Shown here: positions 1 through 64,000 of the stretch, one piece after another
Layout of the letters: every line of letters starts with the position of its first letter
Position numbering within the stretch: the first letter of the stretch is position 1
DNA from: a virus
Taxonomy: Duplodnaviria > Caudoviricetes
DNA length: 64,000 bases
Reading direction: 5' to 3' (one strand)
IMG/VR virus record: IMGVR_UViG_3300032281_000616
Coordinates: 128,001-192,000 of that record
Translations under genes and position numbers: made by a program
Notes under the pieces: generated by a model
Told to the model about the DNA's origin: nothing
What the model saw: the letters and a program-made list of their open reading frames with translations, nothing else
The model's database searches: none

Positions 1-156
1 AATAAAAGCGAAATTGTTAAAATCACCAATAGAGGACCATTTATCCGTGGTCGTATTATCGATGTAACGATTGGAGTGGCTAAAAAATTAGACTTTATTA
101 AATCTGGTATTACATCAGTTAAAATCGAGGTAGTTGGTAAAACAAAGATTAAATAA
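1..156 (+). CDS. rlpA: RlpA-like septal ring lytic transglycosylase, C-terminal part (truncated by window edge)
   Basis: Frame 1 reads NKSEIVKITNRGPFIRGRIIDVTIGVAKKLDFIKSGITSVKIEVV, matching the RlpA DPBB signature (V.INDRGPF..GRIIDLS..AA..L...G...V.IEV). Confidence 0.75.
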   Translation, partial: NKSEIVKITNRGPFIRGRIIDVTIGVAKKLDFIKSGITSVKIEVVGKTKIK

Positions 157-207
157 TGTCCGATAGATCAAGTTTTATTTGATCTATTGACCGATATATA
201 AACAATT

Positions 208-408
208 ATGAAAACATTTGAAAAATTTTTTAAAGGAGTTAATTCTGATATCGAGTATAATCCACAGCAATTAAAGATGGGTGTGGACGTTGAGATGGAG
301 CATACGGATAATAAAGAAGTAGCGGAAACGATTGCTAAACAGCATCTAGAGGAAGATCCAGAGTATTACACCAAACTTAAAAAAATGGAGAAAGGATTTG
401 ATAAATGA
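208..408 (+). CDS. small phage protein (DUF5661-like)
   Basis: G.DVEMEHT...A..IA.QHL.E.P.YY.KL pattern. Confidence 0.55.
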   Translation: MKTFEKFFKGVNSDIEYNPQQLKMGVDVEMEHTDNKEVAETIAKQHLEEDPEYYTKLKKMEKGFDK

Positions 409-818
409 AATTTAAAATATGGTTAAATACCCTTGATAGATTCCTAGATGGGTGTGAATGGTATATAAACCCAAGTGGTGAACTCTTCTTTGAGGATTTT
501 ATGAATGGGGAATTGGTAAAGGCAGCGGAGGATTCTTATAAAATATTAAGATATACTGGCTTACATGACCTAAATGGGGAAGAGATTTATGAAGGTGATA
601 TAGTAAAATTATATTATCATCATGAAAGTATTGTAACTAATCAATACGAAATAAAATATGGATGTGGCCGATGGTTACTTGATGATTGGGATTGTTTATC
701 TGATCTATACCTAGATAATACCAAAAAATACGGTGATGTATGTAAAGTTATTAAAGTAGGATCTGTATATAATAAAAATGCGGATCTATTGAATAAATTA
801 ATCCAAACGATTAAATAG
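405..818 (+). CDS. YopX family protein
   Basis: MKFKIW...YTGLHDLNGEEIYEGDIV motif. Confidence 0.75.
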   Translation: MKFKIWLNTLDRFLDGCEWYINPSGELFFEDFMNGELVKAAEDSYKILRYTGLHDLNGEEIYEGDIVKLYYHHESIVTNQYEIKYGCGRWLLDDWDCLSDLYLDNTKKYGDVCKVIKVGSVYNKNADLLNKLIQTIK

Positions 819-826
819 TAATACTT

Positions 827-1393
827 ATGAGTAATGAAATTATCCGAGTCTCAGATCAAGATTTTTCCATAGAGGAATGCTGGATTGATGTCTCTGGATA
901 TGAGGGTCTTTATATGGTTTCTAATCTCGGAAGAATAAAATCCCTCAATTATAAAAAGGGTGGATATTCTAATATCATGTCATCTTCCCCCACTTTAAAA
1001 AAATATCATCGAATTAAACTATCTAAAAATAATACATCATGCACCAAAAGTGTTCATAGAATAGTGTTGGAAAGTTTCGAACCAACCAACGATAATTCTC
1101 TTATAATCAATCACAAAAACGGAATTAAAGACGATAATAGATTATCTAATTTAGAGTGGGTGACATATAAACAAAACATTAGACACGCTGTTGATGTATT
1201 GGGGAGAAGAATTGGTCCTATAAAAGGTGTTCAACAATTGTCAACGAATGGAGAAATTTTGAAAGAATGGGATTCTATAACAGACGCCAGTAAGTCGTTG
1301 GGGATATATCATTCGAGTATTTCGCAATGTTGTAATGGGAGCGTTATTAGAAAAACGTGTGGTGGATTTAAATGGAAATTTTTAAATAATTAA
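827..1393 (+). CDS. NUMOD4-HNH homing endonuclease with C-terminal NUMOD1-like domain
   Basis: EECWIDVSGYEGLYMVSNLGRIKS (NUMOD4); INHKNGIKDDNRLSNLEW (HNH); CCNG...KTCGGFKWK. Confidence 0.9.
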   Translation: MSNEIIRVSDQDFSIEECWIDVSGYEGLYMVSNLGRIKSLNYKKGGYSNIMSSSPTLKKYHRIKLSKNNTSCTKSVHRIVLESFEPTNDNSLIINHKNGIKDDNRLSNLEWVTYKQNIRHAVDVLGRRIGPIKGVQQLSTNGEILKEWDSITDASKSLGIYHSSISQCCNGSVIRKTCGGFKWKFLNN

Positions 1394-1396
1394 AAT

Positions 1397-1597
1397 ATGA
1401 ATATAATTAGATTAAGTGAAAAAAGTGTTAAATTGTGTTGTAATAAACGAAACTGCCCAATTGTGACTGATATTGGTGATGGTAAGGTAGAAATTACAGA
1501 CGATTATGGTAATAAAATAATTGTCAAAAAAGAGGAAGCTCTACTCTTATCAGATGGTGTTAAAACATTAAACGGAGAAAAACTTTTGCTTGGCTGA
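1397..1597 (+). CDS. hypothetical protein
   Basis: 66-aa ORF preceded by TAAATA. Confidence 0.65.
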   Translation: MNIIRLSEKSVKLCCNKRNCPIVTDIGDGKVEITDDYGNKIIVKKEEALLLSDGVKTLNGEKLLLG

Positions 1598-1880
1598 TTT
1601 AATTTTAATTAGTGGGTCCATGATTGGACTGTGTTTGATAATCAAATATAGCACAATCCTAAATTATCCACGCAACATTATAAAGAAAAACAATTTTTTT
1701 AAAGAATTAATCGAATGCGCACAATGTTTAGGATTTTGGATAGGACTCTTTTATGGGCTATTGTTGACAGGTTCAGTTTTATGTTCCTTGGTATTAGCCT
1801 TCTACTCCTCCTGCATATGCTGGTTCGGTGATCATATAATGATGGTAATTTGGAAATATCTATACCCAGATGAAGACTGA
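1590..1880 (+). CDS. small membrane protein with CxxC (DUF1360-like)
   Basis: Hydrophobic segments and ELIECAQCLGFWIG. Confidence 0.5.
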   Translation: MADLILISGSMIGLCLIIKYSTILNYPRNIIKKNNFFKELIECAQCLGFWIGLFYGLLLTGSVLCSLVLAFYSSCICWFGDHIMMVIWKYLYPDED

Positions 1881-2105
1881 ATGTAGATGTGACACCCCTA
1901 AAAATCATATAATATATATCTCCGAATATGGGGAGAATAATATGTTAGAATTGCAACAGATCGAGGTCTGTGATTCTTGTAAGGAGATGTATGATAGTCT
2001 GGGTCTATCACTTACAGATTTTGAGATTAAGAAGTATTTTGGTTGATTGACTTTATAAAAAACTAGGATATATTGTAGTTAAGTCTTTTTGACACATCTC
2101 AAAAA

Positions 2106-2113
2106 TATAAATA
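2106..2113 (+). promoter_or_regulatory. T4-type late promoter TATAAATA
   Basis: Exact TATAAATA 5 nt before ATG 2119; TAAATA also precedes starts at 827, 1397, 4367, 5209, 6939, 22503, 31845, 37697, 40597, 49812, 53257, 55891, 59720, 61854, 63864. Confidence 0.7.
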
Positions 2114-2118
2114 ACTAT

Positions 2119-2883
2119 ATGACAAAATTTCAAGAATTTTATGAAAAGTTTTCTAGGGGAGAATTATCACCAATAAATAAAAGAAGAAAATTATTAATCG
2201 AATCTCAGTATGTATATCCATCATCTGGAGATAAAGCCATTATGGATCTATACGCTTTATATGCTTTGTGGTGGGAACTTGGGGGTGGTAAAACAGCATA
2301 CGATCAAGCCGAAACTAATATAAGACCACATAAAGTTCGGGAGAGAATCAATAGATATTTTGAGGAAGCTCTGGCAGTAATTTCTAATGTTCTTCTGGAC
2401 GAAACCAAAGACGCAATTGCAGATGAAGCAGAAAACATATTCGATGAATATTTGATACCATCTACTGAAGTTGTTAAATGGTTCAAGAGTAATGCACTTC
2501 TTCCGAAATTAGCTAAAGCTTATAATGATGGATCTGGAGATGTATGGTTTAATGTATTTGATTATGGAGAAACCATACATATTTTATCTGCACCATTTTG
2601 GGAAGAATATGCTGATTTGTATGGGGGTAAGAAATGGAGTGTTATAACCCAAGTCACCAAGGAGTTAGATAATGCGATTAGAAGGGATAATACCCTAGCG
2701 TTAATGCATACCTTCGACAAATTCATGGATCTCGAACACAATACAGGTTCTCTTTATTCTAAATTGAAAAGAATGAAAGTGTCTAAGGAAACTCTGGATT
2801 TAAGAGCGGGATTCAGATCTCCTAAAGATTTCACACCTTATGTTAGTGATCGAGTAAAAAAACTAATAGGGTTAATGAGATGA
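2119..2883 (+). CDS. hypothetical late protein
   Basis: Long ORF; start moved to ATG 2119 (MTKFQEFYEK) behind the late promoter. Confidence 0.7.
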   Translation: MTKFQEFYEKFSRGELSPINKRRKLLIESQYVYPSSGDKAIMDLYALYALWWELGGGKTAYDQAETNIRPHKVRERINRYFEEALAVISNVLLDETKDAIADEAENIFDEYLIPSTEVVKWFKSNALLPKLAKAYNDGSGDVWFNVFDYGETIHILSAPFWEEYADLYGGKKWSVITQVTKELDNAIRRDNTLALMHTFDKFMDLEHNTGSLYSKLKRMKVSKETLDLRAGFRSPKDFTPYVSDRVKKLIGLMR

Positions 2884-4367
2884 TTGGAAGGAATCATTTG
2901 TTTAGCCTTCTTGAGAACATCCTGCTCTGAGATTTCTCTACCACTTAATAACATCTCAGCCACCCAATCTTGTAATTTGGGTAAATACATACCGATCTGT
3001 TTGGGGTTTGTTTTGAATTGTGGAAACCATTGCATCATTTTATTACCATTAGCATACTGAGCTATTTGTTTTTTCAGAGCATCAGCACCTCCCGGAACTG
3101 TGTTTAGTTTAGCTTCTGCTCTCTCAATCTTATCCATAAACTCTTGTTTATCAAATAGACCGGGACCACGAGAAGCTTCATCACAATATGCCACAGCCTT
3201 AACAGTCTCCCATGAAGGATCATGAATCAATTTTCTGAGAGTCTTTATATTGAGTGTATCTAGATTATGAACCATCATATGTTTAGCTACAGCATCAAGA
3301 ATGTTCTTTTTATCATTCGGTCCTAGTTTAGCGAATCTCATTCTTTTGAAGATTCCCTCAACAATAGGAACACCAGCAGCTTCATGACCATAATATGTAG
3401 AATGTCCATTCTTTTCACCTCTAGTTGTAGCTTTTCCAAAGTCGTGGAAAAGAACAGCTAAGTTAATCACAGGATCACTATAAGGTGAAACTTTTAAGCA
3501 TTCGTGAATGTGACCAAGAACTTTACTCTCCCCTTCTGGATGATATTTCGGATTATGCATCATTCCATCCATCGCATGAAACTCTGGAAGAATATCTTGT
3601 AATATTCCAGCTTCAGTAAGCTTACTTAAAAAGTTTGATAGAGTTCTTCCTGATTTGGCTGCTTTAAACATTTCTTGAGAAATACTCTCCATAGAAATCA
3701 GAGAAGAATCTTGTAACAAGTGCTTCAATTCTTTAGCAGCTTGTAGAGTCTCTGGCTCAATATCAAAGTCCATCTTAGCTGCGAATCTGAAGACACGAAG
3801 CAAACGGGTAGCATCCTCCTTAAACCTCTCTCTAGGATTACCAACTGCACGAATTAATTTATTCTGAAGATCCTGTAAACCACCCTGATAATCTACAATC
3901 CTACCACGATGATCAAGACCAAAACTATTGATAGTAATATCCCTACGTTTGGTATCCGTTTCAAAACTATCAACCTCTACAGAAACATTACTCTGTCTTC
4001 CCATTTCAGTTTGAGAATCTTCCCTAAATTTAGCTAAGTCATAAGCATAGTTGTTATATAGGATAGTATAAACTGGTTGAGAATCATTCTTTGATATATT
4101 ACGCAACTCAAAATGTTGAGACAAATCCTCGAAGGGGATATTAGTTGCCATATCAACATCATCGATCTCGTTACCCATAATAAGGTCACGAGGAACACCA
4201 CCAACAATATAAATCTCTCCAGAAGGAAACAGATCAACAATCTTGTTCATCAGATTCAAGGCTACTCGGAGTTCTTCAGAAGATGAGATAGCCTTATTCC
4301 ATTTCTCTGAAAAGTCATCTAGATTATTATTGACTGATTCGAAGAAGAATTTTTTGAATGGGATCAT
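2838..4367 (-). CDS. cca: CCA-adding tRNA nucleotidyltransferase with HD domain
   Basis: YIVGGVPRD...DDVDMAT, DTKRRDITINS, RFKEDATRLLRVFRFAAK, then HIHE...VLFHDFGK (HD). Confidence 0.92.
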   Translation of the reverse strand: MIPFKKFFFESVNNNLDDFSEKWNKAISSSEELRVALNLMNKIVDLFPSGEIYIVGGVPRDLIMGNEIDDVDMATNIPFEDLSQHFELRNISKNDSQPVYTILYNNYAYDLAKFREDSQTEMGRQSNVSVEVDSFETDTKRRDITINSFGLDHRGRIVDYQGGLQDLQNKLIRAVGNPRERFKEDATRLLRVFRFAAKMDFDIEPETLQAAKELKHLLQDSSLISMESISQEMFKAAKSGRTLSNFLSKLTEAGILQDILPEFHAMDGMMHNPKYHPEGESKVLGHIHECLKVSPYSDPVINLAVLFHDFGKATTRGEKNGHSTYYGHEAAGVPIVEGIFKRMRFAKLGPNDKKNILDAVAKHMMVHNLDTLNIKTLRKLIHDPSWETVKAVAYCDEASRGPGLFDKQEFMDKIERAEAKLNTVPGGADALKKQIAQYANGNKMMQWFPQFKTNPKQIGMYLPKLQDWVAEMLLSGREISEQDVLKKAKQMIPSNHLINPISFFTRSLT

Positions 4368-4372
4368 ATCGG

Positions 4373-5209
4373 TTATTTAATAGATTTTGGAATAGCAATA
4401 TCATTACCAAATCCTTGTAATTTATTCATATCTACTTTACATGGAATAATACCTCTATATTTTTCCTTATATTCCTTAAGAGGTTTTGCGTAATTTGCTT
4501 TATACCACCATACTAATTTTCCTTGAACTATATCAGAATGTTTTAGTTCTAAATTTTCTACGATCCAGCCTTCTTCCATAGATTCTCTAATAGCAGCTTC
4601 CATAGGATCTTCACCCGGATCAACCTTACCTCCCGGTAAACCATATTTTCCGTTACCATCATCATCAGATTTTCTATCCGATGGTCTGGTAGTCGCGGCT
4701 ATCTTCCCATCGGGAAACTGATAAACCACGAATACAGCAAATGGTGATTTAGTGAATTCTTCGTCCTCGTCATCCGAACTATACATATATGGATTTTCAT
4801 CCTCGTCCATCATCCAATTTCGGGAAGTATACATACTAGGCAATTCAGGATACAATTCCTTCAAATACTTTAACGTTTTTCTTTGCCCAGTTGACATATC
4901 ATTATTAATCGTTTCACAATGTATTTGATTTGTAGGTTCTACAACAATCCTAGCCCAACCTTTTTGTAGTAGAATTTTACTCATATTATCTTCATCATAC
5001 TCAGATAATATTTTACCATGCCTAACTAATCGCCTAGCTGCATTCTCATGTTCTGCCCATTTCCATACAGTTTCAAGATTTCCATGCCTATCCATCCAAA
5101 AACCATACGGTGGAGATTTTGGGATTTTTGATAAAGATTTTATACTTGGTGTATTAACTTCATAATTTTGTTCTTGTAAGAGTGTAAAATATTTTTTGAA
5201 GGTGATCAT
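4373..5209 (-). CDS. NUDIX hydrolase fused to an uncharacterised N-terminal domain
   Basis: Nudix box GLPGGKVDPGEDPMEAAIRESMEEG. Confidence 0.85.
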   Translation of the reverse strand: MITFKKYFTLLQEQNYEVNTPSIKSLSKIPKSPPYGFWMDRHGNLETVWKWAEHENAARRLVRHGKILSEYDEDNMSKILLQKGWARIVVEPTNQIHCETINNDMSTGQRKTLKYLKELYPELPSMYTSRNWMMDEDENPYMYSSDDEDEEFTKSPFAVFVVYQFPDGKIAATTRPSDRKSDDDGNGKYGLPGGKVDPGEDPMEAAIRESMEEGWIVENLELKHSDIVQGKLVWWYKANYAKPLKEYKEKYRGIIPCKVDMNKLQGFGNDIAIPKSIK

Positions 5210-5214
5210 ATCAG

Positions 5215-6939
5215 TTATTTAATTCTACTCAATAATTGAGAAAAGGTTTTTATTTTGCTTTCTTTAAATTGGAAGTATCCTTGTTCTGGGGGAGATTTTC
5301 TAGAGCGTAATGTGAGAACTGGAATTTCTTCTCGACCAGTTTGAACAGCACCAGAATGTAAGTAATTATAGAAATTGTTTATTTGATTTTGATAATCGTC
5401 AAAATGAATATTTAAAGATTTGAATATTTTAAAATCTCTCAAATAATTATCAAGAGACATATCTTCATCAAATGAAGGAATATATGAAATAACTATTTTC
5501 CCTCGTTCTTCTTCCACATATATATGATTAACGTTTTTTCTAATGGGTGAGAAAAATTTCTCTTCCAAGGCTGCTTGTTTAATTCTCATATTTCTGTCTT
5601 CTGGATATGTTTTCACTGGATTGTCGAATGTCAACACGAAAAAATTTGATCTTTTTCTCTCTGTCTTTTCGAAGGTGTTTCGGTATTTATCTGAAACAAT
5701 ATTATCCAAAACTTTATTTTTAAAGGTTTTCCATGAAGATGAGATATAGCCTTTCTCTAATAGATTTTCATTTAAACGCTCTTCGAATTTTTCTATATCA
5801 CTTTCATAACTATCATCGTAATTCCTCAAGTCATCTAAAAAAGACCTTAGTTTATCCATTCTGGTTTTAGATCGATAATCTGATTGGCTATCATACTCGA
5901 TAGTAACATTTACCCCATCTTCTGAAAAATTATCGGAATACAAATAATCTGGATATATATTAATATCATTCAGAGCATTTTTTACTATCTCTATAAAATC
6001 TCTATCATCAAAATAATCTTCCAGTCCTTCAAAATTATAAGTGATAAATCCAATAGCATTATAATACTCATCAGATATATCATCTGTATTCAAATGATAA
6101 TGTTTAAAATCGTATTGAGAAACTAAATCATTCAATTGTTTTTCAACATACTCAGCGATAATTCCATCGTATCCCTCACCGACCCGTTCATTATAACTAA
6201 CTAAAGCGTCCTCAGAATTATCATTAGCCACTACATATTTGGTCATCTTTTCAGTCTCCATCATGTCAATCTGATTCTGATTCAGAGATGTATCGCGGTC
6301 TTGAACATCCATGCATTGATTAGAGTCCAAATGAAGTAAAGTATATGGTTCATCATTTTCTGTGAAATAATAATACGGAGCACCATAATTATCAAAGTAT
6401 CGAGGATCTTTGACACACCACTTCGTATTACGAAAATGTTTAGCACCAGCTTCAGATTCGGTAACTACATACAATTTATATTCATCATACTCCTCCATTA
6501 GAGTAATACCTTTCTCCTTCTCCCTTACCATCTCACCCTTGGTCTTAATACCCGAAAACTTATCAACCACTTCAGCTAAGTCTCCATAAGATTTAAAACG
6601 ATTTATGTCCCTATACTCTGCTGGAAATTGAGGTTTTATTTTAAGAGTGGTGAATAGTTTTAGAGTGTTGTTTACTTTATCCGAATCTTCTTCCCCTCTC
6701 AAAATACCGTTCTTAAACATCTTAAGAATCCAATTCAGGTACATTCCATTAGGGGATGGATCAAACATCTCGGAAACCCACCGAATAAAGTCGGCTTTAT
6801 TGTCATCGTTTTCAATCTTAAAACCACCTATATTGTTTGATAAAGGAACCAAGGATAAGAGCTTTGGTATTTTTTCTTCCACGCCTTCTTCTAATAAAGT
6901 CGAATAAATGTCGGATAATTCACACAAGGATAAATGCAT
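5215..6939 (-). CDS. large hypothetical late protein
   Basis: About 574-aa ORF; DINRFKS/TKWCV segment typical of jumbo-phage proteins; TAAATA before ATG 6939. Confidence 0.75.
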   Translation of the reverse strand: MHLSLCELSDIYSTLLEEGVEEKIPKLLSLVPLSNNIGGFKIENDDNKADFIRWVSEMFDPSPNGMYLNWILKMFKNGILRGEEDSDKVNNTLKLFTTLKIKPQFPAEYRDINRFKSYGDLAEVVDKFSGIKTKGEMVREKEKGITLMEEYDEYKLYVVTESEAGAKHFRNTKWCVKDPRYFDNYGAPYYYFTENDEPYTLLHLDSNQCMDVQDRDTSLNQNQIDMMETEKMTKYVVANDNSEDALVSYNERVGEGYDGIIAEYVEKQLNDLVSQYDFKHYHLNTDDISDEYYNAIGFITYNFEGLEDYFDDRDFIEIVKNALNDINIYPDYLYSDNFSEDGVNVTIEYDSQSDYRSKTRMDKLRSFLDDLRNYDDSYESDIEKFEERLNENLLEKGYISSSWKTFKNKVLDNIVSDKYRNTFEKTERKRSNFFVLTFDNPVKTYPEDRNMRIKQAALEEKFFSPIRKNVNHIYVEEERGKIVISYIPSFDEDMSLDNYLRDFKIFKSLNIHFDDYQNQINNFYNYLHSGAVQTGREEIPVLTLRSRKSPPEQGYFQFKESKIKTFSQLLSRIK

Positions 6940-6953
6940 AATAGTATTTATGC

Positions 6954-6981
6954 TTGACTTAAGCAAAATCGATGGTATAAT
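6954..6981 (+). promoter_or_regulatory. sigma70-type promoter, leaderless
   Basis: TTGACT-N16-TATAAT with extended TG; ATG 6 nt downstream. Confidence 0.7.
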
Positions 6982-6987
6982 ATACTC

Positions 6988-7638
6988 ATGCCTTATTTAA
7001 ATCACAACGTTCCAACAATCACCTGCCTGATTCGCAATCAATATCTTTTTAATCATGAAAGCGGCCATGGTGAATACTCGCTGTGTGATGTGCATAGTGT
7101 TGCCTCTATGGAAAAAAGAGTTCCCCTATTCGAAGCATTTTTAACAAATGGTGTGAACTGGACTAGAAGACCAATTACCGCTTTTTGTTGGAAAGAATGT
7201 GAACCTGTCAACTTAGAGGAAGCAATGTATTGGGATTGTTTCAGCCCATATATAGATGTAAACGTGAGAGCAAGAATGAAAAACCTAAGAGCGAAACTTA
7301 TCACCCCAAGTAATGAGAAAAAATGGGGAGAATATATGATGACTCTCGATTGGGGGTGGGAAAATAAAGCAATGATTGATACGAATTTTAGCGAAACTCC
7401 AGAACATAAGTGTGGACACTTATTTAAAATGGATAATGGTAATTTTTATATCTACCCAAATAATAGAATTATATGGCATGATGATGCATGGGTCGATACT
7501 CCACTCGATAAAAATCCCAATTACAAAATTGATCTAACCGTATATAGCGTAGAAAACAAACGACATCAATTCACAGATGATAGCTATATGACCGAATTTA
7601 AAAACACCCCACCTTCAAAAAACACTGAATTGGAATAA
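6988..7638 (+). CDS. conserved phage hypothetical protein
   Basis: MPYLNHNVP...IRNQYLF...HGE...RRPITAF resembles a protein common in aquatic T4-like phages (recalled, not searched). Confidence 0.7.
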   Translation: MPYLNHNVPTITCLIRNQYLFNHESGHGEYSLCDVHSVASMEKRVPLFEAFLTNGVNWTRRPITAFCWKECEPVNLEEAMYWDCFSPYIDVNVRARMKNLRAKLITPSNEKKWGEYMMTLDWGWENKAMIDTNFSETPEHKCGHLFKMDNGNFYIYPNNRIIWHDDAWVDTPLDKNPNYKIDLTVYSVENKRHQFTDDSYMTEFKNTPPSKNTELE

Positions 7639-7723
7639 ATGTAATGCGTTGCTGTGGCGATATCATGGATAATAAAAAAATCCTATATAAAATGAAAAAA
7701 AAAATACAAAAAAATTTTTTAAG

Positions 7724-7813
7724 CTATACAGGAAAATTGAGAAAATTTATTAAAAAATATATTTTTCTATACAGGAAAATTGAGAAAATTTATTAAAAAA
7801 TATATTTTTCTAT
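7724..7813. repeat. perfect 43-bp tandem duplication, AT-rich
   Basis: CTATACAGGAAAATTGAGAAAATTTATTAAAAAATATATTTTT at 7724 and 7767, plus CTAT. Confidence 0.95.
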
Positions 7814-7866
7814 GGCCCCCTCCCCATCCATAAAACACTAGCATACCTATCCAATTCCTAACGCAA

Positions 7867-7898
7867 GCATACTCTAGTGTTTCATCACTAGAGTATGC
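7867..7898. repeat. perfect 13-bp inverted repeat containing the promoter box
   Basis: GCATACTCTAGTG-tttcat-CACTAGAGTATGC. Confidence 0.9.
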
Positions 7899-7899
7899 A

Positions 7900-7928
7900 G
7901 GGGCATCGATCATTACAACCGATGCCCC
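7900..7928 (-). terminator. GC-rich hairpin at the end of the minus-strand gene array
   Basis: GGGGCATCG...CGATGCCCC stem. Confidence 0.6.
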
Positions 7929-7939
7929 TTCCTAGTGTT

Positions 7940-8161
7940 TCAACTCCAGAGGAGTTCGTTGAGTTCGAACTGGTCAACCTTGCGCACGTTGCAGGCAGCG
8001 GCGGACCTCCTTTGTTGCGGGCTCCAAGGCTTAGGGCCGAAGGCATCATGGAAAGCCTCCTCTTCACTGTCACCATGCCCTAGTAGGCACTGGCGTTTGA
8101 GATACGCGGAGCGTTTGGTGATGACATAGGCGGCGGTATCAGGCGTTAATGTGGTGGACAT
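7940..8161 (-). CDS. hypothetical early protein
   Basis: ATG 6 nt after TAGAAT of the motif; stop overlaps the next motif. Confidence 0.75.
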   Translation of the reverse strand: MSTTLTPDTAAYVITKRSAYLKRQCLLGHGDSEEEAFHDAFGPKPWSPQQRRSAAACNVRKVDQFELNELLWS

Positions 8162-8198
8162 GATTGAATTCTATTCTAGTGTTTCAAACGGAAAGGGG

Positions 8199-8347
8199 TG
8201 GCCTCGCGGGGAATCGAACCCTCATAATCTGTCCGGGGGTAGCTATTCCCCATCTCCACCTCACGCTTGCAATCGCTGGCGGTTGATTATGTTTTTCCTA
8301 GCCCTCTTCAAGGGCTACCCGCACCGAGCGGAAAAGGCATTTAAGCT
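8199..8347 (-). ncRNA. candidate structured ncRNA ending in a T-loop-like GGTTCGATTCC
   Basis: Lies between two promoter motifs with no useful ORF; TAGCCCT/AGGGCTA hairpin; 3' GGGTTCGATTCCCCGCGAGGCCA. Confidence 0.4.
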
Positions 8348-8373
8348 ACTTACATCCTATCTTAGTGTTTCAT

Positions 8374-8457
8374 CCGCTGGGTGGCTTCGTCACTCTCCTT
8401 GGCAATGACTAGCAAGTGGAGTAAAAAGGAACGGGTGAACTATCGCCACCCAGCGGC
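8374..8457 (-). ncRNA. candidate 84-nt rod-shaped ncRNA
   Basis: Starts at the predicted TSS; termini CCGCTGGGTGGC/GCCACCCAGCGG are a perfect 12-bp stem. Confidence 0.55.
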
Positions 8458-8492
8458 ATCATCATTCTGCTCTAGTGTTTCATCCTCTGAAG

Positions 8493-8569
8493 CACTTTCG
8501 AAAGCTCTTAGAATCGCTTCCAAGCTCTCGAAAGTGCCGCCCCTTGTCCGGGTTAGGGACAAGGGGCGG
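8493..8569 (-). terminator. two tandem strong hairpins downstream of the 166-aa gene
   Basis: 13-bp CCGCCCCTTGTCC/GGACAAGGGGCGG stem (8537-8569) and long CACTTTCGA/TCGAAAGTG stem (8493-8536). Confidence 0.55.
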
Positions 8570-8584
8570 GAAGGGCTTGGAGGG

Positions 8585-9085
8585 TTATTCCGCTGCGGTT
8601 GCGGGGGCGGTTGCAGTCGCCACCATTGCGGCAATCGCATCTTCAGACAATCCAAGGGCCGCGCCATACTTACGAATTTGAGCAACCAACCCATCGATGG
8701 TCGGCGTCTTGCTAACGGTTTCAGAATAGTCGCGAACCTTAATCGCTTCCCATGCCTCCCCGATCAAATCCTTGGTTTCGAAAACAGGGTTGCCGTCCTC
8801 ATCCAAGGCTTGCACCTCAACAGCTTCCCCATCGACTTCGACCGATTCCATCACTGGCACGGTTTTGAAGCGGCGATCCGTTGCGACCTTGTAAAGCACC
8901 TCAAAGCACTCTTTTTCAGACATAGGGATGGGAGGGGCCTTGGCAACGGCAGCGGGGCGGGTGAAGCCCTTGCGGAGTTCAGTGGCCTCATTTTTGAGGT
9001 TTTCTGTGATTCCGAACGTGAATTGAACGGGCTTCTTAGCAGTTGCGGTTGGGGCGGCGATAGGGGTAGTAGTGGTGGTTTGCAT
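8585..9085 (-). CDS. hypothetical early protein, Ala/Thr-rich, GC-rich codons
   Basis: 166-aa ORF behind the motif at 9104. Confidence 0.8.
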   Translation of the reverse strand: MQTTTTTPIAAPTATAKKPVQFTFGITENLKNEATELRKGFTRPAAVAKAPPIPMSEKECFEVLYKVATDRRFKTVPVMESVEVDGEAVEVQALDEDGNPVFETKDLIGEAWEAIKVRDYSETVSKTPTIDGLVAQIRKYGAALGLSEDAIAAMVATATAPATAAE

Positions 9086-9437
9086 AACGTCTATATTCTA
9101 TCTTAGTGTTTTATTCGACTTGCTTCTTTCGAGAGCTTCCCGCATCCTTTCTGGTAGGATGAACCATTTCGTGCTTTCATTCTGTCCTAGTGTTTAATGC
9201 TCTTTGCTTTCGAGGTAGGCATCCAATAGGGCATCGTTCTTTTCGGTGGAGTCGGTGGGAATCATGATGATCATGCCCCTTCATTCTGCTCTAGTGTTTC
9301 AACGACCCACTCACCCGCTTTTTTCATTCCCTTATGTATAGGATGGGAATCGGGGGCGTTTTCTAAATATACGGCGAAACAAATCAGGAGAATTATGGCG
9401 GAAAGATATTTCATCCCCTCTATTCTATCCTAGTGTT

Positions 9438-9605
9438 TTATCGTTTCTTGAAGTCCGAAAAACCAATCATAAGACTCCAAAAGTGAATCCACTTCTTAAT
9501 CTTAGCAATTCTGGTCTTATTCAATACTCTCACAGTCTTATTTACTGGAGTCAAAGTATCATAGTACCTACCAGAGATCTTATCTGTATAGTTGATGGGT
9601 TTCAT
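9438..9605 (-). CDS. small basic hypothetical protein (55 aa)
   Basis: MKPINYTDKISGRYYDTL...DFKKR; bounded by motifs at 9624 and 9431. Confidence 0.6.
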   Translation of the reverse strand: MKPINYTDKISGRYYDTLTPVNKTVRVLNKTRIAKIKKWIHFWSLMIGFSDFKKR

Positions 9606-9945
9606 GGTAAACTAATTCTACCCTAGTGTTTTATAAACAATTTTAGCGGAAGAAATCATGATAATTTTCCGCTTGCGTTCTTTAGGATATGTTTTTTTAT
9701 CAGTATGGTTGAAAGACCCGAGATTGTTGAAAAGGCATCGAACCTTTATTAGTATCATTTCATTTATCTAGTTTGTTACAGTAACTTTCTGCTTGGGAAT
9801 GTTATAGCAGTCTCCCTTCTCTATCTTATCAGGAATCATTATCATGGAGGCAGTTCAGTGAACCTTATCCCCGCTTATAGTAAGAGGATCTTTTAAGACA
9901 ATATTATTTAGTCTGGTGATCGTATTTTTATATATAAGAAAGTGT

Positions 9946-9989
9946 GTCCCCCTCCCGTTCCATCACCACATATTCATCGGGAGGGGGAC
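9946..9989. repeat. 12-bp perfect inverted repeat with 20-nt loop
   Basis: GTCCCCCTCCCG/CGGGAGGGGGAC in a non-coding stretch. Confidence 0.8.
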
Positions 9990-10295
9990 TGTTTACCACC
10001 ACAGTAAATGTTTTATTAGATCATGGCAAGTTTGTCAGATCAATAAAGTTATTAAATTGATAAAGTTATCATGACAAACTCCTATAGAGATTGTATAACT
10101 CTTCTCGATGCCATTCATCGATATACAATTCTCTATCCAATCTTATCCTCAACCATTCTTTCAGTCGCATGTCCTTAGTCTACGCTAGTGTTCTATTGAT
10201 ATATTCCAGTGCAAGTTTTCTACCACACTTTGATCAATCTGTCAAATCAACTTTTTTATTAGATTGATTTAATTGTCAGATCAAAGTAATAATAG

Positions 10296-10523
10296 TTATG
10301 ATTCAAAGGTATCTACGATCATATTGTAGAACTTACAGGCGAATTCCTCATCAGATTTGATACCCGGAAGATTACATATCTTCCATGATTTTTCCTCGAT
10401 AAGATTTTCTATAGTAACAGAACTAGTATTACCTACAATCAAACCGAGATACTTCAGTTCATTCTCAGTAAGTTCAAGGGTAAAAATACGCTCAGATGGA
10501 GGAGTAATATTAGTAATTTTCAT
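10296..10523 (-). CDS. hypothetical protein
   Basis: ORF with promoter motif at exact spacing. Confidence 0.75.
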   Translation of the reverse strand: MKITNITPPSERIFTLELTENELKYLGLIVGNTSSVTIENLIEEKSWKICNLPGIKSDEEFACKFYNMIVDTFES

Positions 10524-10544
10524 AGTGTTATTCTAGGTTAGTGT

Positions 10545-10847
10545 TTATTGCTTAGAACCCCATGCCAAGAGTTCCTGATAGGTTTCAAACTCGTAAATCT
10601 TAACATTACCTTCATCATTGAGCATCTTCATACATTCTTGAAGAGTCTCAGTTCCTTCAGAATACCAGTTATTACCCTCAGTCATAGAGAAAAAGAATTT
10701 GGGTTTGAATGATAGTTTACCCATATCATCAGATGCAATATATCCCGGATAGTTATCAGATGAAATGAATCCATAATACTTCATGGAATTCACCTCTTTA
10801 ATATCTACAACGGACTTACTTTGCTCCTCAAAAATTACAGTCTTCAT
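10545..10847 (-). CDS. hypothetical protein, paralog of 10968..11261
   Basis: Shared EVNS.K.YGF...GFI...EGN.W...VYEF.T..EL..W pattern. Confidence 0.8.
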   Translation of the reverse strand: MKTVIFEEQSKSVVDIKEVNSMKYYGFISSDNYPGYIASDDMGKLSFKPKFFFSMTEGNNWYSEGTETLQECMKMLNDEGNVKIYEFETYQELLAWGSKQ

Positions 10848-10884
10848 ATACGTTTATTCTATTCTAGTGTTCTATAAGAAAAAG

Positions 10885-10946
10885 AAACCCTCTCTGAGTC
10901 ATGATGAAAAACAAACGGCATTTGTTAATATACTCAGAGAGGGTTT
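10885..10946 (-). terminator. 15-bp stem with 32-nt loop followed by a T-rich tail
   Basis: AAACCCTCTCTGAGT/ACTCAGAGAGGGTTT; TTTCTTTTTCTT on minus strand. Confidence 0.65.
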
Positions 10947-10967
10947 TACACCACCATGATGCAAACT

Positions 10968-11261
10968 TTATTCAGCCAACCAAGTAAACAATTCTTTAGA
11001 AGTATCGAATTGATATACTGTGAAGTTTTTATTCAAAAGATTTTCGATTGTACCTTGAAGATTACTTCGTGAATGTGAAGGCCATGAATTTCCTTCAGTC
11101 AATTCTGTAATGGCTTTCATTTGATAATTTCCACCACCATAACTCACTCTTGAAATAAATCCTTTTGAATTTGTATGATTCTGAACAAACCCATAAAATT
11201 TATACGAATTCACTTCTGATACATTTACTGTATCCCGACTTGTATTGATCACTTCTTTCAT
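10968..11261 (-). CDS. hypothetical protein, paralog of 10545..10847
   Basis: See paralog. Confidence 0.8.
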   Translation of the reverse strand: MKEVINTSRDTVNVSEVNSYKFYGFVQNHTNSKGFISRVSYGGGNYQMKAITELTEGNSWPSHSRSNLQGTIENLLNKNFTVYQFDTSKELFTWLAE

Positions 11262-11300
11262 ATATTCTTGTATTCTTTGAATTTCTTTGTTTCGTTGGAT

Positions 11301-11888
11301 TTAGATATTCTCAGCCAACTTAATGAGTTCTTTTACCGTATCCAGAGGAATAGTTTGGCATCCTACCACAACCTTATCCTCATAAACCTTGGCTGTATAC
11401 TCATCGGAGATCTTCAGTTCCTTATATTCTCCGAGTGGGGTGACACTCTCGAATGGTACACATACACCACTATCAGTACAAACTACACAGAACTCATGGG
11501 TTTTAAGATAATCATGAACTAAATCAGATTTATTGCTTGTTGATTCCTTGGATACCAAAACAACATTCTTAACCTTTATATGGGCAAATGAACCATTAAC
11601 ATAGGATACCTTTTTACCAATAAGTTTGGTGGCTGCTTTGAATTGTTTCATATAGTCTGGTTCAGAACTTACCAGTTCAAACTTATCATCATCCCACCAA
11701 GAACGATCATTACCCTTAGAATCGACAATATGGATGTCTCTTCCATTACTACCGATTTCATTGATTGTATATGTTTCACTTACATCATAATCGAATGATC
11801 CATAATGCTTAGGGAGTAGTTTTACTTTGTATCCGATTTTCAAGCCTGCTGGTGTTGTTGTTTTTTCTTTCATTGTGATGATATTCAT
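11301..11888 (-). CDS. hypothetical protein, paralog of 11893..12420
   Basis: Shared C-terminal Y.A.V..D...VGCQ.IP...V.E. Confidence 0.8.
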   Translation of the reverse strand: MNIITMKEKTTTPAGLKIGYKVKLLPKHYGSFDYDVSETYTINEIGSNGRDIHIVDSKGNDRSWWDDDKFELVSSEPDYMKQFKAATKLIGKKVSYVNGSFAHIKVKNVVLVSKESTSNKSDLVHDYLKTHEFCVVCTDSGVCVPFESVTPLGEYKELKISDEYTAKVYEDKVVVGCQTIPLDTVKELIKLAENI

Positions 11889-11892
11889 AGTT

Positions 11893-12420
11893 TTATGACA
11901 ATTTCTTATGTAATTCTACAATTTCTTCTACCTTGGACCAAGGGATGAATTGGCATCCTACTTTAATGAAATCTTTCTCCACAATAGCTTCATAATCTCC
12001 CACATCCTTAACAATGTTTGATACAATAGTTAGTTGGTTTACTGGGATGACTAAATCATTGGTCATTCTGAGGGCTACAGAAAAGCCATTCCTTTTAATA
12101 TCATCAGTGACTAAAGCGGATGATCTATTAGTAGGTTTGGTAAAGATTTCGATACTTTCTGGAGTGTATGTATCAATAAACATAGTAACAATCTTACCAG
12201 ATTGAAGAATGTCATAAGCCTTATTTACTAATTCTTTCATAGTTTCGGGCTTATCAACAACTTCAAATCTAACAGTGAAGAATGATTCATCGGTTCCTTC
12301 TACAAAAAGAAGTTCATCGTCTTCATCATCATAACGATCAAATGTATAAATTTTATCAGCAACCAATGCGAAGTTGGGGTTGATACAACGAATCTTATCA
12401 CCTTTCTTTATATTTTTCAT
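11893..12420 (-). CDS. hypothetical protein, paralog of 11301..11888
   Basis: See paralog; N-terminal IKKGDKIRCI (SH3-like). Confidence 0.8.
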   Translation of the reverse strand: MKNIKKGDKIRCINPNFALVADKIYTFDRYDDEDDELLFVEGTDESFFTVRFEVVDKPETMKELVNKAYDILQSGKIVTMFIDTYTPESIEIFTKPTNRSSALVTDDIKRNGFSVALRMTNDLVIPVNQLTIVSNIVKDVGDYEAIVEKDFIKVGCQFIPWSKVEEIVELHKKLS

Positions 12421-12427
12421 ATGTTGA

Positions 12428-12619
12428 TTAGTATGAGAAGTTTTGTGAGAGGGAAGTAGTCACTCCATTAGTCTTAAAGATAGGAGTTGATCTTGAGCTA
12501 AGGGAACGCTTGATAGAAATGGCACCTTTCTTAGGCTTAGAATATACCATTTGAACCCATGATGTACGAAGCATCTTTTGTGGGGCGCGGAAGTCTGATT
12601 TGTTATTGTTGCTGGACAT
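12428..12619 (-). CDS. small basic hypothetical protein
   Basis: Promoter motif at exact spacing. Confidence 0.65.
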   Translation of the reverse strand: MSSNNNKSDFRAPQKMLRTSWVQMVYSKPKKGAISIKRSLSSRSTPIFKTNGVTTSLSQNFSY

Positions 12620-12647
12620 GCTCTGATTCTAGGTTAGTGTTTGATTA

Positions 12648-12974
12648 TTAAAGATTTGCATCGAATCCATCGCATCCGATAACATTACCCTTATCATCTC
12701 TGATAAGATTACCGGGAGACAATAGATCTTTTCTTGCTGGTGCTGCCATCTTTACCAAGGTTGATACGATATAATAAGTATCATCGACTTGATCCGGTAG
12801 ATCCATGACATCTCCCACTGTATTCTTATAGATAGGAATATTCATGATACTGCAAAGTTCGTGTCTTTGCATATTAACTCTTGGAACCGGATAAGACTTA
12901 TCAGGATCAATCGACATCTTGAAATCTTTTGAGATGATATTGATCGTGTGAGGTGTAAGATTGATGAACTTCAT
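12648..12974 (-). CDS. conserved hypothetical protein (INLTPH family)
   Basis: MKFINLTPH...YYIVS...RKDLLSPG...RD..G.VIGC; start set by the promoter motif. Confidence 0.75.
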   Translation of the reverse strand: MKFINLTPHTINIISKDFKMSIDPDKSYPVPRVNMQRHELCSIMNIPIYKNTVGDVMDLPDQVDDTYYIVSTLVKMAAPARKDLLSPGNLIRDDKGNVIGCDGFDANL

Positions 12975-12999
12975 GTCAGTATTCTGCTTTAGTGTTTCA

Positions 13000-13302
13000 T
13001 CAGAGGATTTTCTTGAGAGCACTGAGGAATCTCTTTCCTGAATTACCAGATTTATTCATAATAAATAAACCAGAATTTAGGGCTGCGATTGCACCAATTC
13101 CGCCACAATCAGTTCCCCAGATACTTCCACCCTTCAAAGGAACCATTGAAAGCAAGTGATAGTATTCCCCATCACACTCCACTAACTTATCCATATCGTT
13201 TGGAGTAAATGACTTATGAATAGATATCACCCTATCATTCTTGATATTGATATTCCATCCATACTTTTCACATTCTGATTTGAAGTCTTGTGGGGTGATC
13301 AT
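13000..13302 (-). CDS. hypothetical protein
   Basis: Promoter motif at exact spacing. Confidence 0.75.
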   Translation of the reverse strand: MITPQDFKSECEKYGWNINIKNDRVISIHKSFTPNDMDKLVECDGEYYHLLSMVPLKGGSIWGTDCGGIGAIAALNSGLFIMNKSGNSGKRFLSALKKIL

Positions 13303-13350
13303 GTTTATATCTTAGGCTAGTGTTTCATGAATACTTAACTCTATTTTTCA

Positions 13351-13509
13351 TTATTCTTGAGAGAATTTATCAATCATCCTACGATACTTTTTCTTTTCCC
13401 TACGCATCGTGCGCTTTTTGGTAGCATTACTACCAACATCGAAACAATCATCGTAATCTTTTTTCCCAGAGTGAATATGAGAACGACTATAATAATTTCG
13501 AACTTGCAT
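13351..13509 (-). CDS. small basic protein (52 aa), not in ORF track
   Basis: MQVRNYYSRSHIHSGKK...RREKKKYRRMIDKFSQE; ATG 6 nt after TAGAAT. Confidence 0.6.
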   Translation of the reverse strand: MQVRNYYSRSHIHSGKKDYDDCFDVGSNATKKRTMRREKKKYRRMIDKFSQE

Positions 13510-13585
13510 GTCAGTATTCTACTTTAGTGTTTCATCTATCCCAACTCAGGGTAGTTTAATGAGATACCCTAGCTCATTGTTTTGA

Positions 13586-15115
13586 TTATTCTTCCCGATT
13601 GCGGCGTGATGGAGCATCTGTAAGATGAATAAGACTTTCCATCGCACGAGTCGCTGCAACATAACGAAGATGTTTTTCTTGCTGTTGCATCCATGGAAGA
13701 ACTGCGTATTTGGATGGAGAAAATTGCGCATCACCCAACCAGTAAACAGTTTTCCATTCAAGACCCTTAGCCTTATGAATAGAACTGAAGGTCACGATAT
13801 TCGGAAGATTCCCATCCTTAGAATCAGTGAACATATCAGCGATAAGTTTCTCCAGAGAATAAAGATCATCCTTTCCGAGAGATTGGACACGTTCAATCAG
13901 AATGATCATGGTATCCAACTTATCTTCCAATTGTTGCATCTTAGCATAAGAAGCTTTCTCGAACTCCTTATTGAAGAATTCATTAAGTTTGATGATGAAG
14001 TCGGAGAGAGTCTTAACCTTTTTCCACTTATTCACCAGTTTGATAAGATCCTTACCAATATCTTTTCCTTCGATACGGCAACCGATACCTTGACGAATAA
14101 GAGCGAAAGCAAGGGCAACATTAGGAGCATTGTTTCGGCAAAGAATCCCAACATTACGATCAAGCTTGATATTCATAGCTTGATCGACAAACTCTTGATA
14201 CTTCATAGAAGTGACAGAACCCTCACAGTTTCCTTCATAGGCCATGATATCAGGAAAGAACTCTTGAGCAGTCTTAATGATATTCTTTCCACAGCGGTAG
14301 CAGATGGAAAGTGGAAGCTCTTCACATTCAAAACGCTCACGAATGAGATTCATTGAATCATTCTCAGCACCAGTGAATCCCATAATTGCTTGTCCTTCAT
14401 CACCAATAAAGATACAACGACCATCTGGTTTGACAAGTTTAGCAGCAAGAAGTTTACGACAAACATTTGTATCTTGAGCTTCATCAACGACAACCCAATC
14501 ATATTGTTGACCCTTGATATCATAGATCAGGGGAAGATACTGCATATCATCAAAATCAATTGAACGAAAATCAAGATTGGAGTCCCTAAGAACTTGCTTG
14601 GCAATTTCAATAACTTCACCAAGATCAGCATCAAAGTCTGTATCGATATCATGATGAGTGATGATTTCCATCCATGCTTGAGTATCATCGATAGAAGTTT
14701 GACCCTTAACACCAAACGCATTTTGTTTAGCGAAACCTACAAGTTTAGTAATAAAGTTGCGAGTATATTGAAGATCTTGACGTTGGCAATACTTTTCAGT
14801 GATCCAATAAACTTTACCATTCTTTGGAACATTATGCCAACCTTTAGCTTTATAGAGCATACCCTTACCCGTTGCATGAAATGTTCCAGAAATAGCATTA
14901 GGAACGCCCATACGAGAAAGTTTCTCTTTAAGTTGCCATGCAGCTTTAGCACCAAAAGCCAACATGATAACATCACCTTTCATGAATTGTGCGCAATGCG
15001 TCACAAGAAAAGTTTTACCGGAACCAGCACGGGCTGGAATGATAAGGTTTCTCTTATTAGGGTTAGGATTACGAACCCAAGATTCGACATCAAGTTGTTG
15101 TTGAGATAGTTGCAT
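13586..15115 (-). CDS. UvrD/Rep-like superfamily 1 DNA helicase
   Basis: ARAGSGKT, VVDEAQD, IGDEGQAIMGFTGA, CYRC, SIHKAKGLEW, YVAATRA. Confidence 0.92.
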   Translation of the reverse strand: MQLSQQQLDVESWVRNPNPNKRNLIIPARAGSGKTFLVTHCAQFMKGDVIMLAFGAKAAWQLKEKLSRMGVPNAISGTFHATGKGMLYKAKGWHNVPKNGKVYWITEKYCQRQDLQYTRNFITKLVGFAKQNAFGVKGQTSIDDTQAWMEIITHHDIDTDFDADLGEVIEIAKQVLRDSNLDFRSIDFDDMQYLPLIYDIKGQQYDWVVVDEAQDTNVCRKLLAAKLVKPDGRCIFIGDEGQAIMGFTGAENDSMNLIRERFECEELPLSICYRCGKNIIKTAQEFFPDIMAYEGNCEGSVTSMKYQEFVDQAMNIKLDRNVGILCRNNAPNVALAFALIRQGIGCRIEGKDIGKDLIKLVNKWKKVKTLSDFIIKLNEFFNKEFEKASYAKMQQLEDKLDTMIILIERVQSLGKDDLYSLEKLIADMFTDSKDGNLPNIVTFSSIHKAKGLEWKTVYWLGDAQFSPSKYAVLPWMQQQEKHLRYVAATRAMESLIHLTDAPSRRNREE

Positions 15116-15164
15116 AAGTGGTGGTTTCTCGTTACGTCCCTATTCTAGGCTAGTGTTTCATCAA

Positions 15165-15365
15165 TTAACCTTCAGTGTCAAACATCTGAACAGTGAAACC
15201 TTCCCCTTCAAAAATTCTATTCTCATAATGAAGATCAAGAGGAATGATTCCATATTCTTCCAACACTTCACCAAATTTATCCTCTTGATCCGAAATAGAA
15301 TCAAGATAATGTAGTTCAGATACCTTATTATTTTCAGTGATAATTACTAGATAGTGTGTAAACAT
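15165..15365 (-). CDS. hypothetical protein
   Basis: Promoter motif at exact spacing. Confidence 0.7.
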   Translation of the reverse strand: MFTHYLVIITENNKVSELHYLDSISDQEDKFGEVLEEYGIIPLDLHYENRIFEGEGFTVQMFDTEG

Positions 15366-15390
15366 GTTAGTATTCTAGGCTAGTGTTTCA

Positions 15391-15666
15391 TCAGTCAACT
15401 ACGGACCAAATTACATCAGTGACAATTTTTCTCTTCTTCATCGGTAGATTCTTCACATTTTCAATGATTTTTTCACAATCATCGTAAGGAATACCGCGCA
15501 AAGCTAGATTGTTTGCTGTGATGGTTCTATTAAAAGTCTTAATCCATTGAGTTTTTTCATTATTCTTAGCAATTAGATAGAATCGTTTATCGTTAGATCT
15601 TTCTTCAGTGTCGGTGTAATAATCCCAAACCAATTCAACATGATAAGTATCTGGTGAGTTGTGCAT
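15391..15666 (-). CDS. hypothetical protein
   Basis: Promoter motif at exact spacing. Confidence 0.7.
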   Translation of the reverse strand: MHNSPDTYHVELVWDYYTDTEERSNDKRFYLIAKNNEKTQWIKTFNRTITANNLALRGIPYDDCEKIIENVKNLPMKKRKIVTDVIWSVVD

Positions 15667-15688
15667 GACCTAATCTTAATCTAGTGTT

Positions 15689-15871
15689 TCATACTGTAAT
15701 ATCCAACTTAGACTTCTTACGATTCATGATGACTTGAAACCATTCATCCAGTTGATCTTTACCAGATTTTCCACCATAACCCTGAAGTTGATTTTGTCGA
15801 ATACTCATCCCCATATTGAGAGCTTTATCAACTAGAAATTTTACTTCTTGTTCTGTGTATGTATTTTCCAT
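15689..15871 (-). CDS. hypothetical protein
   Basis: ORF ending at the next motif. Confidence 0.65.
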   Translation of the reverse strand: MENTYTEQEVKFLVDKALNMGMSIRQNQLQGYGGKSGKDQLDEWFQVIMNRKKSKLDITV

Positions 15872-15893
15872 TGTGGTGATTTATTATTTTGAA

Positions 15894-16006
15894 ATCAAGT
15901 GATAGGACTCGAACCTATAATAATGCCGGTTGTGACGATGCGCTCGGGACAGTGCTATTTTACGCTTATCCTATTACTCACTTACCAGTGTGTCTGCCAC
16001 ACTTAA
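15894..16006 (-). ncRNA. tRNA-like RNA with expanded central region
   Basis: TTAAGTG/CACTTGA acceptor and perfect ATAGG-TTCGAGT-CCTAT T-arm; no canonical anticodon arm. Confidence 0.4.
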
Positions 16007-16080
16007 AATTATCAGAAAATTTGATAGTAACGCTACACCATCATATTCGGGGGTGGATACAGCCAGATTCTTAGACTTAT

Positions 16081-16350
16081 TCACTTCATAGGGACAAGAA
16101 GAGTAATCATTTGCTCATCCCCATCTTCATCCTTAACATAGAGATTGGTTCCATCGAATGCGATATCTCCACAATCCTTCATAAAGACCAGACTGAATGA
16201 ATTATTATCGTCTTCCCAATCAAATTCCAACCACCAATCTTCATCATTAGAATCTTCCCATGATGGATAAACCAGAACATTATCATCGATAACGCAGGCA
16301 GAACAATCTTGAATAAGTTTAAGTGCTTCGGCTTGTGTGATGTTTATCAT
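16081..16350 (-). CDS. acidic hypothetical protein
   Basis: ORF behind the motif at 16369. Confidence 0.7.
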   Translation of the reverse strand: MINITQAEALKLIQDCSACVIDDNVLVYPSWEDSNDEDWWLEFDWEDDNNSFSLVFMKDCGDIAFDGTNLYVKDEDGDEQMITLLVPMK

Positions 16351-16375
16351 AACGTCCTCAGTTTAGGATAGTGTT

Positions 16376-19300
16376 TCAACGATACAAGTAGCGATCAGTA
16401 TCATCAGGAAAATCCGAAATGACACAATTATAAAGTTGTTCATCTAAGAAAACATCCATAATAAGTTCGATCTTATTATTAGACAAATGAGGTTCTTCCA
16501 ACTTTGTCTTGATATATTCAAGAGCATTTTCTCTTGTAAATCTTAGTGTTGAGTGTGCGCCCATATTATTGTGTTCTTGTTTTACCTTTGGTAATCTTCG
16601 GACCACCTTCATTGTATCCGGTCCAAGCATTCTGAGATTTATGAACCTTTAGTTCTTCATCGGGTAATGCTTCCCTGATTTCAAACCATTTATATTGTTT
16701 AAGATTAGATTTTTTCAAAGCATTCATATAGTTTTCACACTTATGCTTTGCATTCGTTTCCAACCTGACCATCTTTTTCTTGGATTTACCAGCAAGTAAT
16801 GTATAAAGTTTCATCTTTCGTATTGAGGAAATTGTTCTTTGAATGCTTTATAATGTGTCCAATAACCTGATCCTTTTGATGGTGGAAGTTCTTTTCCAAT
16901 ATCAAAAGTTATTGCATAGAAGGTTTCATCTTTGAATAAATCAGATGGACAAGTCCAAACTTGGCGCATGATTCCATTCACTTCCATATTACAATCAAAT
17001 TCCCAATGTTTCATATTAGTCTTGTTTGTAATATCTCCTAGCATTAACTTTCTTATTAAATCCTCTCCATCCTCCACCAACTCTTACAAAGTATTTGTAA
17101 TCAGGATAATCTTTAGGATGATCAAGAGACATAATACCATTCTCGGTGGAATGATCGAAATCACGAAGTTTCCAATCTTCTACAAAGAAACCAGAATCAT
17201 TAGGATCAATTTGATAGTCTCGAAGCATGAGAGTATTATGGTTTAGTGTTCAATAACACCGATCAGGATGCCATCCGCGAGGATAACGCTCGATGAGTTT
17301 AATTTCATCAATCAAATAACCGTCTTCTTCTGTATATCTAAACTTAACAACCCCATCAACTTCAACCCTAGCTTCGACAGGAAAATCCTTTCGATCACAT
17401 CCAAAACCTTCATGGATTAAACTTTGATAGACACATTTAGCCGCATACTCAGAATGGTGAGTATCTTCTGATTTATTTTCAGATGATTCACTCCAACCTA
17501 ATCGAATTTCTCTTGGCCATACTAGAATGCTTTTGATCATGTTACTATTGTGGTTTAGTGTTTAATACTTTCCAACTTGCCACATAAGAACATCAAATCC
17601 TGCTAATTGATATTTCAAACGCTTCTTATTAGCTTTATCAATATCCTTAATAAAATGTTTCTTATGAAGCACGGGTTCACCAGTTTTCCAAGACCAAACC
17701 ATAATCTGATACTTACCAATATGTTTGTCTTTATTCATAAGATTCAATTCCTTTCACATGAGATAATTAATTCAGCTTTATGTCCTCTATATGGATCAGA
17801 TGAAAGGTAATCATGAAGTTCGGAAGAATATCCATCCCACATAATACCTATACTTTGTCGATCAATTCTATTCAAGATTTTATCTATAGCTTCTTCCACC
17901 ACACTTTCAGAAACATCTCCACAATACATAGATACTTCGATAGTTATTTTCTTACGCATATTGATTTATTTCATTGTTCAACTTTCACAAATGCAGATTC
18001 CCAATGACCAAATGCACCGAAAGAAGTATCCATAGGAGCCATCCAAGGTTGATTATGTTCAGAGATAAGAACCCAAAGAGGAAAATCTGGTAATTTTTGA
18101 AGGGTGTAAAGACAGCATACGGGTGTATCTTTTTTATAAAGGAATTGATCACCGGACTTCATCGGAGTGTATTGATTGACCGTTTGCATGTCCTAATACT
18201 ATCGTAGTGTTTCATTCATCAAGATCGCAAGCAACTTCAGCAGTTAAAGCCACCAAAAATCTCTCATCAGAATTTAATACTTTCCAATTCTTTTGAATCT
18301 CTTGAGGAACATAATTTCTCCAATCTGATCTCGAATATTGAAAGGTATCATCTGATAGATCGAAATCTTGATAAGATCTACTGAAGTTGTTTTGTAGTGT
18401 TGCTCCAAACATAATCGATATTACTCATTGCTGTCTCAATACCATCCATGGAATAACAATAGTCGATCATCATTTGATCATACTTATCGAGTTCATTGAA
18501 CTTATTCCAATACTCTTCTGTTTTAAGTTCAGCAAGTTCAAAGGATTCGTGGATGTTAATCATACGAACCTTGATCGCATTAAAGAGTGCTAAATTTCTC
18601 ATATAACTTATTTTTTAGGAACATCACGACCTTCCCAGATCTTAGTAAAGTCTCCAAAAGCTTCATCAATAAGAGGATCTACTGTATAATCACAGATAGT
18701 TTCTTCTGGTTGATTTCCGAGAACAATATGGACCCAGAGTGTTTTACCATCAGGATTCTTAACATAAAGATGAGATTCATCAGTAGCTTCGATTTCACCC
18801 ACAGCTTCTTCAGTATTATCCACAAATACTCCACCATCGCCATTATCTACAGAATGTAGAGTCAATCCTTTATTAAGTAGGCACTTAATGATATCTTCAA
18901 TAACAGGAGTCCAGTTGTTTTTCATGTCCTTAGTTTACTCTAGTGTTTCAACGATTGAATAGGTCTTCAACTTCAGGAGAACAATCGATTAGAAGAACTT
19001 TATTTTTCTCTTCATATAATTCAAATGCCCTTTTTATTACGAATTCGTCTGTTTCATAAAAAGAATCAGTATATTCAAAATATATGATTCTTTTATATTT
19101 GTTAAAGAAAGACCAGAAACCCACTCTTTCTTTATAGATGTGAAGGCTACTCTCCCAGCTAACCATTTTAGTTATCTCGTAAAAGTAAACATCATCCTTA
19201 TAGATAACCTTTTTCATGGAAATTTATACGTGTGATTAACCAAAAACCACAAGATTATGGTTATAACAGAGAAAATTTTATCTATTGTGTAAGAGGAGTC

Positions 19301-19958
19301 ATCAAATAATACACCTACACAGGTCCATCCGATAAAGAATGCAGTAATTATAAGTAGCATAGTTAAATTGTGTAAAATTTGTTATTATCAATAGGATTAC
19401 CATTAAGATAAGCCTGACCCTTACTTGTAGAAATACTTACACCGGGAATTCCATTAAGTCTTTCACGGGTGACTCTAGTATTCCAGCCAGATAGAGATAC
19501 CTCGATGACTAAAGTTTTATGATTCTTTATAGCAATCAGATTACCATGAAGAAACATTTCCATTTGATCTGGACCAAATTCCACTGAAGTATTGGACCTA
19601 TCAAATGAATGGTTGAACATAAATGCATTAACAGCATCTTCAGTAATCTTTCTCATACCCTTAGTTTATTCTAGTGTTTGATCATTACAACAGGATGAAC
19701 AAATCCTGTAAGTTTAGTTATATTATTATAGAAAGGATTCTCTTTCGACTTTCCTAATAGACTCCAACATTTACCATTTCTATAATTAAATCTCCAGTGT
19801 CTAAACATCATAGAGTCTCCATTAGACCAAGCAGGAGATTTAACCTTCAATGTCTCATCGTTGTTTTCTACAACATAAAGTTTATATGGTATCCAATCAA
19901 CTGAGATCCAGTCTCCCGGAGATAAATCTTTACTCGTCATTTTCTTCAATCTCTGCAA
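16376..19958 (-). CDS. block of about 12 small hypothetical genes (16376..16630, 16566..16814, 16811..17080, 17016..17228, 17250..17540, 17562..17747, 17744..17959, 17971..18189, 18212..18412, 18378..18602, 18608..18925, 18948..19217, 19363..19656, 19671..19958)
   Basis: Abutting minus-strand ORFs, five with the promoter motif at exact spacing; some starts uncertain. Confidence 0.65.
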
Positions 19959-20087
19959 TCAGATTATCTATTCTCTTCTTCAGATAATCCTTAAACATAT
20001 CGATCTGATCATCCGGTAGATAATTAAAATCGATAACATCATAAGCTTTCCGTAGAATATCATCTACTAATTTGATGTATTCCATAA

Positions 20088-20330
20088 TCAATGTCTGTTA
20101 ATATAATTAATAAATTTTTCGAGATGTTCATCAGCCTTTTCTTCTGTTCTACAAAATGTTTTATTCATCTTGAAAACATGAAAGGAAACAGTATCAGGAT
20201 ATAGCCTATTGATATAGGCAATAGAAGACATCCATTATTCTTCTGTTTCATCATAGTAAGGTTTAGATACTTTAAGAATATCGGATGCCCTTACATAATC
20301 ACCATCAGGAAGTTTGATCATCTTGCTCAT
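20088..20330 (-). pseudogene. 81-codon frame split by an in-frame TAA
   Basis: MSKMIKLPDG...DETEE*WMSSIAY...YINRH*; stop at 20235-20237; promoter motif at exact spacing. Confidence 0.5.
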
Positions 20331-20351
20331 ATCAGTATTATGGTTTAGTGT

Positions 20352-20747
20352 TTAATAATGACGATAACCATCAGAGTCAAACTTCACACCCAATTCGTCT
20401 GTGGCGTATTGTTCTATGTCGTGACTAATTTCTGAAAGCATATTAGAAACTCTTTCTCTCATATCTTCCAACTTTTCCAATATCGGTTTACCGTGAATCA
20501 ATTCTCTCAACATCAAAGCGGCTTTTTTCTCAACGTCTTTGTTATAACTATCACATAAATTATTGAAGAAATAAGCAATAGGAATGACATGTCCACCAAT
20601 TTTCAATTCACAATCAATTCCTTCATGTCCATCATCATAAACGTTTTTATAAATCTTATCAAATCCACTACCCACAGAAACCTCTGCAAAAGCATTTGCT
20701 AAGATGATAGATACTGGAGAATGTTTAGTTAAAGAAATTTTTTCCAT
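20352..20747 (-). CDS. hypothetical protein
   Basis: Promoter motif at exact spacing. Confidence 0.75.
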   Translation of the reverse strand: MEKISLTKHSPVSIILANAFAEVSVGSGFDKIYKNVYDDGHEGIDCELKIGGHVIPIAYFFNNLCDSYNKDVEKKAALMLRELIHGKPILEKLEDMRERVSNMLSEISHDIEQYATDELGVKFDSDGYRHY

Positions 20748-20761
20748 GAGACTATTATGGT

Positions 20762-21082
20762 TTAGTGTTTAAAGACTTCGGGTAGAATAGCTTTCAATTG
20801 ATTATCGTATTTTGAATTCAATTCTTTGGTTTCTACAGTTTTATTACCTCCGATATTTACCAATGATTCAATCAACTTCACCCCTGCTTCCCCTTCGATG
20901 ATTTTGAAAGGTTCAAACCAACCTTGATAAGATTCAATATATACTTTATTACCTTTAAACTTCTCAACTTCACCCCATAAACAATATGGGAATTTATCAT
21001 AAGACCAGAATGCGTATAGTTTTTGATTCATATTATTTATAGGAAAGGAATGTTCTGACCGAATCGAAATTCGTTGAGTCAC
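20762..21082 (-). CDS. hypothetical protein
   Basis: KLYAFWSYDKFPYCLWGEV pattern; start uncertain. Confidence 0.7.
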   Translation of the reverse strand: MTQRISIRSEHSFPINNMNQKLYAFWSYDKFPYCLWGEVEKFKGNKVYIESYQGWFEPFKIIEGEAGVKLIESLVNIGGNKTVETKELNSKYDNQLKAILPEVFKH

Positions 21083-21235
21083 TTCAAATGCTTATTAGCA
21101 TCCGCGACTCATCAGATAACGTTACCATTATCACGAGGATTTACCCACATTGCTTTATCAGAATCACCCGACTTCATCATAGGCTTATATCAACCCCTAC
21201 TAGTTATTGATTAAATAACGTGGATGTTTAAAATG

Positions 21236-21310
21236 TGAGAGAGACAGGATTCGAACCTGCATCGATCCATTACGGTACTACGGAGTAGAATTCCGTTCCG
21301 ATACACTCCC
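21236..21310 (-). tRNA. degenerate tRNA-like gene with truncated D-arm
   Basis: GGGAGTG/CTCTCTC acceptor, ACGGA/TCCGT stem, long variable region, GCAGG-TTCGAAT-CCTGT T-arm. Confidence 0.4.
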
Positions 21311-21328
21311 ATTAAAATCTATTACTAT

Positions 21329-21565
21329 TTATGGTGGCAACTCAGGACCAACATAATCAAAAAATCCAGTTTCAGTATTATATGCTAAATTTGGATCTGT
21401 TAGTTCTCCAACGATATAATCAATATAATCATTGACTGCTTCTAGTTGTTCTCTAGAATATCGACATCCTTCAGATACGCTCTTATCAATATCAATATCA
21501 TTATCTCTTCCAGATAAGATCCATTCAACAATCTCTTGTTGAGTCATGTTTTGTTGTTTCAACAT
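21329..21565 (-). CDS. acidic hypothetical protein
   Basis: Promoter motif at exact spacing. Confidence 0.7.
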   Translation of the reverse strand: MLKQQNMTQQEIVEWILSGRDNDIDIDKSVSEGCRYSREQLEAVNDYIDYIVGELTDPNLAYNTETGFFDYVGPELPP

Positions 21566-21751
21566 AGTCTTATTATACTTTAGTGTTTTATGTGACCATT
21601 CTCTTTCAGATATCTAATGATAGCATCTTGGTCTGACTTTGTGTAATATCTTTTCAGTTTTCGTCTAGTTTGAATTGTATCCAAACCTTTGTATGAATTG
21701 ACAAAGGATTCATGGAATACTAAACCTTTGATGACAACACTCACAATAAAA

Positions 21752-21827
21752 TGGTCCTCCTAACCAGATTCGAACTGGTAACTAACGGTTTATGAAACCG
21801 CTACTCTGACCGTTGAGTTATAGGAGG
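21752..21827 (-). tRNA. tRNA with CAT anticodon, probably tRNA-Ile2
   Basis: Full 76-nt cloverleaf CCTCCTA..GCGGT-TTCATAA-ACCGT..ACCAG-TTCGAAT-CTGGT-TAGGAGG-A-CCA; C4/C5 and adjacent tilS favour Ile2. Confidence 0.9.
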
Positions 21828-21832
21828 ATATA

Positions 21833-22444
21833 TTACAAATAAAATTTCTTTAATACGACTTTCTCCAACCCTCTTCGTTCTTCGATTTTAGGAAGGATTT
21901 CATTTCTAATCCAGTTTCTTTCATATTTACTATCTGAATTGGTTTCATCAACTACTACATATCCAGATAATCCTCTTTTATCAACCCAATCCTCTAAATT
22001 AGATTTACTGTTTTTAATAAAAGGTCGCAGCAAAGTAAAATTATCAAACTCACTAATTTGTTGAATCGGTTTATATTCTGGACAACCTTTTAGACAATTC
22101 ATAATATACTGTTCAACACAATCACCTAGATGATGACAGACTATAATTGATTCACCAATCTCATCGAAGAAACTTAATCTCTCTTGTCTCAAATTATCTT
22201 CAATGTTCTTAGTGTATTTTACGCGACATTCACCAATTGTCAAATGAATTTTGTAGTCATCACAAAACTTTCGACAAACATCAACCATCTTTAGATTCTG
22301 TTCTCTTTGATTATGATTGAAGTGGATAGCTTTGAAATTATAACCTAATGTTAAAAGAAGATGAGAGCATGCTAAACTATCAACTCCACCAGAGATAGCA
22401 ACCGAAAATTGCTCAGGAATGATTTTTCTATTGATATGAATCAT
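21833..22444 (-). CDS. tilS: tRNA(Ile)-lysidine synthase, compact catalytic domain only
   Basis: PP-loop AISGGVDS, HFNH, HHLGD, LLRPF, DETNSDSKYERNWIRNEILP; start moved to ATG 22444. Confidence 0.88.
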   Translation of the reverse strand: MIHINRKIIPEQFSVAISGGVDSLACSHLLLTLGYNFKAIHFNHNQREQNLKMVDVCRKFCDDYKIHLTIGECRVKYTKNIEDNLRQERLSFFDEIGESIIVCHHLGDCVEQYIMNCLKGCPEYKPIQQISEFDNFTLLRPFIKNSKSNLEDWVDKRGLSGYVVVDETNSDSKYERNWIRNEILPKIEERRGLEKVVLKKFYL

Positions 22445-22459
22445 TATTGTATGAGATAG

Positions 22460-23193
22460 CCGCACCCGGACTCGAAAATACACTTTTAGACTAAATAGTA
22501 TTATGAAGATGCTTAATTGTGATAGGTGTAATGAAGAATTCGAAGTTTCATATGACCAATGGAAGAATCGGAGGAGTAAAAAGAAAATCCATAATAGGAA
22601 TAATTATTGTTCGCTGGAATGCAGATTATTGGGACAAGGAAAAAGCCCAAGAATAGAAGTTTCGTGTGAAAGTTGTGGTTGTTTTTTTATGAAACATTAT
22701 AGCGAGGTTACGAGAACCCCTAAAAATTTTTGTTCTAGATCTTGCTCTGCTACATATAACAACACTCACAAAACAAAGGGTAATCGCAGAAGTAAGTTAG
22801 AAAAATGGTTAGAAGAACAATTAACTGTGTTATATCTAGAACTAGAAATTCTATATTCGAACAAAACCACCATTAATTCTGAGCTTGATATTTATATACC
22901 ATCCCTAAAATTAGCCTTTGAACTTAATGGAATATTCCATTATGAACCAATATATGGTGAAGATAAGCTAAATCAAATCCAAAACAATGATAATAGAAAA
23001 TTTCAGGCTTGTTTAGAGAAAGGTATCGAATTATGTATTATCGATACTTCTCAACACAAATACGTTAAGCCTTCTACTTCACAAAAATATCTTGATATTA
23101 TCACACATTTAGTTAACTCTAAATTAGAGTCATCCAAAACAGACTACGTGGAAGTAGTGTGATTTCCTGTTTCTGACCGCACCCGGACTCGAA
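22460..23193. mobile_element. endonuclease cassette flanked by 17-bp direct repeats of the tRNA 3' end
   Basis: CCGCACCCGGACTCGAA at 22460-22476 and 23177-23193. Confidence 0.75.
22503..23162 (+). CDS. Zn-finger plus PD-(D/E)xK (Vsr/DUF559-like) homing endonuclease
   Basis: CDRC..YCSLEC, CESC..FCSRSC; SKLE..ELDIYIPSLKLAFELNGIFHY. Confidence 0.8.
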   Translation: MKMLNCDRCNEEFEVSYDQWKNRRSKKKIHNRNNYCSLECRLLGQGKSPRIEVSCESCGCFFMKHYSEVTRTPKNFCSRSCSATYNNTHKTKGNRRSKLEKWLEEQLTVLYLELEILYSNKTTINSELDIYIPSLKLAFELNGIFHYEPIYGEDKLNQIQNNDNRKFQACLEKGIELCIIDTSQHKYVKPSTSQKYLDIITHLVNSKLESSKTDYVEVV

Positions 23194-23292
23194 CCGGGAA
23201 GCCTTTCGGCGGCAGATTTTCGACAAGGTATAATATATTTCACTTATACCCTATTAGAAAGTCTGCGATGTTTACCTTTTCATCATACGGCC
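23174..23292 (-). tRNA. tRNA-Leu (probably UAA) interrupted by a 38-nt insert in the anticodon loop
   Basis: GGCCGTA/TGCGGTC acceptor, A73, long variable arm, CCCGG-TTCGAGT-CCGGG; GCAGA/TCTGC stem encloses 45 nt instead of 7. Confidence 0.75.
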
Positions 23293-23497
23293 ATTGATTT
23301 TTAGTTATCCTACATATTCTTCAGTGTCAATATCAATCAATTCATTGTCGTAAACTGATCCATCCTCTTCATTGAATACACATTCCATATCCATGATCTT
23401 ATCATTGAGATCATCTTCATCTTCAGCATTGATAAAGACATTAAATTTCATTGTTACGATGTATTGCTTCATGTCAGTAGTTTACTTTAGTGTTTCA

Positions 23498-26400
23498 TCA
23501 ATCAAAATCGAATCCAAGAAGAAAATACCAATTTCCGATCTTAGCTTCTCTCAATCCACCCCTAGAAAATTCATATCCAATTTGGGAATCATATACATAA
23601 TCCCAATCATCTGGTCTATAACCTTCACAACAAGCGAAGACTGGATATGATTCGTAATAGTCCTCTCTAGCTCCCATCTTATTATTGATCTCTCCTAGAG
23701 AGTATGGAGATGATGGTTTGGATGATTTAATCCTTTCAGCTATTTCATCTGCTTTCTTATAGATCTCATCAGCGATAGGTTGATATTCTTTAGGCCAACC
23801 TTTACGTGATTGATAATGATTATAATCATGAACCCATTGAGGGAAATCAGATATTGTTCTGAAGTTCATATCAAAAGATTTGGTTCAACATATCCATAAC
23901 TCTTTCCTTGAGCCTAACATCCCAACCGGGAACTCTATTGATTCTTTTTGTTTTAAGGATACCTTTGTTTGTTACTGTATTAACCGCACATATCCTGACA
24001 GCATCAGTACCGCACTTCTTCGATACACCATTAGGAGAAATTGAAGAGTAAACAAATAGACTGATATTTGGATTCTTTTTAGTTTGATAAGCGTATACAT
24101 ATTCATTACCCTTAATGGTTTTGCTCCAGCCTTTATCATGCTTTAGAAGAGCATCCATTTCCAATTCTGTAATAGTGCAATAAGTAGCAGCCATATTAGG
24201 ATTGTGAGTTAGTGTTTCATCAGTTTTCTTTAACGTCTTTCAATCCAAGAATAAACATAAAAGCGCACACGATTCGAGTGGCGAATTTAGCGAATCCTTC
24301 CACATAAAACATATCAAATACAGATAGACTACCAGACCTGATAGCCCATGAGTATCCAATAAGACCAACAATCATACCTAAGACATATCCTAGACCGTTT
24401 CTAGTATGTCCAAGGATTAAATAAGCACCACCAAGACCACTAATGAATCTTAGGCATGTACCAAAGCCTCCCAGACTAAAATCCAAGAAACACCCAAAAG
24501 CCAAAAATAGTAATCCAATAATGATTCGAAATCCACCTAAAATATTTATTATTGAATTCATAATTATACAACCCCGAGGGGTTTAGTAGGGATAGAACCT
24601 ACTAAACCCCTCCATCCCACCTTTAGACGCCGATTTCCACCACAGTCTCGACATCTGAATCATCAGAACTTCCTGATACTTCTGCCTTAAGTTGTGCAGT
24701 AAGTTCAGCCAACTTCTTACGAAGACGCTCTTGCTTCTTAGCTTCCTTAGCAGCAGCCTTTTCTTCTTCTGTAAGAACCACCTTCTCAACCTTAACCTTC
24801 TTAGCAAGATTAAGACCATCTACCACGATGGCAAAGGTATCCACTTCTTGTGGATCACCATTATCATCAGGCATAAGCCCTACTTGATTGTTGAATGCTA
24901 CTTCTAGGAGAAGAGTGATTACACCTTTATCAGTAAGGTTATAATCTTCCTTCAACTTTTGAAGTGTTGCCTTTTGTTCTTCGCTAACATTCACTACGAC
25001 TTGTTTAGCGACCGACTTCTTTTCTGTTTCAGTTTCCATACCGTTATTTTAGTTTAGTGTTTAATCGTTTATTTTCCTACCGTGAAAGCAATGATTAGAG
25101 CAATCGCAATGATCAACAGAACCAAAGCAAAGCTAATCCAAATGGGGGATAGAACCCACCACCATGACCATGCAATATATCCCGTAAGTTTTAGGCCAAT
25201 GAAAAGCACAGTCAAAAGACCTACAAATCCAATGCCTCCAGATGATGTTGTAGTATTATTACTCATATTGTTATTTTATTCTAGTGTTTAATCAATATAT
25301 TCTTCAGGATTATCCTTATAAGCTTGTTCCATATCAGACTCTTGTTTCTTAGTAAACCAATCCATCATATAAAGACCAAGAGCATCCCTAAGAGCAGGGA
25401 TAAATCCATTGTGTTTGGAATATTCTTTAAAATCAGAAGATGGTGGTTCCCAATAACCATAAGATTCATACGTTTCGTAACCAACTTCGAACTTTAAGAA
25501 GTTTTCTGATGCGATTACAATCACACCATCCAAAGATAGACCATAGGGAGTGTCATAAGACATAAAAGAATTCTCAACCCTTTCGAATTGACCAAATTTC
25601 TCATTAATAGATTTCAGAAATCCGTTGAATGATTTACGAACACTTTCACAATACGAGATATTACGAAGGATGTTTCGAACTTCTGATTCAGTTCCCACAC
25701 CATAAGTAAGTTCAGCATCATGCCAATCTTTATCAGGTGTTTTTACTAGAAGGTTTTCCCAACTACAATCATCTTCTAGGATAGTCTCAACTTTGAACTC
25801 GATCATGGTGTGAGTTTATGTTAGTGTTTCATCCTTCAACGTCTTCCGGTATATCAAGGATATTATCAGCCTTGATGGTGAAGCATAGAGGACGATCTTC
25901 ATCAGTAGGACTAAGAAGTTTCTTAGCTTCTGATGGGGGAAGATACTCAGCAAACTTAGCCTTATCAACAATCTCACCGTTTACATAATACACAGACTTT
26001 GGAATATGATTATTAGCTTGGGATGGATAAAGACGAAGATAAAGATTATCCTTATGTTCGATGACATGAGGAAACCATGATTTCTTTGTCAATTTGTCCA
26101 CATACCACGACCCCCATGGTAGTTCACCAACTTCACCACGTTCACCAGATGCAATTCCTTCCTTCACAGCAGAAAGATTAGCATAATTTACACCAGCTTG
26201 CACCACGGCAACTGTGTGTTTCTCAAGGATAACACCTTCTTTCTTAAAAGAAGCAGCAGGTGTAGGATTGCTTTTCCATGATGCTTTTACAAATTGACCC
26301 TTACAAGAAAGGATTTTGTTGCGAATAGCTTCAGCACTTAGGGGATTAGTTGTCGTTGTCATATCGTTAGTATATCTTAGTGTTTTATTGATACTTTGTA

Positions 26401-26913
26401 ATTAGTGGATGTTGATTAGTAAACTTATATGTTTTACCTTCCCAACCACGAATCTTTTGACCTTGCTCATTATAGAAATGAGAGATAGATCCATTGGTTG
26501 AAGAGATGATCATATTAGTAGTTTTACGAGCAGATTGAATCTTCTGATCGAAATCCTTTGTGGTTAGTTTATAGAATAGATTGATTAGTTTTTTCATATT
26601 AAAAATCTCCACTTTCAGAAAACCGTAGTTGGAATTCTCTCAACATGCTTTCTCTTTTGGGTGTCATTTCACCTTTCCAGATTGGAAATAGTTTACAATC
26701 TTCGTCTTGTGCAACCAACACATGACAGGTCCATGATACATTATAGACTGGGATATTACACACACCATCATCCCAATCGTACCAATCATCCCCATCACTC
26801 ATATATAAAAAACATGATGGCATATCATAAACATGATCTCCATCTAATCTAAATGCCTGTAAAGCTGGTCTTGTTTTATCAACTAATTTGATATACCAAT
26901 CGGGTGGTTTCAT
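23498..26913 (-). CDS. block of small hypothetical genes (23498..23869, 23871..24194, 24220..24561 membrane, 24623..25039, 25069..25266 membrane, 25288..25806, 25829..26362, 26385..26612, 26599..26913)
   Basis: Abutting ORFs; six with the promoter motif at exact spacing. Confidence 0.75.
24576..24612 (-). terminator. 15-bp perfect hairpin
   Basis: GAGGGGTTTAGTAGG-gatagaa-CCTACTAAACCCCTC just after 24623..25039. Confidence 0.6.
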
Positions 26914-26920
26914 ACTCTCA

Positions 26921-27175
26921 TTATTCGTTAGTGTTTAATAGATAATTAGATTCCATATCCATCACACCATCCGCTATCATAATACTAACGATAGCTGTAA
27001 AGGTTATTTCATTAAGAGGATCACTTGGTTTGATGATAGGATCTACAACTTTACCATCGATCACACTATATGTAGCCAAACCTTTGGGTATGATCTTACC
27101 TGATTCTACCTCATAGAAAACATCATGTAGAAAACCTACAGTATCATACATCTCAAAGTATCTATGAATATTCAT
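26921..27175 (-). CDS. hypothetical protein
   Basis: ORF ending at the next motif. Confidence 0.65.
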   Translation of the reverse strand: MNIHRYFEMYDTVGFLHDVFYEVESGKIIPKGLATYSVIDGKVVDPIIKPSDPLNEITFTAIVSIMIADGVMDMESNYLLNTNE

Positions 27176-27176
27176 G

Positions 27177-27581
27177 TTAGTATTTTTCCTTTATGTATTT
27201 TTCTCCATCATAATACCACAAATTCTTATACCCAACGGCCCTTAAATTTCTTAGGCAATTCGAGCATGGTTTTGATATAGCGGTTTCTCCTAGATTATTG
27301 AGTCTCACATTCACAAAGGTTAGATGGAAACAATCCTCCAATCCAAGTCGAATCAAGGATGAAATTTCTGAATGCAATCCAGCCTTATAATTTCCTTGTG
27401 TTCTATTGGATTTGTATTGACCAAACTTATAGTATAAGTTTTGCTTATCATATGAATTATTACCAATGGTAATCAATTTAGATCCATGATATACGAAAGT
27501 TGTATGGAAACTCTTACCCGATTGATACAAAGGCTTCATCGCCCTAGTAATATCTTCTAAACGGGAGAAGTTAATTGCCAT
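27177..27581 (-). CDS. cytidine/dCMP deaminase-fold Zn enzyme
   Basis: HSE ... SKPCSNC zinc motifs; TIGNN. Confidence 0.8.
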   Translation of the reverse strand: MAINFSRLEDITRAMKPLYQSGKSFHTTFVYHGSKLITIGNNSYDKQNLYYKFGQYKSNRTQGNYKAGLHSEISSLIRLGLEDCFHLTFVNVRLNNLGETAISKPCSNCLRNLRAVGYKNLWYYDGEKYIKEKY

Positions 27582-27602
27582 GAGTGTATCTTACTTTAGT
27601 GT

Positions 27603-28292
27603 TTACACAGTCAAAGCAAACCCAGTCTTATCAATCTTAGCATGACGCTTACCTTTCAAGGCAACGATGCAACCCTTCGGATCAAGAAACCTAAGATCAT
27701 GATCATCACCACTTACAATGCGCTTACCATTAAATTTCTTAGGTTGTTCACCATTAAAAACGATAGCAACATTTCCCTTACTTCCAAGAATAGCTTGACA
27801 CTTGAGGTCATTATCTTCCTTTCTAGAAAAGGTTAGATGATAATTTTTAGGAAGCTTCTTCTCCAAGAATTCTACCATACGATCAAAATCTGGAGTGTAA
27901 TCATAAAATTGAACATCATCAAACATCTCCATAAGAGTCATGCCGTTATGCTTAATCTTATGCCAAGGTAGATCACTCGTGAGATTCAATCTAAAACAAG
28001 GAGTAAGACCCTTCTTCAAAGACTTCTTGATAGCTGAAGAAATTTCCTTAATAAGTTGTTCCATGAACCCATTCTTATTAGTGAAGAAGTATTTTGTCTT
28101 ATTGATACGGGCTAATTGAACAGATGAATAAGCACCCATTCCAGCCGTATTCAAACACGCAGCACGACAACCAGCACTGGAATTCTTACAGACATTAAAA
28201 CCTGATAATTTTTCAGGAGCAAGATGGATACCAAATGTGAGATATCCAAGATCAAGAGACTTTTTTAATTTTGTGTTTGTGGTGAGAAGCAT
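27603..28292 (-). CDS. GP88-family protein
   Basis: C.NSSAGCRAACL, RLNLTSD, FYDYT, HLTFS, GDDHDLRFLD. Confidence 0.75.
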   Translation of the reverse strand: MLLTTNTKLKKSLDLGYLTFGIHLAPEKLSGFNVCKNSSAGCRAACLNTAGMGAYSSVQLARINKTKYFFTNKNGFMEQLIKEISSAIKKSLKKGLTPCFRLNLTSDLPWHKIKHNGMTLMEMFDDVQFYDYTPDFDRMVEFLEKKLPKNYHLTFSRKEDNDLKCQAILGSKGNVAIVFNGEQPKKFNGKRIVSGDDHDLRFLDPKGCIVALKGKRHAKIDKTGFALTV

Positions 28293-28313
28293 GTCTAAAT
28301 TATACCTTAGTGT

Positions 28314-29927
28314 TTAACCAAATCTTTTCTTAAAATATGTGTATTGTCTTTTTGTATCTAAAATAATTTTAATGTTTATTCTAGGCATACGTCCAAAATT
28401 ATCTTCTTCGATATAATACTTGTAACCTTTCCGACCACAATAATACATTATACATGCAAACAGGTGTGGTTTATTCATCACACTATACATACAAATCACA
28501 GGATCAGGTGGAATATAAAATTTGGATTTCATGTAAAACTAACGGTTTGTTTGAAACAGTCTGGTTTAGGAATTCTTTTGTATTGATAGTTTTCATCCAT
28601 CTTATACCAAATCTCCCCATCTTCGGGATACTCGTCTCCCCAACAAATACCATCAATACAATTAAGATAGTGTTTCTCAATCAGAAGATATGTATAGTAA
28701 CATTCACAGATACCATAACAATCATTTTGATCCTCCACACATTTGATCAATAGATCTAAGTCGGTGAATGAACCACGATAAGCTTTACCGAAATATGTAT
28801 CAGTTGGATCTGGTTTATTTTCAATCCACCAACGTTTACCAAACTCCATCTTTTCATCTTGAGTCATACCATTGATCAGATTTGTATACTCCTTTTCTTT
28901 CTCTCTACGAGCTTCCCATGCCTTAATATGAGAGTCTGAGAAGGCGATGAGATTGTAAATGTATTTTGGTGATTCCATAAGTTTGTCAGATTAGTTAATT
29001 TATTAAATCGATGAAGTTATTATATTCTAGTGTTTAATCATTTATGTTACACATATTTTTCAATAGCTTCTTTTAGACGAATTAAATCTCCTTTATCACA
29101 GTCTGGTGATTCAATCCATTGTATGATACCGCTTATGGCTTCATTACTAGTTCCACCAAATAAAAAAGATTCGATTGCATCAAGTCTATCCTGATACATT
29201 TTATCCAAGTCTGCTGTTTTGTTTACGATGCTTTCAAAGACTCTATCGTTTTCTTTGAAGTAATCACAAATTGAATCGTATTCATCATCCCTCAATAATC
29301 CGCTTTTGTAAAAGATTTCAGCTACCTTATATTTGTCTACGTATTCTTCCATATCATCAGAAAGATTGCATGCTTCCACCATGTCATATATAGACCCTAC
29401 AACATAACTCATTCTATCTTCATCCATATTAGTTTTCTTTCAAAAATGCGCTTAAAATATCAACTTGAAACATACCAAAGAACATACCTTCCGCTTGCTT
29501 AGAAAAAGCGTAAAAATCAGCAGACTTAAATGCTACATCAGCGGGGTATACAAAAGCATACAGACGACCCTCATGAGATACGTTAATGAAATCTGGTTCG
29601 TATTCACAAATCTTAGCGTCCTTAATTTGTTTATATAGCTTCTCACAACTCTCCTTAGAAGATGGTTGTTGACTAGCTAATATAAATCCCGGACGATCCG
29701 AATACAGACTCTTAAGGTCTTCGATTGGTAGTTCTTTGTATGTCATTTTTAATAAAATTCAAATCCTTTTTACTATACCATCCAATCCAACTTTCATCAA
29801 ATTCTACAATATATTTTCTAATTTTAGAATCCCAACCACTTACAACACCCGTTTTATTGAATGTTAACATTTTGTTGTTTTTTATAGAGACTATAGTGTT
29901 TGTATATTTACTCATACCCTTATCCAA
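28314..29927 (-). CDS. block of small hypothetical genes (28314..28532, 28529..28978, 29047..29427, 29429..29746, 29712..29927)
   Basis: Abutting minus-strand ORFs. Confidence 0.65.
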
Positions 29928-30457
29928 TAGGTTTCGCCACCCGCAGAAATATCAAAGTAATCTGACTGAAGTTCTTGAGCAGCAGACTCCCAATCAATTT
30001 TCATATGATTGAATGGCCATTGACCTGATTGGAATTCTTTAGGAAATTCACATACATCATTGGCTAATTGTTCTGCATATTCTGTAAAGTATGATTCGTG
30101 GATCAACCCTTCTCCATAAGACCAATCAGGTGAATCCTCACCTTGAGAGATTACTTCAGTGAGTAGATCAAGTTCATCCTTATCAAAGGACTGATTGAAT
30201 TGATCTAGAGCTTCTTGTGCTTCTTCGACAACTTCATGAAGTTCATTAAGTCTACGTCTAATAAACGCAACCGAATCATCATCCTCATCCTTACTGTCTG
30301 GATCAGTATCATTTTCTCGAAGAAAATCATCAAGATCTCCCTTAGCTTCTTCCAGTGCTTCCACTAAAGAATTATACTCGTCTTGTAATTCTTCATGGCG
30401 AGTAATGATGTCGCGGGAATCGATGATATCGTCACCCCAATTGAAATCTGTTTTCAT
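29912..30457 (-). CDS. highly acidic ArdA-like antirestriction/DNA-mimic protein
   Basis: D/E-rich; C-terminal YFTEYAEQL...IDWESAAQEL..DY resembles the ArdA C-terminus. Confidence 0.5.
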   Translation of the reverse strand: MKTDFNWGDDIIDSRDIITRHEELQDEYNSLVEALEEAKGDLDDFLRENDTDPDSKDEDDDSVAFIRRRLNELHEVVEEAQEALDQFNQSFDKDELDLLTEVISQGEDSPDWSYGEGLIHESYFTEYAEQLANDVCEFPKEFQSGQWPFNHMKIDWESAAQELQSDYFDISAGGETYWIRV

Positions 30458-30485
30458 AGTGTTATTTTATTCTAGTGTTTTATAA

Positions 30486-31163
30486 TTAATATCCCCACGC
30501 TTCTAGCGTATGTTTAAATGGTTTACCTTTAATACCCATAACAAGATCAAGCATTTCCTTGGCAATATCATTGATTTCCTTTTGTGCATGATCCGAGTAT
30601 CTTAGTTTCAACAAATTTGCAAAGCTTCTCATATTGAAACTAATATCTGCTTGGATCTGAGAATTGTATGTTTTGAAGAATCGGGCAGATTCTTTTGCTC
30701 TTTTGCGGCCAAGAGTAGGCTCAAGGTCTTTTAAACATTGATGATATAGCTGATTCCCCATTTCTGTGTATCTCTGTAGAATTTCACTCCAATTATCTCC
30801 AAGATAGTAGTCTAGTTCTTGAGCGTCAGCTTTTATGTTTTCCCAATCTTGCGGGATATAATACTTATCTTCTTTAAGTTCCTTATATCTTGCGGATTCA
30901 GCATTCATACTAGAAATCCTATGTTTCAATAAATGAATATGTGAAGCAATATCTGTATCGACCAAAAAATGAACCATGCCTTTTTCAAAAGGTGTTTCGT
31001 GTCCATTATCCCATAGATCTTTAATCAACTTGGGAATACGTTCTTCTTTATCAGGTGATAAATTTCTGCTTGTGCTAGTCCACGCTGAACATGCGATGAT
31101 TTTATCTGACCCATAGTATCCAATTAACGAAACGGTGTTGGAATTGTTATTAGTATTGTTCAT
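30486..31163 (-). CDS. thyX: flavin-dependent thymidylate synthase
   Basis: GHETPFE, HLLKHRISSMNAESARY, KESARFF, NMRSFANLLKLR. Confidence 0.92.
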   Translation of the reverse strand: MNNTNNNSNTVSLIGYYGSDKIIACSAWTSTSRNLSPDKEERIPKLIKDLWDNGHETPFEKGMVHFLVDTDIASHIHLLKHRISSMNAESARYKELKEDKYYIPQDWENIKADAQELDYYLGDNWSEILQRYTEMGNQLYHQCLKDLEPTLGRKRAKESARFFKTYNSQIQADISFNMRSFANLLKLRYSDHAQKEINDIAKEMLDLVMGIKGKPFKHTLEAWGY

Positions 31164-31845
31164 ATTTAAAATGTTTATATTTATTTGGTGGATTACCTTT
31201 TCGAATGTTTAAAAGCGATGTTACACTGACCCCACTCAATCTACTCAATTCTTGTATTGAACCAGCTTCAATTTCGGTAGAGTCTATAATGTTGATTAAT
31301 TTACATTTTATAGATATGGGTGTTAACCTACCTTTCAATTTTTTACTTATATTTGGGCGTTTAGTTCCTTTAAGTTTGCTGGGAACCCCTCTCAATTTAG
31401 AAGATCTTTTTTCTATTTGTTCTGGTGTAAAAACCTGTAATTTTCTTTTCTGTCTTATCTTTTCCTTTGTGGATTCTGAATGTATACGTCCTCGATTAGC
31501 ATCCCCAATCTTTTTTTTATGTTCTTCGGATTTGGGTTTGTTCTGTTTCGGTGGTATATTTCCACCAGAAGCTATATTCATTCCAATACTTGCATCCGTG
31601 CTGTTTTTCTCATTTATCCAATAAATTTCGCGTTCAGATAAATCTTCTTCTGATACTTTCTCCAACACTTCAAATTTATGATTAGATACCCCATATTTTT
31701 TAAATGAATTGTGTAGATATGGTTGATTTCTTGTATTACTTAAAAATCTATAATGCATCCACCTTTTATGAATATTTGCAGATAGCCCTATATAAATTTT
31801 ATTAGAAGGACTTGTGATGATGTAAATACCTGATATGATTTCCAT
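31150..31845 (-). CDS. GIY-YIG homing endonuclease with NUMOD3 repeats
   Basis: SGIYIITSPSNKIYIGLS; KSEEHKKKIG..HSESTKEKI. Confidence 0.9.
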   Translation of the reverse strand: MEIISGIYIITSPSNKIYIGLSANIHKRWMHYRFLSNTRNQPYLHNSFKKYGVSNHKFEVLEKVSEEDLSEREIYWINEKNSTDASIGMNIASGGNIPPKQNKPKSEEHKKKIGDANRGRIHSESTKEKIRQKRKLQVFTPEQIEKRSSKLRGVPSKLKGTKRPNISKKLKGRLTPISIKCKLINIIDSTEIEAGSIQELSRLSGVSVTSLLNIRKGNPPNKYKHFKYEQY

Positions 31846-31861
31846 ATCATTATTTAATCTA

Positions 31862-31891
31862 TCAACCTATTAATTCTACTTTATTATCCAT
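31862..31891 (-). pseudogene. stranded original thyX 5' end
   Basis: MDNKVELIG* versus functional NTVSLIGYYGS. Confidence 0.6.
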
Positions 31892-31920
31892 ATTATCAAA
31901 AATTATTATCAGAAAACGTT

Positions 31921-32000
31921 TATACTCTGCTCTGCCATCTGAGCTATACCTCCGTTTTATATATGTGGAGGCAGGATGATTCGAACATCCGACACGAGGG
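31921..32000 (-). tRNA. tRNA halves in permuted order (3' half upstream of 5' half)
   Basis: GGATG-TTCGAAT-CATCC-TGCCTCC-A, 13-nt linker, GGAGGTA-TA-GCTC-AGATGGCA-GAGC; the acceptor strands pair fully. Confidence 0.45.
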
Positions 32001-32176
32001 ATTCATTCCTTAGTATTTGCTGTATGTTTTCTTATCAAGTTACATTTTTTGCTACGTGTCCTAGCCAATTAGACGATACCATCTTTCATAGAAAGCGATG
32101 GCAGTGTTAACGGGAGTTGCTTTAAGTTTTGTTTCGAACATGTTGTTAGTTTAACTTAGTGTTTTACGAAGTCAAG

Positions 32177-32413
32177 TTAATTTAATTTATAATTGAAAAA
32201 GTTTTCGTCAGTTGATTTAACAACCCTAGATGGATCAAACTCTTCTCCGATAGTGCATTGGAATCCTTCGAAGATATATACAGCAACGTCTCCGTAAAGG
32301 GATTCCATAATTTCTTCAATATTTGAGCATTCGATCCAAGTTTTCTTAGTTAAGCAATGATGATGACTCCCAGAAATCCAACGATCTTCCCAAATCACGG
32401 TGTATTGTTTCAT
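32177..32413 (-). CDS. hypothetical protein
   Basis: Promoter motif at exact spacing. Confidence 0.7.
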   Translation of the reverse strand: MKQYTVIWEDRWISGSHHHCLTKKTWIECSNIEEIMESLYGDVAVYIFEGFQCTIGEEFDPSRVVKSTDENFFNYKLN

Positions 32414-32438
32414 GTCAGTAGTATAGTATAGTGTTTAA

Positions 32439-33239
32439 TCAATAATCTTGGCAAGGATCGTTATTATGTCCGGGAAACAGATCTTCTCCAGCCTGTAGTT
32501 TCTTTGAAATCACATAAGCAATTCCATCTTGGAAGATGTAGTTATCAATATCATTATAGTTAGTTAGATTGAAGTTATCAACCTTATCACAAGCCCACCA
32601 TGAACCATTTTTTTGTTGATCGGTGCATTCAATAGCCCAATTGTGATCAATTCTATAAAGCATTTCATGTCTTTCCACACGACATTTACCTTCTAGGTCC
32701 TTATGAGAGAAGAACTGCTCACAGAACATATTAAGACTATTACGTTCCCAATTCTTTACTCTCCATAGGAAGACATTAGCGACATCATCTTTAGGACATT
32801 GAAATGCACGGGCATAAAATACAGCAGGTGTGGAATCCATATAATCCCACTGATTAAAATGTTCATGATTACTATGATCTTTAAGCAACCAATTTTTATT
32901 AAAGTATGCTGTCATCATTGCAGCCGTAACACTTTCAATCTTATTCTGTCTACCACCAAACCATTGTTGAGTGTCAATAGTAGCATCATCAGTTAATACA
33001 AATGTTACTTCATCACTCTGAGCATACAGAGCTTTACATCCTTGCATTTGTTGTGCTACTTCTTTAGCAGAGTCAAACATACAAGTGATCAATGTTTGAT
33101 CGAATGGTCTTTGACAACCCTTAGTCCATGTATGAAAACTTTTCCCGTCAAGTCTCACAATAATTGGAGTCTTTGGTAGAAAGTAGTGTTCGTAAATACT
33201 TTCGTAATTTTTGCAGCGGTCGCCCAAATTGTCTTTCAT
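32439..33239 (-). CDS. thg1: tRNA(His) guanylyltransferase Thg1-like
   Basis: IVRLDGKSFH, YAQSDEV, WFGGRQNK, ARAF, FLWR, FSHKDLEGK. Confidence 0.9.
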   Translation of the reverse strand: MKDNLGDRCKNYESIYEHYFLPKTPIIVRLDGKSFHTWTKGCQRPFDQTLITCMFDSAKEVAQQMQGCKALYAQSDEVTFVLTDDATIDTQQWFGGRQNKIESVTAAMMTAYFNKNWLLKDHSNHEHFNQWDYMDSTPAVFYARAFQCPKDDVANVFLWRVKNWERNSLNMFCEQFFSHKDLEGKCRVERHEMLYRIDHNWAIECTDQQKNGSWWACDKVDNFNLTNYNDIDNYIFQDGIAYVISKKLQAGEDLFPGHNNDPCQDY

Positions 33240-33853
33240 ATAAATAGTATATTCTAGTGTTTAATCGAGAGGATTCAGTTTTAGATAAGCATCTCGCCAC
33301 AACATAAACTCAAGATATTTTACGTATGTATACTTCTCTCTTTTCAACCACTTCATCCATTCTTCTTGAATTTTTTGATCTGGGTGTTGCTTAGATGGTA
33401 ATGTCGGTTTTTTCATACAATGTAATTCTTCTTTTGTGCTATCTCAATTGCCCGAGAACTACACGCCAATAGTCTTTCTATTAGTTCAATAGCTATGCAT
33501 AGTTCTGTCTTTGCTTGTGCTTCTGTTAGTTCGGATACTAACTTAACACCATATTTGGGATTATCTACTTGATAATTTGACCAATCTTTTTTATTCATAA
33601 AGAGGTGGGTGGGTTAACTCATAATTGGTATATTCCAGCTAGGGTCACTCCATAACATCAAGGCGTCTGTCTTTACGTTTTTGACAAAAACTTGAAAACT
33701 GGATATATACTTCATATGCCACCCATTAAAAAATTTTAAGTATATCAAATTCCTCTCTCATATGTATCAGGAGACTCTCCTAGTAGAGCTATGGCCATAG
33801 ATACTTCGGTATTGATGTCGATGATAAACACTCCGAAGAGCATACTTAAATGA

Positions 33854-34003
33854 TTGAGTGTGTGGAATTCGAATCCACGATTAACAGCTATAGACCATTT
33901 TGGGTATATAAGGCATTCTCAACGTTCCCGAATACCTTATATATTATTCCCTCTCAGAGTTTTCGAATTACTCCAACCTCGTATCCACAGAGGATTACAC
34001 TCA
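33854..34003 (-). ncRNA. 150-nt tRNA-like RNA with large internal hairpin
   Basis: TGAGTGT/ACACTCA acceptor, CCTC/GAGG D-like arm, GTGGA-TTCGAAT-TCCAC T-arm, 14-bp internal stem. Confidence 0.55.
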
Positions 34004-34010
34004 AATTATT

Positions 34011-34343
34011 TCACACATTCACATCTTCCCAACCAAGATGACCCTTGAGGGCAACATCTTCATATGGAAGATCCTTGAAGTATTTGATACAACGCTTTTC
34101 AAGGTTCTCAAAAGCTTCAAGGACAGATGCTTCACGATCCTTTACCGCAGGGAGTTTATAAGCTGGGGCTAGAGCGCGAGCAATCGCAATCTTTTCACCA
34201 TGTTTTTTATCCCACTTATCTAGTCGAGTATTACATAGAGAAAAACCGTAATTGATTTTTCCTTCATGTTTGATAGCAACAGCAATTCCTTTCGGTTGGT
34301 TGGTTTCAGTGTTGCGAATGTATGTTTTGATAATGTCTTGCAT
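34011..34343 (-). CDS. conserved phage hypothetical protein
   Basis: YGFSLCN..LDKWDKKHG..IA.ARA; promoter motif at exact spacing. Confidence 0.75.
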   Translation of the reverse strand: MQDIIKTYIRNTETNQPKGIAVAIKHEGKINYGFSLCNTRLDKWDKKHGEKIAIARALAPAYKLPAVKDREASVLEAFENLEKRCIKYFKDLPYEDVALKGHLGWEDVNV

Positions 34344-34364
34344 ATCGTTATTTTAACTTAGTGT

Positions 34365-35363
34365 TCACAGATGAACAGTTGTAAGTCCATCAGTAGTTGT
34401 CCAATATTCTCCAAGTTGTTGAAGTGCATTCAATACTTGTTCCTTGGTCGCCCAATTAGGAGAGAAAATATTTTGGATTTGTCGAATAGTTACTTCTGTG
34501 TAACCTTCATCCCTCTTCTTAGTGAGATAATTATCAACCTTTGTTACAAAGGCATCTAATTCCTTAACAAGATCGGGAACAATTGTATTTTCTCCATCCT
34601 CATCAACAACGGGTGCTGTAATTTCTTCTACAAAGTCTGACATAACTTCATATTTACACACACGAACCTTTTGACAATTACAATCAGATGGAACTGATAC
34701 AACATCAGCAGGATTGATCTTAACTACAATTAGTTTAGAGGCAAATCCCCTAGCATAATCAAGAGATCCAGCATGAAGACCGAATGAACAATGCTTTTCA
34801 CGATTATCATCAACATCACGACGACGAACTTCAATAACAGATCCTACTCCATTATAAATTTGTCCATCAGAATTAACATAACCCTGAATAACCTTAGTAT
34901 TCAAATTTCCATGTGACGAAAAATAGTTATAATTGACACCCTTATAGGCAAGGAAGCAACCATCTTCTGTGAGAGGTAGTTCCTTATAGTCTAGGAATTC
35001 TGTCAATTCCTTCACACTCTGAGCACTTGGATTTTGCTCTAGGTTAGCCCAGAACTTCTCAAAGTGTTCCAATGGGAGTCCATCAGCGATGATAGACAAA
35101 ACCTTATCTGAGAAAGCTTTAGGAAGCTTCTCGCCCTTATAGAAGATTTCTTCACCTTGGATATCAAATCCTTCAGTTTCTTCGATAACCTTATCAGCCT
35201 TGACGACCTTATTAAGGATCGCCTCGACCTCTGCTTCTTGCTCATCTTTTGGTAGTTGAAAGACTTTGATAATTTTTGGATATCGTTGATCAGTCTTCTC
35301 AACGCGGATATTCTTTCCGTTAATAAAAAGAATAATTGCTTCTGTGTTAATTGCGTATTTCAT
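34365..35363 (-). CDS. rIIB: rIIB lysis inhibition protein
   Basis: FWANL.QNPS..SV.EL..FL....LP.TEDGCFLAYKGV; CSFGLH.GS..YA; VKINPADVVSVP.D...KVRVCKYEV. Confidence 0.9.
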   Translation of the reverse strand: MKYAINTEAIILFINGKNIRVEKTDQRYPKIIKVFQLPKDEQEAEVEAILNKVVKADKVIEETEGFDIQGEEIFYKGEKLPKAFSDKVLSIIADGLPLEHFEKFWANLEQNPSAQSVKELTEFLDYKELPLTEDGCFLAYKGVNYNYFSSHGNLNTKVIQGYVNSDGQIYNGVGSVIEVRRRDVDDNREKHCSFGLHAGSLDYARGFASKLIVVKINPADVVSVPSDCNCQKVRVCKYEVMSDFVEEITAPVVDEDGENTIVPDLVKELDAFVTKVDNYLTKKRDEGYTEVTIRQIQNIFSPNWATKEQVLNALQQLGEYWTTTDGLTTVHL

Positions 35364-35398
35364 AATCTATGTTTAGTATATCTTAGTGTTTTATAATG

Positions 35399-35641
35399 TC
35401 AACGGTTCATATTTGATTTAATTCCACCAACAGTCCTACGATACTTACCAAGAATATCATAAAGTGGATCTTGGTTCATCATAAGGAATGTCGCTACATC
35501 AGTAGCGGATAGAGAACCTTGACCTTTACCAGATGATTGTAGAAATCCTCTGATATTAAGCATCAGTTCATGTTGTTCAGCTTGTAGACGATCCATAAAT
35601 AGTTTACCGTCCTTAGTTTCGTATGATTTGACTTGCTTCAT
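35399..35641 (-). CDS. hypothetical protein
   Basis: MKQVKSYETKDGKLF; start set by the motif. Confidence 0.7.
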   Translation of the reverse strand: MKQVKSYETKDGKLFMDRLQAEQHELMLNIRGFLQSSGKGQGSLSATDVATFLMMNQDPLYDILGKYRRTVGGIKSNMNR

Positions 35642-35676
35642 ATTGTTATTATATTCTAGTGTTTTATAAATTGAAT

Positions 35677-35768
35677 TGGGTGGGAGCGTCCTCCCATAAT
35701 GATATTGGATTCGAACCAATTACTAACCCGATCAGGCTTGGAAGTCACCATGCTTCTCATCATTCCCA
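35677..35768 (-). ncRNA. tRNA-like RNA with a hairpin inserted in the acceptor stem
   Basis: TGGG-AATGAT...GAAG/CTTC...ATTGG-TTCGAAT-CCAAT-ATCATT-[TGGGAG gacg CTCCCA]-CCCA. Confidence 0.45.
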
Positions 35769-35771
35769 AAA

Positions 35772-37637
35772 TTATTTTGTTGTAAGGATTTTACGCAGAT
35801 CTTCTCGTGTAATTTTTGTGTTGTATGTTTCAATACTAGACAAAACCCTACCTCGGAAAGAATTTTCCTTCAAAATCTTATTCTTGACCATATTCAATCT
35901 AGTCAACTTTGATGGATTTTTTCCAATGACCTTGATCAGTCTTTGAGATGGATGGATTCTAAACATCGCACTTTTAACACGATATTCGGCATTCTCCATA
36001 TCTCTTTTGGCTTGCTCAATGACATTGAGCTCAGCGCAGCGTTTTGTATATTCTGGTGAGTTAAGCTCAAACCAACCCAGTTCGAGAAGTTGTTCTTTCA
36101 TCTTCTTAGAATTACAAACCCAATAAGGATTATTAACACCACACTCAGAAGTCAATCCAATAACGCGCTGTCTAAGGTATGAGATACTATCAATAGATTT
36201 TTCCCATCCATCTACGATTTCAACACCGTTGAAAGACTTATCAGTTACATGTTCATCCAATTCTTCAGCAGTGAAATTTCTCTTGTGACCATTGAAATAC
36301 ACAACATACCTAACCTCATTAGGATCTTTGGCTAGTTTGGGTAAACCAAGTTTCTTAACGTCTACAAATGTTACATCAGAAACATCCAAGGTATCGGTTG
36401 ATAAAATATCACCTTTATTAAGCATCCAAACAATTTGTGTATTTGGAAACAACCCAGCAATATATTGATCAAGACGCTTCACCCAACCTTTGTATGACTT
36501 GATATCTGGAATCTGATACACCACATACTTACCTGTCGTTTTATTATGACCATACCCAGTGTGAATATAATCTAGACATTTTTGAATTTTATAAGTATCT
36601 GGAAAAGTATTAGAGAATGAGTATCTGAACCACTCACCTTCATAGTATGAATTATGCTTATTTTCTAAAATCGCTTCCCCAAATTTTGGTGTAACAATCT
36701 TGGATCGATCTTCATCACTAAGTTGAACTATGGCATCAGTGATTTCATCCAGAACCTTTTTATTGTTTGGAGTATCTTCAATACTTTCACGAGAAATTGG
36801 CACAGTCAATTTACCGATAGGAACATCCACTACAATCTTACCCAGAGGGTTCACAACCTTGATATCGGATCGCATATTGTAAACAATCCCACCCATACGA
36901 ATGGCTACATAATCAGGAGATGTCCAAAATGTGCTTTGGTATAAGTTGATGGTATAGTCCCCGATATCCTTAGTTAGGAGAGGTTGAATAGGAGTATGTT
37001 CAACATCATATTGATCTGTAAATTTAATATTTGCATTCGGTAGAAAGCGTTCCACGAAAGATGCTGATTCTGTAGAGAAATTGTAGTAGTTTTTGTTTAC
37101 ATCTAGTGATACCTCCAAACCCGATTCTGTTGTCGGTTCTGGATCTGATACACGATAGATTTCTCCTACAGATAAACCATTGTCACCAGCACCGAGAATA
37201 CAAGCGTATTGAGTTTTTAATCCTTCATGATATGAGGTGATGTAGAATGAATCCGAGACAGCAAATGGTGACAATGCACCTACACCAAATCCACCGACTT
37301 GGTTATTATTGTTTCTCTTATCAGATCCACCATACATACCATAAATGGTTCTGATAGACTCCTCACTAAGTCCCTTAGCGAAGTCCCTAGAACTCCACAC
37401 ATATTGACCATTGACATTCTCAAGCTTAACCTCTACAGCTTTGTCGATACCATACTTGATATGTTCATCCTGAGAGTTTGTGATAGTCTCACGGATACAT
37501 GCGAGGGTTTTATTGGAGTAAATCTTATCGCGTAAAAATCCAGCGATCATATCTTCAGCACCCGAAGCTACTCCCATTTTTGAAACGTTCATGTCTTCCG
37601 ATGCTATGGTGGGTGAATTCTTAAAGTTTAATTTCAT
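35772..37637 (-). CDS. rIIA: rIIA lysis inhibition protein (GHKL ATPase N-terminus)
   Basis: IYSNK..ACIRE.ITNS.D.H, RDFAKGLS, YGGSDKR..N.QVGGFGVG..SPFA..DSF; adjacent to rIIB. Confidence 0.9.
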   Translation of the reverse strand: MKLNFKNSPTIASEDMNVSKMGVASGAEDMIAGFLRDKIYSNKTLACIRETITNSQDEHIKYGIDKAVEVKLENVNGQYVWSSRDFAKGLSEESIRTIYGMYGGSDKRNNNNQVGGFGVGALSPFAVSDSFYITSYHEGLKTQYACILGAGDNGLSVGEIYRVSDPEPTTESGLEVSLDVNKNYYNFSTESASFVERFLPNANIKFTDQYDVEHTPIQPLLTKDIGDYTINLYQSTFWTSPDYVAIRMGGIVYNMRSDIKVVNPLGKIVVDVPIGKLTVPISRESIEDTPNNKKVLDEITDAIVQLSDEDRSKIVTPKFGEAILENKHNSYYEGEWFRYSFSNTFPDTYKIQKCLDYIHTGYGHNKTTGKYVVYQIPDIKSYKGWVKRLDQYIAGLFPNTQIVWMLNKGDILSTDTLDVSDVTFVDVKKLGLPKLAKDPNEVRYVVYFNGHKRNFTAEELDEHVTDKSFNGVEIVDGWEKSIDSISYLRQRVIGLTSECGVNNPYWVCNSKKMKEQLLELGWFELNSPEYTKRCAELNVIEQAKRDMENAEYRVKSAMFRIHPSQRLIKVIGKNPSKLTRLNMVKNKILKENSFRGRVLSSIETYNTKITREDLRKILTTK

Positions 37638-37696
37638 ATCAGCAGTGTAGTTTAGTGTTTAATCAAAAAAATTCTTCTTAAGAGATAAATAATAAT

Positions 37697-38677
37697 ATGA
37701 CAAAAGAATGTAGTAAATGTAAAATAGTTAAGGATGTTTCTGAATTCGGTATTTGTAAACTAGTAAAGAGTGGGTTATATCCATCATGTAATCCATGTAG
37801 GAGAAAGTTAGCTAAAGAAGCTACAATATTAAAAAAATTAAAAAAGGAGGAGGAACTCAAACATAATCCACCAGCACCAAAGATAGGTAAAAACTGTTCC
37901 AAATGTAAAGAATTCAAATTATACAGTTTTTTTGTAGTTAATAATTCAGCAAAAGATGGAAAATCTTCTAGATGTAAAGCCTGTAAAAAAAATGAAAGAA
38001 TCGATAATAGAGAATATATAAATAAACAGAATAAAGAATACTACAAAAGGGTTAAACACACAGATCGTTACAGGGAAGCTTATGATGTATATTATAAAAA
38101 AAATTCAACAGCCATCAAAAAAAGAGTGAAGGATCATTATCAAAGAAATAAAGAAACGATGTCTAAAAAGGCGAACGTTAGGAAAAGTAGAAGATATCAT
38201 TCAGATAATAACTTCAATCTTTTGTGTAAAATACGAGCAATGATTATAAGAACAATCAAAGGCAGAAAATGCAAATCTGTTTACTATGTCGGGGTGAATA
38301 CACCAGAAGAGTTTTTAAATATCATGAATTCTAAGTGTAACAATCCGAATTGGATTTCTGATAAGTATCAGATAGATCATATATGGCAAGTTCATTGGTT
38401 CACAGACGCTCTAGAAAAAGACCCAGAGAATGTTTCTAAGATAATACACAACCACAAAAATCTAAGACCGATACCAGCATCAGAAAACATCAATAGGGAC
38501 AAATACGATTATACTAGTTTGTGTATCGAAGATTTTGAAATATATAAACCATACATAAATAAAAACATCCTAATCCAGATATCCGATCACTTCTCCATAT
38601 CACCTGCCCCAGCAGCTACTCCCATCTTAGATACAGACATATCTTCAGATGCAATAGTTGGTGAATTTTTGAATTGA
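37697..38677 (+). CDS. Zn-ribbon repeat HNH homing endonuclease
   Basis: Two CSKC...C..C repeats; YQIDHI...NHKNLRPIPASEN. Confidence 0.8.
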   Translation: MTKECSKCKIVKDVSEFGICKLVKSGLYPSCNPCRRKLAKEATILKKLKKEEELKHNPPAPKIGKNCSKCKEFKLYSFFVVNNSAKDGKSSRCKACKKNERIDNREYINKQNKEYYKRVKHTDRYREAYDVYYKKNSTAIKKRVKDHYQRNKETMSKKANVRKSRRYHSDNNFNLLCKIRAMIIRTIKGRKCKSVYYVGVNTPEEFLNIMNSKCNNPNWISDKYQIDHIWQVHWFTDALEKDPENVSKIIHNHKNLRPIPASENINRDKYDYTSLCIEDFEIYKPYINKNILIQISDHFSISPAPAATPILDTDISSDAIVGEFLN

Positions 38678-38685
38678 AGTTTCAT
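38587..38685 (-). pseudogene. stranded original rIIA 5' end with its own promoter
   Basis: MKLQFKNSPTIASEDMSVSKMGVAAGAGDMEK* versus rIIA MKLNFKNSPTIASEDMNVSKMGVASGAEDMI. Confidence 0.9.
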
Positions 38686-38712
38686 ATTGTGATGTAATTA
38701 TATCTTAGTGTT

Positions 38713-40166
38713 TTAACTATAAAATTTAACGCCCATGTAACCATTTTTCACCATGAAAGATCTAATGATATCCATAGCTTTTCCATAATCCTTTCCCCAC
38801 ATAGGAGGAAAGCATATATTATCAATTTCATCTACCAAATCCTCATGGTAAAAATCATCACTTGTTCCATTAAAATTGATGGCATTAGTCTTGAAGAAAA
38901 TTCGATGACATTCGCTCCATGAAAGACGCCATTCTTTAACAGCGTAATCGAATAGTGTTGTATATTTGAGTCTTTTCATTGTTCGAAATCATCCCAATTA
39001 ATAGAGTCCAGATCAATATCCTCTTCAGGAGGATAAATTGGTTCGTATGAAGTCACTGTAGTAACCTTGGTTACTTTCTTCACTGGTCTTGGTGTATAGG
39101 AATCTTTTTGATAACCCTTACCTTTGTGACAATCTTCTAATAGTCGATTATTTAACCAATTTACAGCATAGTAATCGTTTCCTACTTTATGATATGATGT
39201 GTGCCATTCATTGCCAGAACCATCGTATTCTATGTCAGAGTGATCAATCTCTGGGTGATCTTTCAACCACATATTTAATTCTATTTTATTCATTATATTA
39301 AATCTTTATGTTCTTGAAATAATTTCTCTAGTTCGCTTCTCAGGGGATCATCGATATTCATCTCTTCAGAATGTATATCATAGTATATTGTATAAGTCCA
39401 ATGGTTTTCATCGTATCTATGGACTTCCATATCATCTATCGTAAGGTGATAGATTACTTCTTTTCTAATATTTTTAAGATTCATGACTCAGTATAACATT
39501 TCCGAATAAAGTGTATACCCATCTCCGCTTCCATGATCGGGAAATCTCATTTGTCCATTTTTTTCTGCAATAATATAAGCTTCTTCACGAGAAACCCATT
39601 CTCTTAGTTGAGTTATAAAACCCTGATCAAAATCTCGAAATCTTTCTGATTCCAATCTCTGAGAACGCATTACATCATCCCAATGTCTAGGTCCACATAT
39701 AATTCTACCAGTTTTCTTGTTTTTATTTGCAGCACAAACAATCCAAGGATCGGGTTTAATTAGACCATTTTCAGTCCAGTAATCACTCATTTCCTAAAAA
39801 AAAGATAAAATCGATTCCTTAAAAACATACCATACACCATAAACAGCGTATTTAATTTTTCTTACTACTTTCATATGAAAGTAATATACGCTAGTGTTTA
39901 ATAACTAAGTCTCACAGATTGGCATCCGTTACTAGAGGTGGATTAACAATTGGATAAAATGGTATCCAAATGGGCATCTCTATAGCTTTATCTAAAGGGT
40001 TAGAGTCTCTATTTGTATCTTCGTATGGGGAACATTCTTCGAGTGAATGTTTCTTCGATACGACTTCTTTAGCTGAGTCTATAATATCTTTAGACGAGTA
40101 TATGTCTTCTTTCAAATTAGAAGAAGATAAAAACATTAGTAACCTAAAGATAATTAAACTCTTCAT
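38713..40166 (-). CDS. block of small hypothetical genes (38713..38979, 38976..39293, 39293..39484, 39488..39790, 39912..40166)
   Basis: Abutting ORFs; 39488..39790 has the common phage pattern G.RH.D..QGF...SREEA..IA...GQ. Confidence 0.7.
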
Positions 40167-40597
40167 TTTCTACGTTTGAGTAACAATAGAGTTCCTAATA
40201 CACCACATAAAAAGGTAGTAGGTTCTGGAACACAAGATGGACTCCATACCGAATCTTTGAATACCTTCTTACCATTATCTATTTCAACCTTTTGCATTTC
40301 TGGTGCATTATCTGAATAAAAGCCAAATATCAGATACTCCTCTTTCTTATACTTGATATCATCAAATTCTATGTAATCTTTACCGTATTCTAATTCGTAT
40401 CGGTAATTTGTATATAGATCATATAGATCACATGAATCACATAGGTCTAAAGTAATTGTGTCAATATCCCTCTTATCAATCGATGCATCTACGATATATT
40501 CGTAATGGTATTTCGAACCATCAAATCCAACTGTGGAAGTGATATAAGATTGAGCTTGAGCCAAGCTAATCATCATTATTGCTAATAGTATCTTCAT
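40163..40597 (-). CDS. secreted PEP-CTERM sorting-domain protein
   Basis: Signal peptide MKILLAIMMISLAQA; C-terminal VPEPTTFLCGVLGTLLLLKRRK; TATAAATA at 40603-40610. Confidence 0.8.
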   Translation of the reverse strand: MKILLAIMMISLAQAQSYITSTVGFDGSKYHYEYIVDASIDKRDIDTITLDLCDSCDLYDLYTNYRYELEYGKDYIEFDDIKYKKEEYLIFGFYSDNAPEMQKVEIDNGKKVFKDSVWSPSCVPEPTTFLCGVLGTLLLLKRRK

Positions 40598-40605
40598 ATT
40601 GTTAT

Positions 40606-41070
40606 TTATAAAATCCAGTCTGGTTTTTCTCGGTTTGTCCATTTAAACAAATGTTTTTTTTCATTCAAATAATACGACCTGTAACTCGTTACAGGATCTT
40701 CTGTTTTATATTGGTCCGGCATAGCCAAAGCAAAAGGCGTCATTCCAACTTTAGGAAAAGATAATAGGTGTCTATTTTCTTCAACCCATTTGAGCAGAAG
40801 AGAACTTTTATGAACCTTATCGTATCGAATGATATTTTCTACACTTAAAGCCATTATATAGTCGATAACATATTGAAAGTTATCTTTTGATGTTCTTGTA
40901 AAAATGGCACAAGGATGATTTTGATGAGTGCAAGCGTATGGTGCTTTTACACCTTGTAGGTGAAAAGTTGTGCATATCAATTGTGTCGCCTCTAATAACA
41001 TTTTCATGTGTCTATCCACATGATAAGATGCTGATTTTTCTAAACAATCATCTAAAATAAACAAATTCAT
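40606..41070 (-). CDS. denV: pyrimidine-dimer DNA glycosylase (DenV-like)
   Basis: MNLFILD..L..SA.YH.D.H.KMLLEATQL.CT, THQNHPC. Confidence 0.75.
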   Translation of the reverse strand: MNLFILDDCLEKSASYHVDRHMKMLLEATQLICTTFHLQGVKAPYACTHQNHPCAIFTRTSKDNFQYVIDYIMALSVENIIRYDKVHKSSLLLKWVEENRHLLSFPKVGMTPFALAMPDQYKTEDPVTSYRSYYLNEKKHLFKWTNREKPDWIL

Positions 41071-41077
41071 GAATAAA

Positions 41078-41449
41078 TTATTCTTTAGTATATAATAGTT
41101 CTGAATGTTCGTGTATATTTCCAATCACAACATTGTGTTCTTGAGCCATAGATATCCATTTAGCATCTTCGTTATCGTATTCTAAAGGACTCACATAATA
41201 AATACCAAAAGTATCAAATCCAACAACTCCCACACTTGGACCATAATTTAGATCGATGCTCGACACAACATCACCTTCATAAATCTCTTTACCATTCTTA
41301 TCCTTTAGACCAGTGTATTGTTGAATGTTACCGTGTTCAACATCATTGATGATGTCCCAAAATTTATAATTATCGAATCCAGCATCGTGATCGTAATACA
41401 TGAATTTTTCATTATCTAAATCATAAACCCTAACTTTAAATTCTCTCAT
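41078..41449 (-). CDS. YopX family protein
   Basis: MREFKVRVYD..QQYTGLKDKNGKEIYEGDVV..VIGNIHE. Confidence 0.85.
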   Translation of the reverse strand: MREFKVRVYDLDNEKFMYYDHDAGFDNYKFWDIINDVEHGNIQQYTGLKDKNGKEIYEGDVVSSIDLNYGPSVGVVGFDTFGIYYVSPLEYDNEDAKWISMAQEHNVVIGNIHEHSELLYTKE

Positions 41450-41470
41450 GTGTGTATTATTCTTTAGTGT

Positions 41471-44087
41471 TTAATGTTTACTATTCTTCCAAACAGTATC
41501 AAATTCTTTTTGACTCATCCACCAAATATGTTCAATTTCTGGATTACCCGGATTGGTTTCGTTTGTCCAAATAGAATATCCATCACCATTTAAGATTAAC
41601 AGATATGGATAACCTTCTGGAGGATTTTCTAAAGAATATTCTTCAGAATGACATAATTGACAACCTTCACCATCGGACCACGACCACTCACATTGATAAA
41701 ATTCTGGAAGAGGACTGTCTTCGTAGAATAGACTTCTATCTGTTTTGATACAAAGAATATACTCTCCATCTTTTGGGAGACTTTGTTTTGTCGATTTAAA
41801 TTCTAGTTTCATATTATCGTTTAATAGCTTCGTTGATGATTTTCAAATCTGATACTGAAATACAAAATGTTGAGAGATTACCTTTGCATTCTTTCGAATG
41901 AAATGATACACCGGGATCATAAGCATGGACTACAAACCCTAAAGATTCCATAGGCTCAAATAAAGCATACCACTCATTCAATGCTTGAAATATTGGTTTG
42001 TATTCCCCATCTGGTGTTCTCATCGTTTCCATGACAATATAATATTTTAGTGTTTAATCATCAGCTTTTATCCTAAGCTCATAATCATTTTTATCTAAAT
42101 GTTTTTGAACAATAGAAACTACTTCGATTGCTAATGGTGTGACTCCGATATCTGTAACTTGTTTTTTGTTTCTTAATATCACACCTGATATATCATCAAC
42201 CATATCCATTGTCCAATCTACATCTATTGGTAATAATTTGGTTCGTATATCAATCATTAATTTCTGTATCTGGTAGTTTCCAATTCTTAAGTTCCTTTTC
42301 ATTGAGAGAACGAATATGCTTCGCATCAATGAAACGCTTCACATTTTTATTATTCTCTTTAATGGTATACTTGATATAATTATAACCTCTTTTAAAGGGA
42401 CTATATTTTCCATCAAGTTCCCACCAAGTATCAATACCCATATCGGTTGATGCTTTGAAAAATAATCCTTTATCTTTGAAGACAACAAATCCCTCATTGA
42501 AAGTCACGCGAGTCTTTGGATCTCTGATTCTACCCGAAAACCATCTAGATTTACTACGCTCACAAAGAATACCATTATGAACATAAAATCCACTCACTTC
42601 TTGAGCCCCCCAAAAACCATTAGAATAAATCTTACCATCCTGTTCGAAAGTATGGAGTTCAACCTTCCACTTCATACTCTCCTCATGTCCAACCTTCTTA
42701 ACAATTTCGGAATAGACATCATCCCATTTTTTTCCAAGATTCATTCGAAGAAATCGATCAAATGCATTAGAAAAATATTTACCCCGATAAACCAAGTTAC
42801 TCTTTCCTTTAGATGGAAGTTCATCCAATCGGTCTTCATCTTTGATCTGATGAATTTTAGGATTCTTTTTGATCATATCGAAATCATAGCGCGATTGATC
42901 ACCTTTCAAAAAGTCTTTCTTCTTATGTTTATCGGGGCGCATATTGATATTATAGCTTAGTGTTTTATCAAAATTCTATGTAAGCGTAATTGTTTGTTAT
43001 TTTCCTCTTCTTTGCTGTTTCTGATATATCTCTTAGATACTTCACACATACATTATCATTAGGGAATCCTGTTATACCTTGAAGAACAATCTCACCGTTT
43101 TCTGATACTTTACCGAAGCACATTAATTCAGGATGTTCATATAACATCACCGTTATTTTACTGGTATTTGGTTCTAGTTGAAGGTTACATCCTTCTCCAC
43201 ACGATTCACTTAAATGATAATAATCGACAGCATCAAAATTAGCCCACCCATCAATAAAATGAGATTTCTTAACATTTAAAATATCAAAGTTTTTCATGGA
43301 TGGGTATATGGGGTGAATCTATTGATTATAGATTCACCCCTCCTAAAATTAGAAACTATGAAACTTAGAATTCCTAAGCTCAATACATAGATCACGAGTA
43401 TCTACATTAACCCACTCAGCCAAATGCTGATTCTTACGGATTAGAACTCTATTCATACCACCAACCAATCGAAAACTTGAGTCTGGGTTTCGTTCCACTG
43501 TAATATTATACAGTTTACGTGTCTTGAGTTGATCTGGATTTCGCATCCAAACCTTATCCTTACGGTTGCTTCTTTTCATTGTATTATTTGTCTTTATTGT
43601 TTGTCTTTTCATAATTCTACGTCTCTTGTTCTTCCCGGACCATTTTCAAGAAAATCTTCGACAGCAACCATATCATCTAAATCAGATAATTTTTGTTTTA
43701 GTTTATGATTTTCTTTCAATAACTCATCCAAGACCACCTGATCCGGGTTTTGGTCTTTTACTTTATTCACTTCATCTACATGTTTATCAATTTTATTGAA
43801 CAACATTTCCGCTTTTTCCGCTACTTCTTTCATAAATTCTCAGAAGACCTGATTCTAACACGCCTTCCGCTGGAGTCAATAACCCAGAATGATTTTTGTG
43901 GGGATTCCAAAAATTCATCAATAGCTATCTCATCCTGTAGATCTTCTATTTCTTCAATTAGATTGTCTACTTCCTTTTTATAGTCTATTGGAGGATAAAC
44001 TAACTCAAAGGAGTCGATACTTTTTTCTATATCGAGCTTCTTTTTGAGAAGTTCTTTATATTTCTGCTCGTAATCTTCTTGAAGCAT
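41471..44087 (-). CDS. block of hypothetical genes (41471..41812, 41814..42032, 42054..42329, 42250..42942, 42968..43297, 43349..43612, 43609..43833, 43830..44087)
   Basis: Abutting minus-strand ORFs, two with the promoter motif. Confidence 0.7.
43310..43340 (-). terminator. 13-bp perfect hairpin
   Basis: GGGGTGAATCTAT-tgatt-ATAGATTCACCCC between genes. Confidence 0.55.
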
Positions 44088-44746
44088 TAGTGTGTCCTAT
44101 TGTGGTCAAGGATGCGTATCGATTTTGTAGACATCACATCTTCAATCTCTGAATACGTCCAAACATCATTCTTATAATCCCAACCAAGATCCAATCCTTT
44201 TTGATCTGCTGATTCTGGTCTACGTCCTTTATCTTGCATATGAGAATGACCAGACAGCATCCATGAGCCTCTAGCGTCTCCTACCCATATCCTCAATGGA
44301 AAATGATTCATGATAATCTGCTGTTTACCAATCCAGATTTCTTGATGATTACCAAGAAATACTACATTATTCATGCGAAGAGGATAAATTTCAATATCAT
44401 CTCTTCCGAATTGTTTGATCATTTCTTGCTTATAGAGACGATACATTTGTGATTCATGATTACCGAAAAGCATCATGATATTTTGACACTTGATGCTATT
44501 CAACCAACCAATCACTTCTCCATCGGTAGCCGACAGAAAGCTATCTCCAAGAATCCATAAGATTTGATTCTCTCCAACCTTAGCATTGATCTTCTCTCTG
44601 ACATCATTATAAGATTCTTCTGGTGAGTTGTAACCCCTCATCTTCCAAATAGGAACTGGCCAACTTGGATCATGATAATTATGAAAATCTGTAGACCAGA
44701 AATGATCGTTTCGATTTTCGTATTTGTATTTTAGTATCTTATACAT
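44087..44746 (-). CDS. calcineurin-like metallophosphoesterase
   Basis: TDFH, LGDSF, GNHE, NHFP, GHSH. Confidence 0.85.
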   Translation of the reverse strand: MYKILKYKYENRNDHFWSTDFHNYHDPSWPVPIWKMRGYNSPEESYNDVREKINAKVGENQILWILGDSFLSATDGEVIGWLNSIKCQNIMMLFGNHESQMYRLYKQEMIKQFGRDDIEIYPLRMNNVVFLGNHQEIWIGKQQIIMNHFPLRIWVGDARGSWMLSGHSHMQDKGRRPESADQKGLDLGWDYKNDVWTYSEIEDVMSTKSIRILDHNRTH

Positions 44747-44975
44747 TCTCTATTTCTTTAATGATTTCGTCAATCCCTTGAATGATTGTAACGTTTTCTC
44801 CATCCTCAACAACTAAGCGAGGGACAGATCTAATTTCATGTTTAGTGAAAAAATCCCTGTCCCCAGCCAAGCTATAATCCTTCACCTCTACCTCTAGACC
44901 AAGTTTGGATAGCTTAGATTTAAGCATCGAACATGGTCCACATGAGGGAGATATACATAAGGTATTTTTTTTCAT
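44739..44975 (-). CDS. glutaredoxin/thioredoxin-like protein
   Basis: SPSCGPC and RSVPRLV. Confidence 0.8.
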   Translation of the reverse strand: MKKNTLCISPSCGPCSMLKSKLSKLGLEVEVKDYSLAGDRDFFTKHEIRSVPRLVVEDGENVTIIQGIDEIIKEIENV

Positions 44976-45153
44976 ACCCACAAATGGTAACACACCCAAA
45001 GGTGAAGTCAAGGTAAAAATAAACCCACTGTGCTTGAGATAGTCTTATTGTCCACGCGACCTTCGGACAACTCCTGCACTCGTTTGATTACTTTACCCAT
45101 ATCCTTCTTAGAAGTTGCTCCTAATTCTAGGATTGTGTTCTTAACCATCATAA

Positions 45154-45390
45154 TCAATTTTCTCCCTCCATTTTATAAATTTCATCCGACAAACTATCAT
45201 ATAAATGAATAAGTCTTTTGCTTACACAATTCTCATCATGTTTAATATCACTAATAGAATTCATACTACGATTTCGACAAAATATACAAGTATTTGTTAA
45301 ATCCCACATACCAGATGTTTCAATATAATTGTAATTATTGGATATACTATCAACAACATCTCTCAAATCTTCTAAATCTTGTATGAACAT
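45154..45390 (-). CDS. hypothetical Zn-binding protein
   Basis: CIFC...H..NC; promoter motif at exact spacing. Confidence 0.65.
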   Translation of the reverse strand: MFIQDLEDLRDVVDSISNNYNYIETSGMWDLTNTCIFCRNRSMNSISDIKHDENCVSKRLIHLYDSLSDEIYKMEGEN

Positions 45391-45412
45391 ACTCGTATTA
45401 TATCTTAGTGTT

Positions 45413-46483
45413 TTATAATTCTGATTCTATTGCAGATTTGATAAGCTTATCTTCCACTACCTTGTTGTCTAGGGTAACGAACCCGTAGGATTCCCGCCAA
45501 TCTTGCCAGTGTTGCATGATACACATAGCTTGATCCTTTCGAGTGAATGAATCACCTCTGATACCATCGATGACATGATCAACCTTCTTCATCTTTTCTA
45601 AGACTTTATTGTAAGCAGTAACGATCTTGAACATATCATCTTTGATTTTCTCAGCTATCTCAAAATCCATAGTGAATTTTACAAAATTATAAAAATCCTC
45701 ATATTTTGTAAACTTCTCAGTAGTCATAAACAAATCGAGAACTTGGTTAATATTCTTGATACCAGTAGCGAGTGAATGTAGAGATAAATATAAGTCCGCT
45801 TTAATCTTCTTAAGTGTATTTCCATCTGGTGAATATAAAACTACACCCTCCGCGTGTTCCCACACTTTAATATCCATAATACACTCTTCCACTGTTTTGT
45901 AGTGATATCTTTTTGGTCGAGATATATTCCATTTCTGAGCATATGAATCAACCTCGTCCTGTGGAAACATTATAGCAGTCTCATTATCTACGATTGCTAG
46001 TAATGTTAATGTTGGTATATTGTGTTCTCTCAAAACAATAATCCTACTTGGTCCAGTGTGTTCAAAGATTACAGAATGTTTACCATCTCTAACGAAGTTC
46101 TTAATATCTGGATAAAATTCGATCAACTTATGGACTTCTGGACCCGTTTCTTGAGTAAAAACCGATTCAACTCCTCTTGTTCTCAAAATCATTTGATTAT
46201 TGTGACATGAAAATATAATTGTCGATCCATCAATCTTATGCAATGCTTGAACGGGCCAAGAATGATCCCATGATTGAAATTCAGGATCTTCATGCCAATT
46301 TTTAAATTTAGGCAACGATTGAGAAAGAACCTTATTATCTGACTTACGAACGATGCATGAACGAAATCGTGCATTTTCATCAGTCCACTTACAACCAATA
46401 TGGTTCGGGGTGATAAGCCAGCAATCATCTCCTGCGATAACACAGTCTTTGTAAGTGAATTCTTCAGTCGTTGGTAGCTTCAT
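45413..46483 (-). CDS. RNA ligase, T4 Rnl1-like
   Basis: SLPKFKN, motif I HKIDGS, ILRTRG, FEHTGP, EGVV, LKKIK. Confidence 0.8.
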   Translation of the reverse strand: MKLPTTEEFTYKDCVIAGDDCWLITPNHIGCKWTDENARFRSCIVRKSDNKVLSQSLPKFKNWHEDPEFQSWDHSWPVQALHKIDGSTIIFSCHNNQMILRTRGVESVFTQETGPEVHKLIEFYPDIKNFVRDGKHSVIFEHTGPSRIIVLREHNIPTLTLLAIVDNETAIMFPQDEVDSYAQKWNISRPKRYHYKTVEECIMDIKVWEHAEGVVLYSPDGNTLKKIKADLYLSLHSLATGIKNINQVLDLFMTTEKFTKYEDFYNFVKFTMDFEIAEKIKDDMFKIVTAYNKVLEKMKKVDHVIDGIRGDSFTRKDQAMCIMQHWQDWRESYGFVTLDNKVVEDKLIKSAIESEL

Positions 46484-47604
46484 ACTCAGCATTATGGTTT
46501 AGTGTTTTATCAAGTAACACCACCGTTTTATTATCTACCCAATAATACTCTTGAGCATTTTCGTCAACAAATCTGTTCCATGCTTCTTGTAAATAATCTG
46601 GTGTATTGGGAATTTTTGGGTAATCTTCGCCAATTTCACCGATATTCTCAAAATGCCTTGAAATCATTTCATCTAAATCACAACCATTGATAGTGTAATG
46701 TTTAGTAGATCCCATTACATACTCTGGAAGAGGATAATCATAATCCCAACAATCTCTAAGATCATCTACACCACCATAATAGAAAGTGTCCCCATCAAAG
46801 ACAGGTTGCCAATAATCGGCTTCATCTACCTTTATAGCACTATCATAGATTCTCTTATCCCTAGCCTCACAATAGGCATTCATAGCCTTGGAATTACACA
46901 TTTTAACCTCTTCTTGTGATAGATATTTCTCAAGAACTTGTTTTTGCCAATATTCCATTGTATATTTGGGAACTTTATCAATACCATCTTGTGCAATAAA
47001 AGATGATTGTGTTTCAGGATTGAATGCGATATTTTTATACTTTACCCCATCCTTCAACTCTGGATTAATCCAATTATTAACGACTTTAAGAATCTCTTCC
47101 CATCTCTCTTCAGAGAAGAGTGGTTGAAAATATTCCAGAGGATAATTTGTTAGTTGAATATAGTTCCCGAGTTTATTGTTTTTCATACTTAGCCTTCAAT
47201 TCTTCTAATTTTTTACGTTCTGCTGCTTCTTGTGCAGCCGCTTCTTCTTTATCCCAGATATCTTTCCATTTCTTCCACTCTTTCAACTCTTCGGAATGTT
47301 TTTTCTTATCTTTATTATATTTTCTTAATTCAGATTTATAGTTTGGATTCTCGATATCCTCTTCTGAAAATTCGATCAAATATGCTTCGATAGATGGAAT
47401 ATCTGATGGATAATAACAACACCCATAATCGTGATCTAAAGACAGTTTATATCGTCTACCTTCTTCAAAGATCAATTCGTCTCCATCACTCACTCTAACC
47501 TTAGATAATTCACTATATGCTGGGATAGTTTTATTCGGTTTTTGTGTGAGTAATTTAGGCGGCCAAGTAGCACGAAACCACTTTGGATATTTAGATTTAG
47601 CCAT
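46464..47604 (-). CDS. two hypothetical proteins (46464..47186, 47173..47604)
   Basis: Long abutting ORFs between ligase and kinase. Confidence 0.7.
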
Positions 47605-47606
47605 AC

Positions 47607-48008
47607 TTATCGTAGTTTAAGATTTTCTCTAATGGTTTTCTCTTGGCGTTTCAGAGTTTCCTCTGGTACCGAGTGTACATCCCTACCACCGTGCCTATTT
47701 TCAAGCACAATAAAGGTCACAATGAACCCAAGATCTTCAGCTTGTTTCACATACTTGTTCCAATCAGAGGGTTTAGCATTTACATTAGCGATGATGATAT
47801 CCTTATCGGTTCCCAAAGCATCAACAAATTTGTTCCAACAATATCCATGAGCTTTCCCAAGACCCTCGGGATACCACTTATAATTACCTCCCTTATCAGT
47901 GAAGTAATCATCAGCACAGCATACTAAGGCATCAGGAAAAAGATTACAAAAAGTAGTCTTACCCGCTCCAGATACACCCCGAAGTACAATTAAATTTCTT
48001 TGTTTCAT
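47607..48008 (-). CDS. P-loop polynucleotide kinase-like protein
   Basis: LIVLRGVSGAGKTT, CADDYF, HSVPEETL. Confidence 0.85.
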   Translation of the reverse strand: MKQRNLIVLRGVSGAGKTTFCNLFPDALVCCADDYFTDKGGNYKWYPEGLGKAHGYCWNKFVDALGTDKDIIIANVNAKPSDWNKYVKQAEDLGFIVTFIVLENRHGGRDVHSVPEETLKRQEKTIRENLKLR

Positions 48009-48009
48009 A

Positions 48010-48617
48010 TTATCGATTCCTTTTAGCTTTTGCTTTCTCTTGCCTAATCAACTTAGCTTCTTGCTTATTTGGAATATGTTCTCTGGTTGATAAGACTTCT
48101 TTCAATCTATCAAAATAATTACTATAGAGTTGTAAAGAAATTTCTGCTTCTTCTAAAAGATATCGTCTATCCTCTGCAACACCTTCCGCCTTTGTTTTAT
48201 AGGCACGGATAGTCTCAAAATAAGACATCAATTCTCTTGTATTCCATTTTTCAATCTCTTCTATAGGATACTCATTCCAACATTCTCTTTTTGACATAAT
48301 TTTATTATACTCTAGTGTTTAATAATTTCTATTTTAGTTTCCTCGGTCACTTTAGCCTTTTTATTATACAACAAATCACCATGTATATTGAACCACCAGA
48401 TACCCATAGATTCTTGAAGAGGGTATTCGTCTTCTTCATTGTATGGAAGCTCATCATAAGCTTCGTATGCGGCATCTAATCCATCCTTTTCAAAGACATC
48501 GATGACTTTAATCAACGCATCCCGATACTTCTTTTTCTTAAAGATTCTACGGATTCTATTTCTCTCCTCTTCGGGGTCGAATTCAATTGTAGTTACCTTA
48601 GTCTTGATTATTTTCAT
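48010..48617 (-). CDS. two hypothetical proteins (48010..48297, 48312..48617)
   Basis: Abutting ORFs. Confidence 0.7.
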
Positions 48618-48787
48618 TTATGTGAATTATATGCCTTTTCTAAACCGTTCGTTGAGTCTTCTTTGGTTTTACCTATAACAGATATACCTAAAGGTTGATA
48701 ATATGCTATCCAAAAGGATTCAGCTTCTAAATATCTGATATCTTTCGCTATTTCAGAAAAATCTGGTAAAGTCTTTTTATCTGTCAT
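48614..48787 (-). CDS. 57-aa HicB-like antitoxin-fold protein, not in ORF track
   Basis: EAESFWIAYYQPLGISVIGKTKEDSTNGLEKAY; stop overlaps the next ATG (ATGA). Confidence 0.45.
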   Translation of the reverse strand: MTDKKTLPDFSEIAKDIRYLEAESFWIAYYQPLGISVIGKTKEDSTNGLEKAYNSHK

Positions 48788-48788
48788 A

Positions 48789-48836
48789 TTATCGCAATTC
48801 TATGGTTTTTGGCCAATCTGGAAATACTGATCCGTT
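48789..48836 (-). pseudogene. stranded original 3' end of the 2H phosphoesterase gene
   Basis: NGSVFPDWPKTIELR* versus functional NSAYPSWPKTIEIR. Confidence 0.8.
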
Positions 48837-49812
48837 ATTCTTTTTTCCAAAGGAAACCTTTGTAATGTTTTTTTGTTCCAGCAAAAACCGCTGATATTGG
48901 AGAAAAATTGAACATATTAAAATATTTTTTAATTTCTGTTGAAGTTTCCCAAACCTTTATCAAGTTCCCTGACATATCATATTGACCAATGTTGCGAAGT
49001 ATCAACTTATCTGGATTGCTCATTTTTTGTCTACTTTCACATATTCTAGTTTTTATATAATCAACTATCTCTCTTTTGGTTTTCTTTTCATATGAAAAGA
49101 AATATCCTTTATATGAAATATTCTTACCCATAGCAACATGAGATATACTACAAATACTTTTAAGATTTAGTGCATCAGCACAACTCCTAGCATCTTTCCA
49201 TATTCCCACAAAACACCCATCCAACATGTATGCGTATACATTTTTCCGCCTATAATCTCCATTTTTTGGAATTATATTGTAGTCTTTTAAAATTTTTAAA
49301 ACTACACTATGACTCAATCCCAATTCCCTCGAAACACCCAAAGCATTTTTGGTTTCTTTATAAAGCTTAAGAACATCGATTTCGTAAGGTTCCCTTTTCT
49401 TTCTTTTTGTTATATTTGTCTTTTCTATGATAGACTTGGAGACTTTATAACCGACATTACTTTCTGCGGTGGGTCTAGAATTGTAACCATTATTACAACT
49501 ATCGTATTTGGTAATATAAAACGTCTCCATCTCTATTATATTCCCACCATCGCAAGAATCTATGATTTCGAATGTAAGATTTTCTCCGCCATACTTATTA
49601 TAAGCATATTGTAATTTTTTCGAATAATGTATTCCCAATTTAAGTAAATCAGCGTGTTTACCCCATCTAGTTCTAATTCCGTAATAACTACCTTTCCGAA
49701 TACTCGCAGAACTTCCTATATAAACTTTATTAGATGTTGAATTAATAAATGTTAATTTATATACGCCTGTAGTAACTGGCCAACTTTTCCTATCTTGTAA
49801 TGTGTATACCAC
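48835..49812 (-). CDS. GIY-YIG homing endonuclease with NUMOD1-like repeats
   Basis: GVYKL..KVYIGSS; repeated VYAY.LDG.FVG.W / GQYD.SG.LIKVW. Confidence 0.88.
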   Translation of the reverse strand: MVYTLQDRKSWPVTTGVYKLTFINSTSNKVYIGSSASIRKGSYYGIRTRWGKHADLLKLGIHYSKKLQYAYNKYGGENLTFEIIDSCDGGNIIEMETFYITKYDSCNNGYNSRPTAESNVGYKVSKSIIEKTNITKRKKREPYEIDVLKLYKETKNALGVSRELGLSHSVVLKILKDYNIIPKNGDYRRKNVYAYMLDGCFVGIWKDARSCADALNLKSICSISHVAMGKNISYKGYFFSYEKKTKREIVDYIKTRICESRQKMSNPDKLILRNIGQYDMSGNLIKVWETSTEIKKYFNMFNFSPISAVFAGTKKHYKGFLWKKE

Positions 49813-49816
49813 AATA

Positions 49817-50278
49817 CTATTTAGTCATTGTGGTAGCATTTTTTTCTCTAATTTCGATAGTTTTTGGCCAACTGGGATAAGCTGAATTAAATTTTCCATT
49901 CGCTATAGTCAAATGAATTCCTTTAAATCTTTCACCATCTACAACTTCAACCTTCTTCTTGATCTTATCTAGTTCTTGCGAATACACTCTAAGGTAATAC
50001 ATTAAGAATCCCTTGGTATAACCACCTTCAACAATGTTCTCATCATAATCAAACTCGATAGTTTTACCACGATAATACATAGCTTTCTCCCAGTTGATTT
50101 TCTTGTTAAATTTTTGAGAATATAAAGTGATATGAGCCCCGTGCATTGGTCTGTTCATTCTGATCCAATACTTACGCTGAATAAACCAATAATAAAGCTC
50201 AACAAGATCTTGAGAAACATCAAGAACCATACGACCTTTGTGTGGTTGAACATTTATAACTCCAGACGCCTTTAACAT
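49817..50278 (-). CDS. 2H phosphoesterase
   Basis: Two HxT motifs: GAHITL and IHLTI. Confidence 0.7.
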   Translation of the reverse strand: MLKASGVINVQPHKGRMVLDVSQDLVELYYWFIQRKYWIRMNRPMHGAHITLYSQKFNKKINWEKAMYYRGKTIEFDYDENIVEGGYTKGFLMYYLRVYSQELDKIKKKVEVVDGERFKGIHLTIANGKFNSAYPSWPKTIEIREKNATTMTK

Positions 50279-50303
50279 GTCTAAATTGTAATCTAGTGTT
50301 TAA

Positions 50304-50852
50304 TCAAGTCCAAAGTGATTGTCTAAGTCTAACGATACCCATCATAGCCCATGTATCTTTCTCTTCAATCAAAGCCTCCAAACGATGAACTTCGGCATAT
50401 GCATCCTTGTAAGATTTACCATAAATTTGTTCACATGTTCTCATTTGATATACTTTATTCCCATCTTTATCAATTTCATCAATATGATCAAAGAAATTAC
50501 CACCATCAAGAGGTTTAGGATATGACACATCCAACTCTTTTTGGAGTTGTGGTCTAATGTTTTTAATGTAGTCATAAATCTCCTCTAGTTCCTTTCTGAT
50601 TGGTTCTCTGATAAGTCTCCAATCTTCAGATTCTCCTGTATATCTCTCACCCCAAATCGACTCCAATCCTTCTTCATCTTCCACGAAATTCACAAGTATT
50701 TCAAAAAGAATAATGGGAATAAGCTCTACCTTATCACAAAAATGATTTGGGATTTTTTTGATTAACCATTTTTGTCTTGGATTAAACCAATCTCGAATAT
50801 TATAAAATTGTTCTTTCCACCAATAGCTATTTGTAATAGTTCTACGCTTCAT
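50304..50852 (-). CDS. hypothetical protein
   Basis: 182-aa ORF ending at the motif. Confidence 0.7.
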   Translation of the reverse strand: MKRRTITNSYWWKEQFYNIRDWFNPRQKWLIKKIPNHFCDKVELIPIILFEILVNFVEDEEGLESIWGERYTGESEDWRLIREPIRKELEEIYDYIKNIRPQLQKELDVSYPKPLDGGNFFDHIDEIDKDGNKVYQMRTCEQIYGKSYKDAYAEVHRLEALIEEKDTWAMMGIVRLRQSLWT

Positions 50853-50975
50853 ATAATAATTCTAATTTATTAATCTCCTTTAAAACCTCATCTTTTGTCA
50901 TATTAAACAAATTGTATACTGGAATTTTGTAGTGATTAGCTACGCGAATAGCTTGACTCATAACCGTATGATATC

Positions 50976-51644
50976 TTAGTGTTTAATGTATTTTTCAGTT
51001 AAAGGAGTTAATGATGATAATTTACCGTCTTCAATCAAATACACTTCACCGTTTTTCGGAGTCTTATATTTTTCGAATTCTTTAACAGACCAACCTAAAA
51101 TATACATAAGATATAATTTGTTGAATTCTCCATGAGCAACTACAATATTATTCTCATAATTAGTATTACTCTTCATCCACATATCAAATAAAACTACTCT
51201 CTGATATGCATCCAAGAAACTCTCACCACCTTCTGGTCTATAATAGAAATTAAAATGATCCTCTGTTTTTTTACCAGCTTCTACAATATCTCTCAGAGAT
51301 CCCCAATTTCTTTCAATCAATAAAGGCATCTCCTGATAATTCTCAATATGATATCCTTCAAAATTGGTGATTTGTCCATGAATGATGTCTGCTGTTTGCC
51401 TAGCTCTTTTATATGGGCTATAAAACATATTGAACCTATAAGGTGGGTTCTTGCTAGGGTATGGATAATCGGGATCGTTTTTATGAACGATATGATCATT
51501 TAAATCCATGATTCTGTCACCAGATTTTACAGCTTGAGCTTGTCCCTTGAGTGTGATAGATATGTCACAATCCAATTTTTCAAAATAAACAGAGGGGTTC
51601 TCGTTCCCCTCCGAACTTCCGTGGCGCACTAAATACAATTTCAT
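50976..51644 (-). CDS. histidine phosphatase (phosphoglycerate mutase-like)
   Basis: LVRHGSSEGN, SPYKRARQTA, ERNWG, GGESF, VVAHG. Confidence 0.9.
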   Translation of the reverse strand: MKLYLVRHGSSEGNENPSVYFEKLDCDISITLKGQAQAVKSGDRIMDLNDHIVHKNDPDYPYPSKNPPYRFNMFYSPYKRARQTADIIHGQITNFEGYHIENYQEMPLLIERNWGSLRDIVEAGKKTEDHFNFYYRPEGGESFLDAYQRVVLFDMWMKSNTNYENNIVVAHGEFNKLYLMYILGWSVKEFEKYKTPKNGEVYLIEDGKLSSLTPLTEKYIKH

Positions 51645-51907
51645 AATAATTCAAAACTTTCCCATCTAATAAGACCCTCTGAGTCGAAGTTGCATCCACC
51701 ACAACCACCACTTCGACCATTACAAATGATACAAACTTTCCTGTGATGCTCTTTATTTAAAGATTTAATAACACCTCTCCCAGAACAATGATAACAACCA
51801 GTAGTAGATTCGTGACCACAAAAATAATCCAATTCACCCTCACCTTCACAAGCAGGACAAATCATTAAACCTGTGGATTCTATAATTTTTTTTACGCTAC
51901 CTGTCAT
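51641..51907 (-). CDS. DnaJ-type Zn-finger small protein
   Basis: CPACEGEG, CYHCSGRG, CIICNG. Confidence 0.65.
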   Translation of the reverse strand: MTGSVKKIIESTGLMICPACEGEGELDYFCGHESTTGCYHCSGRGVIKSLNKEHHRKVCIICNGRSGGCGGCNFDSEGLIRWESFELL

Positions 51908-52042
51908 AATAATGGTAAGTGATTTGTTATTCCTTCAAACTTATAGTCCCAGTGTGGTCCTATTCCTAAACAAGTTATAGGTTCTGTCGGATAGTCTGTA
52001 TAATACGTTAGATTATCTGACTTATACTTATTATCTATAAAT

Positions 52043-52810
52043 TTAGTAATCTTTGTAGCCATATCTCGCATCTAGAACAATGTCGGAAGCCAAGTCAACA
52101 TCAAATTTGAAATTGATGATAGATTCATCCATGATTTTCTCTAATTTTTTAAATTCTTCATCAACCAAACCAGACAATTCATCCTTTGTAAAGTTTTCTG
52201 GTTTGGTTTTGATTTCCATCAAAAAATCGTGATAATTAGGATCGAAATCTTTCACTTTAACCATATAATCCCCAGAGGTGAAGAATACTTGACCCACTTT
52301 ACATAAACGCAAAATTTGTACAAAATTCTTCGGGCTGTATTCATACTTTTCAACCGCAGCTTTTCGTTTACCACCTAATTGACCAGATCTTTCTCCCGTA
52401 GCTAATCTAATCTCACTGAACACATAACCCTTCAAAGAAGACTTTAGAATATTAGTTTCAATTAGATCATAACGGTTTTCTCTAATATAGTCAAACAGAT
52501 TAGACTTATATGTGAAGGCATCATCTGGTGCAAATAGAATCTCTAATACTTGCGTATTTGATTTTCTCAAAAGCTTTAAATATCGAGTGAGTTCGTAATA
52601 AGTAGAATCAATTTCATTGTCCTGAACGATAGACTCAATTGTATCAAATCCACTGATATACTTTTTATCGGTGGCTATAAATAAACCACGATAATCGATA
52701 TCTGATGATTCATTATTCAGTCCATACAAAGTCGATCCACCGATAAGCTCGACTAATAATTCACCTCCACAATTTACAAAGGCTGGATGTTCTTTAATTG
52801 ATTCATTCAT
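52043..52810 (-). CDS. pol-beta superfamily nucleotidyltransferase (NrdC.11/RlaP-like)
   Basis: GGSTLYGL...SDIDYRG, NTQVLEILF. Confidence 0.8.
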   Translation of the reverse strand: MNESIKEHPAFVNCGGELLVELIGGSTLYGLNNESSDIDYRGLFIATDKKYISGFDTIESIVQDNEIDSTYYELTRYLKLLRKSNTQVLEILFAPDDAFTYKSNLFDYIRENRYDLIETNILKSSLKGYVFSEIRLATGERSGQLGGKRKAAVEKYEYSPKNFVQILRLCKVGQVFFTSGDYMVKVKDFDPNYHDFLMEIKTKPENFTKDELSGLVDEEFKKLEKIMDESIINFKFDVDLASDIVLDARYGYKDY

Positions 52811-52950
52811 GTTCAACATTATGATTTAGTGTTTTATTATTTTGAGTTTCGTTAGAAAATGCTAATCTTTGACATGTTCCTACACCTAAACACAATAACA
52901 AAATCAAAATACCTATACCCAAGAATTCAGCAAAGTTAGAGTTATACCAT

Positions 52951-53214
52951 TTATCGTTCATTTTTATTTCTCCTATAATTTTCTACTTTTATATAATCGT
53001 CTTCACTAATTACTCTTAACTCACTGGAATAACATTCTGTTGTCCATCTTCTACCTTTGGGTTTGACATAGAAATATCCACCATCAATCCTAGTAATTCT
53101 ACCATATTGGGGATATGTTTTTTTGATAAATGGTGATCCGAGTTTAGGACATTCCACGCGAGGCTGTAATTCAGCTATTGTAGATAGTAATTCTACTGGA
53201 TCACCCTTTTTCAT
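52951..53214 (-). CDS. hypothetical protein
   Basis: 87-aa ORF with SH3-like pattern. Confidence 0.6.
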   Translation of the reverse strand: MKKGDPVELLSTIAELQPRVECPKLGSPFIKKTYPQYGRITRIDGGYFYVKPKGRRWTTECYSSELRVISEDDYIKVENYRRNKNER

Positions 53215-53256
53215 GAAAAAATAATTATGTTTTGATTAAATAATACTAAAGATATC

Positions 53257-53394
53257 ATGAAAATAGAAAAAAGCAAAATCGAAGTTTTTTTAACCACCGA
53301 AATAAAAAATAAATTAAGAGATCGTGCGAATAAACATGGAACAACTATGTCCGAAATAATCAAAAGAATGTTGGAAGAATATTTAAACAAATGA
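53257..53394 (+). CDS. 45-aa ribbon-helix-helix DNA-binding protein, not in ORF track
   Basis: KIEVFLTTEIKNKLRDRANKHGTTMSEIIKRMLEEYL; TAAATA upstream; ATGA overlap with the endonuclease. Confidence 0.75.
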   Translation: MKIEKSKIEVFLTTEIKNKLRDRANKHGTTMSEIIKRMLEEYLNK

Positions 53395-54179
53395 AATTAA
53401 CCAATAAATTTGAAAATATACCGGGTGTTTATGTTATAACAAATTTAATCAATGGTAAAGTTTATGTCGGAGAAAGTTTAAAAATACATAAACGTATTTC
53501 GGAACATAAATCTAGAAAAGACAGACTTATAAGTAAAGCGTTTAAAAAATATGGTATTGAAAATTTCACAATTTATATAGAATATATGCCAAATTTTTCT
53601 AAAAATGATTTGTGGGATTTGGAAGAACAGTTAATTTTAAAATTTGATTCATTGTCTCCAAAAGGATATAATATATGTTCGCGTGGCGATGGTCCTGTTG
53701 GCTTGAAACATTCACCAGAATCCAAGCTCAAAATGAGTGAATCACAAAAACTAATAGCAAAATACGGTTCCGAAAATCCACTCAGCAAGCCTGTGTATGT
53801 TTATGGAATAAATGGAAAATTTATCAAACATTTTATAGGTTATACTCAAGCAGGGAGAGAATTGGGGTTATCTCATTCGACTATTATAGGTGTTTTAGAT
53901 GGAACACATTTGCAAAGCAAAGGATACATATTCAAAAAAGAATATATGGGGAAAGAAATTACACCAATTTCAAATAACGAAATCGAAAGCAAATCAACAA
54001 AAAGAAAAGTTGCTCGCTGTGATATAGAAGGTAATATACTAGAAAAATTCGATTCTGTTTGGGATGCAGCAGTATCCACTAATACAAGTAGACAAGCCAT
54101 CACAGGAGCGTTGAGGGGATTAACCAAAAAATCAAAATTTCGACTATGTAAAGGATTCAGATGGAAGTATTTAAATTAA
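53391..54179 (+). CDS. GIY-YIG homing endonuclease with NUMOD3/NUMOD1 repeats
   Basis: PGVYVITNLINGKVYVGES; KHSPESKLKMSES; KPVYVY..NGKFI. Confidence 0.9.
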   Translation: MKLTNKFENIPGVYVITNLINGKVYVGESLKIHKRISEHKSRKDRLISKAFKKYGIENFTIYIEYMPNFSKNDLWDLEEQLILKFDSLSPKGYNICSRGDGPVGLKHSPESKLKMSESQKLIAKYGSENPLSKPVYVYGINGKFIKHFIGYTQAGRELGLSHSTIIGVLDGTHLQSKGYIFKKEYMGKEITPISNNEIESKSTKRKVARCDIEGNILEKFDSVWDAAVSTNTSRQAITGALRGLTKKSKFRLCKGFRWKYLN

Positions 54180-55573
54180 TTTTCATCTTCTAGATTTAAT
54201 TCATCTCTATCCCTTTCCTCAGATTCCCTAACTAAGAAATTTGGACTCTTATATTTAAAAACTGGTTTCGTTTCTCGACTATTGATTTTTATAACAACAC
54301 CCTCATTAACAACACCTGTTGTACAATATTCACAAATTTTATCGAGATATTTTTCTTTTGTCTTCTTCATCCAATTATCACCCCAAGCATCATTAAGCGG
54401 AATATCTGGAAATAAATCTTTGGCCTTCCCTTTAAAATAAACAGGAACAGTTTTTAATCCAATTTCTTCACAAAGCCTTTCAATTTCTTCCCATGTAAAT
54501 TCATAATAATTTCCACATTCATCAACTTTACTAGCCCTGTATACCCATAATTCGGATTCTCCTTTGATCACCCCATAATCATACTGACTTTGAATAGTTT
54601 TGTTTGGAGAAGCCCATCCTAAAATTTCACCAAATATTTCGACACCCTTTGGAAGCTTTCCCTCTATTAGTTCGGCGTGTTTCCCATAAAGATTATCTGT
54701 ATATTTCCCATCTCGTCTATTTTGTAATATATTTCTACTGGAATACACAAGCTTATATTCAGTCTTTGGTATATTCAACCCAAAATATGATAATACACTT
54801 TCGCTTAATCCTAAATTTCTTTTACATAAGACGTAACCAGCACAAAAACTCGTTCCGTGAATTTTTGATGTGATTGTTATATCATCATCTGGTTGTAGTA
54901 TCCAACTATTTTTGTAAAAATTCTCTGTTTTATAGTGTTGTCTGAATTGTCCATCAACAATAAGAGACTTGATACCATCGTCCTTAGATAGACCATAGTA
55001 CCACTTAACTACAGGGAAAATGGTAGTCCTAACAGTGCGAGGGAAAATACCCAAGGTTGTATTAATCCACTTAGGAATTTTATTTTTGGATGTATTATTC
55101 TCATTGTTAGACTTAGCCTCTGGTCTAATGTATTTGGTTACAAGTAAATCCTCACCAACAGTATCAAATGATTCACCCAAGGCAAAAATTCTAGGAGAAA
55201 TGTTGTAATATTTGGCCAATTCCTCAATCTTATACAAGAACCCTTGAGATGGAATTCCGCGCAATTTGACAGCTTTTACACGATTACCCTTTTGCGAGAA
55301 AAATCCCTTAGTCTTCCCATCAGCATTAAGAATTTCCTTATCATATAAATTAGCCCATGACAAGAACTTAGGCGATAGACAAGATTCTACAGGGAAGTAA
55401 ACACATAGGTCATCCTTCACATAAGATCCTTTTCCTAATACCACAGTATTACCAAAAATTTCTGTCAACTCCAACTTATCCGCATTTGGATGATTTGTAA
55501 TTTCTCCAATTTTGACTACTGTAGCCAAGTAATTCGGATCTGCGTTTTCTGATACTTTCAATTTAGTTTCCAT
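54176..55573 (-). CDS. RNA ligase, DRB0094-like family
   Basis: HPNADKLE..VYFPVES, VKAVKLRG..SQG, TSKIHGTS, FGEI, NEGVV, FKYKSPNF. Confidence 0.85.
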   Translation of the reverse strand: METKLKVSENADPNYLATVVKIGEITNHPNADKLELTEIFGNTVVLGKGSYVKDDLCVYFPVESCLSPKFLSWANLYDKEILNADGKTKGFFSQKGNRVKAVKLRGIPSQGFLYKIEELAKYYNISPRIFALGESFDTVGEDLLVTKYIRPEAKSNNENNTSKNKIPKWINTTLGIFPRTVRTTIFPVVKWYYGLSKDDGIKSLIVDGQFRQHYKTENFYKNSWILQPDDDITITSKIHGTSFCAGYVLCKRNLGLSESVLSYFGLNIPKTEYKLVYSSRNILQNRRDGKYTDNLYGKHAELIEGKLPKGVEIFGEILGWASPNKTIQSQYDYGVIKGESELWVYRASKVDECGNYYEFTWEEIERLCEEIGLKTVPVYFKGKAKDLFPDIPLNDAWGDNWMKKTKEKYLDKICEYCTTGVVNEGVVIKINSRETKPVFKYKSPNFLVRESEERDRDELNLEDEN

Positions 55574-55674
55574 ATGATTAAATAATTATGTATGAAATTT
55601 TGTGATGAATTTAAACAAAGCTAATTCTGAAGGTTGGCTGTTCCTAGATAATTGAATTATATTTTAGTGTTTAA

Positions 55675-55857
55675 TTATTTGTTTTTTATTTGATCATCAA
55701 GACCAGAATCTTTGGCTAATTGTCTAATATCTTGAATTTCCTTTACCGTTGGTAACGTGCTTTGAGCTTTTTCTCCACCCTCAATATCATAAACCACGAA
55801 CTCGATATTTGGATGCAATTCTTCCATGGTTTGTAAAATGGATTCTACAATGGTTCC
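55675..55857 (-). pseudogene. stranded original 3' end of the macro-domain gene
   Basis: TIVESILQTMEELHPNIEFVVYDI versus functional DIISAILLSTEKRHPNIEFIAYNL. Confidence 0.8.
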
Positions 55858-55890
55858 TCAATATCCATCAGCTAGACTAAATAATATTAC

Positions 55891-56724
55891 ATGAGTAAAA
55901 TATTTTATGTATATGGGTTAATAGATCCTAGAAACAACCTACCATTTTATATAGGTAAGGGTACAATTAACCCAAAACGTCGAGGAGTCAGATATAGGAG
56001 AATATTAGAGCATTTAAGTAAGTCGGATACGGTTAATAAATTTAAAGTTAAAGTAATGGAAAAAATTTTACTAAATTACGACAAAATTCCATATATTATA
56101 TATAAATATTTTGACGATGAAGTGGAATGTTTTACGTGTGAAGTAGAATTAATATCTAAATACGGTAGAAGAGACTTAAAAAGCGGATGTTTAACAAATT
56201 TGACAAATGGAGGTGAAGGTTTTAGTGGTAGAATAAAAACCACTGAGGAGAAATTTAAAATTTCTCAAGCTAAAAAATTGTATTATGAATCAAACCCAGC
56301 TAATTTCAAAGGATGTAAACACACAGAAGAAACGAAAAGATTGATGTCAGAAAAACAACAACAAATGGCGAAACACCTTTCTATGAAAGCCACTGGGAGG
56401 AAACACACAGAAGAGACTAAACAAAAACTCAGAGAAATTAATTTGGGTAGAAAAATCCCCAAAGAAATATGTCACAAATTCGCTCATCATGGATCAAATA
56501 ATTGTCAGGCTAAGACTTACATCTTCGTCTCACCAAATAAAGAATGTTTTATAGTCAATGGAGAATTTAAAAAATTTTTAATCGATAAAGGGTTATCGAT
56601 ACAAACATTTAAAAAATTTGTAAATAAAGGAATTATTCCACCACCAACCAATCCAAACCACAATAAAATGACACAAGCTAGGTTAGATTCTACTGGGTGG
56701 GAAGTGAAATATCATTTAGAATAA
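55891..56724 (+). CDS. LEM-3-like GIY-YIG homing endonuclease with NUMOD3 repeats
   Basis: FYVYGLIDPRNNLPFYIGKG; LTNLTNGGEG; KHTEETK repeats. Confidence 0.88.
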   Translation: MSKIFYVYGLIDPRNNLPFYIGKGTINPKRRGVRYRRILEHLSKSDTVNKFKVKVMEKILLNYDKIPYIIYKYFDDEVECFTCEVELISKYGRRDLKSGCLTNLTNGGEGFSGRIKTTEEKFKISQAKKLYYESNPANFKGCKHTEETKRLMSEKQQQMAKHLSMKATGRKHTEETKQKLREINLGRKIPKEICHKFAHHGSNNCQAKTYIFVSPNKECFIVNGEFKKFLIDKGLSIQTFKKFVNKGIIPPPTNPNHNKMTQARLDSTGWEVKYHLE

Positions 56725-57209
56725 TCCTCTTCTACTAAGTTATACGCTATAAATTCAATATTTGGGTGTCTTTTTTCTGTGCTCAATAAAATCGCTGAAA
56801 TTATATCCCAATCACCACCAGCCCTGACAGCACCCATACCCCAAGGAACACCGACTCTAACAGGACTCTCCCACAAAGAACAGTTGTATTCAATCTCTTC
56901 ACAAATTTTATCGAGAGCATCAGCTAGGGCATCGTAACTACAATTTCTACCTAGGTGAGATCCATCATTTCCCAATCCTCGCATAGCATAAATGTTATAG
57001 ATACCACGACCATCTCCAATATCACCATAAGAATAATTTCCAAGCTTATCAACTTCATTCAGGTCACAGTCTAAATCAGCCTGATAAACTTTTGGGAATT
57101 TTCGTCTAATGAAATAAGCGATTCCACTACCAAATGTTGTATAACAATTTGCGATGTGACAAGCAAAATCCCAATCACCCTCTAACATATCACCATATAT
57201 AACTTTCAT
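56712..57209 (-). CDS. macro domain (ADP-ribose processing) protein
   Basis: GDML, HIANC...FGSGIA..IRRKFP, PWGMGAVRAGGDW. Confidence 0.85.
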   Translation of the reverse strand: MKVIYGDMLEGDWDFACHIANCYTTFGSGIAYFIRRKFPKVYQADLDCDLNEVDKLGNYSYGDIGDGRGIYNIYAMRGLGNDGSHLGRNCSYDALADALDKICEEIEYNCSLWESPVRVGVPWGMGAVRAGGDWDIISAILLSTEKRHPNIEFIAYNLVEEDYSK

Positions 57210-57963
57210 ACAAAATTTTCCTTTTTAATCCAAGACTCTACAGCATTTTCTGAGATAACTTCATAATTTTCTGATACATTTGGATAATGAACATCCAAAT
57301 ATAGCTCTAACTCTTCAATACTCTCCGCACAAATGTAATAAGTATTTTCTCCTATTTTAATTTGATACATATTGTGTATAATTGTATCATAGTAAATGTA
57401 TTTATAGACCCTTCCTTGAGCAACTCTCCAAAAATATTCGAGAGTGCAGAATCCAACAGCACCCATAACCCAACACTTTTGATACCATTCAATGCTATCA
57501 TCTCTAACGATAATAGCCATTAGACCAATTCCCACTAAGGATGCTAACCATCCAAACCAATCATAAGGTTTGAATATTCTTCCTTTATACTTTGGTAATT
57601 CAATTTCAAACATCTGTTAATTCTTTCTTTCGGTTATTGATACTTTTTTCTAGATCATCAAGTTTTTTGGTTATCTCTTTAGTTTTTCCAAAAACCTCGT
57701 TCTTAGCTAATTTAAACCATCTCTCTTTTAATGCTGATAAAGTTTCATCATTGGCATATACCGCTTCTGTTTGCTCTTCATTCATAATCTTCTGATTTTC
57801 CATATGATGTAAATGATTTTTCCTTATTTGAAGCTTCTTGGTATCCTTCCCAAAACCAAGTATTGGCTAATTCTTCCATCTTATCTCGAATATCATTCAA
57901 CTCTTCGGTAGTATACCCCCAAGTTTCATGTAGCTCTTGTAATGCTAGATCTGTAATTGTCAT
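57206..57963 (-). CDS. three small hypothetical genes (57206..57613 membrane, 57606..57803, 57778..57963)
   Basis: Abutting ORFs; the last has the motif at exact spacing. Confidence 0.65.
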
Positions 57964-57985
57964 GTCCGTATTATTCATTAGTGTT

Positions 57986-58417
57986 TTATTGATCATTCTG
58001 GAAAATATTTCCAACAATCTTCATGTCATATGCTTCGCAAAGAGGAAATCCAGAGTCTATATCTATACCTTGTAGAACCCATCCATAGTTTTGCCATTCA
58101 ATCCTATCTTTGAATCTAGAATTAGCTAATGTGTATTCTACAATATCTCCTTCGTATATATCTACACTCTCTTTATCAGTCATTCCTGTCCATTGTTGGA
58201 TGATATATGGACTCTCCGAAACAAGAGTCGTTTTATCCATATAAAAATCTGGCTCTACATCTGGTGTGTAATGCTCTCCAACTAAAGCGAAATCATATAT
58301 TTTTCCACTGAAAATATCCAACATCCAGTGACTCCAACAATGTAGACTATGGTCATCTTTAGACAACCATCTTTTATTTCTCTTATTCCAAACTCTAAAC
58401 TTCGGCCTCATAATCAA
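57986..58417 (-). CDS. YopX family protein
   Basis: RPKFRVWNK..QQWTGMTDK..DIYEGDIV..KIVGNIFQ. Confidence 0.85.
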   Translation of the reverse strand: MIMRPKFRVWNKRNKRWLSKDDHSLHCWSHWMLDIFSGKIYDFALVGEHYTPDVEPDFYMDKTTLVSESPYIIQQWTGMTDKESVDIYEGDIVEYTLANSRFKDRIEWQNYGWVLQGIDIDSGFPLCEAYDMKIVGNIFQNDQ

Positions 58418-58949
58418 AAGCTGTTTCTATTTTTTTAATTAGTTCTTCCAATGTAATATCTAAACCTTCTTGGAAATATCTTACATCAAAATTAGTAACT
58501 TGGACTAATTTCTCTGGTTCTAACCCATACAAAAAATTTACCTTGTTATGATAACCTCCTCGATGGTATGAATAATTTTCATTGTCCACCAATACATTAT
58601 TCTTATTCTCAAATCTTGGAACTGTGTATCCAATATCTTCTCGTGTAAATGTATTTTGGGGTGAGATGCCTAAATCCAAGAGATGAGCAGCCCTCAAAAC
58701 ATAATCATTAGTCCCCCAAGAAAGAATACAAATATTATCCAATCCTAAAGTCATCTGGAAGTATGATATCAATTCCTTAGACCAAGATCGTATGAATGAT
58801 ACATACCACCCATCGTTCGGTAATTGAAATTTAACACCGTGCCAATATTGGCCATACGTTTCCAACAATTCATCAGCGTGTTTTTCATTACTGGCATACA
58901 TAGATGAGGCCAATGTCTCATCAAAATCCAATACTAATACTTTAGTCAT
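58395..58949 (-). CDS. HAD-superfamily (NIF/FCP1-like) phosphatase
   Basis: VLVLDFDETL; VLVDN. Confidence 0.7.
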   Translation of the reverse strand: MTKVLVLDFDETLASSMYASNEKHADELLETYGQYWHGVKFQLPNDGWYVSFIRSWSKELISYFQMTLGLDNICILSWGTNDYVLRAAHLLDLGISPQNTFTREDIGYTVPRFENKNNVLVDNENYSYHRGGYHNKVNFLYGLEPEKLVQVTNFDVRYFQEGLDITLEELIKKIETAFDYEAEV

Positions 58950-59680
58950 AATTTATATTCTTTGTTAGCATCAAATTCAAAAATCTCATTAATATCCAAA
59001 CACTGATAGTATACACCATTTCTTTCCTCTTTCTTAGAATTGTGGAAGTGACCACTTACGAGCGTTTTAGCCTCTGATTTTTCCAGAATAGAGGACATTA
59101 ACTCTCTTTGAGTATAACAATCTGATAATAGTGTTGGATCTTTATCAATAGACCATTGAAATCTCACATGTAGAGTATTCGTTGGATGATTGAAGTAATC
59201 TGGTGCATCATGCGAGAACATGATATCACATTTCTCCACGTTATCAATAGGTATTGTGGGTTCATCATACCAATAATCAACACCTTGTTTTCGATTACAT
59301 CTATCAACGCTTATTCCACCACCTACTAGAATAGCTTTCTTCCCATTTGGGAATTCTACATATTCGTGATCTTTGACGAGAACAATATTTGACCATTTAC
59401 TGTCCCAAATTTTGGGATAAGTTGCATCATGATTTCCTCTTATAATGTAATACATCACATCTATAGCTTGACATAGTTTATTGATTCTATCCAGCCAAGA
59501 TAAAGCGTTCTCGATAGCATACGAGATATTACCAAAACCAAGTCCACTGTCGCCACAGTGAACCACATCACTCCCATCAGGAATATTAATATTTAAAATA
59601 TCATATACTATAGAAGTAGAGTGGGTATCGCCAATTAAAATGACTTTATTGCTTCTGAATTTAAATCTATTTTGTCTCAT
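58946..59680 (-). CDS. calcineurin-like metallophosphoesterase
   Basis: IGDTH, HCGDSG, RGNHD, GGGISVDR, FSHDAP, SGHFH. Confidence 0.88.
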   Translation of the reverse strand: MRQNRFKFRSNKVILIGDTHSTSIVYDILNINIPDGSDVVHCGDSGLGFGNISYAIENALSWLDRINKLCQAIDVMYYIIRGNHDATYPKIWDSKWSNIVLVKDHEYVEFPNGKKAILVGGGISVDRCNRKQGVDYWYDEPTIPIDNVEKCDIMFSHDAPDYFNHPTNTLHVRFQWSIDKDPTLLSDCYTQRELMSSILEKSEAKTLVSGHFHNSKKEERNGVYYQCLDINEIFEFDANKEYKL

Positions 59681-59719
59681 AATTTGGTGTATTTGGTGTA
59701 GGATTTACTAAATAATAAC

Positions 59720-60676
59720 ATGGATGAAGTTAGAATAATTGAAATGTATACGCAGGGGAAGGGTTCTCCGACTATAGCTAAAGAATTCGGAACCAATTTT
59801 TATGAGATTTTAAAAGTTTTGAAGCGAAATAAAATCGAGCTAAGAAGTGCGAGAAAAAGTTCTAAAAGGACCATATTCGATGAAAAATTTTTTGAAAGAA
59901 TAGACACCGAAGAAAAGGCTTACTTTCTAGGTTTTATTTTAGCAGATGGGTGTATAAGTGTCAAGCGTAATTATCTGAAAATTGGAATCTCCAGCAAAGA
60001 TATAATAATTTTAAAAGAATTTAATAGGATAATGAAATCGGATGTAAAAATTCACACATACCCACATAAAGGAAGCTTCAGTGGTGAACGATACGAATTA
60101 TCGTCTCTCACCTTTATATCCCCAAAAATAGTATCTGATTTAAACAATCTCGGAATCGGTGAAAGGAAGACATTTACAGTGATTCCTCCTATAATAGATG
60201 AATCATTGGAACATCATTTTTGGAGAGGAGTAATGGATGGGGATGGTCATATTAGTTTATATAATACTAAAAACTTAAAACACGTCCCCAATATTGAATT
60301 CGGTATATGCGGAAACATGTCAACTATGTCATCCCTATCTACATTTTTAACAAAATATGGTATAGATCATAAGATTACACCAGATAAATCAATTTTTAGA
60401 ATTAGACTAACTAATAGGCGAGCATTAAAAATTTTGGATATCTTATATAAGAATTCTACGATTTTTCTTGATAGAAAAAAGGCGAATTATATGATGTATA
60501 AAAATGCTAGACAAGAAGCGGACAAATCTAGTCCTAAAAATCTAGGAATAAAAAAGACAAAATCTGGTAATTATACATCTTCATCATTAATAAGTATACA
60601 TGGCATACAAAAACGCATCGGAACCTTTAAAACCTTTGAAGAAGCTTTAGAAGCGCAAAATAACTTTAGTGTTTAA
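59720..60676 (+). CDS. double-motif LAGLIDADG homing endonuclease
   Basis: YFLGFILADGCI and FWRGVMDGDGHI; C-terminal RIGTFKTFEEA (AP2-like). Confidence 0.88.
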   Translation: MDEVRIIEMYTQGKGSPTIAKEFGTNFYEILKVLKRNKIELRSARKSSKRTIFDEKFFERIDTEEKAYFLGFILADGCISVKRNYLKIGISSKDIIILKEFNRIMKSDVKIHTYPHKGSFSGERYELSSLTFISPKIVSDLNNLGIGERKTFTVIPPIIDESLEHHFWRGVMDGDGHISLYNTKNLKHVPNIEFGICGNMSTMSSLSTFLTKYGIDHKITPDKSIFRIRLTNRRALKILDILYKNSTIFLDRKKANYMMYKNARQEADKSSPKNLGIKKTKSGNYTSSSLISIHGIQKRIGTFKTFEEALEAQNNFSV

Positions 60677-61106
60677 TATATTGCCTTGCCGATTCAAAAA
60701 TAGACTTGATTATAGGGCGGGCAGCACTATTCGCACTATGAACATAATAAGTTGGTAGAGGGTGCTGTAGCCTCTTACAGCGATCACACAACCAATCAGC
60801 GCAATGCGCTCCAGTCTTATACTTAGAACCTCTCCAATTCATCATAGAATACAATTCTACTAGATCTCCTTGAGGTATATCTGTATCACAACAATTAACC
60901 AAATCATTATCAAATGAGACGACATGGGGAATTCCGAACTTTTCAACATACTCCACAAATTCTTCATAAGATCTAACAACATCCCACTTTGAATTGGATA
61001 TACCAGAGTATTGCTGCAAAGTCTTATCCTCTTCAAATATATAACAATGTTCAGGTTCTCGAATGTCATCGAGTAAAATCGCTCTAAATTCTTTTTTCAT
61101 ACACAT
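60666..61106 (-). CDS. cyclic-phosphate processing receiver-domain protein
   Basis: LLDDIREP, VRSYEEF, VSFDNDL, KTG..CA.WL, VHSAN. Confidence 0.75.
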   Translation of the reverse strand: MCMKKEFRAILLDDIREPEHCYIFEEDKTLQQYSGISNSKWDVVRSYEEFVEYVEKFGIPHVVSFDNDLVNCCDTDIPQGDLVELYSMMNWRGSKYKTGAHCADWLCDRCKRLQHPLPTYYVHSANSAARPIIKSIFESARQYIKH

Positions 61107-61854
61107 ATTCTAATTCTTTCCATTTAATTTTGCTGTAAATTTGATTTTTCGTCAATCCCAATTCATCTCCCGCATTTTTAATAGTTTTCCATCTTTTGTT
61201 TGTTTTTGGACAAAAGATGTATCTTATCTCTAATGGGGTATTATGACATTTTTCTAGTGGTGTAAAATTTTCAATATCAAAACTCCAATAATATCCGTGA
61301 GTTGACTTACCACGCCTTCTACAAGTATTACTTATTAATTGAGTGGGTATATTTGTCGCTTCGGATGCTTGTTTGATGGAATCAAACTCATTTAATACTT
61401 TTAGTGTTTTTTTATCTATTTGATAAACTTTTTTATACATAGATTTAAGTATTTTATCCATTGCTGGAACAGATCGTCTCTTCCCGAGATGAGAATCTGA
61501 CATTTTCTTTCTACTCTCATCTGAGACTTTTTTCTTCCAATTGCTTCCAGCTACTCTTAATACATTATATCCAAAATCCCTATCATAAGATTTATAATAA
61601 TCCATCCATTTTTGTTCATGTGTCAATAATTCGTCTAAATTTTCAATTTCTTCAATCGGTAAAAATTCAAAGACCCCCATCCCCCATTTATAAAATGATG
61701 ATTGTAGATATTTACTATCGTGCGTTCCTTTTCGAAGTTTATTCCGATGTTGTTTCCATCGTTTACGCATATTGACAGCACTTCCTATATAATGCTTACC
61801 AGTTTCTTTATTTGTTATCCTATAAATTCCAGATATATTATTATTTATTTTCAT
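61084..61854 (-). CDS. GIY-YIG homing endonuclease (Seg/I-TevI-like) with NUMOD repeats
   Basis: SGIYRITNKETGKHYIGSA; RWKQH; GYN. Confidence 0.9.
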   Translation of the reverse strand: MKINNNISGIYRITNKETGKHYIGSAVNMRKRWKQHRNKLRKGTHDSKYLQSSFYKWGMGVFEFLPIEEIENLDELLTHEQKWMDYYKSYDRDFGYNVLRVAGSNWKKKVSDESRKKMSDSHLGKRRSVPAMDKILKSMYKKVYQIDKKTLKVLNEFDSIKQASEATNIPTQLISNTCRRRGKSTHGYYWSFDIENFTPLEKCHNTPLEIRYIFCPKTNKRWKTIKNAGDELGLTKNQIYSKIKWKELEYVYEKRI

Positions 61855-62944
61855 CTACACTAGTATTTAGTGTAGAATCGAAAATTTTATCGTCTAGTAG
61901 AAGAAACCTCTTTGGCTTATATTGATCCTCTGTAATATTTTCTTCCATAGTTTTTTTCTTCAAATTATCCCATAAAGGACTGGACCAGTATGCATTTAGA
62001 TCACTTACTCTATTTTTATCACCTTTACTCATCTGTTTTCAGTAAATCTTGTTGTTTTATATCTAATAACTCTTGCTCTAATTCATTCTTTACCATTCTT
62101 TCACCCTCTTCTTTATTAAGAACAAAATTAGTAATCACACCAAATTCCGAATGACTCAAAGAATAAACTATTTCATCTGATTCTAATCTAGGAGTCAAAA
62201 TATATCGAAATTTACTATCCTCATCACCCCAATAACTTTCCTTCGAATATATTGTGTTCCCAAATGAATCATAATCCTCAACTGACCAAAATTCGGGTTT
62301 CAGTGATCTAATATCAATATCTAAAACTGGACCATTCTCGGATTCTGTGATAGATACAATACCCATGCTAACCAAATCTTTCATTATTAATGATAATCCT
62401 TTATCTAGACTCCACTCTAATTTAGAATCATCTGATATCTTGTTCATGGAATATAAAACAAAAATAGCACCAATCTCATCTAATGTGAGTTTGGTTTCAG
62501 CTAGTTCTATTGGAAGTGTAAGATCATTCATGAATGATATCCTCCACTTTCTTATCGTATCTCAATAGATATTTCTGAAAAGTTTCGTCATCATCTCCAG
62601 AATTGAAAATGTAATCGAATAACCAATTTTCATTTTCTTCAGAAATACCCAATTCATCCAAAAGACTAAAGTATCTCAAGTCTTGAGTCTCTGTAAGAGC
62701 CTTGACAAAATCTTTTACTTTTTCTACTTCATTTAACATTTTATTCATATTTTTATCCTATATTTTGCATCCACCAAAAGGAAATTTCCTTTTCAAAATC
62801 TTTTTTATTTTTGACCGATCCCGGTCTAACAAAGATATACGTCTCTGCTTGTTCTAAATTAGAATCTGACCAAACTTCAATTACATCATCTTCTTGCATG
62901 ATGAAACTATAGTTTCCCACATTACCCTCATATTTCTCACTCAT
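61841..62944 (-). CDS. four small hypothetical genes (61841..62032, 62025..62531, 62524..62748, 62753..62944)
   Basis: Abutting ORFs. Confidence 0.7.
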
Positions 62945-62979
62945 CTTTACCTATTCATTATAGTTTAGTGTTTTATTTA

Positions 62980-63864
62980 TCAAAGCCTCTGTATTACGTT
63001 TTTTACAAGACTTTTGAATCTGTATGTTGCTGTATTATTAGGCATCTTTTTCCAATTTTCTATTAATACAGCAAAAAATTCGTCAAAATTTGTCAAACCA
63101 TATTGGGGAAATCCTAATTTCTCTGAAATTCTTTTTCTCCATTTTAAAGTTTCTTTCATATCATCAGCTTTGGTGGGATCACCTTGCAGAATACGTTTCT
63201 TCCTTTTAGATTTTCTCCAATAAGAATCTAATAATTCTTCATAGGATTTTTTCAACAATGGTTCGGTTTGTGTTGGTATCAAATCTGCGACATAATGAGC
63301 ATATTCGTGAACAAATATGCTTGGTTCATCGATAGCGTATTGATCAATAAAAATCAATCTATCTCGATAGATACCTGCTGCATCTCCAGCATATGTATTT
63401 TTAAATCTAAAATTTTTGGATTCATCGGTAATAACAAATCTTGGTTTTCTGTTAGGTAAGATGTCTTTGATTTCGTTCAGCATATTGATTATAGAATTTC
63501 TCAACATCTTCATATTATACGCATTGGTTTCGAAACTCTGGTCAACCAACCCATCCAAAAAAACTTGGATCCCTTGATGTTCAAATATTTTCTTATATTG
63601 TGATGTTTTTTCTCTCCTGCTCAACACAGCAAATTTATCAGCTTGTTGATCTAACCAACTATCCGCTCTATTAGGAAATATCCCCTTTAACTTTAGGTAA
63701 TCGTCTTTAATTTTTTGATCGACTTCATTCTCAATCTCACCATTAAGAATGTAATTTTTCCAATCCCTTTTCCATTCTTGGACTGGAGGTAGTTTTTGAG
63801 CAGGTGGTAGTTGCGCTTTTCTTAGGGGATTTTTAATACCCTCAGTGAGTTGATCAAAATTCAT
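62980..63864 (-). CDS. late protein with zincin metalloprotease motif
   Basis: FVHEYAH plus downstream YGLTNFDEFFA; TAAATA upstream. Confidence 0.65.
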   Translation of the reverse strand: MNFDQLTEGIKNPLRKAQLPPAQKLPPVQEWKRDWKNYILNGEIENEVDQKIKDDYLKLKGIFPNRADSWLDQQADKFAVLSRREKTSQYKKIFEHQGIQVFLDGLVDQSFETNAYNMKMLRNSIINMLNEIKDILPNRKPRFVITDESKNFRFKNTYAGDAAGIYRDRLIFIDQYAIDEPSIFVHEYAHYVADLIPTQTEPLLKKSYEELLDSYWRKSKRKKRILQGDPTKADDMKETLKWRKRISEKLGFPQYGLTNFDEFFAVLIENWKKMPNNTATYRFKSLVKNVIQRL

Positions 63865-64000
63865 CTACATTATTTATGTAATCTTTAACAACTTGAAGTT
63901 TATGTTCTGCTTGTGCAGCCAATTCGATTGCACATTCCCATTTATTCTTCCAACCTACAATTTCGTTTTTGAGTTGTTCATTCTCAATAGCAAATTTAGT

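Follow-up and report, generated by a model that had tools for sequence, protein, structure and literature searches.

Is a tRNA-like element that carries its 3' half ahead of its 5' half a permuted tRNA gene, or something else in the shape of a tRNA? Circularly permuted tRNA genes are known from Cyanidioschyzon merolae, some other algae and archaea, where the splicing machinery, acting on a bulge-helix-bulge, turns the transcript into a circle on the way to the mature tRNA. An element with this order lies on the minus strand of a 64,000-nucleotide stretch (the window; positions 128,001 to 192,000 of IMG/VR record IMGVR_UViG_3300032281_000616), which comes from a complete 202-kb phage genome with terminal repeats. 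The original prediction was of a permuted tRNA gene behind a promoter and a 26-amino-acid leader peptide. Here, we report that the element (unit 2; 31907..32032, minus, 126 nt including a GAUA linker) is, by sequence comparison, one unit of a predicted phage small-RNA family built of a handle, a variable payload and a GAUA linker. Its payload is a tRNA mimic with the topology of YrlA, in which GUGUC and a T-arm precede an acceptor stem closed by a 13-nt loop, and a D-arm comes last. The explanation as a whole, in which the partner Ro60-like gene has been deleted from this genome and intact loci operate by a mechanism like that of Ro60 and Y RNA, is one that we consider likely.

Read 5' to 3' on the minus strand, unit 2 opens with the 5' strand of a terminal stem, AGAAAAC (32026..32032), and continues with AUA and CAGCAAAUA. 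The handle motif itself, UACAGCAAAUA (32014..32024), which adjoins this stem strand, is supported by an alignment of 18 units and by motif counts. About 20 nt further on come CCCUC-GUGUC (32000..31991), of which GUGUC is variable-loop-like, and a T-arm mimic with a 5-bp stem and a UUCGAAU loop (GGAUG/UUCGAAU/CAUCC; 31974..31990). There follows a closed acceptor-like hairpin (31947..31973), in which the 3' strand UGCCUCC (31973..31967) is separated by 13 nt (an unpaired A plus a 12-nt loop) from the 5' strand GGAGGUA (31953..31947); the two pair at 7 of 7 positions, with one G-U. GGAGGUA and UA lead into a D-arm mimic (GCUC/AGAUGGCA/GAGC; 31929..31944), then A and GAGUAUAAAC, with the A-rich segment UAUAAAC just 5' of the terminal-stem 3' strand GUUUUCU (31911..31917, paired with 32026..32032), and last the GAUA linker (31907..31910), which separates successive units in the arrays of relatives. 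The 3' half (CCCTC-GTGTC, T-arm, TGCCTCC-A), the 5' half (GGAGGTA, D-arm) and the 13-nt linker between them had all been described correctly, as had the fully paired acceptor with its one G-U. No further tRNA 3' half follows on the 3' side of unit 2, also as described, and a GIY-YIG gene starts at 31845.

This arrangement is far beyond chance. Every consensus nucleotide that forms the tRNA elbow can be read directly in unit 2 (U8, A14, G15/C48, G18G19, the T-loop UUCGAAU and A21). Folded alone (126 nt), its minimum free energy structure holds the terminal stem, T-arm, acceptor hairpin and D-arm (z = -2.57), and 1 of 200 shuffled sequences folded equally well. A covariance model of 12 homologous units (R1) matched it over model positions 1-138 (108.6 bits, E ~1e-16), the 7th best of 97 matches, and the Rfam YrlA model aligned over its full length (positions 1-114; 34.6 bits, E 5e-5).

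A cloverleaf cannot be completed from these parts. An anticodon stem-loop is absent from unit 2, where only three pairs (GAG/CUC) could form ahead of the handle, and the place of the anticodon arm is taken by the conserved terminal stem and the UACAGCAAAUA handle. Neither ARAGORN nor the Rfam tRNA model called a tRNA in unit 2. A permuted tRNA gene, whose circularised transcript would be cut open in the loop joining the acceptor strands and so become a working tRNA, would account for the 3' half before the 5' half, the 13-nt joiner, the 7/7 acceptor, the unpaired A at the discriminator position and the covariation of the acceptor strands described below. Known permuted tRNA genes likewise place the 3' half first with a short joiner, but they encode a full cloverleaf with an anticodon arm where unit 2 has a handle stem that joins its ends. 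They also depend on the archaeal/eukaryotic splicing endonuclease, an enzyme that is not known in bacteria or their phages. Because the anticodon arm is lacking, we do not regard unit 2 as a permuted tRNA gene, and maturation through a circular intermediate, as first proposed, is very improbable; sister units that carry the same handle and no tRNA part also speak against it.

These sister units came to light through a neighbouring Thg1-like gene (32439..33239; Pfam Thg1), which led to three related phage contigs. Two of them (L004 and L002) carry a 550-amino-acid gene downstream of Thg1 (directly adjoining it in L004), and directly 3' of this gene, on the same strand, lies an ORF-free array. 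Array units share one plan: a stem of 7-10 bp, 0-3 nt, CAGCAAAUA, a variable payload, an A-rich stretch and the complementary stem strand. In the handle, the 7-10-bp terminal stem joins the ends of the unit (starting AR.. and ending ..YU); (U)ACAGCAAAUA follows its 5' strand, and the 3' side is A-rich. The family consensus of the 5' region is ACAGCAAAU, and the C, G, C and A of CAGCA never vary across the alignment of 18 units. Successive units are spaced by exactly 4 nt, GAUA (L008, L009, L010 and others). Payloads comprise stretches of about 20 nt, the T-arm with sealed acceptor and D-arm, a class II tRNA-like type with a long variable arm, and one conserved structure of about 150 nt; some units of the same arrays thus bear the same handle without any tRNA-like part. 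Unit 2 follows this plan, with its AGAAAAC/GUUUUCU stem, (U)ACAGCAAAUA, A-rich 3' segment and GAUA. It departs from it in position, since family members lie just downstream of a Ro60-like gene on the same strand and that gene is absent here. No Rfam family describing these handle RNAs was found, and the literature searched offered no account of them apart from a speculative remark in the PhageMaP preprint (PMC11482910).

The helices of unit 2 covary in its homologs. An RNAalifold consensus of 12 tRNA-like units from different loci contained the same four helices, with compensatory changes at 21 of 23 pairs and a covariation score of 0.80 versus 0.27. Paired cells made up 93.4%, versus 65.7% in shuffles and 38-51% with slid partners, a percentage inflated by the script that picked the 12 units, which required T, acceptor and terminal-stem pairing. 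The same selection bears on the T-arm helix (98% paired, 4/5 pairs compensatory) and the acceptor helix (97.5% paired, 7/7 compensatory), and the terminal stem, also part of the selection, showed compensatory changes at 7/7 pairs; the D-arm helix (97.9% paired, 3/4 compensatory) was not used to select units and is free of this bias, as are the strand and position counts of the R1 search and the motif-anchored test, both given below. The covariance analysis across relatives that had been proposed for this locus therefore came out in favour of joined halves, because the acceptor strands change together at all seven pairs.

This result bears directly on a second alternative, that the T-arm and acceptor end of one ordinary tRNA gene lies by chance or decay beside the start and D-arm of the next. 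Chen et al. (PMC4201824) warned of exactly such tandem-tRNA junctions as a known false positive of the YrlA model, and this genome holds a real example: a whole-genome YrlA search reported one match, a partial one (model positions 24-84), across the junction of tRNA-Pro and tRNA-Lys (genome 119813-119872), which we rejected as a Y RNA and treated as a dimeric-tRNA artefact. In unit 2, by contrast, the match spans the full model, the two "halves" contribute acceptor strands that pair together and covary in 12 homologs, the anticodon arm is missing on both sides, and the handle and GAUA are conserved. Unit 2 resembles none of the phage's own nine tRNAs, so derivation from one of them was also rejected. 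Since the halves covary, we do not read unit 2 as a tandem-tRNA artefact; two ordinary tandem tRNAs decaying independently, the scenario named at the outset as the one that would overturn a joined element, does not apply to unit 2 and is scarcely credible.

Unit 2 is thus best read as a handle RNA unit, and in related loci such units keep close company with the 550-amino-acid gene, referred to below as Ro60-like. R1 was searched against 690 kb on both strands and gave 97 matches at E<=0.01, of which 95 fell in related loci (spread over 52 loci), all on the strand of the Ro60-like gene; 90 were downstream of the gene (median, 633 nt), 5 upstream and 0 inside. CAGCAAA occurred in related loci 264 times on the gene strand versus 87 times on the opposite strand. 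When sites were anchored on CAGCAAA and GATA with no selection for pairing, a helix of at least 7 bp abutted GATA at 79/264 sites, versus 9 with swapped 5' flanks and 0/87 on the opposite strand. A search of IMG/VR with an RNA-only pattern found 39 loci, and the fetched stretch held a Ro60-like gene in 22, in every case on the same strand; another 10 records were checked, and 6 carried the gene elsewhere. The gene was therefore in the same record for 28/32 RNA-pattern loci checked, the exceptions being one complete genome and three small fragments. That complete genome is the 283-kb phage G006, which has a tRNA-like unit and no Ro60-like gene.

The 550-amino-acid protein of the relatives has a DUF7788 match and a weak DUF2828 match, and belongs to a family with 1,890 matches at E<=1e-5, those listed being all unnamed. 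Its AlphaFold2 model (pLDDT 81) was compared with the PDB by Foldseek, and the best 13 matches were all Ro60/TROVE proteins (about 540-600 alignment columns), with Ro60 of Thermus phage phiLo the best structural match (E 9e-7). phmmer of the protein against PDB sequences gave no match. The link to Ro60, as judged from the predicted model, is visible by fold and not by sequence search of the PDB. In the complete 202-kb genome of the window's phage, no match to TROVE (PF05731), DUF7788 or the family profile was found.

The closest published counterpart of unit 2 is YrlA, a bacterial and mycobacteriophage Y RNA that is bound by Ro60/Rsr and modified by tRNA enzymes (TruB and Dus have been assayed on it), for which the closed-acceptor topology has been described (Chen et al. 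2014, PMC4201824; Rfam RF02553). Both RNAs run from an end-joining stem through V, T-arm and closed acceptor to D-arm, both retain the tRNA tertiary-contact nucleotides, and both lie beside a gene for a Ro60-type ring protein on the same strand (for the handle family, in relatives). The 7-bp acceptor stem of unit 2 is as in Mycobacterium smegmatis YrlA, an RNase P substrate, where cleavage by RNase P and CCA addition act on a 7-bp acceptor stem (PMC4201824). The differences are as plain. Near its 5' end YrlA has GNCGAAN0-1G, the presumed Ro60 contact, where the handle has UACAGCAAAUA; the 5' region of unit 2 reads AGAAAACAUACAGCAAAUACUAAGG and contains no GNCGAA. Scores against the Rfam model (34.6 bits in the window, 28.5-33 bits in relatives) lie below its gathering score of 69. 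YrlA is accompanied by a TROVE Ro60 ortholog on the same strand within about 4 kb, whereas relatives encode beside their units a DUF7788/DUF2828 protein, predicted to have a Ro60 fold, and not a Pfam TROVE protein, and here the complete 202-kb genome is without a match. Handle units, unlike YrlA, stand in GAUA-linked tandem arrays with many non-tRNA payloads, and in this genome the partner gene is deleted. On motif, score threshold and TROVE neighbour alike, we file unit 2 outside YrlA, as a putative variant of the Y-RNA kind.

Two phage systems offer further parallels. Thermus phage phiLo has a Ro60-fold protein with adjoining partner RNAs, Yrl1 and Yrl2, and its Ro60 binds these Y-like RNAs (PMC12135203; PDB 9KOP, 9L5Y); a CGAA motif served to pick these RNAs, which are encoded on the upstream side of the gene and for which that paper mentions no tRNA-like domain, and the protein shares about 16% sequence identity with the family in the relatives. 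In phage Bas63 (Felix O1-type), the Ro60-like protein gp130, which counters the Ppl defence, is encoded directly upstream of tRNA-like genes, "tRNA genes" some of which its authors speculate to be Y RNAs (PhageMaP preprint, PMC11482910). No RNA was defined or tested in that work, and the window has no such protein. A third parallel is eukaryotic. The dictyostelid Class I RNAs (RF01414; Kjellin et al. 2021, PMC7919456) share the design of an end-joining stem, an unpaired motif by its 5' strand and a variable remainder; their motif (Rfam consensus CCUUACAGCAA) and the handle UACAGCAAAUA have the 8-nt UACAGCAA in common. The Class I model matched short sister units at 30-33 bits (L004, 32.7; L002, 30.2), below its gathering score of 41.5, and left unit 2 unmatched. 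Class I RNAs differ in being eukaryotic, about 60 nt long and without a tRNA-like payload, encoded by single genes with their own promoters, and bound by a known RRM protein. The resemblance may reflect homology or convergence.

We return to the window's phage, where the sequence upstream of unit 2 indicates how the protein gene was lost. A 26-codon ORF (MFETKLKATPVNTAIAFYERWYRLIG; 32141..32061, minus) had been taken for a leader peptide and seen to overlap a second D-arm-like stretch (32074..32058). ORF and overlap are both there, and the leader is not: the ORF is, by comparison with relatives, the 5' stub of the deleted Ro60-like gene, fused by the deletion to a truncated second unit. It begins MFETKLKATPVNTA, which tblastn and DNA alignment place as the first ~14 codons of such a gene (32100..32141, minus), after which the open frame continues by chance to 32061. 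tblastn matched the stub with the N-termini of P0022 and P0042 (MFENKLKP...), and members of the Ro60-like family start with MFENKLKPTNVAVT and MFENKLKPQPVSKV. In local alignment, the DNA from the -35 box to codon 14 outscored 500/500 shuffles against L010, L009 and L011, but not against L008. The promoter that had been predicted ahead of the ORF, TTGACT-16-TAAACT (32148..32175, minus; read 32175..32148), matches the promoter pattern no better than chance would; it does align to a conserved promoter in relatives, and in L008, L009 and L010 a TTGAC(A/T), 16 nt and a TA...T hexamer are readable in the corresponding position ahead of the start codon of the Ro60-like gene. The remaining promoter and first ~14 codons lie 109 nt upstream of unit 2.

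The "second D-arm" likewise belongs to a truncated unit (unit 1; 32033..32104, minus) with a closed acceptor hairpin of its own: GCCAUC..GAUGGU, a D-arm, an A-rich tail, the 3' stem strand and GAUA are present, with no handle, V region or T-arm. Over 95 nt it shows 88% identity to L010 6441-6534, and its 3' part (32104..32033) corresponds to the 3' part of a unit that is complete in L010. R1 found two adjacent matches in the window's genome, unit 2 and "unit 1", the latter (32157..32033) at 41.2 bits with the T-arm absent. A further contig (X4) departs from the window at 32093 into an intact T-arm of the same unit. Two apparent parts of unit 1 were rejected. An AAGUUA/UAACUU terminal stem would have its 5' strand partly within the -10 hexamer and partly right ahead of it, upstream of where transcription probably starts, and we discarded it because the region is homologous to the promoter and 5' end of the gene in relatives; the T-loop-like GUUCGAAAC, considered as a T-arm relic, is the start of the deleted gene (AUG UUC GAA ..., MFE...). 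A 78-amino-acid ORF (32177..32413) was also considered as a remnant of the Ro60-like gene and rejected, having no significant similarity and, in a relative (X2), a 1-nt deletion inside it.

One more alternative is a two-piece (permuted) tmRNA, or else an attenuator whose leader peptide, the 26-amino-acid ORF, controls the downstream RNA. Two-piece tmRNA genes do have a permuted order, and a short ORF does stand behind a promoter-like site. ARAGORN, however, found no tmRNA at the locus, acceptor position 3:70 is A-U and not the G-U that confers alanine identity, the ORF lacks a Shine-Dalgarno sequence ahead of it, is homologous to the first codons of the 550-amino-acid gene, and is mostly deleted in X2. 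We give this reading the least weight of all those considered here.

The order in L010 (Thg1 - Ro60-like - array - two genes - thyX) is ancestral, and Thg1 - Ro60-like - array synteny is seen in L004/L008, L002/L009 and L010, while L003 ends too soon after Thg1 to judge. This order, the homology of stub and promoter, and the truncation of unit 1 show that a deletion of about 3 kb in the window's phage removed the Ro60-like gene after codon ~14 and most of the array. Unit 2 thus once adjoined the Ro60-like gene and then lost it. The deletion fused the promoter and stub to the 3' two-thirds of one unit, with one intact unit, unit 2, next to it.

X2 has a further deletion of 153 nt between two copies of ATGUUCGAA, one at the gene start codon and one in the T-arm of unit 2, which removes the handle and half of the T-stem of unit 2 and most of the 26-amino-acid ORF; its few differences are located in loops. 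The loss of the handle in X2 speaks for a remnant that this clade can do without. In a contig (X3) that another study produced, unit 2 shows 2 differences in 152 nt, and the Thg1 region of that run is far more diverged.

By analogy with Ro60, Y RNA and YrlA (PMC4201824, PMC12135203), intact loci would transcribe the array together with or behind the Ro60-like gene, the transcript would be cut at or near the GAUA linkers, and the handle would dock each RNA onto the Ro60-like ring. With its tRNA elbow and sealed acceptor stem, the tRNA-like payload might then engage a tRNA-binding partner, as a tether or decoy. On the analogy of YrlA, the hairpin of unit 2 could be openable into a two-piece tRNA-like molecule. 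In the window's phage, unit 2 is probably still transcribed from the retained promoter; no intrinsic terminator was found 3' of it. Unit 2 has lost its phage-encoded protein partner, and the predicted ribonucleoprotein could not form here from phage parts.

That unit 2 nevertheless works without a phage Ro60-like protein is an alternative that we hold as a tentative possibility. Shaped like a tRNA, it might serve as decoy or tether for an enzyme of the host that binds tRNA or for a defence nuclease, have a host-encoded Ro60/DUF2828 partner, or be a substrate for the Thg1-like enzyme, whose gene lies about 0.4 kb upstream, two genes away. The structure of unit 2 is perfect, as its R1 rank and score given above attest, and it keeps the old promoter; it is nearly unchanged in X3 despite the diverged Thg1 region, and the few differences in X2 fall in loops; G006 has a tRNA-like unit without a Ro60-like gene, and the Thg1 - Ro60-like - array synteny recurs in the close relatives named above. 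Against this, a single deletion took the partner gene and most of the array and left the neighbouring unit truncated, X2 lacks the handle and half of the T-stem, and 28 of the 32 loci checked carry the gene in the same record; the Thg1 linkage is limited to one small clade. Because the neighbouring unit is truncated and X2 has no handle, we lean slightly towards unit 2 being a recent, still-perfect relic, and that it keeps a use with a host factor or alone is a serious possibility.

Animals, some bacteria and a few phages are known to have Ro60/Y-RNA particles, and a phage protein resembling Ro60 was recently reported to overcome a bacterial defence system. The handle RNA family would supply RNA partners for such a protein: its handle is conserved, its modular payloads include tRNA mimics with a sealed acceptor, and its polycistronic arrays have fixed 4-nt linkers. 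The window amounts to a natural experiment, in which the protein gene and most of the array were cleanly deleted and one perfect tRNA-mimic unit was left behind the old promoter, and it poses the question of whether the tRNA mimic depends on the ring protein. A broader reading, which we think rather unlikely, would join these observations: RNAs made of a stem plus UACAGCAA would be the dedicated partners of a separate and very widespread DUF7788/DUF2828 Ro60-like clade (>1,800 matches in one search), and the handle an ancient docking module shared with Class I RNAs. The payload would then act in its own right, for instance as a decoy or tether for defence or repair enzymes that bind tRNA, and, if so, could outlive the loss of the protein, as in the window's phage. 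For annotation, handle units can be mistaken for permuted tRNAs, for fragments of tandem tRNAs or for operons with a leader peptide.

A blastn search with the locus gave no match among the phages in GenBank. The GIY-YIG gene next to unit 2 (31150..31845) is absent from X2 and is thus an insertion into the 5' end of thyX.

A tRNA-like handle unit, a phage RNA unit framed by a terminal stem, a CAGCAA handle and a GAUA linker, is also carried by a second phage genome, G006 (IMG/VR, 282,855 bases, locus L103), which was rated 100% complete and in which nothing matched the family of Ro60-like proteins. In the conserved promoter of the Ro60-like gene (as seen in related loci L008 and L009, and in the window), only about 6-7 nt separate the -10 box from the ATG, a spacing that suggests a leaderless or near-leaderless mRNA. 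The exception is L010, with an extra insert of ~24 nt in the promoter-to-start-codon interval.

The Thg1 family comprises enzymes of tRNA 5'-end repair and 3'-5' polymerization. A Thg1-like gene (32439-33239, minus strand) lies in the window and is present in the four closest relatives (L002, L003, L004, and L010). In L002, L004, and L010 the Ro60-like gene and the RNA array follow it at a short distance downstream, immediately so in L004; the L003 sequence ends too soon to be informative on this gene order. More distant loci yielded no Thg1-like gene. The Thg1-like gene may be functionally linked to the tRNA-mimic RNAs.

The covariance model of the unit gave a third, weak match in the window (33743-33918, minus strand, 24.5 bits), within a gap (33749-34010) holding no minus-strand open reading frame of at least 40 aa. 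Its T-arm, GUGGAUUCGAAUUCCAC, is identical to that of the phage's own tRNA-Tyr and is followed by a hairpin; a D-arm-like stretch and a terminal ...UUUGAUA are also present. The CAGCAA handle is missing from the match, and no Rfam family matched the region at an E value of ≤1.

Arrays of relatives hold further payloads. One of ~150 nt, containing ..GGCACUAAGGUAG..ACGGGACGAACGAU.., is kept in two phages (L010, 6185-6381; L007, about 3210-3400), where stem, handle, and GAUA enclose it as they do in other units. Short units of 50-63 nt in L004 (6773-6835) and L002 (8119-8168) scored 32.7 and 30.2 bits, respectively, against Rfam's model for the Class I RNAs of Dictyostelium, below its threshold of 41.5 bits; they share with those RNAs a terminal stem and the UACAGCAA motif.

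Among the tRNA calls in the window, tRNA-Ile(gat) at 35695-35766 is probably a false ARAGORN call, because it overlaps a listed open reading frame (35399..35719), adjoins one of 621 aa, and has no Rfam tRNA match even at an E value of ≤1. ARAGORN reported none at 21236-21310, where Rfam found a weak tRNA (33 bits).

In the window at 31150-31893 (minus strand), thyX is interrupted by insertion of a free-standing GIY-YIG homing-endonuclease gene (31150..31845), which sits within the extreme 5' end of thyX. A stub of nine codons (MDNKVELIG*, about 31884..31855, minus strand) is left upstream, and the thyX frame begins anew at 31163 (minus strand) with its N terminus replaced. The insertion is absent from a relative's contig in sequencing run X2, which skips 31107-31880 when aligned to the window, and thyX is unbroken in L010.

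Follow-up and report, generated by a model that had tools for sequence, protein, structure and literature searches.

The slot that follows rIIB in an uncultured freshwater T4-like phage harbors a tRNA-shaped RNA gene, which probably encodes a conserved, tRNA-derived, non-decoding structured RNA of ~150 nt that is released from its transcript and acts through its loops as a tRNA mimic. The gene occupies positions 34004..33853 (minus strand) of the window, i.e., the whole 64,000-nucleotide stretch analyzed here (positions 128,001 to 192,000 of IMG/VR record IMGVR_UViG_3300032281_000616), and measures 152 nt including a discriminator U at 33853. An initial annotation, made from the sequence alone, had placed a tRNA-like element at 33854-34003; its structure stands, with the strand now assigned as minus and the limits corrected.

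The element is confirmed as a real RNA structure, far beyond chance, and each of its six helices is maintained by compensating base changes. The family that it forms with its homologues numbers at least 11 sequences, and every one comes from an uncultured freshwater T4-like phage. Neither Rfam nor the literature searched yielded a description of these RNAs, and the element thus defines a small RNA family that is apparently undescribed.

Architecture of the RNA

The minus strand of the element folds at -45.9 kcal/mol in RNAfold (z = -4.68), a value equaled by none of 200 shuffles, and RNAfold arrives unaided at a six-helix layout. The plus strand folds more poorly (z = -3.16). From 5′ to 3′, the helices are the acceptor, the D arm, three hairpins (H1, H2, and H3), the T arm, and the 3′ strand of the acceptor, all on the minus strand.

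In the acceptor stem, UUGAGUGU (33997..34004) pairs with ACACUCAA (33854..33861), after which come the discriminator U and CAU; no CCA is encoded at this 3′ end. The stem, initially counted as 7 bp, has 8 bp in most members. Its eighth pair is U-A, G-C, or A-U depending on the member and is missing from both strands in L060. Alignment cells in this stem are paired in 98.7% of cases, with compensatory changes in five of the eight pairs. A 3-nt linker leads to the D arm (33977..33993), a CCUC/GAGG stem with 85 to 90% of cells paired and a 9-nt loop, UGUGGAUAC, whose GG recurs in the D loops of all members, in agreement with the D-like arm first reported.

H1 (33954..33976) is an anticodon-arm-like hairpin of 7 bp with a 9-nt loop, AAUUCGAAA, at 33961-33969. 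It had been described as a 5-bp stem; we find 6 to 7 bp plus an A-A mismatch, with compensatory changes at three pairs (G-C to C-G and G-C to U-A). Loop lengths across members are 9, 9, 9, 8, 8, 9, 10, 4, and 7 nt, and this variation from 4 to 10 nt means that there is no conserved anticodon. A central UCG with U before and A after is present in 8 of 10 members, and the loop core UUCGAA becomes AUCGAU in L047 and L060. The loop is an AACA tetraloop in L050 and a 7-nt AGCGCGA without U33 in the diverged copy from G001.

H2 (33902..33951) is an inserted 50-nt hairpin. The 14-bp stem noted in the initial annotation is indeed its core and is perfect, but that description omitted the GGG/CCC base, the 5-nt one-sided internal loop (AAUAA), and the 11-nt apical loop GGGAACGUUGA (33919-33929). 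Each lineage has its own stem sequence, yet every copy folds as a hairpin. The apical loop contains GGAACGUU, which is present in 8 of 10 aligned members and is the best-conserved loop sequence of the family. H3 (33883..33899), previously overlooked, is a variable-arm-like 6-bp hairpin (AAUGGU-CUAUA-GCUGUU) between H2 and the T arm, with 100% of cells paired. Its sequence is unusually conserved, and in L015 and L045 C-G takes the place of its U-G and G-U pairs. The T arm (33862..33878; GUGGA-UUCGAAU-UCCAC) is canonical and as perfect as first stated; 100% of its cells are paired, compensatory changes occur in four of its five pairs, and the T-loop consensus UUC(G/A)A is kept.

In body plan the element follows long-variable-arm (class II) tRNAs, its acceptor stem having 8 bp and its T stem 5 bp. 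It departs from the class II plan in its oversized, length-variable anticodon-type loop and in the 50-nt hairpin between the anticodon-type and variable-type arms. The initial annotation had proposed that the elbow and acceptor are kept while the anticodon region is replaced. The first part is borne out by the family, but the second is not: the anticodon-arm-like hairpin H1 is retained, and H2 has been inserted on the side of the variable region, ahead of the variable-arm-like H3. Given a linker of 3 instead of 2 nt between acceptor and D arm, and a U in place of A14 at the start of the D loop, the tertiary core may deviate from that of a tRNA.

Covariation and sequence conservation

We aligned ten members with MAFFT from sequence only, fitting the alignment to no structure. 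Standard pairs occupied 86.4% of the cells, compared with 74.5% for column shuffles and 40 to 44% when partners were slid by one to three columns. Two-sided compensatory changes were seen in 28 of 47 pairs, and none of 500 shuffles reached any of five measures. In a model-fitted covariance model (CM) alignment, 91.1% of cells were paired, with two-sided changes in 29 of 47 pairs. These covariation counts come from eleven sequences of closely related phages, and some of them are inherited rather than independent. Minimum free energy folds of four homologues, computed independently, gave the same six-helix layout. The initial annotation had made its proposal depend on the stems being conserved in relatives, and all ten homologues keep every helix with compensatory changes.

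Read on the opposite strand, the U-G and G-U pairs of H1 and H3, which are nearly invariant, would turn into A-C mismatches, so the RNA is a minus-strand transcript. Features conserved in sequence, all of them candidates for contact with a partner, are the UU...AA-U ends, GGUUG 3′ of the D stem, the H1 loop core, GGAACGUU, and nearly all of H3. Conservation thus separates the parts kept for their shape (acceptor, T arm, and elbow) from the parts kept for their sequence (the two loops and H3), and this separation offers concrete mutational targets.

Members and distribution of the family

The ten homologues are found in metagenomic T4-like phages. Nine of them (L007, L015, L043, L045, L047, L050, L055, L057, and L060) were recovered by anchoring on rIIB and a conserved 110-amino-acid (110-aa) ORF and lie directly 3′ of these two genes; the L007 copy is 76% identical to the element. 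The tenth, a diverged member of 140 nt in a sister phage (L067:1501-1640 = G001:136256-136395), has another genomic context, with no 110-aa ORF directly upstream, and a shorter H2 that lacks GGAACGUU.

A covariance model of the family, R1, was built from ten sequences. Within the loci recovered by synteny or exact patterns, which R1 searches covered, the element scored 163 bits against its own model, the nine syntenic homologues scored 90 to 157 bits, and the diverged member scored 56.7 bits, so that all ten further members fall between 57 and 157 bits. Membership is defined by six helices in tRNA order and by the UU...AA-U ends, and the element has both.

Wider searches yielded little. The locus had no blastn match in 50,697 phage records, a degenerate H3/T-arm pattern had no match in 185,579 prokaryote genomes (one per species), and the 110-aa ORF used alone as an anchor retrieved no related loci from IMG/VR. 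Exact and gapped motif scans of IMG/VR returned just one known relative apart from chance matches, which we discarded (six 17-mer matches and the tRNA region of a 543-kb phage). Since these pattern scans revealed no further members, the family looks confined to a narrow clade.

Gene neighborhood and the slot after rIIB

The source genome is complete, with a length of 202 kb and terminal repeats. The gene order, all on the minus strand, is rIIA (35772-37637), tRNA-Ile, rIIB, the 110-aa ORF, the element, and 255 nt without a long ORF, and further on two small ORFs, a Thg1-like gene, a YrlA-like match, a GIY-YIG endonuclease gene, and thyX. The rIIB homologue (34365..35363, minus strand) matches PHROG 609 (E = 4.8e-52) and served as the upstream anchor; the corresponding rIIB gene in related loci bears PF26926. 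The 110-aa ORF (34011..34343, minus strand) ends with its stop codon 6 nt before the RNA. Its homologues share 62 to 99% identity, it has no Pfam or PHROG match, and in the protein Atlas it falls in unnamed viral clusters only. The element therefore does sit in an intergenic slot of its own, as originally described, between the stop of this ORF (34011) and the 255 nt without a long ORF.

ARAGORN calls ten tRNAs in the genome, including a tRNA-Leu split by a 38-nt hairpin, and no tRNA-Arg or tRNA-Ser gene. The tRNA-Ile(GAU) between rIIA and rIIB (35695-35766, minus strand) is an ARAGORN-only call, without an Rfam call at E = 0.1. Conversely, a tRNA at 21236-21310 (minus strand), whose D arm is reduced and whose variable region carries 16 inserted nt, is called by Rfam only (33 bits).

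Related phages fill the same slot in different ways. It holds five ordinary tRNA genes in L052 (2850-3710), a tRNA-like RNA of 73 nt in L059 (2841-2913), whose acceptor has 8 bp and whose T stem has 5 bp, and, in L002 (3654-3750), a permuted RNA in which the T arm precedes the D arm inside a 9-bp terminal stem. The slot after rIIB thus appears to be a hot spot of tRNA-gene remodeling. Such a slot bears on the origin of tRNA mimics and on the involvement of phage tRNA-type genes in conflicts over host tRNA, for which evidence is accumulating. A protein of 254 to 257 aa without a Pfam family begins 16 to 17 nt 3′ of the RNA in three relatives (L007:6592-7365, L055:3009-3782, and L057:3008-3772) and is absent from this genome.

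Comparison with known tRNA-like RNAs

Phage T4 makes two stable RNAs from its tRNA cluster, C and D, which have been known for about fifty years and whose function is unexplained. Species 1 RNA (rnaC, 139 nt) is the closest known analogue of the element, of the same kind but not of the same family; its function is described as unknown (PMC3014915; PMC9697503; PMC12685909). Like rnaC and species 2 RNA (rnaD), which lie among the T4 tRNA genes, the element would be a small stable RNA of a T4-type phage. In addition, the T arm of rnaC is canonical and stacks on an acceptor-like stem of 7 bp, which also covaries among T-even relatives, and the RNA has a long hairpin and, directly ahead of the T arm, a second one. 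In contrast to the element, rnaC has neither a D arm nor an anticodon-type hairpin, and it resides in the T4 tRNA cluster rather than after rIIB. R1 scores 9.5 bits on rnaC, from the T arm only, and there is no other sequence or CM similarity. GGAACGUU does occur in rnaC, but it is not conserved in the Citrobacter phage homologue, so the match is probably due to chance and was rejected as a sign of homology. The failure of R1 to detect rnaC, the absence of the D arm and H1, and the unconserved GGAACGUU together place the two RNAs in separate families. The element may be seen as an independent and well-supported case of the idea raised by T4 RNAs C and D, in distant freshwater relatives.

Within T4 rnaC itself (L061:1409-1547, minus strand), the 3′ end, CGUUUCGU, has its full complement in the internal stretch ACGGAACG. 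Pairing of the two would give an alternative 8-bp acceptor and a 92-nt tRNA-Sec-like fold, with a nonsignificant Rfam tRNA-Sec score of 17.5 bits; the 5′-terminal acceptor pairing is backed by three relatives in which A-U has changed to G-C.

Among cellular RNAs, tRNA-Sec and the allo-tRNAs have acceptor/T helices of 8/5, 8/4, or 9/3 bp (Mukai et al., PMC5389517). The element resembles class II tRNAs and tRNA-Sec in its arm order, long variable arm, canonical D-loop GG, and T loop, and it shares the 8-bp acceptor and 5-bp T stem of bacterial tRNA-Sec. It differs from tRNA-Sec in the extra 50-nt hairpin, the anticodon-type loop of 4 to 10 nt without UCA, the 3-nt linker, and a D stem of 4 rather than 6 bp, and it has no match to the tRNA-Sec model (RF01852) at E values up to 10. 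An origin from a tRNA is supported by the best R1 matches outside the family, which are T4 tRNA-Leu and tRNA-Ser and the phage's own long-arm tRNA-Pro (all class II), and by the five tRNA genes that stand in the same slot of L052.

YrlA is a non-decoding mimic of the tRNA T arm, D arm, and acceptor found in phages and bacteria. It is circularly permuted, with its ends at the anticodon-stem position and its acceptor closed by a loop, and it carries a Ro-binding stem and is usually accompanied by an rsr (TROVE) gene. Although the element is likewise a tRNA mimic of phages that would not decode, its arms follow the normal tRNA order, it has no match to the YrlA model (RF02553) at E values up to 10, and no Ro/TROVE gene was found in genomes G000, G001, or G003. 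An identity with YrlA was rejected on these grounds.

A separate sequence 1.8 kb downstream of the element and downstream of the Thg1-like gene (31893-32023, minus strand) comprises a T arm, a closed acceptor-like hairpin, and a D arm. Its match to RF02553 scores 34.6 bits, short of the gathering score of 69, and similar subthreshold YrlA matches are present in two sister phages (L002:8610-8684 and L004:7125-7245).

Hairpin insertions also occur in tRNA genes of Lak megaphages, where they were termed “enigmatic introns” (PMC6784885). These insertions and that in the phage's own tRNA-Leu resemble H2 in being hairpins, without a self-splicing core, in tRNA-type genes of large phages. However, the tRNAs that they interrupt in the anticodon loop are normal in other respects, and their anticodon is readable, whereas H2 lies on the variable-region side, has a conserved apical loop, and accompanies an abnormal anticodon-type loop.

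Processing, decoding, and possible function

RNase P, the 3′ processing enzymes, and the CCA-adding enzymes read the acceptor/T helix and the D/T elbow. Because these parts of the element are canonical and the rest is rebuilt, we infer that the tRNA shape has been kept for processing rather than for decoding. In 8 of the 10 syntenic members (the window and seven homologues), the RNA starts 5 to 10 nt past the stop codon of the upstream ORF, the gap being 131 nt in L060 and 151 nt in L050, and no conserved promoter box lies between the ORF and the RNA in any syntenic member. Co-transcription with the 110-aa ORF, followed by excision, would therefore be the simplest route. Among public sequencing runs, none with RNA data was listed for this stretch. 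A TAAATA box considered as a promoter is found in only three members, is partly formed by the stop codon, and is not conserved. Host RNase P is predicted to cut the 5′ end, and the 3′ end would be trimmed and receive CCA. The phage, which encodes no CCA in the element, does encode a PolyA_pol/CCA-type nucleotidyltransferase (2838-4367, minus strand; PF01743 match at ~3849-4214).

The released RNA is predicted to be stable and non-decoding. Its candidate working surfaces are the two conserved loops, UCGA-centered on H1 and GGAACGUU on H2, with which it may contact a putative partner, such as a tRNA-handling protein or RNA or another copy of the same RNA. As a function, we favor the possibility that the tRNA mimic occupies or diverts a tRNA-binding factor during infection, although this is the weakest step of the proposed mechanism. 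Mimicry of a tRNA, already proposed in the initial annotation, agrees with the conserved and covarying acceptor, D-loop GG, and T arm combined with the lack of a conserved anticodon loop.

A more specific version of this reading, which we consider rather speculative, is that the RNA is a tRNA-shaped effector whose palindromic loops are active, either by forming kissing-loop dimers or chains or by serving as a decoy for a host tRNA-directed defense or tRNA-handling enzyme. The H1 and H2 loops each contain a purine-flanked 6-nt palindrome (A-A-UUCGAA-A and G-AACGUU-A, respectively), in the same layout as the 9-nt dimerization loop of HIV-1. In the H1 loop the palindrome survives the U..A to A..U swap, and the H2 loops of L057 and L050 are G-U-tolerant quasi-palindromes. 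Such loops fit kissing and, equally well, an extra closing pair around a UCGA or ACGU tetraloop. If true, this reading would give the first functional handle on the stable tRNA-like RNAs of phages. Pairing of the H1 loop with the T loop or the H2 loop of the same molecule was also considered and discarded, as the alignment shows these loops to be either not complementary or not covarying.

It is also unlikely, to a similar degree, that the element is simply a processing signal (a “t-element”), at which RNase P and 3′ enzymes cut an early polycistronic transcript after the 110-aa ORF and the excised RNA has no role of its own. Such a cut would define where the mRNA of the 110-aa ORF ends and where the downstream message begins. 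The short distance between the ORF and the RNA in most syntenic members would suit this function, as would the tRNA genes or other tRNA-like RNAs that occupy the slot in relatives without the family, and the t-elements of plant mitochondria (PMC1920247) are a precedent. However, the acceptor, T arm, and elbow would suffice for a processing signal, which leaves unexplained why the H1 and H2 loops and H3 are conserved in sequence and why a 50-nt hairpin is kept up by many compensatory changes. Moreover, the diverged G001 copy lies in a different context in which no 110-aa ORF directly precedes it.

Returning to the non-decoding RNA that we favor, its distance from working tRNAs is considerable. 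An Rfam 15 search, one of the checks suggested in the initial annotation, gave no match of any kind to the element at the gathering score or at E values up to 10, including to the tRNA model (RF00005), and ARAGORN called nothing, whether introns (of up to 300 nt) were disallowed or permitted. No tmRNA was detected by ARAGORN -m or Rfam. The element does have the acceptor, GG D loop, and UUCRANN T loop of a tRNA elbow, but with an 8-bp acceptor and a 3-nt linker, and it does not have the tRNA anticodon arm of a 5-bp stem and a 7-nt loop with U33 and a conserved anticodon. The RNA is thus very probably unable to decode, though the UCG in the H1 loop of most members may retain a residual or unusual decoding role.

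We regard it as improbable that the element is a working tRNA of the Arg-UCG or Ser-CGA type, charged and decoding, whose H2 insertion is either spliced by proteins or tolerated as a giant arm. This possibility draws on the central UCG in the H1 loop of most members, on the hairpin-split tRNA-Leu and the long-extra-arm proline tRNA of the same genome, and on the lack of tRNA-Arg and tRNA-Ser genes. It also draws on 392 deletion variants called as tRNA-Arg(UCG) when the ARAGORN threshold was lowered to 90%. At the default threshold, however, no deletion yielded the Arg call, and a scan deleting every possible internal segment produced no tRNA with the native anticodon arm; a tRNA-Ile(UAU) called from two artificial deletions was a chimera of unrelated stems. 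The H1 loop of 8, 9, or 10 nt, its U33-less form in G001, and the L050 tetraloop also speak against decoding, as does the anticodon-type stem of seven layers plus an A-A mismatch.

An intron, as the initial annotation had alternatively suggested, is disfavored by the deletion scan, by the variable H1 loop, and by the conserved H2 apical loop. No single-stranded or loop sequences are more conserved than GGAACGUU and H3, which would be odd for a discarded intron. Since the best-conserved loop would lie at the tip of the supposed intron and no insertion-free allele was seen among the relatives, this reading is weakened further. We found no Rfam intron match, no group I core, and no bulge-helix-bulge motif in the element, and no RtcB ligase is encoded in the phage.

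Far less probable is a dependence on the neighboring Thg1-like enzyme, for which the RNA would be a substrate, template, or cofactor, for example by having the end of its 8-bp acceptor built or repaired. Thg1 creates the 8-bp acceptor stem of tRNA-His. The gene for a Thg1-like 3′-5′ nucleotidyltransferase (32439-33239, minus strand; Pfam E = 3e-28) lies ~600 nt downstream of the element and is likewise downstream in L015. However, the eighth acceptor pair of the RNA is encoded in the genome, and strict co-occurrence fails: G004 (96% complete) has the RNA and no Thg1 gene, and in G001, G002, and G003 Thg1 is present but the RNA does not adjoin it. As G004 carries the RNA and neither nucleotidyltransferase gene, the RNA is independent of both the Thg1-like and the CCA enzymes. 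The two enzymes can be viewed in their own right as a kit for tRNA end maturation or repair, which this sister phage does without.

Finally, there is almost no chance that the element is not an RNA gene, but rather a fold that arose by chance or a portion of the plus-strand ORFs at 33850-34041 and 33854-34048: both frames are open across it in this window, but they contain stops in nearly all relatives, member lengths differ by non-multiples of three, 8 of 10 relatives have stop codons in all six frames, and a chance fold is at odds with covariation above all 500 shuffles and with the strand-specific G-U pairs, so that covariation and the stops in the plus-strand frames refute this reading.

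Other possibly structured sequences next to the element

Two further stretches between the element and the Thg1-like gene attracted our attention. Immediately 3′ of the element, positions 33742-33852 (minus strand) are ~90% conserved in L043 and L060 and contain the small hairpins GCUC-UUCG-GAGU and GGAGAGUCUCC, as well as a possible 33-aa ORF (MLFGVFIID...; 33843..33742). Farther downstream, a block of ~125 nt (33603-33727, minus strand) is closed by AAUGGGUGG...CCCACCCACC and ends at the ATG of a 61-aa ORF (33598). The closing stem, found again in L004, shows covariation in L045 (GGUCGG/CCGACC). The block is possibly a second structured RNA, or else it serves as a 5′ leader element.

Follow-up and report, generated by a model that had tools for sequence, protein, structure and literature searches.

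A duplicated rIIA start around an inverted HNH-type endonuclease gene in a tailed phage, and its probable origin by one-sided homing

The rIIA locus and its two gene starts

The window analysed here, a stretch of 64,000 nt from a Caudoviricetes genome (IMG/VR record IMGVR_UViG_3300032281_000616, positions 128,001 to 192,000), carries the start of rIIA twice, on either side of an endonuclease gene of opposite orientation. One copy is in frame with the rest of rIIA and works, while the other is dead. The locus comprises the following features:

34365-35363: rIIB, downstream of rIIA (PHROG 609, RIIB, E 5e-52)
35772-37637, minus strand: functional rIIA, 621 aa (PHROG 612, 'RIIA', E 9e-47)
37530-37637, minus strand: putatively imported 5' tract of rIIA, codons 1 to about 36, delimited by informative sites and a 90-nt tree
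37638-37696: divergent spacer of 59 bp with start signals for rIIA (minus) and the endonuclease (plus), apparently carried with the cassette
37697-38677, plus strand: free-standing endonuclease gene, 326 aa, recognised by PHROG matches, conserved residues and a domain model
38594-38677, plus strand: residues 300-326 of the endonuclease, a read-through tail encoded by relic antisense
38596-38685, minus strand: relic, resident rIIA codons 1-30, within an ORF (38587-38685) that continues after codon 30 with E, K and a stop
38705-38713, minus strand: resident start-signal motif AAACACTAA, ahead of the relic

The identity of rIIA is supported by both the profile match and the adjacent rIIB, and its homologues carry HATPase_c_3; the nearest full-length homologue is 67% identical. 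By tblastn, the genome contains exactly two copies of the rIIA start, and the coordinates and sequences that an initial annotation had given for both copies proved correct.

The window holds 34 copies of the motif AAACACTAA, every one of them on the minus strand, against an expectation of 1.1; 25 are no more than 30 nt away from an ORF start, 20 of these with a spacer of exactly 14 nt. It precedes both rIIA copies (37652-37660 and 38705-38713), in keeping with the initial annotation, which had assigned each copy its own promoter, and at 37652-37660 it stands on the minus strand 14 nt ahead of the working ATG. The endonuclease ATG is preceded at 5 nt by ATAAATA (37685-37691, plus strand), an arrangement (ATAAATA-N5-ATG) that is weakly enriched, with 4 occurrences against 1 expected. 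Sigma-70-like sites at the locus are at chance level. The 59-bp spacer can be aligned with the spacers of two endonuclease-bearing relatives, L012 and L003, but not with that of the endonuclease-free L008. The 19-nt spacer between motif and ATG of the relic matches that of the endonuclease-free L023 at 16 of 19 positions. Judging from its position, the resident motif at 38705-38713 would now drive the relic and face the endonuclease gene in the antisense direction; a search of the interval from the motif to rIIA yielded no terminator-like site.

The two starts share 26 of 30 residues and 67 of 90 bases. The initial annotation had remarked that many third positions differ and had proposed a codon alignment of the copies as a check. 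Such an alignment places 17 of the 23 base differences at third positions and counts 14 synonymous and 4 non-synonymous codon differences, with a Nei-Gojobori pS of 0.82 against a pN of 0.105. Because the synonymous sites are saturated, we infer that the relic and the working start are diverged, old orthologues and not the products of a recent duplication in place.

The endonuclease and its extended end

The endonuclease has two N-terminal CxxC...CxxC zinc-finger modules and a helical linker, residues ~174-299 form an HNH-type C-terminal domain, and residues 300-326 a non-native tail. Two zinc-finger modules are found in the window's protein and in P0122, one in the other 12 homologues. Matches to PHROG 1035, 2340 and 2255 cover the zinc-finger part only, and the C-terminal domain alone matched nothing in PHROGs. 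Across 15 homologues D227, H228, N255 and N264 are invariant, as is N255-L256-R257. The 'DH' pair with the catalytic histidine of HNH nucleases is present as D227-H228, located on strand 52-55 of the domain model and aligned with 'DHIYPI' of a Flavobacterium phage protein annotated as HNH; the 'NL...N' signature is present as well and aligns with 'NFQPLWAEDN' of the same Flavobacterium phage protein. The nuclease domain is modelled with a pLDDT of 91, the tail with less than 50, and two helices are inserted between the strands of the putative beta-beta-alpha-metal fold. In AFDB clusters and BFVD, most of the top matches carry the name HNH (probability ~1, E 2e-3 to 3e-2, TM 0.45-0.6), and HNH nucleases also dominate the lists of solved structures, where matches stay at E >= 1 and Z <= 3.9. 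Foldseek gave no match against the PDB at E <= 0.001 with either the full or the domain model, a wide structure search with VIA-align reached a best Z of 3.9, Pfam searches with 15 family members returned no significant HNH family (best HNH_4 at E 0.04, in one member), and profile searches of PDB sequences returned nothing. The putative HNH label rests on the invariant DH...NL...N pattern and on fold matches to predicted structures. The protein would presumably cleave DNA, with a cut near codon 30 of rIIA.

All 14 homologues stop ~24 residues short of the end of the window's ORF, terminating as ...YF-x3-stop, and DNA homology to L012 and L003 is lost just past the F codon. Since every one of the homologues ends earlier, the tail is relic antisense, the endonuclease's own last codons and stop having been lost at the junction. 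The initial annotation had derived the end of the HNH ORF from rIIA antisense; this is borne out, with a length of 24-27 residues instead of the ~30 it gave. The join itself shows CATAT microhomology, with three bases beyond what a clean CATAT-mediated join would predict.

Affinities of the parts and their distribution among relatives

The endonuclease gene is present in the window and in L003, L005, L006, L011-14, L015, L016-17 and L018, and absent from L008, L009, L010, L023 and the P0004 contig; it is thus sporadic at a conserved locus and missing from the closest rIIA relatives. In all eight distinct contexts the homologues stand head-to-head with rIIA while their other neighbours vary, and the rIIA proteins across these contexts are ~40-50% identical, so that the target is constant over a wide range of divergence. 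Every relative examined has one copy of the rIIA start, and on the P0004 contig the mapped genes leave no space for another. The initial annotation had named HNH-free relatives with both copies as the observation that would speak against it, and L008, L009, L010 and L023 are all single-copy. The relic lies directly behind an upstream small gene, which is the native position of the rIIA start in L008, L010 and L023. In searches beyond these genomes, megablast of the locus had no hit among GenBank phages, the only tblastn hits of the endonuclease were distant Flavobacterium phage genes, a scan of IMG/VR with the rIIA protein found no relative, a scan of JGI metagenomes for rIIA yielded a single 62%-identical 3' fragment, and searching proteins with residues 1-260 of rIIA, so as to pick up fragments on short contigs, found nothing close.

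The comparison with rIIA of relatives, also proposed in the initial annotation, reveals that the two copies have different nearest relatives. The relic is nearest to the endonuclease-free L008 (77 of 90 bases, or 86%; 93% of amino acids), and the working 5' end to L012 (74 of 90 bases, 82%), which carries the endonuclease closest to that of the window. A tree of the 90 nt clusters the working copy with L012 (support 95/96), whereas a tree of rIIA codons 40-440 places the window with the endonuclease-free L008, L010 and L023 (support 100/100). Over the 23 differing sites, L008 sides with the relic by 15:5 and L012 with the working copy by 15:5 (Fisher p 0.004). The endonuclease-free L023 leans slightly to the working copy (9:7 sites; 72 vs 70 of 90 bases), and 90 bases are therefore of limited resolution. 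Along rIIA, the informative sites follow L012 as far as codon 34-36 and L008 from codon 37 onwards. Read together, these patterns indicate that rIIA is a mosaic, with codons 1 to ~36 imported and the remainder resident, and they support a resident origin for the relic and a foreign one for the working 5' end.

The imported tract, which thus reaches about codon 36 and not codon 30, ends at a conserved segment, LRDKIY, which is the likely site of a homologous crossover and a candidate cleavage region. At the same codon 36/37 the identity between L012 and L003 jumps from ~65% to ~93%, which points to a second, independent conversion tract: the L003-like backbone of L012 is interrupted by window-like sequence that starts midway along the endonuclease gene and reaches rIIA codon 36. 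Along the locus, identity to L012 peaks at 75-87% in the spacer and the 5' half of the endonuclease gene. Co-conversion tracts in the flanks, as expected of a homing gene, are therefore seen in both the window and L012. The donor lineage itself was not found, L012 being no more than 82% identical over the 90 bases. Sequencing run X6 contains an rIIA 5' region ~90% identical to that of the window but departs from it upstream, 38 nt before the ATG, so that a lineage with an imported-type start and without the window's endonuclease may exist. Run X3 contains a relic-type start behind a different upstream sequence, and cannot show an empty site because its read-length contigs end before codon 23.

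Terminus replacement, its alternatives and its parallels

The reading we favour, and consider probable, is that a free-standing HNH-type homing-endonuclease cassette from another phage lineage was copied into rIIA, the repair being homologous at one end of the cassette and the joining illegitimate at the opposite end. The cassette would comprise the endonuclease gene, the 59-bp spacer and rIIA codons 1 to ~36. In a mixed infection, the resident rIIA would have been broken within codons 30-37, and the downstream end would have invaded the donor rIIA at the conserved LRDKIY segment. Repair synthesis would then have run leftwards, copying the donor's start of rIIA, the spacer and the entire endonuclease gene, after which the new strand would have been attached to the remaining broken end, at codon 30 of the resident gene and at or close to CATAT; this join would have been illegitimate because the left flank of the donor lacked homology to the recipient. 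The outcome is an rIIA mosaic that works from a foreign, recoded start, a resident promoter left upstream together with codons 1-30 as a relic reaching a stop two codons on, and an endonuclease that has lost its stop and consequently reads ~24 extra codons on relic antisense. With its start recoded by G28E, L31I, Y34F and numerous synonymous changes, the genome would be protected from its own enzyme. The term 'terminus replacement by an endonuclease cassette', put forward in the initial annotation, is supported by the reciprocal affinities of the relic, the working start and the rIIA body.

The same one-sided import could have occurred with the endonuclease as a passenger, the break or template switch arising from replication or from general recombination of co-infecting phages. 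The break could have had a cause other than the endonuclease, since cleavage by the window's enzyme is something we infer; mosaicism is general among phage genomes, and the best-conserved stretch, a favourable place for recombination of any kind, begins at codon 36/37, so that the common boundary may merely be the first well-conserved stretch fit for strand invasion. Nevertheless, we judge this unlikely: the endonuclease family stands beside the rIIA start in 8 of 8 contexts while other neighbours are variable, two independent tracts end at one codon, and further gene-end duplications each flank a GIY-YIG gene. At least two of these lie in this genome, where the initial annotation had suspected similar cases and two, both around GIY-YIG genes, were confirmed, and one lies in L008. 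A separate repeat, G000 100413/100851, was ruled out as a gene-end duplication, being an internal repeat of a fibre-like protein.

The polarity of the import could also be reversed, with the working start resident and the relic a scrap of donor rIIA brought in beyond the endonuclease. That both copies are intact across 30 codons, and that L023 is marginally nearer the working copy, would suit this idea, which is nonetheless highly improbable given that the endonuclease-bearing relatives all have rIIA at the 5' end of the endonuclease and never at its 3' end. Moreover, L012 is collinear with the window across working copy, spacer and endonuclease, the 90-nt tree joins the working copy to L012, and the relic with its 19-nt spacer occupies the place behind the small gene that the start has in L008, L010 and L023. 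We give hardly any credence to a tandem duplication in place followed by drift of the unused copy; it would explain two same-orientation copies ~1 kb apart, but a dead copy would lose residues, whereas 26 of 30 are kept despite synonymous saturation, and the differing nearest relatives, the substitution pattern and the trees all contradict it. Equally remote is a chimera of co-occurring strains with and without the endonuclease, an idea that the metagenomic origin of the assembly invites. The join shares 5-6 bases at most, too few for an assembler to switch paths, and a Logan assembly made independently from the probable source run has the whole structure on one 66-kb contig of even depth. A run from another study, furthermore, contains near-identical pieces of the endonuclease gene and the relic, and a read-length contig from it spans the relic and 10 bases past the join.

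The mechanism of one-sided cassette import is already known from T4 experiments and organelle genomes, and the rIIA locus is a variant of it. Like the window's endonuclease, the free-standing seg and mob genes of T4-like phages ('intronless homing') are lone intergenic genes, sporadic in close relatives (PMC2988022); they too have the same conserved neighbour in divergent genomes and are flanked by mosaic conversion tracts. However, both flanks recombine homologously in T4 and no duplication is left, whereas in the window the rIIA start is present twice because one flank appears to have joined illegitimately within the target gene. One-sided homology in T4 leads to illegitimate double-strand-break repair with junctions at microhomologies, a route by which, as proposed from laboratory crosses, homing elements may reach new sites (PMC2988022). 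The window shares with that system the one-sided homology, the microhomology junction and the gain of an element at an ectopic or imperfect site (PMC2988022), but the T4 case was a laboratory construct with an intron-borne enzyme, and here we have a natural genome and a free-standing, inverted gene. Literature searches touching the point did not find rIIA as a homing target.

In fungal mitochondria, partial gene-end duplicates lie beside GIY-YIG or LAGLIDADG ORFs, for example atp6 and cob (C-terminal) in Endoconidiophora resinifera, and thus resemble the window in having a gene end twice with flanking endonuclease ORFs (PMC6279837). The window also shares with the organelle type the presence of one working and one dead copy. 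Those cases are C-terminal, and in the organelle type the endonuclease ORF would be fused in frame to the host gene's 3' end or follow it in the same orientation, whereas at rIIA the N-terminus and promoter were replaced and the endonuclease is inverted with its own start signal. The Allomyces atp6 gene described by Paquin et al. in 1994 is reportedly a hybrid whose working copy is part foreign. A further phage comparison is offered by ICP1-like vibriophages, in which homing endonuclease genes with zinc-finger repeats sit at recombination boundaries (Barth et al. 2023, PMC10448857). There, nuclease genes at the boundaries of exchanged tracts and repeated zinc-finger modules of varying number recall the window, the nuclease families and targets differ from it, and the passages on duplications and remnants report no duplication of a target terminus (PMC10448857).

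Wider significance

It is tempting to see a broader habit here, namely that in this clade of ~200-kb freshwater phages endonucleases of different classes routinely travel as cassettes of 'endonuclease + recoded gene end', sitting in conserved gene ends without intron or intein, each event importing a foreign, cleavage-immune terminus; at rIIA, the stranded promoter may also give antisense control of the endonuclease. We regard this as a doubtful though conceivable generalisation; if true, it would give homing genes a third means of settling in coding targets. The rIIA locus itself offers a clean natural footprint of one-sided, partly illegitimate break repair, with relatives of both donor and recipient type in hand and a junction resolved to a few bases. 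It further marks out an uncharacterised family of endonucleases linked to the rIIA start, and the codon 36/37 boundary predicts where the enzyme cuts. Because GIY-YIG genes in this genome and a relative show the pattern again, annotators should be prepared at such sites for short, dead gene ends and for lengthened endonuclease ORFs. Overall, the locus suggests that the promoter and N-terminus of a phage gene can swap as a unit with a selfish gene.

The rIIA locus and its doubled start

The phage genome containing the window is 202 kb long with direct terminal repeats, and its rIIA locus is arranged as follows.

Features of the rIIA locus (window coordinates)
34365-35363: rIIB, downstream of rIIA
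35772-37637, minus strand: functional rIIA (621 aa; PHROG 612, E 9e-47)
37697-38677, plus strand: endonuclease ORF of 326 codons, between the two rIIA copies
38587-38685, minus strand: relic ORF of 32 codons, repeating rIIA codons 1-30 followed by E, K and stop, about 1 kb upstream of rIIA

The initial annotation had described an rIIA 5' end doubled around an inverted HNH gene, and this holds: a genome-wide search found two rIIA starts and no further one, with the plus-strand ORF between them and AAACACTAA ahead of each (37652-37660 and 38705-38713). This 9-mer has 34 sites in the window against 1.1 expected, on the minus strand every time (for example 35383-35391), and its spacing of exactly 14 nt to the ATG of an ORF in 20 cases marks it as a gene-start signal of this phage acting at a fixed distance, likely a promoter element with very short leaders. 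A 35-nt stretch over the rIIA start signal and ATG (37632-37666) recurs with four differences at about 32408-32442, some 4.4 kb distant, where a different gene begins; the likeness is limited to the start signal.

One explanation of this structure is an assembler path switch, which was rejected because too short a sequence is shared at the join. In an independent Logan assembly of the run that is probably the source, one 66-kb contig covers 36800-39400 with zero differences. A freshwater run from a different study and a different year contains pieces at 97-99% identity to the rIIA start, to the endonuclease gene at both its ends and to the relic, the last including 10 bases across the join. 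Another explanation is duplication in place followed by decay of one copy. The two copies share 26/30 residues and 67/90 bases, and 17 of the 23 differences fall at third positions, many of which had already been seen to differ. In the codon alignment named beforehand as a check, the Nei-Gojobori pS is saturated (0.82) at a pN of 0.105; both copies were therefore working coding sequence for nearly the whole of their divergence, which rules out duplication in place. Judged by their codons, the relic and the working copy are diverged orthologues.

Resident and imported starts

The closest public rIIA proteins are 58-67% identical to that of the window. Among endonuclease-free relatives with DNA (contigs L008/L009, rIIA 67%; L010, 63%; and L023), small co-oriented genes lead directly into rIIA, each has a single rIIA start, and the endonuclease is absent at rIIA in the contig DNA examined; the P0004 contig, judged by its gene map, shows this layout too. 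Both copies in relatives lacking the HNH gene, which the initial annotation had named as evidence against its reading, were thus not found here. In contigs L011-L014, the gene of the closest endonuclease (P0122, 72% identical) stands immediately upstream of rIIA and divergent from it.

In pairwise comparison the relic is nearest to L008 (77/90 bases, 28/30 residues) and the working copy to L012 (74/90 bases). Comparison with the rIIA of relatives, also proposed earlier, splits the 23 sites that differ between the copies: L008 agrees with the relic at 15 and with the working copy at 5 of them, and L012 shows the opposite split, 5 against 15 (Fisher p 0.004). In a maximum-likelihood tree built from the 90 bases, the working copy groups with L012 (support 95/96), and a tree of rIIA codons 40-440 places the window with three endonuclease-free relatives, apart from L012 and the endonuclease-bearing L003 (100/100). 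By context, the relic and its 19-nt spacer (16/19 positions matching L023) follow immediately on the upstream small gene, the arrangement of L010 and L023, and the tract of working copy, 59-bp spacer and endonuclease gene runs collinear with its counterpart in L012 and L003. Pairwise identity, informative sites, trees and context together argue that the relic is the resident rIIA start and that the working start was imported together with the endonuclease gene.

The limits of the import can be traced. Informative sites in the working rIIA follow L012 through codon 34-36 and L008 from codon 37, where a conserved DKIY stretch begins. L012 and L003 are ~93% identical across the endonuclease 3' half and from rIIA codon 37 onward and ~65% between these, where L012 and the window are 75-87% identical. 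The switch at codon 36/37 in the window and in L012 versus L003 therefore shows that two lineages carry tracts of one kind with a common end point at this codon. L012, compared along with L011 to L003, is an L003-like genome with mid-endonuclease to rIIA codon 36 swapped for a window-like version, a tract that includes a second zinc-finger module. At the other junction, homology to the L012/L003 endonuclease 3' ends is lost just past an F codon that lies three codons short of their stop, and the relic antisense starts within a few bases, at a shared CATAT. Since the relic keeps codons 1-30 and the import reaches codon 36, five or six resident codons were lost, as expected if a break had occurred between codons 30 and 37 and been resected.

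In the public freshwater run X6, an 839-nt contig is ~90% identical to the rIIA 5' third (window 36860-37675) and diverges from the window 38 nt upstream of the rIIA ATG. This short contig may represent a relative with an imported-type start and no endonuclease at that spot.

The endonuclease and other gene-end duplications

The endonuclease C-terminus had been said to derive, over 30 or so residues, from rIIA antisense; the origin stands, and the length is corrected to 24-27 residues. All 14 homologues terminate within a few residues of ...YF-xxx, and only the window protein extends further, by ~24 residues, entirely in relic antisense and with a structure-model pLDDT below 50. The N-terminus carries two DNA-binding CxxC...CxxC modules (residues 1-40 and 63-100; window 37697-38000) and matches the PHROG families 'endonuclease VII', 'endonuclease' and 'HNH endonuclease'. 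Two modules occur in the window and P0122 and one in the other 12 homologues, a parallel to vibriophage endonucleases, whose repeats are reported to vary in number (PMC10448857). In the C-terminal domain, D227-H228, N255-L256-R257 and N264 are invariant and align with the classical DH...N...N motif of an HNH-annotated Flavobacterium phage protein. Modelled alone (pLDDT 91), this domain finds its best matches among predicted structures mostly in named HNH endonucleases (probability ~1, E 2e-3 to 3e-2). Matches to solved structures are weak, though HNH nucleases dominate the lists, and there is no Pfam match; with the invariant residues and predicted-structure matches weighed against these, we assign the protein to the HNH type with moderate confidence.

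Endonuclease homologues lie head-to-head with rIIA in 8/8 distinct contexts (window, L003, L005, L006/L004, L011-L014, L015, L016/17, L018), among which rIIA proteins share ~40-50% identity and the opposite neighbour of the endonuclease differs; the rIIA relatives closest to the window lack the endonuclease gene. Such a distribution, combined with the conversion tracts, is the signature of a free-standing homing endonuclease, with putative cleavage at the rIIA start. G28E, L31I, Y34F and many silent changes in the working start relative to endonuclease-free alleles are candidate immunity changes. The resident start signal (38705-38713) now faces rIIA and reads antisense across the endonuclease gene, and no terminator-like site was found on the way to rIIA; it may lower expression of the endonuclease or contribute to transcription of rIIA.

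The initial annotation had also flagged two further gene-end pairs in this genome and suggested a genome-wide pattern. A six-frame self-comparison of the genome returned the rIIA pair as the longest local same-strand duplication and recovered both further pairs, each around a GIY-YIG gene; a similar arrangement was observed in L008.

Other gene-end duplications
48792-48830 and 49847-49885 (window): pair 1, flanking a GIY-YIG-like ORF, 48835-49812, minus strand
80130-80198 and 80881-80949 (genome, 80.1-80.9 kb): pair 2, flanking a GIY-YIG/NUMOD-type gene, 885-1589 of segment L021 (G000:C1:79300-81700)
3199-3498 and 4152-4277 (L008): Y16D-like duplication, flanking a GIY-YIG gene, 3395-4129, minus strand

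Pair 1 is the same kind of duplication as at rIIA in a C-terminal version: the upstream gene's last ~13 conserved codons (...AYPSWPKTIEIR) are repeated after the co-oriented GIY-YIG-like gene as a stranded ...VFPDWPKTIELR. In pair 2, the final ~20 codons of the upstream 146-aa gene are present in two diverged versions (78% identical over 23 residues). In L008, the closest relative, the Y16D-like C-terminal 43 residues reappear beyond the GIY-YIG gene as a partial copy (53% identity), and an IS605-type TnpB gene lies between rIIA and rIIB.

Proposed mechanism and significance

We propose that the resident rIIA was broken and its two ends were resolved differently. The downstream end would have invaded a donor rIIA by homology and copied through the donor start, spacer and endonuclease gene; for the upstream end, the donor would have offered no matching flank, and microhomology would have served to join the new strand to the resident end. 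Relatives with the endonuclease have a Y16D-like gene abutting it, a position taken by three small genes in the window and its nearest kin. Homology on one side and a microhomology junction on the other recall the T4 td intron, for which one-sided homing with illegitimate junctions at microhomologies has been demonstrated and put forward as a way of reaching ectopic sites (PMC2988022). In fungal mitochondria, partly duplicated gene ends are known next to endonuclease ORFs (PMC6279837). Neither a phage gene-end duplication beside an endonuclease nor an rIIA-targeting endonuclease was found in the literature searched, which is weak evidence of novelty. Overall, the observation is confirmed, and the reading as terminus replacement is supported in a refined form. 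Mechanisms of this kind were already known; what is new is the natural replacement of an N-terminus and promoter by an inverted free-standing endonuclease, together with an rIIA-linked endonuclease family.

Follow-up and report, generated by a model that had tools for sequence, protein, structure and literature searches.

In a T4-like phage, a putative late promoter precedes two genes, the first of which encodes a protein with a PEP-CTERM-type tail

A large, uncultured T4-like phage encodes a small protein, P0001, whose carboxy-terminus has the make-up of a PEP-CTERM sorting signal. Exosortase, a surface-sorting enzyme of bacteria, is the sole enzyme known to process such signals, and judging from its sequence the phage probably sends this protein through the exosortase route of its host. 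P0001 and a smaller partner are encoded by two overlapping genes, and we consider it rather likely that these form a late accessory cassette whose product is exported, disulfide-bonded and sorted by an exosortase, and alters the surface of the infected cell.

The window, which is the whole stretch of 64,000 nucleotides analysed here, comprises bases 128001-192000 of a complete virus record of 202,205 bp with direct terminal repeats at the record ends. By its gene content the source genome is that of a T4-like phage: it encodes rIIA, rIIB, RNA ligases and a Dda/UvrD-type helicase. Identity of the gp23-type capsid protein to that of any cultured phage, cyanomyoviruses included, does not exceed 33%, and for rIIA there are distant matches only, so that neither protein points to a host. 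The psbA gene was not found in the phage. The claim of an earlier, sequence-only reading that the gene is phage-encoded is thus borne out. Neither a megablast search with the DNA of the region nor a tblastn search with the protein resulted in a match among 50,697 phage records, and an exosortase gene was not detected in the phage genome (PF09721, no match at E <= 10).

The sequence-only reading had placed a signal peptide, an acidic Tyr/Asp-rich body, a VPEP motif with hydrophobic helix and KRRK, and an upstream promoter box between positions 40163 and 40610. All four were found, on the minus strand (Table 1). Of this span the part 40163-40597 is the coding sequence, while 40598-40610 is upstream DNA including the TATAAATA box. 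A longer frame starting at 40642 was also considered, which would overlap the upstream gene and which is interrupted by a stop codon in the nearest relative (L002). The start at 40642 was therefore rejected. The ATG at 40597 is retained together with the same box in L002 and in a sister phage (L100). The signal peptide was called by eye from the sequence; the same kind of N-terminus is found in at least 40 of 44 homologues. The body comprises 106 residues, among them 23 Asp and Glu (22%) and 13 Tyr (12%), and has a pI of 4.3. In the tail the VPEP motif is followed by TTFLCGVLGTLLLL, a hydrophobic stretch of 14 residues, then by KRRK, and then by the stop codon. PHROGs contains no family for P0001.

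Table 1. Features of the cassette and of its borders, given as positions in the window.
Feature	Position	Strand	Description
PEP-CTERM-type protein P0001, CDS	40163..40597	-	144 aa, stop codon included (stop 40163-40165, ATG at 40597)
Signal peptide (putative), residues 1-16	40550..40597	-	MK, hydrophobic core and AQA before QS; lipobox cysteine absent
Acidic Tyr/Asp-rich body, residues 17-122	40232..40549	-	nine-strand beta-sandwich (predicted model); Cys53/56 and Cys122
PEP-CTERM-type tail, residues 123-144	40166..40231	-	VPEP (123-126), hydrophobic helix, C-terminal KRRK
TATAAATA box, T4-type late promoter (putative)	40603..40610	-	gap of 5 nt to the ATG; TAA stop of the upstream gene (40606-40608) within the box
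Partner gene	39912..40166	-	84 aa; ATG overlaps the P0001 stop (ATGA)
AAACACTA box and TATATT (-10-like) hexamer	39883..39899	-	presence in sequence, directly 3' of the cassette

P0001 belongs to a distinct protein family that is found on phage-like contigs, several of which are T4-like. Among 1.84 billion representative proteins, an exhaustive phmmer search revealed 46 homologues, most of which are 140-170 aa long and align from end to end. The 44 homologues in the alignment are 25-59% identical to P0001 at a mean column identity of 29%, and P124 and E125 are the sole invariant columns. Every one of the 44 tails consists of [VIAL]PE-x, 14-18 hydrophobic residues and three to four Arg/Lys, with PSC-x-IPEPS...G...LL-RRR as the consensus; the second proline of the motif is present in 31 homologues and absent in 13. 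The five homologue contigs examined (L006, L007, L010, L093 and L094; 4.9-188 kb) are phage-like, with tightly packed small genes including YopX, ThyX, PhoH, T4 RNA ligase or homing endonucleases. The GC content of all homologue contigs fetched ranges from 32% to 56%, and therefore their hosts probably differ. Searches with single proteins for related loci in viral contigs gave no match. One homologue, P0038, is 30% identical to P0001 in a pairwise BLASTP alignment and is located on a cellular contig, where the neighbouring flavoprotein is about 60% identical to proteins of Paceibacteria (Patescibacteria); a search of genome contigs with P0038 gave no match.

The body is predicted to be well folded. 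AlphaFold2, run with the family alignment, resulted in a model with a mean pLDDT of 90.8, in which a nine-strand beta-sandwich is followed by a C-terminal helix of residues 128-143. The matches to this fold are generic, namely Ig-like or carbohydrate-binding-like domains, pilins and adhesins, and none of the matches in the PDB is strong, so that no function can be assigned from the fold. Concerning the cysteines, the columns of Cys53 and Cys122 are both occupied in 33 sequences and both unoccupied in five, and in three of the remaining six sequences the first cysteine is merely shifted by one or two columns. This co-variation suggests a disulfide bond and thus a location outside the cytoplasm, in an oxidising compartment.

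PEP-CTERM proteins were defined by a signal peptide and by a Pro-Glu-Pro motif that is followed by a membrane helix and, at the very C-terminus, by clustered basic residues (Haft 2006, PMC1569441), and every one of these sequence-defined features is present in P0001. The curated models do not reach their cut-offs on the protein itself. The TIGR02595 search, which had been proposed as a check of the PEP-CTERM assignment, failed, since P0001 reached 8.1 bits where 16 are required. For PF07589, which has a cut-off of 20.7, the score was 13.8 bits when the protein was searched and 16 bits when the genome was scanned in six frames. Both models are only 24 positions long, and 13 of 14 control genomes gave loose matches to them. 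Across all six frames of the 202-kb genome, the P0001 tail is the only match to PF07589 (E 0.005), and the sole NCBIfam match of P0001 is to the tail of a PEP-CTERM family (E 0.069). A genome with PEP-CTERM proteins is expected to encode several of them and here there is a single match, but this expectation was set for bacterial genomes and has little weight for a phage.

The family gives a clearer picture than the single protein. PF07589 is matched by 17 of the 44 homologues (E <= 0.1; best E 4.3e-5) and TIGR02595 by 13 (E <= 0.1; best E 3e-4), and if the E-values are extrapolated to bits the best homologues would exceed the cut-offs of the models. When ten members were scanned singly, five matched TIGR02595 with 11.9-15 bits, just under the cut-off. 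Among the 100 nearest clusters of P0001 in the language-model space of the ESM Atlas 77 are PF07589 clusters, and small PEP-CTERM proteins account for nine of the top 30 fold matches in AFDB. The assignment made from the single sequence therefore stands as far as the sequence features, the conservation in the family and the homologue, language-model and fold matches are concerned, and falls short in that P0001 itself remains below both curated cut-offs. Taken as a family, the evidence is strong, and the view that the P0001 tail is a sorting signal of the PEP-CTERM class is strongly backed by the sequences.

Independent support for the view that a body domain with such a tail works with an exosortase-family enzyme comes, at the level of sequence and gene order, from a cellular genome. 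The family profile found one weak match in 301 Patescibacteria genomes, at locus L092 of genome G078. The L092 protein has an N-terminal GT2 polysaccharide synthase and a C-terminal copy of the body domain, which hhalign aligns to the family profile with 95% probability (E 2.4e-8). The aligned 115 columns take in the cysteine that precedes the motif. The protein ends with IVPEA, a helix and RRKK. The gene immediately following it encodes a member of the exosortase/archaeosortase family (36.3 bits with TIGR04178, for which the cut-off is 23), with archaeosortase C as the best matching subfamily. PF09721 matches were obtained in 12 of the 301 Patescibacteria genomes, six of them above the cut-off, and in three of the four other PF09721-matching Patescibacteria loci that were fetched there are (I/V)PE(F/I/Y) tails on neighbouring genes.

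It could be possible, though we regard it as rather unlikely, that the tail is a mere stop-transfer anchor and that the periplasmic domain, tail-anchored in the cytoplasmic membrane, acts there together with the partner, for example in the timing of lysis or in blocking the entry of DNA from other phages, with no exosortase involved. The scores of P0001 below the curated cut-offs would be in accordance with this, the partner also has an N-terminal membrane segment so that a membrane-held pair is plausible, and T4-type phages are known to achieve lysis inhibition and exclusion with small proteins of the periplasm or membrane. However, an anchor leaves unexplained why nothing but the Pro-Glu ahead of the helix is invariant across the 44 sequences, and why a cellular copy of the domain with a similar tail is encoded beside an exosortase-family gene.

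The cassette starts with a box that is fused to the start codon. T4 late promoters (TATAAATA) are read by gp55, gp33 and the gp45 clamp, and the T4 late box sits at -13 to -6 relative to the transcript start. From this position the transcript of the P0001 gene is predicted to begin with the A of the start codon (40597), and with only 5 nt between box and ATG the message would have neither a leader nor a ribosome-binding site. The TATAAATA octamer by itself is not enriched in the window (9 observed versus 11.4 expected). The combination TAAATA-N5-ATG is present 54 times in the 202-kb genome, compared to 3-14 times in ten Markov simulations (about 8 expected). The spacing between TAAATA and ATG peaks sharply at 5 nt, with 1-20 sites at other spacings, and 52 of the 54 sites open reading frames of at least 40 aa. 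The genes behind these sites include those of the portal, the tail sheath and a head-tail adaptor. The box is conserved in L002 and L100, and is present as TAAATA-N5-GTG in L093. The late promoter proposed in the sequence-only reading is thus supported by a genome-wide grammar and by its placement before the portal and tail-sheath genes, and transcription of P0001 would, on this analysis, be late. The window itself is mostly an early-type region and holds only seven of the 54 sites, at least three of which precede endonuclease genes. At the other end of the cassette, the AAACACTA box with its TATATT hexamer is the putative start of the next, early-type transcription unit and as such would mark the 3' border of the cassette. 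A simple scan did not reveal a terminator after the cassette.

The full octamer is found 5 nt before an ATG at only two sites in the genome, one of which belongs to the P0001 gene. Together with the features of the tail and a small body to which fold searches assign no function, this might point to a decoy: a bulk late product that occupies or blocks the host exosortase, stops the delivery of surface and matrix proteins of the host and thereby loosens the slime layer before phage release. We consider this improbable. The body is conserved and, by its model, well folded, and neither this nor a putative conserved disulfide and a conserved partner would be needed by a mere decoy.

The partner starts with a hydrophobic segment, contains the motifs SAKE-V and NPLD, is rich in proline towards its end, and probably acts with the PEP-CTERM protein in the envelope. 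Its homologues, which share the two motifs and the abundance of proline at the end, are encoded directly 3' of the PEP-CTERM gene in L005, L006, L007, L010 and L093 with 18-43% identity, and the ATGA overlap is found in these five further phage loci as well. There is no PHROGs family for the partner either, and a complex prediction of the P0001 body with the partner reached a score of 0.03, which we take neither for nor against an interaction. The cassette has not been kept intact in the closest phages. In the sister phage L100 the PEP-CTERM gene continues after codon 47, through an in-frame deletion, with approximately the final 35 codons of the partner (P0017). The nearest relative, L002, retains the gene (59% identical) with IPEI in place of VPEP, has lost all three cysteines, and is missing the partner. 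The cassette is therefore dispensable and subject to quick turnover, as expected for genes of phage-host or phage-phage conflict.

Two small overlapping envelope genes behind a late promoter, the second of them proline-rich, resemble the layout of spanin gene pairs, and P0001 and its partner could accordingly be thought of as a spanin-like lysis pair bridging the inner and outer membranes. We regard this as very improbable. A lipobox is absent from both the P0001 and the partner families, in which no conserved cysteine follows the N-terminal hydrophobic segment, and P0001 is modelled as a compact beta-sandwich and not as an extended, periplasm-spanning protein. In addition, the pair is incomplete in sister phages, and the phage already has a lysis cassette at genome positions 124415-127723, just before the window. 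There, next to the endolysin gene, a protein of 229 aa is encoded that combines a canonical lipobox with a long coiled coil and has a membrane helix at its C-terminus.

The layout of this lysis protein links two membranes and suggests that the host is probably diderm, which fits the rule that PEP-CTERM organisms have an outer membrane (Haft 2006, PMC1569441). The Paceibacteria-like contig of P0038 raised Patescibacteria as a candidate host. These were judged unlikely, given that the family was found in only one of the 301 genomes and in none of the five nearest, and they are also disfavoured by the diderm-type lysis cassette of the phage. Nor is the cellular copy of the domain at L092 evidence for an infection of Patescibacteria by this phage. 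The sequence-only reading had further taken the tail as a hint at Verrucomicrobia, Planctomycetes or cyanobacteria as hosts. This hint is weak: because exosortase-family genes and PE-type tails are also encoded in a few Patescibacteria, the tag has no power to narrow the host to the named phyla.

Returning to exosortase sorting, the reading that we favour, the sequences show the anatomy of the gene, its conservation, its phage context and the grammar of the promoter, and from these we infer export, exosortase cleavage, final location and purpose as follows. Late in infection, the promoter fused to the start codon would switch on the two-gene cassette. P0001 would be exported through Sec and lose its signal peptide, and once in the periplasm it would fold as a small, acidic beta-sandwich that the putative disulfide stabilises. 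The C-terminal helix would temporarily anchor the protein in the cytoplasmic membrane such that KRRK faces the cytoplasm, until a presumed host exosortase recognises the Pro-Glu and cuts at or near the motif. The domain would then be released to the cell surface or to the polysaccharide layer or matrix. Its purpose may be to change the surface late in infection, for instance such that new virions or rival phages are kept off the dying cell and its debris. Receptor masking, superinfection exclusion and saturation of the sorting enzyme, the functions put forward in the sequence-only reading, are hypothetical. To our knowledge the chemistry of exosortase substrates is not established even in bacteria, and the cleavage and transfer of P0001 are thus assumptions. 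A more specific version, in which this T4-like lineage uses the host exosortase to attach the product of its two-protein late cassette covalently to the polysaccharide layer and in which the body is an exosortase-pathway module shared with cells, appears doubtful to us. Some observations speak against exosortase sorting in general: the IPEI and the lost cysteines of L002, the 13 of 44 homologues without the second proline, the scores below the cut-offs, and the loose matches of the models in control genomes. Late expression would also, as far as we know, be unusual for a superinfection-exclusion gene, and this too counts against the favoured reading.

A literature search combining PEP-CTERM and phage did not reveal a title on PEP-CTERM proteins in tailed phages. 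In a 2026 preprint, a virus-like mobile element of Dehalococcoides is mentioned as having a PEP-CTERM domain. New here are a distinct family with a late promoter of leaderless type, a conserved and translationally coupled partner, co-varying cysteines, the deletion of the gene or absence of the partner in sister phages, and a cellular relative beside an exosortase-family gene. How exosortases act on their substrates and where these are destined is still unsettled, and a phage depending on the pathway would offer a small, well-folded and, by prediction, highly expressed substrate for tests. If the more specific version with covalent attachment holds, the acceptor and the chemistry of exosortases could be conveniently probed with this single-domain protein of a phage. 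Besides lipoproteins and proteins of the inner membrane, P0001 also adds a possible route for phages to alter the surfaces of infected cells. Once confirmed, the tag would in addition be a usable host clue, because the host must then carry an exosortase-family enzyme. The value of all this is tempered by the fact that a biological role of P0001 has been arrived at by inference only.

In comparison with T4 late promoters, the octamer is identical and the core TAAATA likewise precedes structural genes, whereas the box of this phage is fused to the start codon with a gap of 5 nt. With the PEF-CTERM/archaeosortase C-type pairs of Patescibacteria (L092, L096-L098) P0001 shares the PE-type tail, which at L092 is likewise followed by a helix and a basic end. 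However, the phage family mainly has [VI]PEP, which is the classical bacterial form, and the L092 domain is fused to GT2 and only distantly related, as the hhalign E-value indicates. P0001 also resembles the bacterial substrates of the PEP-CTERM/exosortase system (EpsH, XrtA; PMC1569441). Like these, P0001 has a signal peptide and a tail of motif, helix and basic residues, its body is without known homology, its homologues match TIGR02595 and PF07589, and its nearest fold and language-model neighbours are small PEP-CTERM proteins. In contrast to these, P0001 is encoded by a lytic-type T4-like phage that itself has no exosortase, with one such gene in the genome compared to a bacterial median of eight. 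It is preceded by a putative phage late promoter instead of a sigma-54 site, stays under the cut-offs of the curated models, and has a small, conserved protein as its partner.

The partner protein of the PEP-CTERM gene carries a hydrophobic segment at its N-terminus, contains the motifs SAKE-V and NPLD, and is rich in proline at its end. A search of PHROGs matched it to no known family, but the gene is conserved, with homologues directly behind the PEP-CTERM gene in five further phage loci. The AAACACTA box and the TATATT hexamer, which lie directly 3' of the two-gene cassette, are followed on the same strand by a mini-ORF of 25 codons (ATG at 39874) and then by the T4_Y16D-like gene.

The cassette is subject to turnover in related phages. 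In the sister phage, an in-frame deletion has removed everything between codon 47 of the PEP-CTERM gene and roughly the final 35 codons of its partner, and the resulting chimera has retained both the late-promoter box and the ATG. The nearest relative has no partner gene at this locus and a spacer of about 100 nt instead. Its PEP-CTERM homologue reads IPEI where the window protein has VPEP, and serine replaces all three cysteines.

Coordinates of the phage features and of the cellular relatives
Feature	Location	Strand	Remark
Partner gene	window 39912-40166	-	84 aa; ATG overlaps PEP-CTERM gene stop (ATGA)
AAACACTA box and TATATT hexamer	within window 39800-39899	-
Fused PEP-CTERM/partner gene (P0017)	L100:4001-4225		74-aa chimera; 150-kb contig of sister phage
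PEP-CTERM homologue	L002:477-911		nearest relative; 59% identical
GT2 polysaccharide synthase fused to phage-protein-related domain	L092:1-2772		Patescibacteria genome G078
Cellular homologue P0038	L009:156-731		Paceibacteria-like contig
Lysis cassette	G000:C1:124415-127723	-	just ahead of window start

Among the cellular relatives, the GT2 fusion protein terminates in IVPEA, a helix, and RRKK, and its gene is directly followed by an exosortase/archaeosortase-family gene that is closest to archaeosortase C. P0038 has a canonical tail (IPEP, helix, RRRR); its gene is located 156 nt from the contig end, so that the neighbourhood is visible on the other side only. In three other Patescibacteria loci (L096, L097, and L098), genes adjoining exosortase-family genes encode (I/V)PE(F/I/Y) motifs followed by a helix and a basic tail. 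Because such tails are found beside exosortase-family genes, and because 12 of the 301 Patescibacteria genomes searched contain an exosortase-family match, predicted exosortase-type sorting systems are present in a minority of Patescibacteria. Patescibacteria are usually regarded as having no outer membrane.

The lysis cassette of the phage encodes, in this order, a 110-aa membrane protein, a 229-aa lipobox protein, a 130-aa membrane protein, and a 634-aa endolysin. In the 229-aa protein, the lipobox (VIGC) is combined with a long coiled coil and, at the C-terminus, with a membrane helix. This layout resembles that of a one-piece spanin and therefore suggests that the host of the phage is a diderm.
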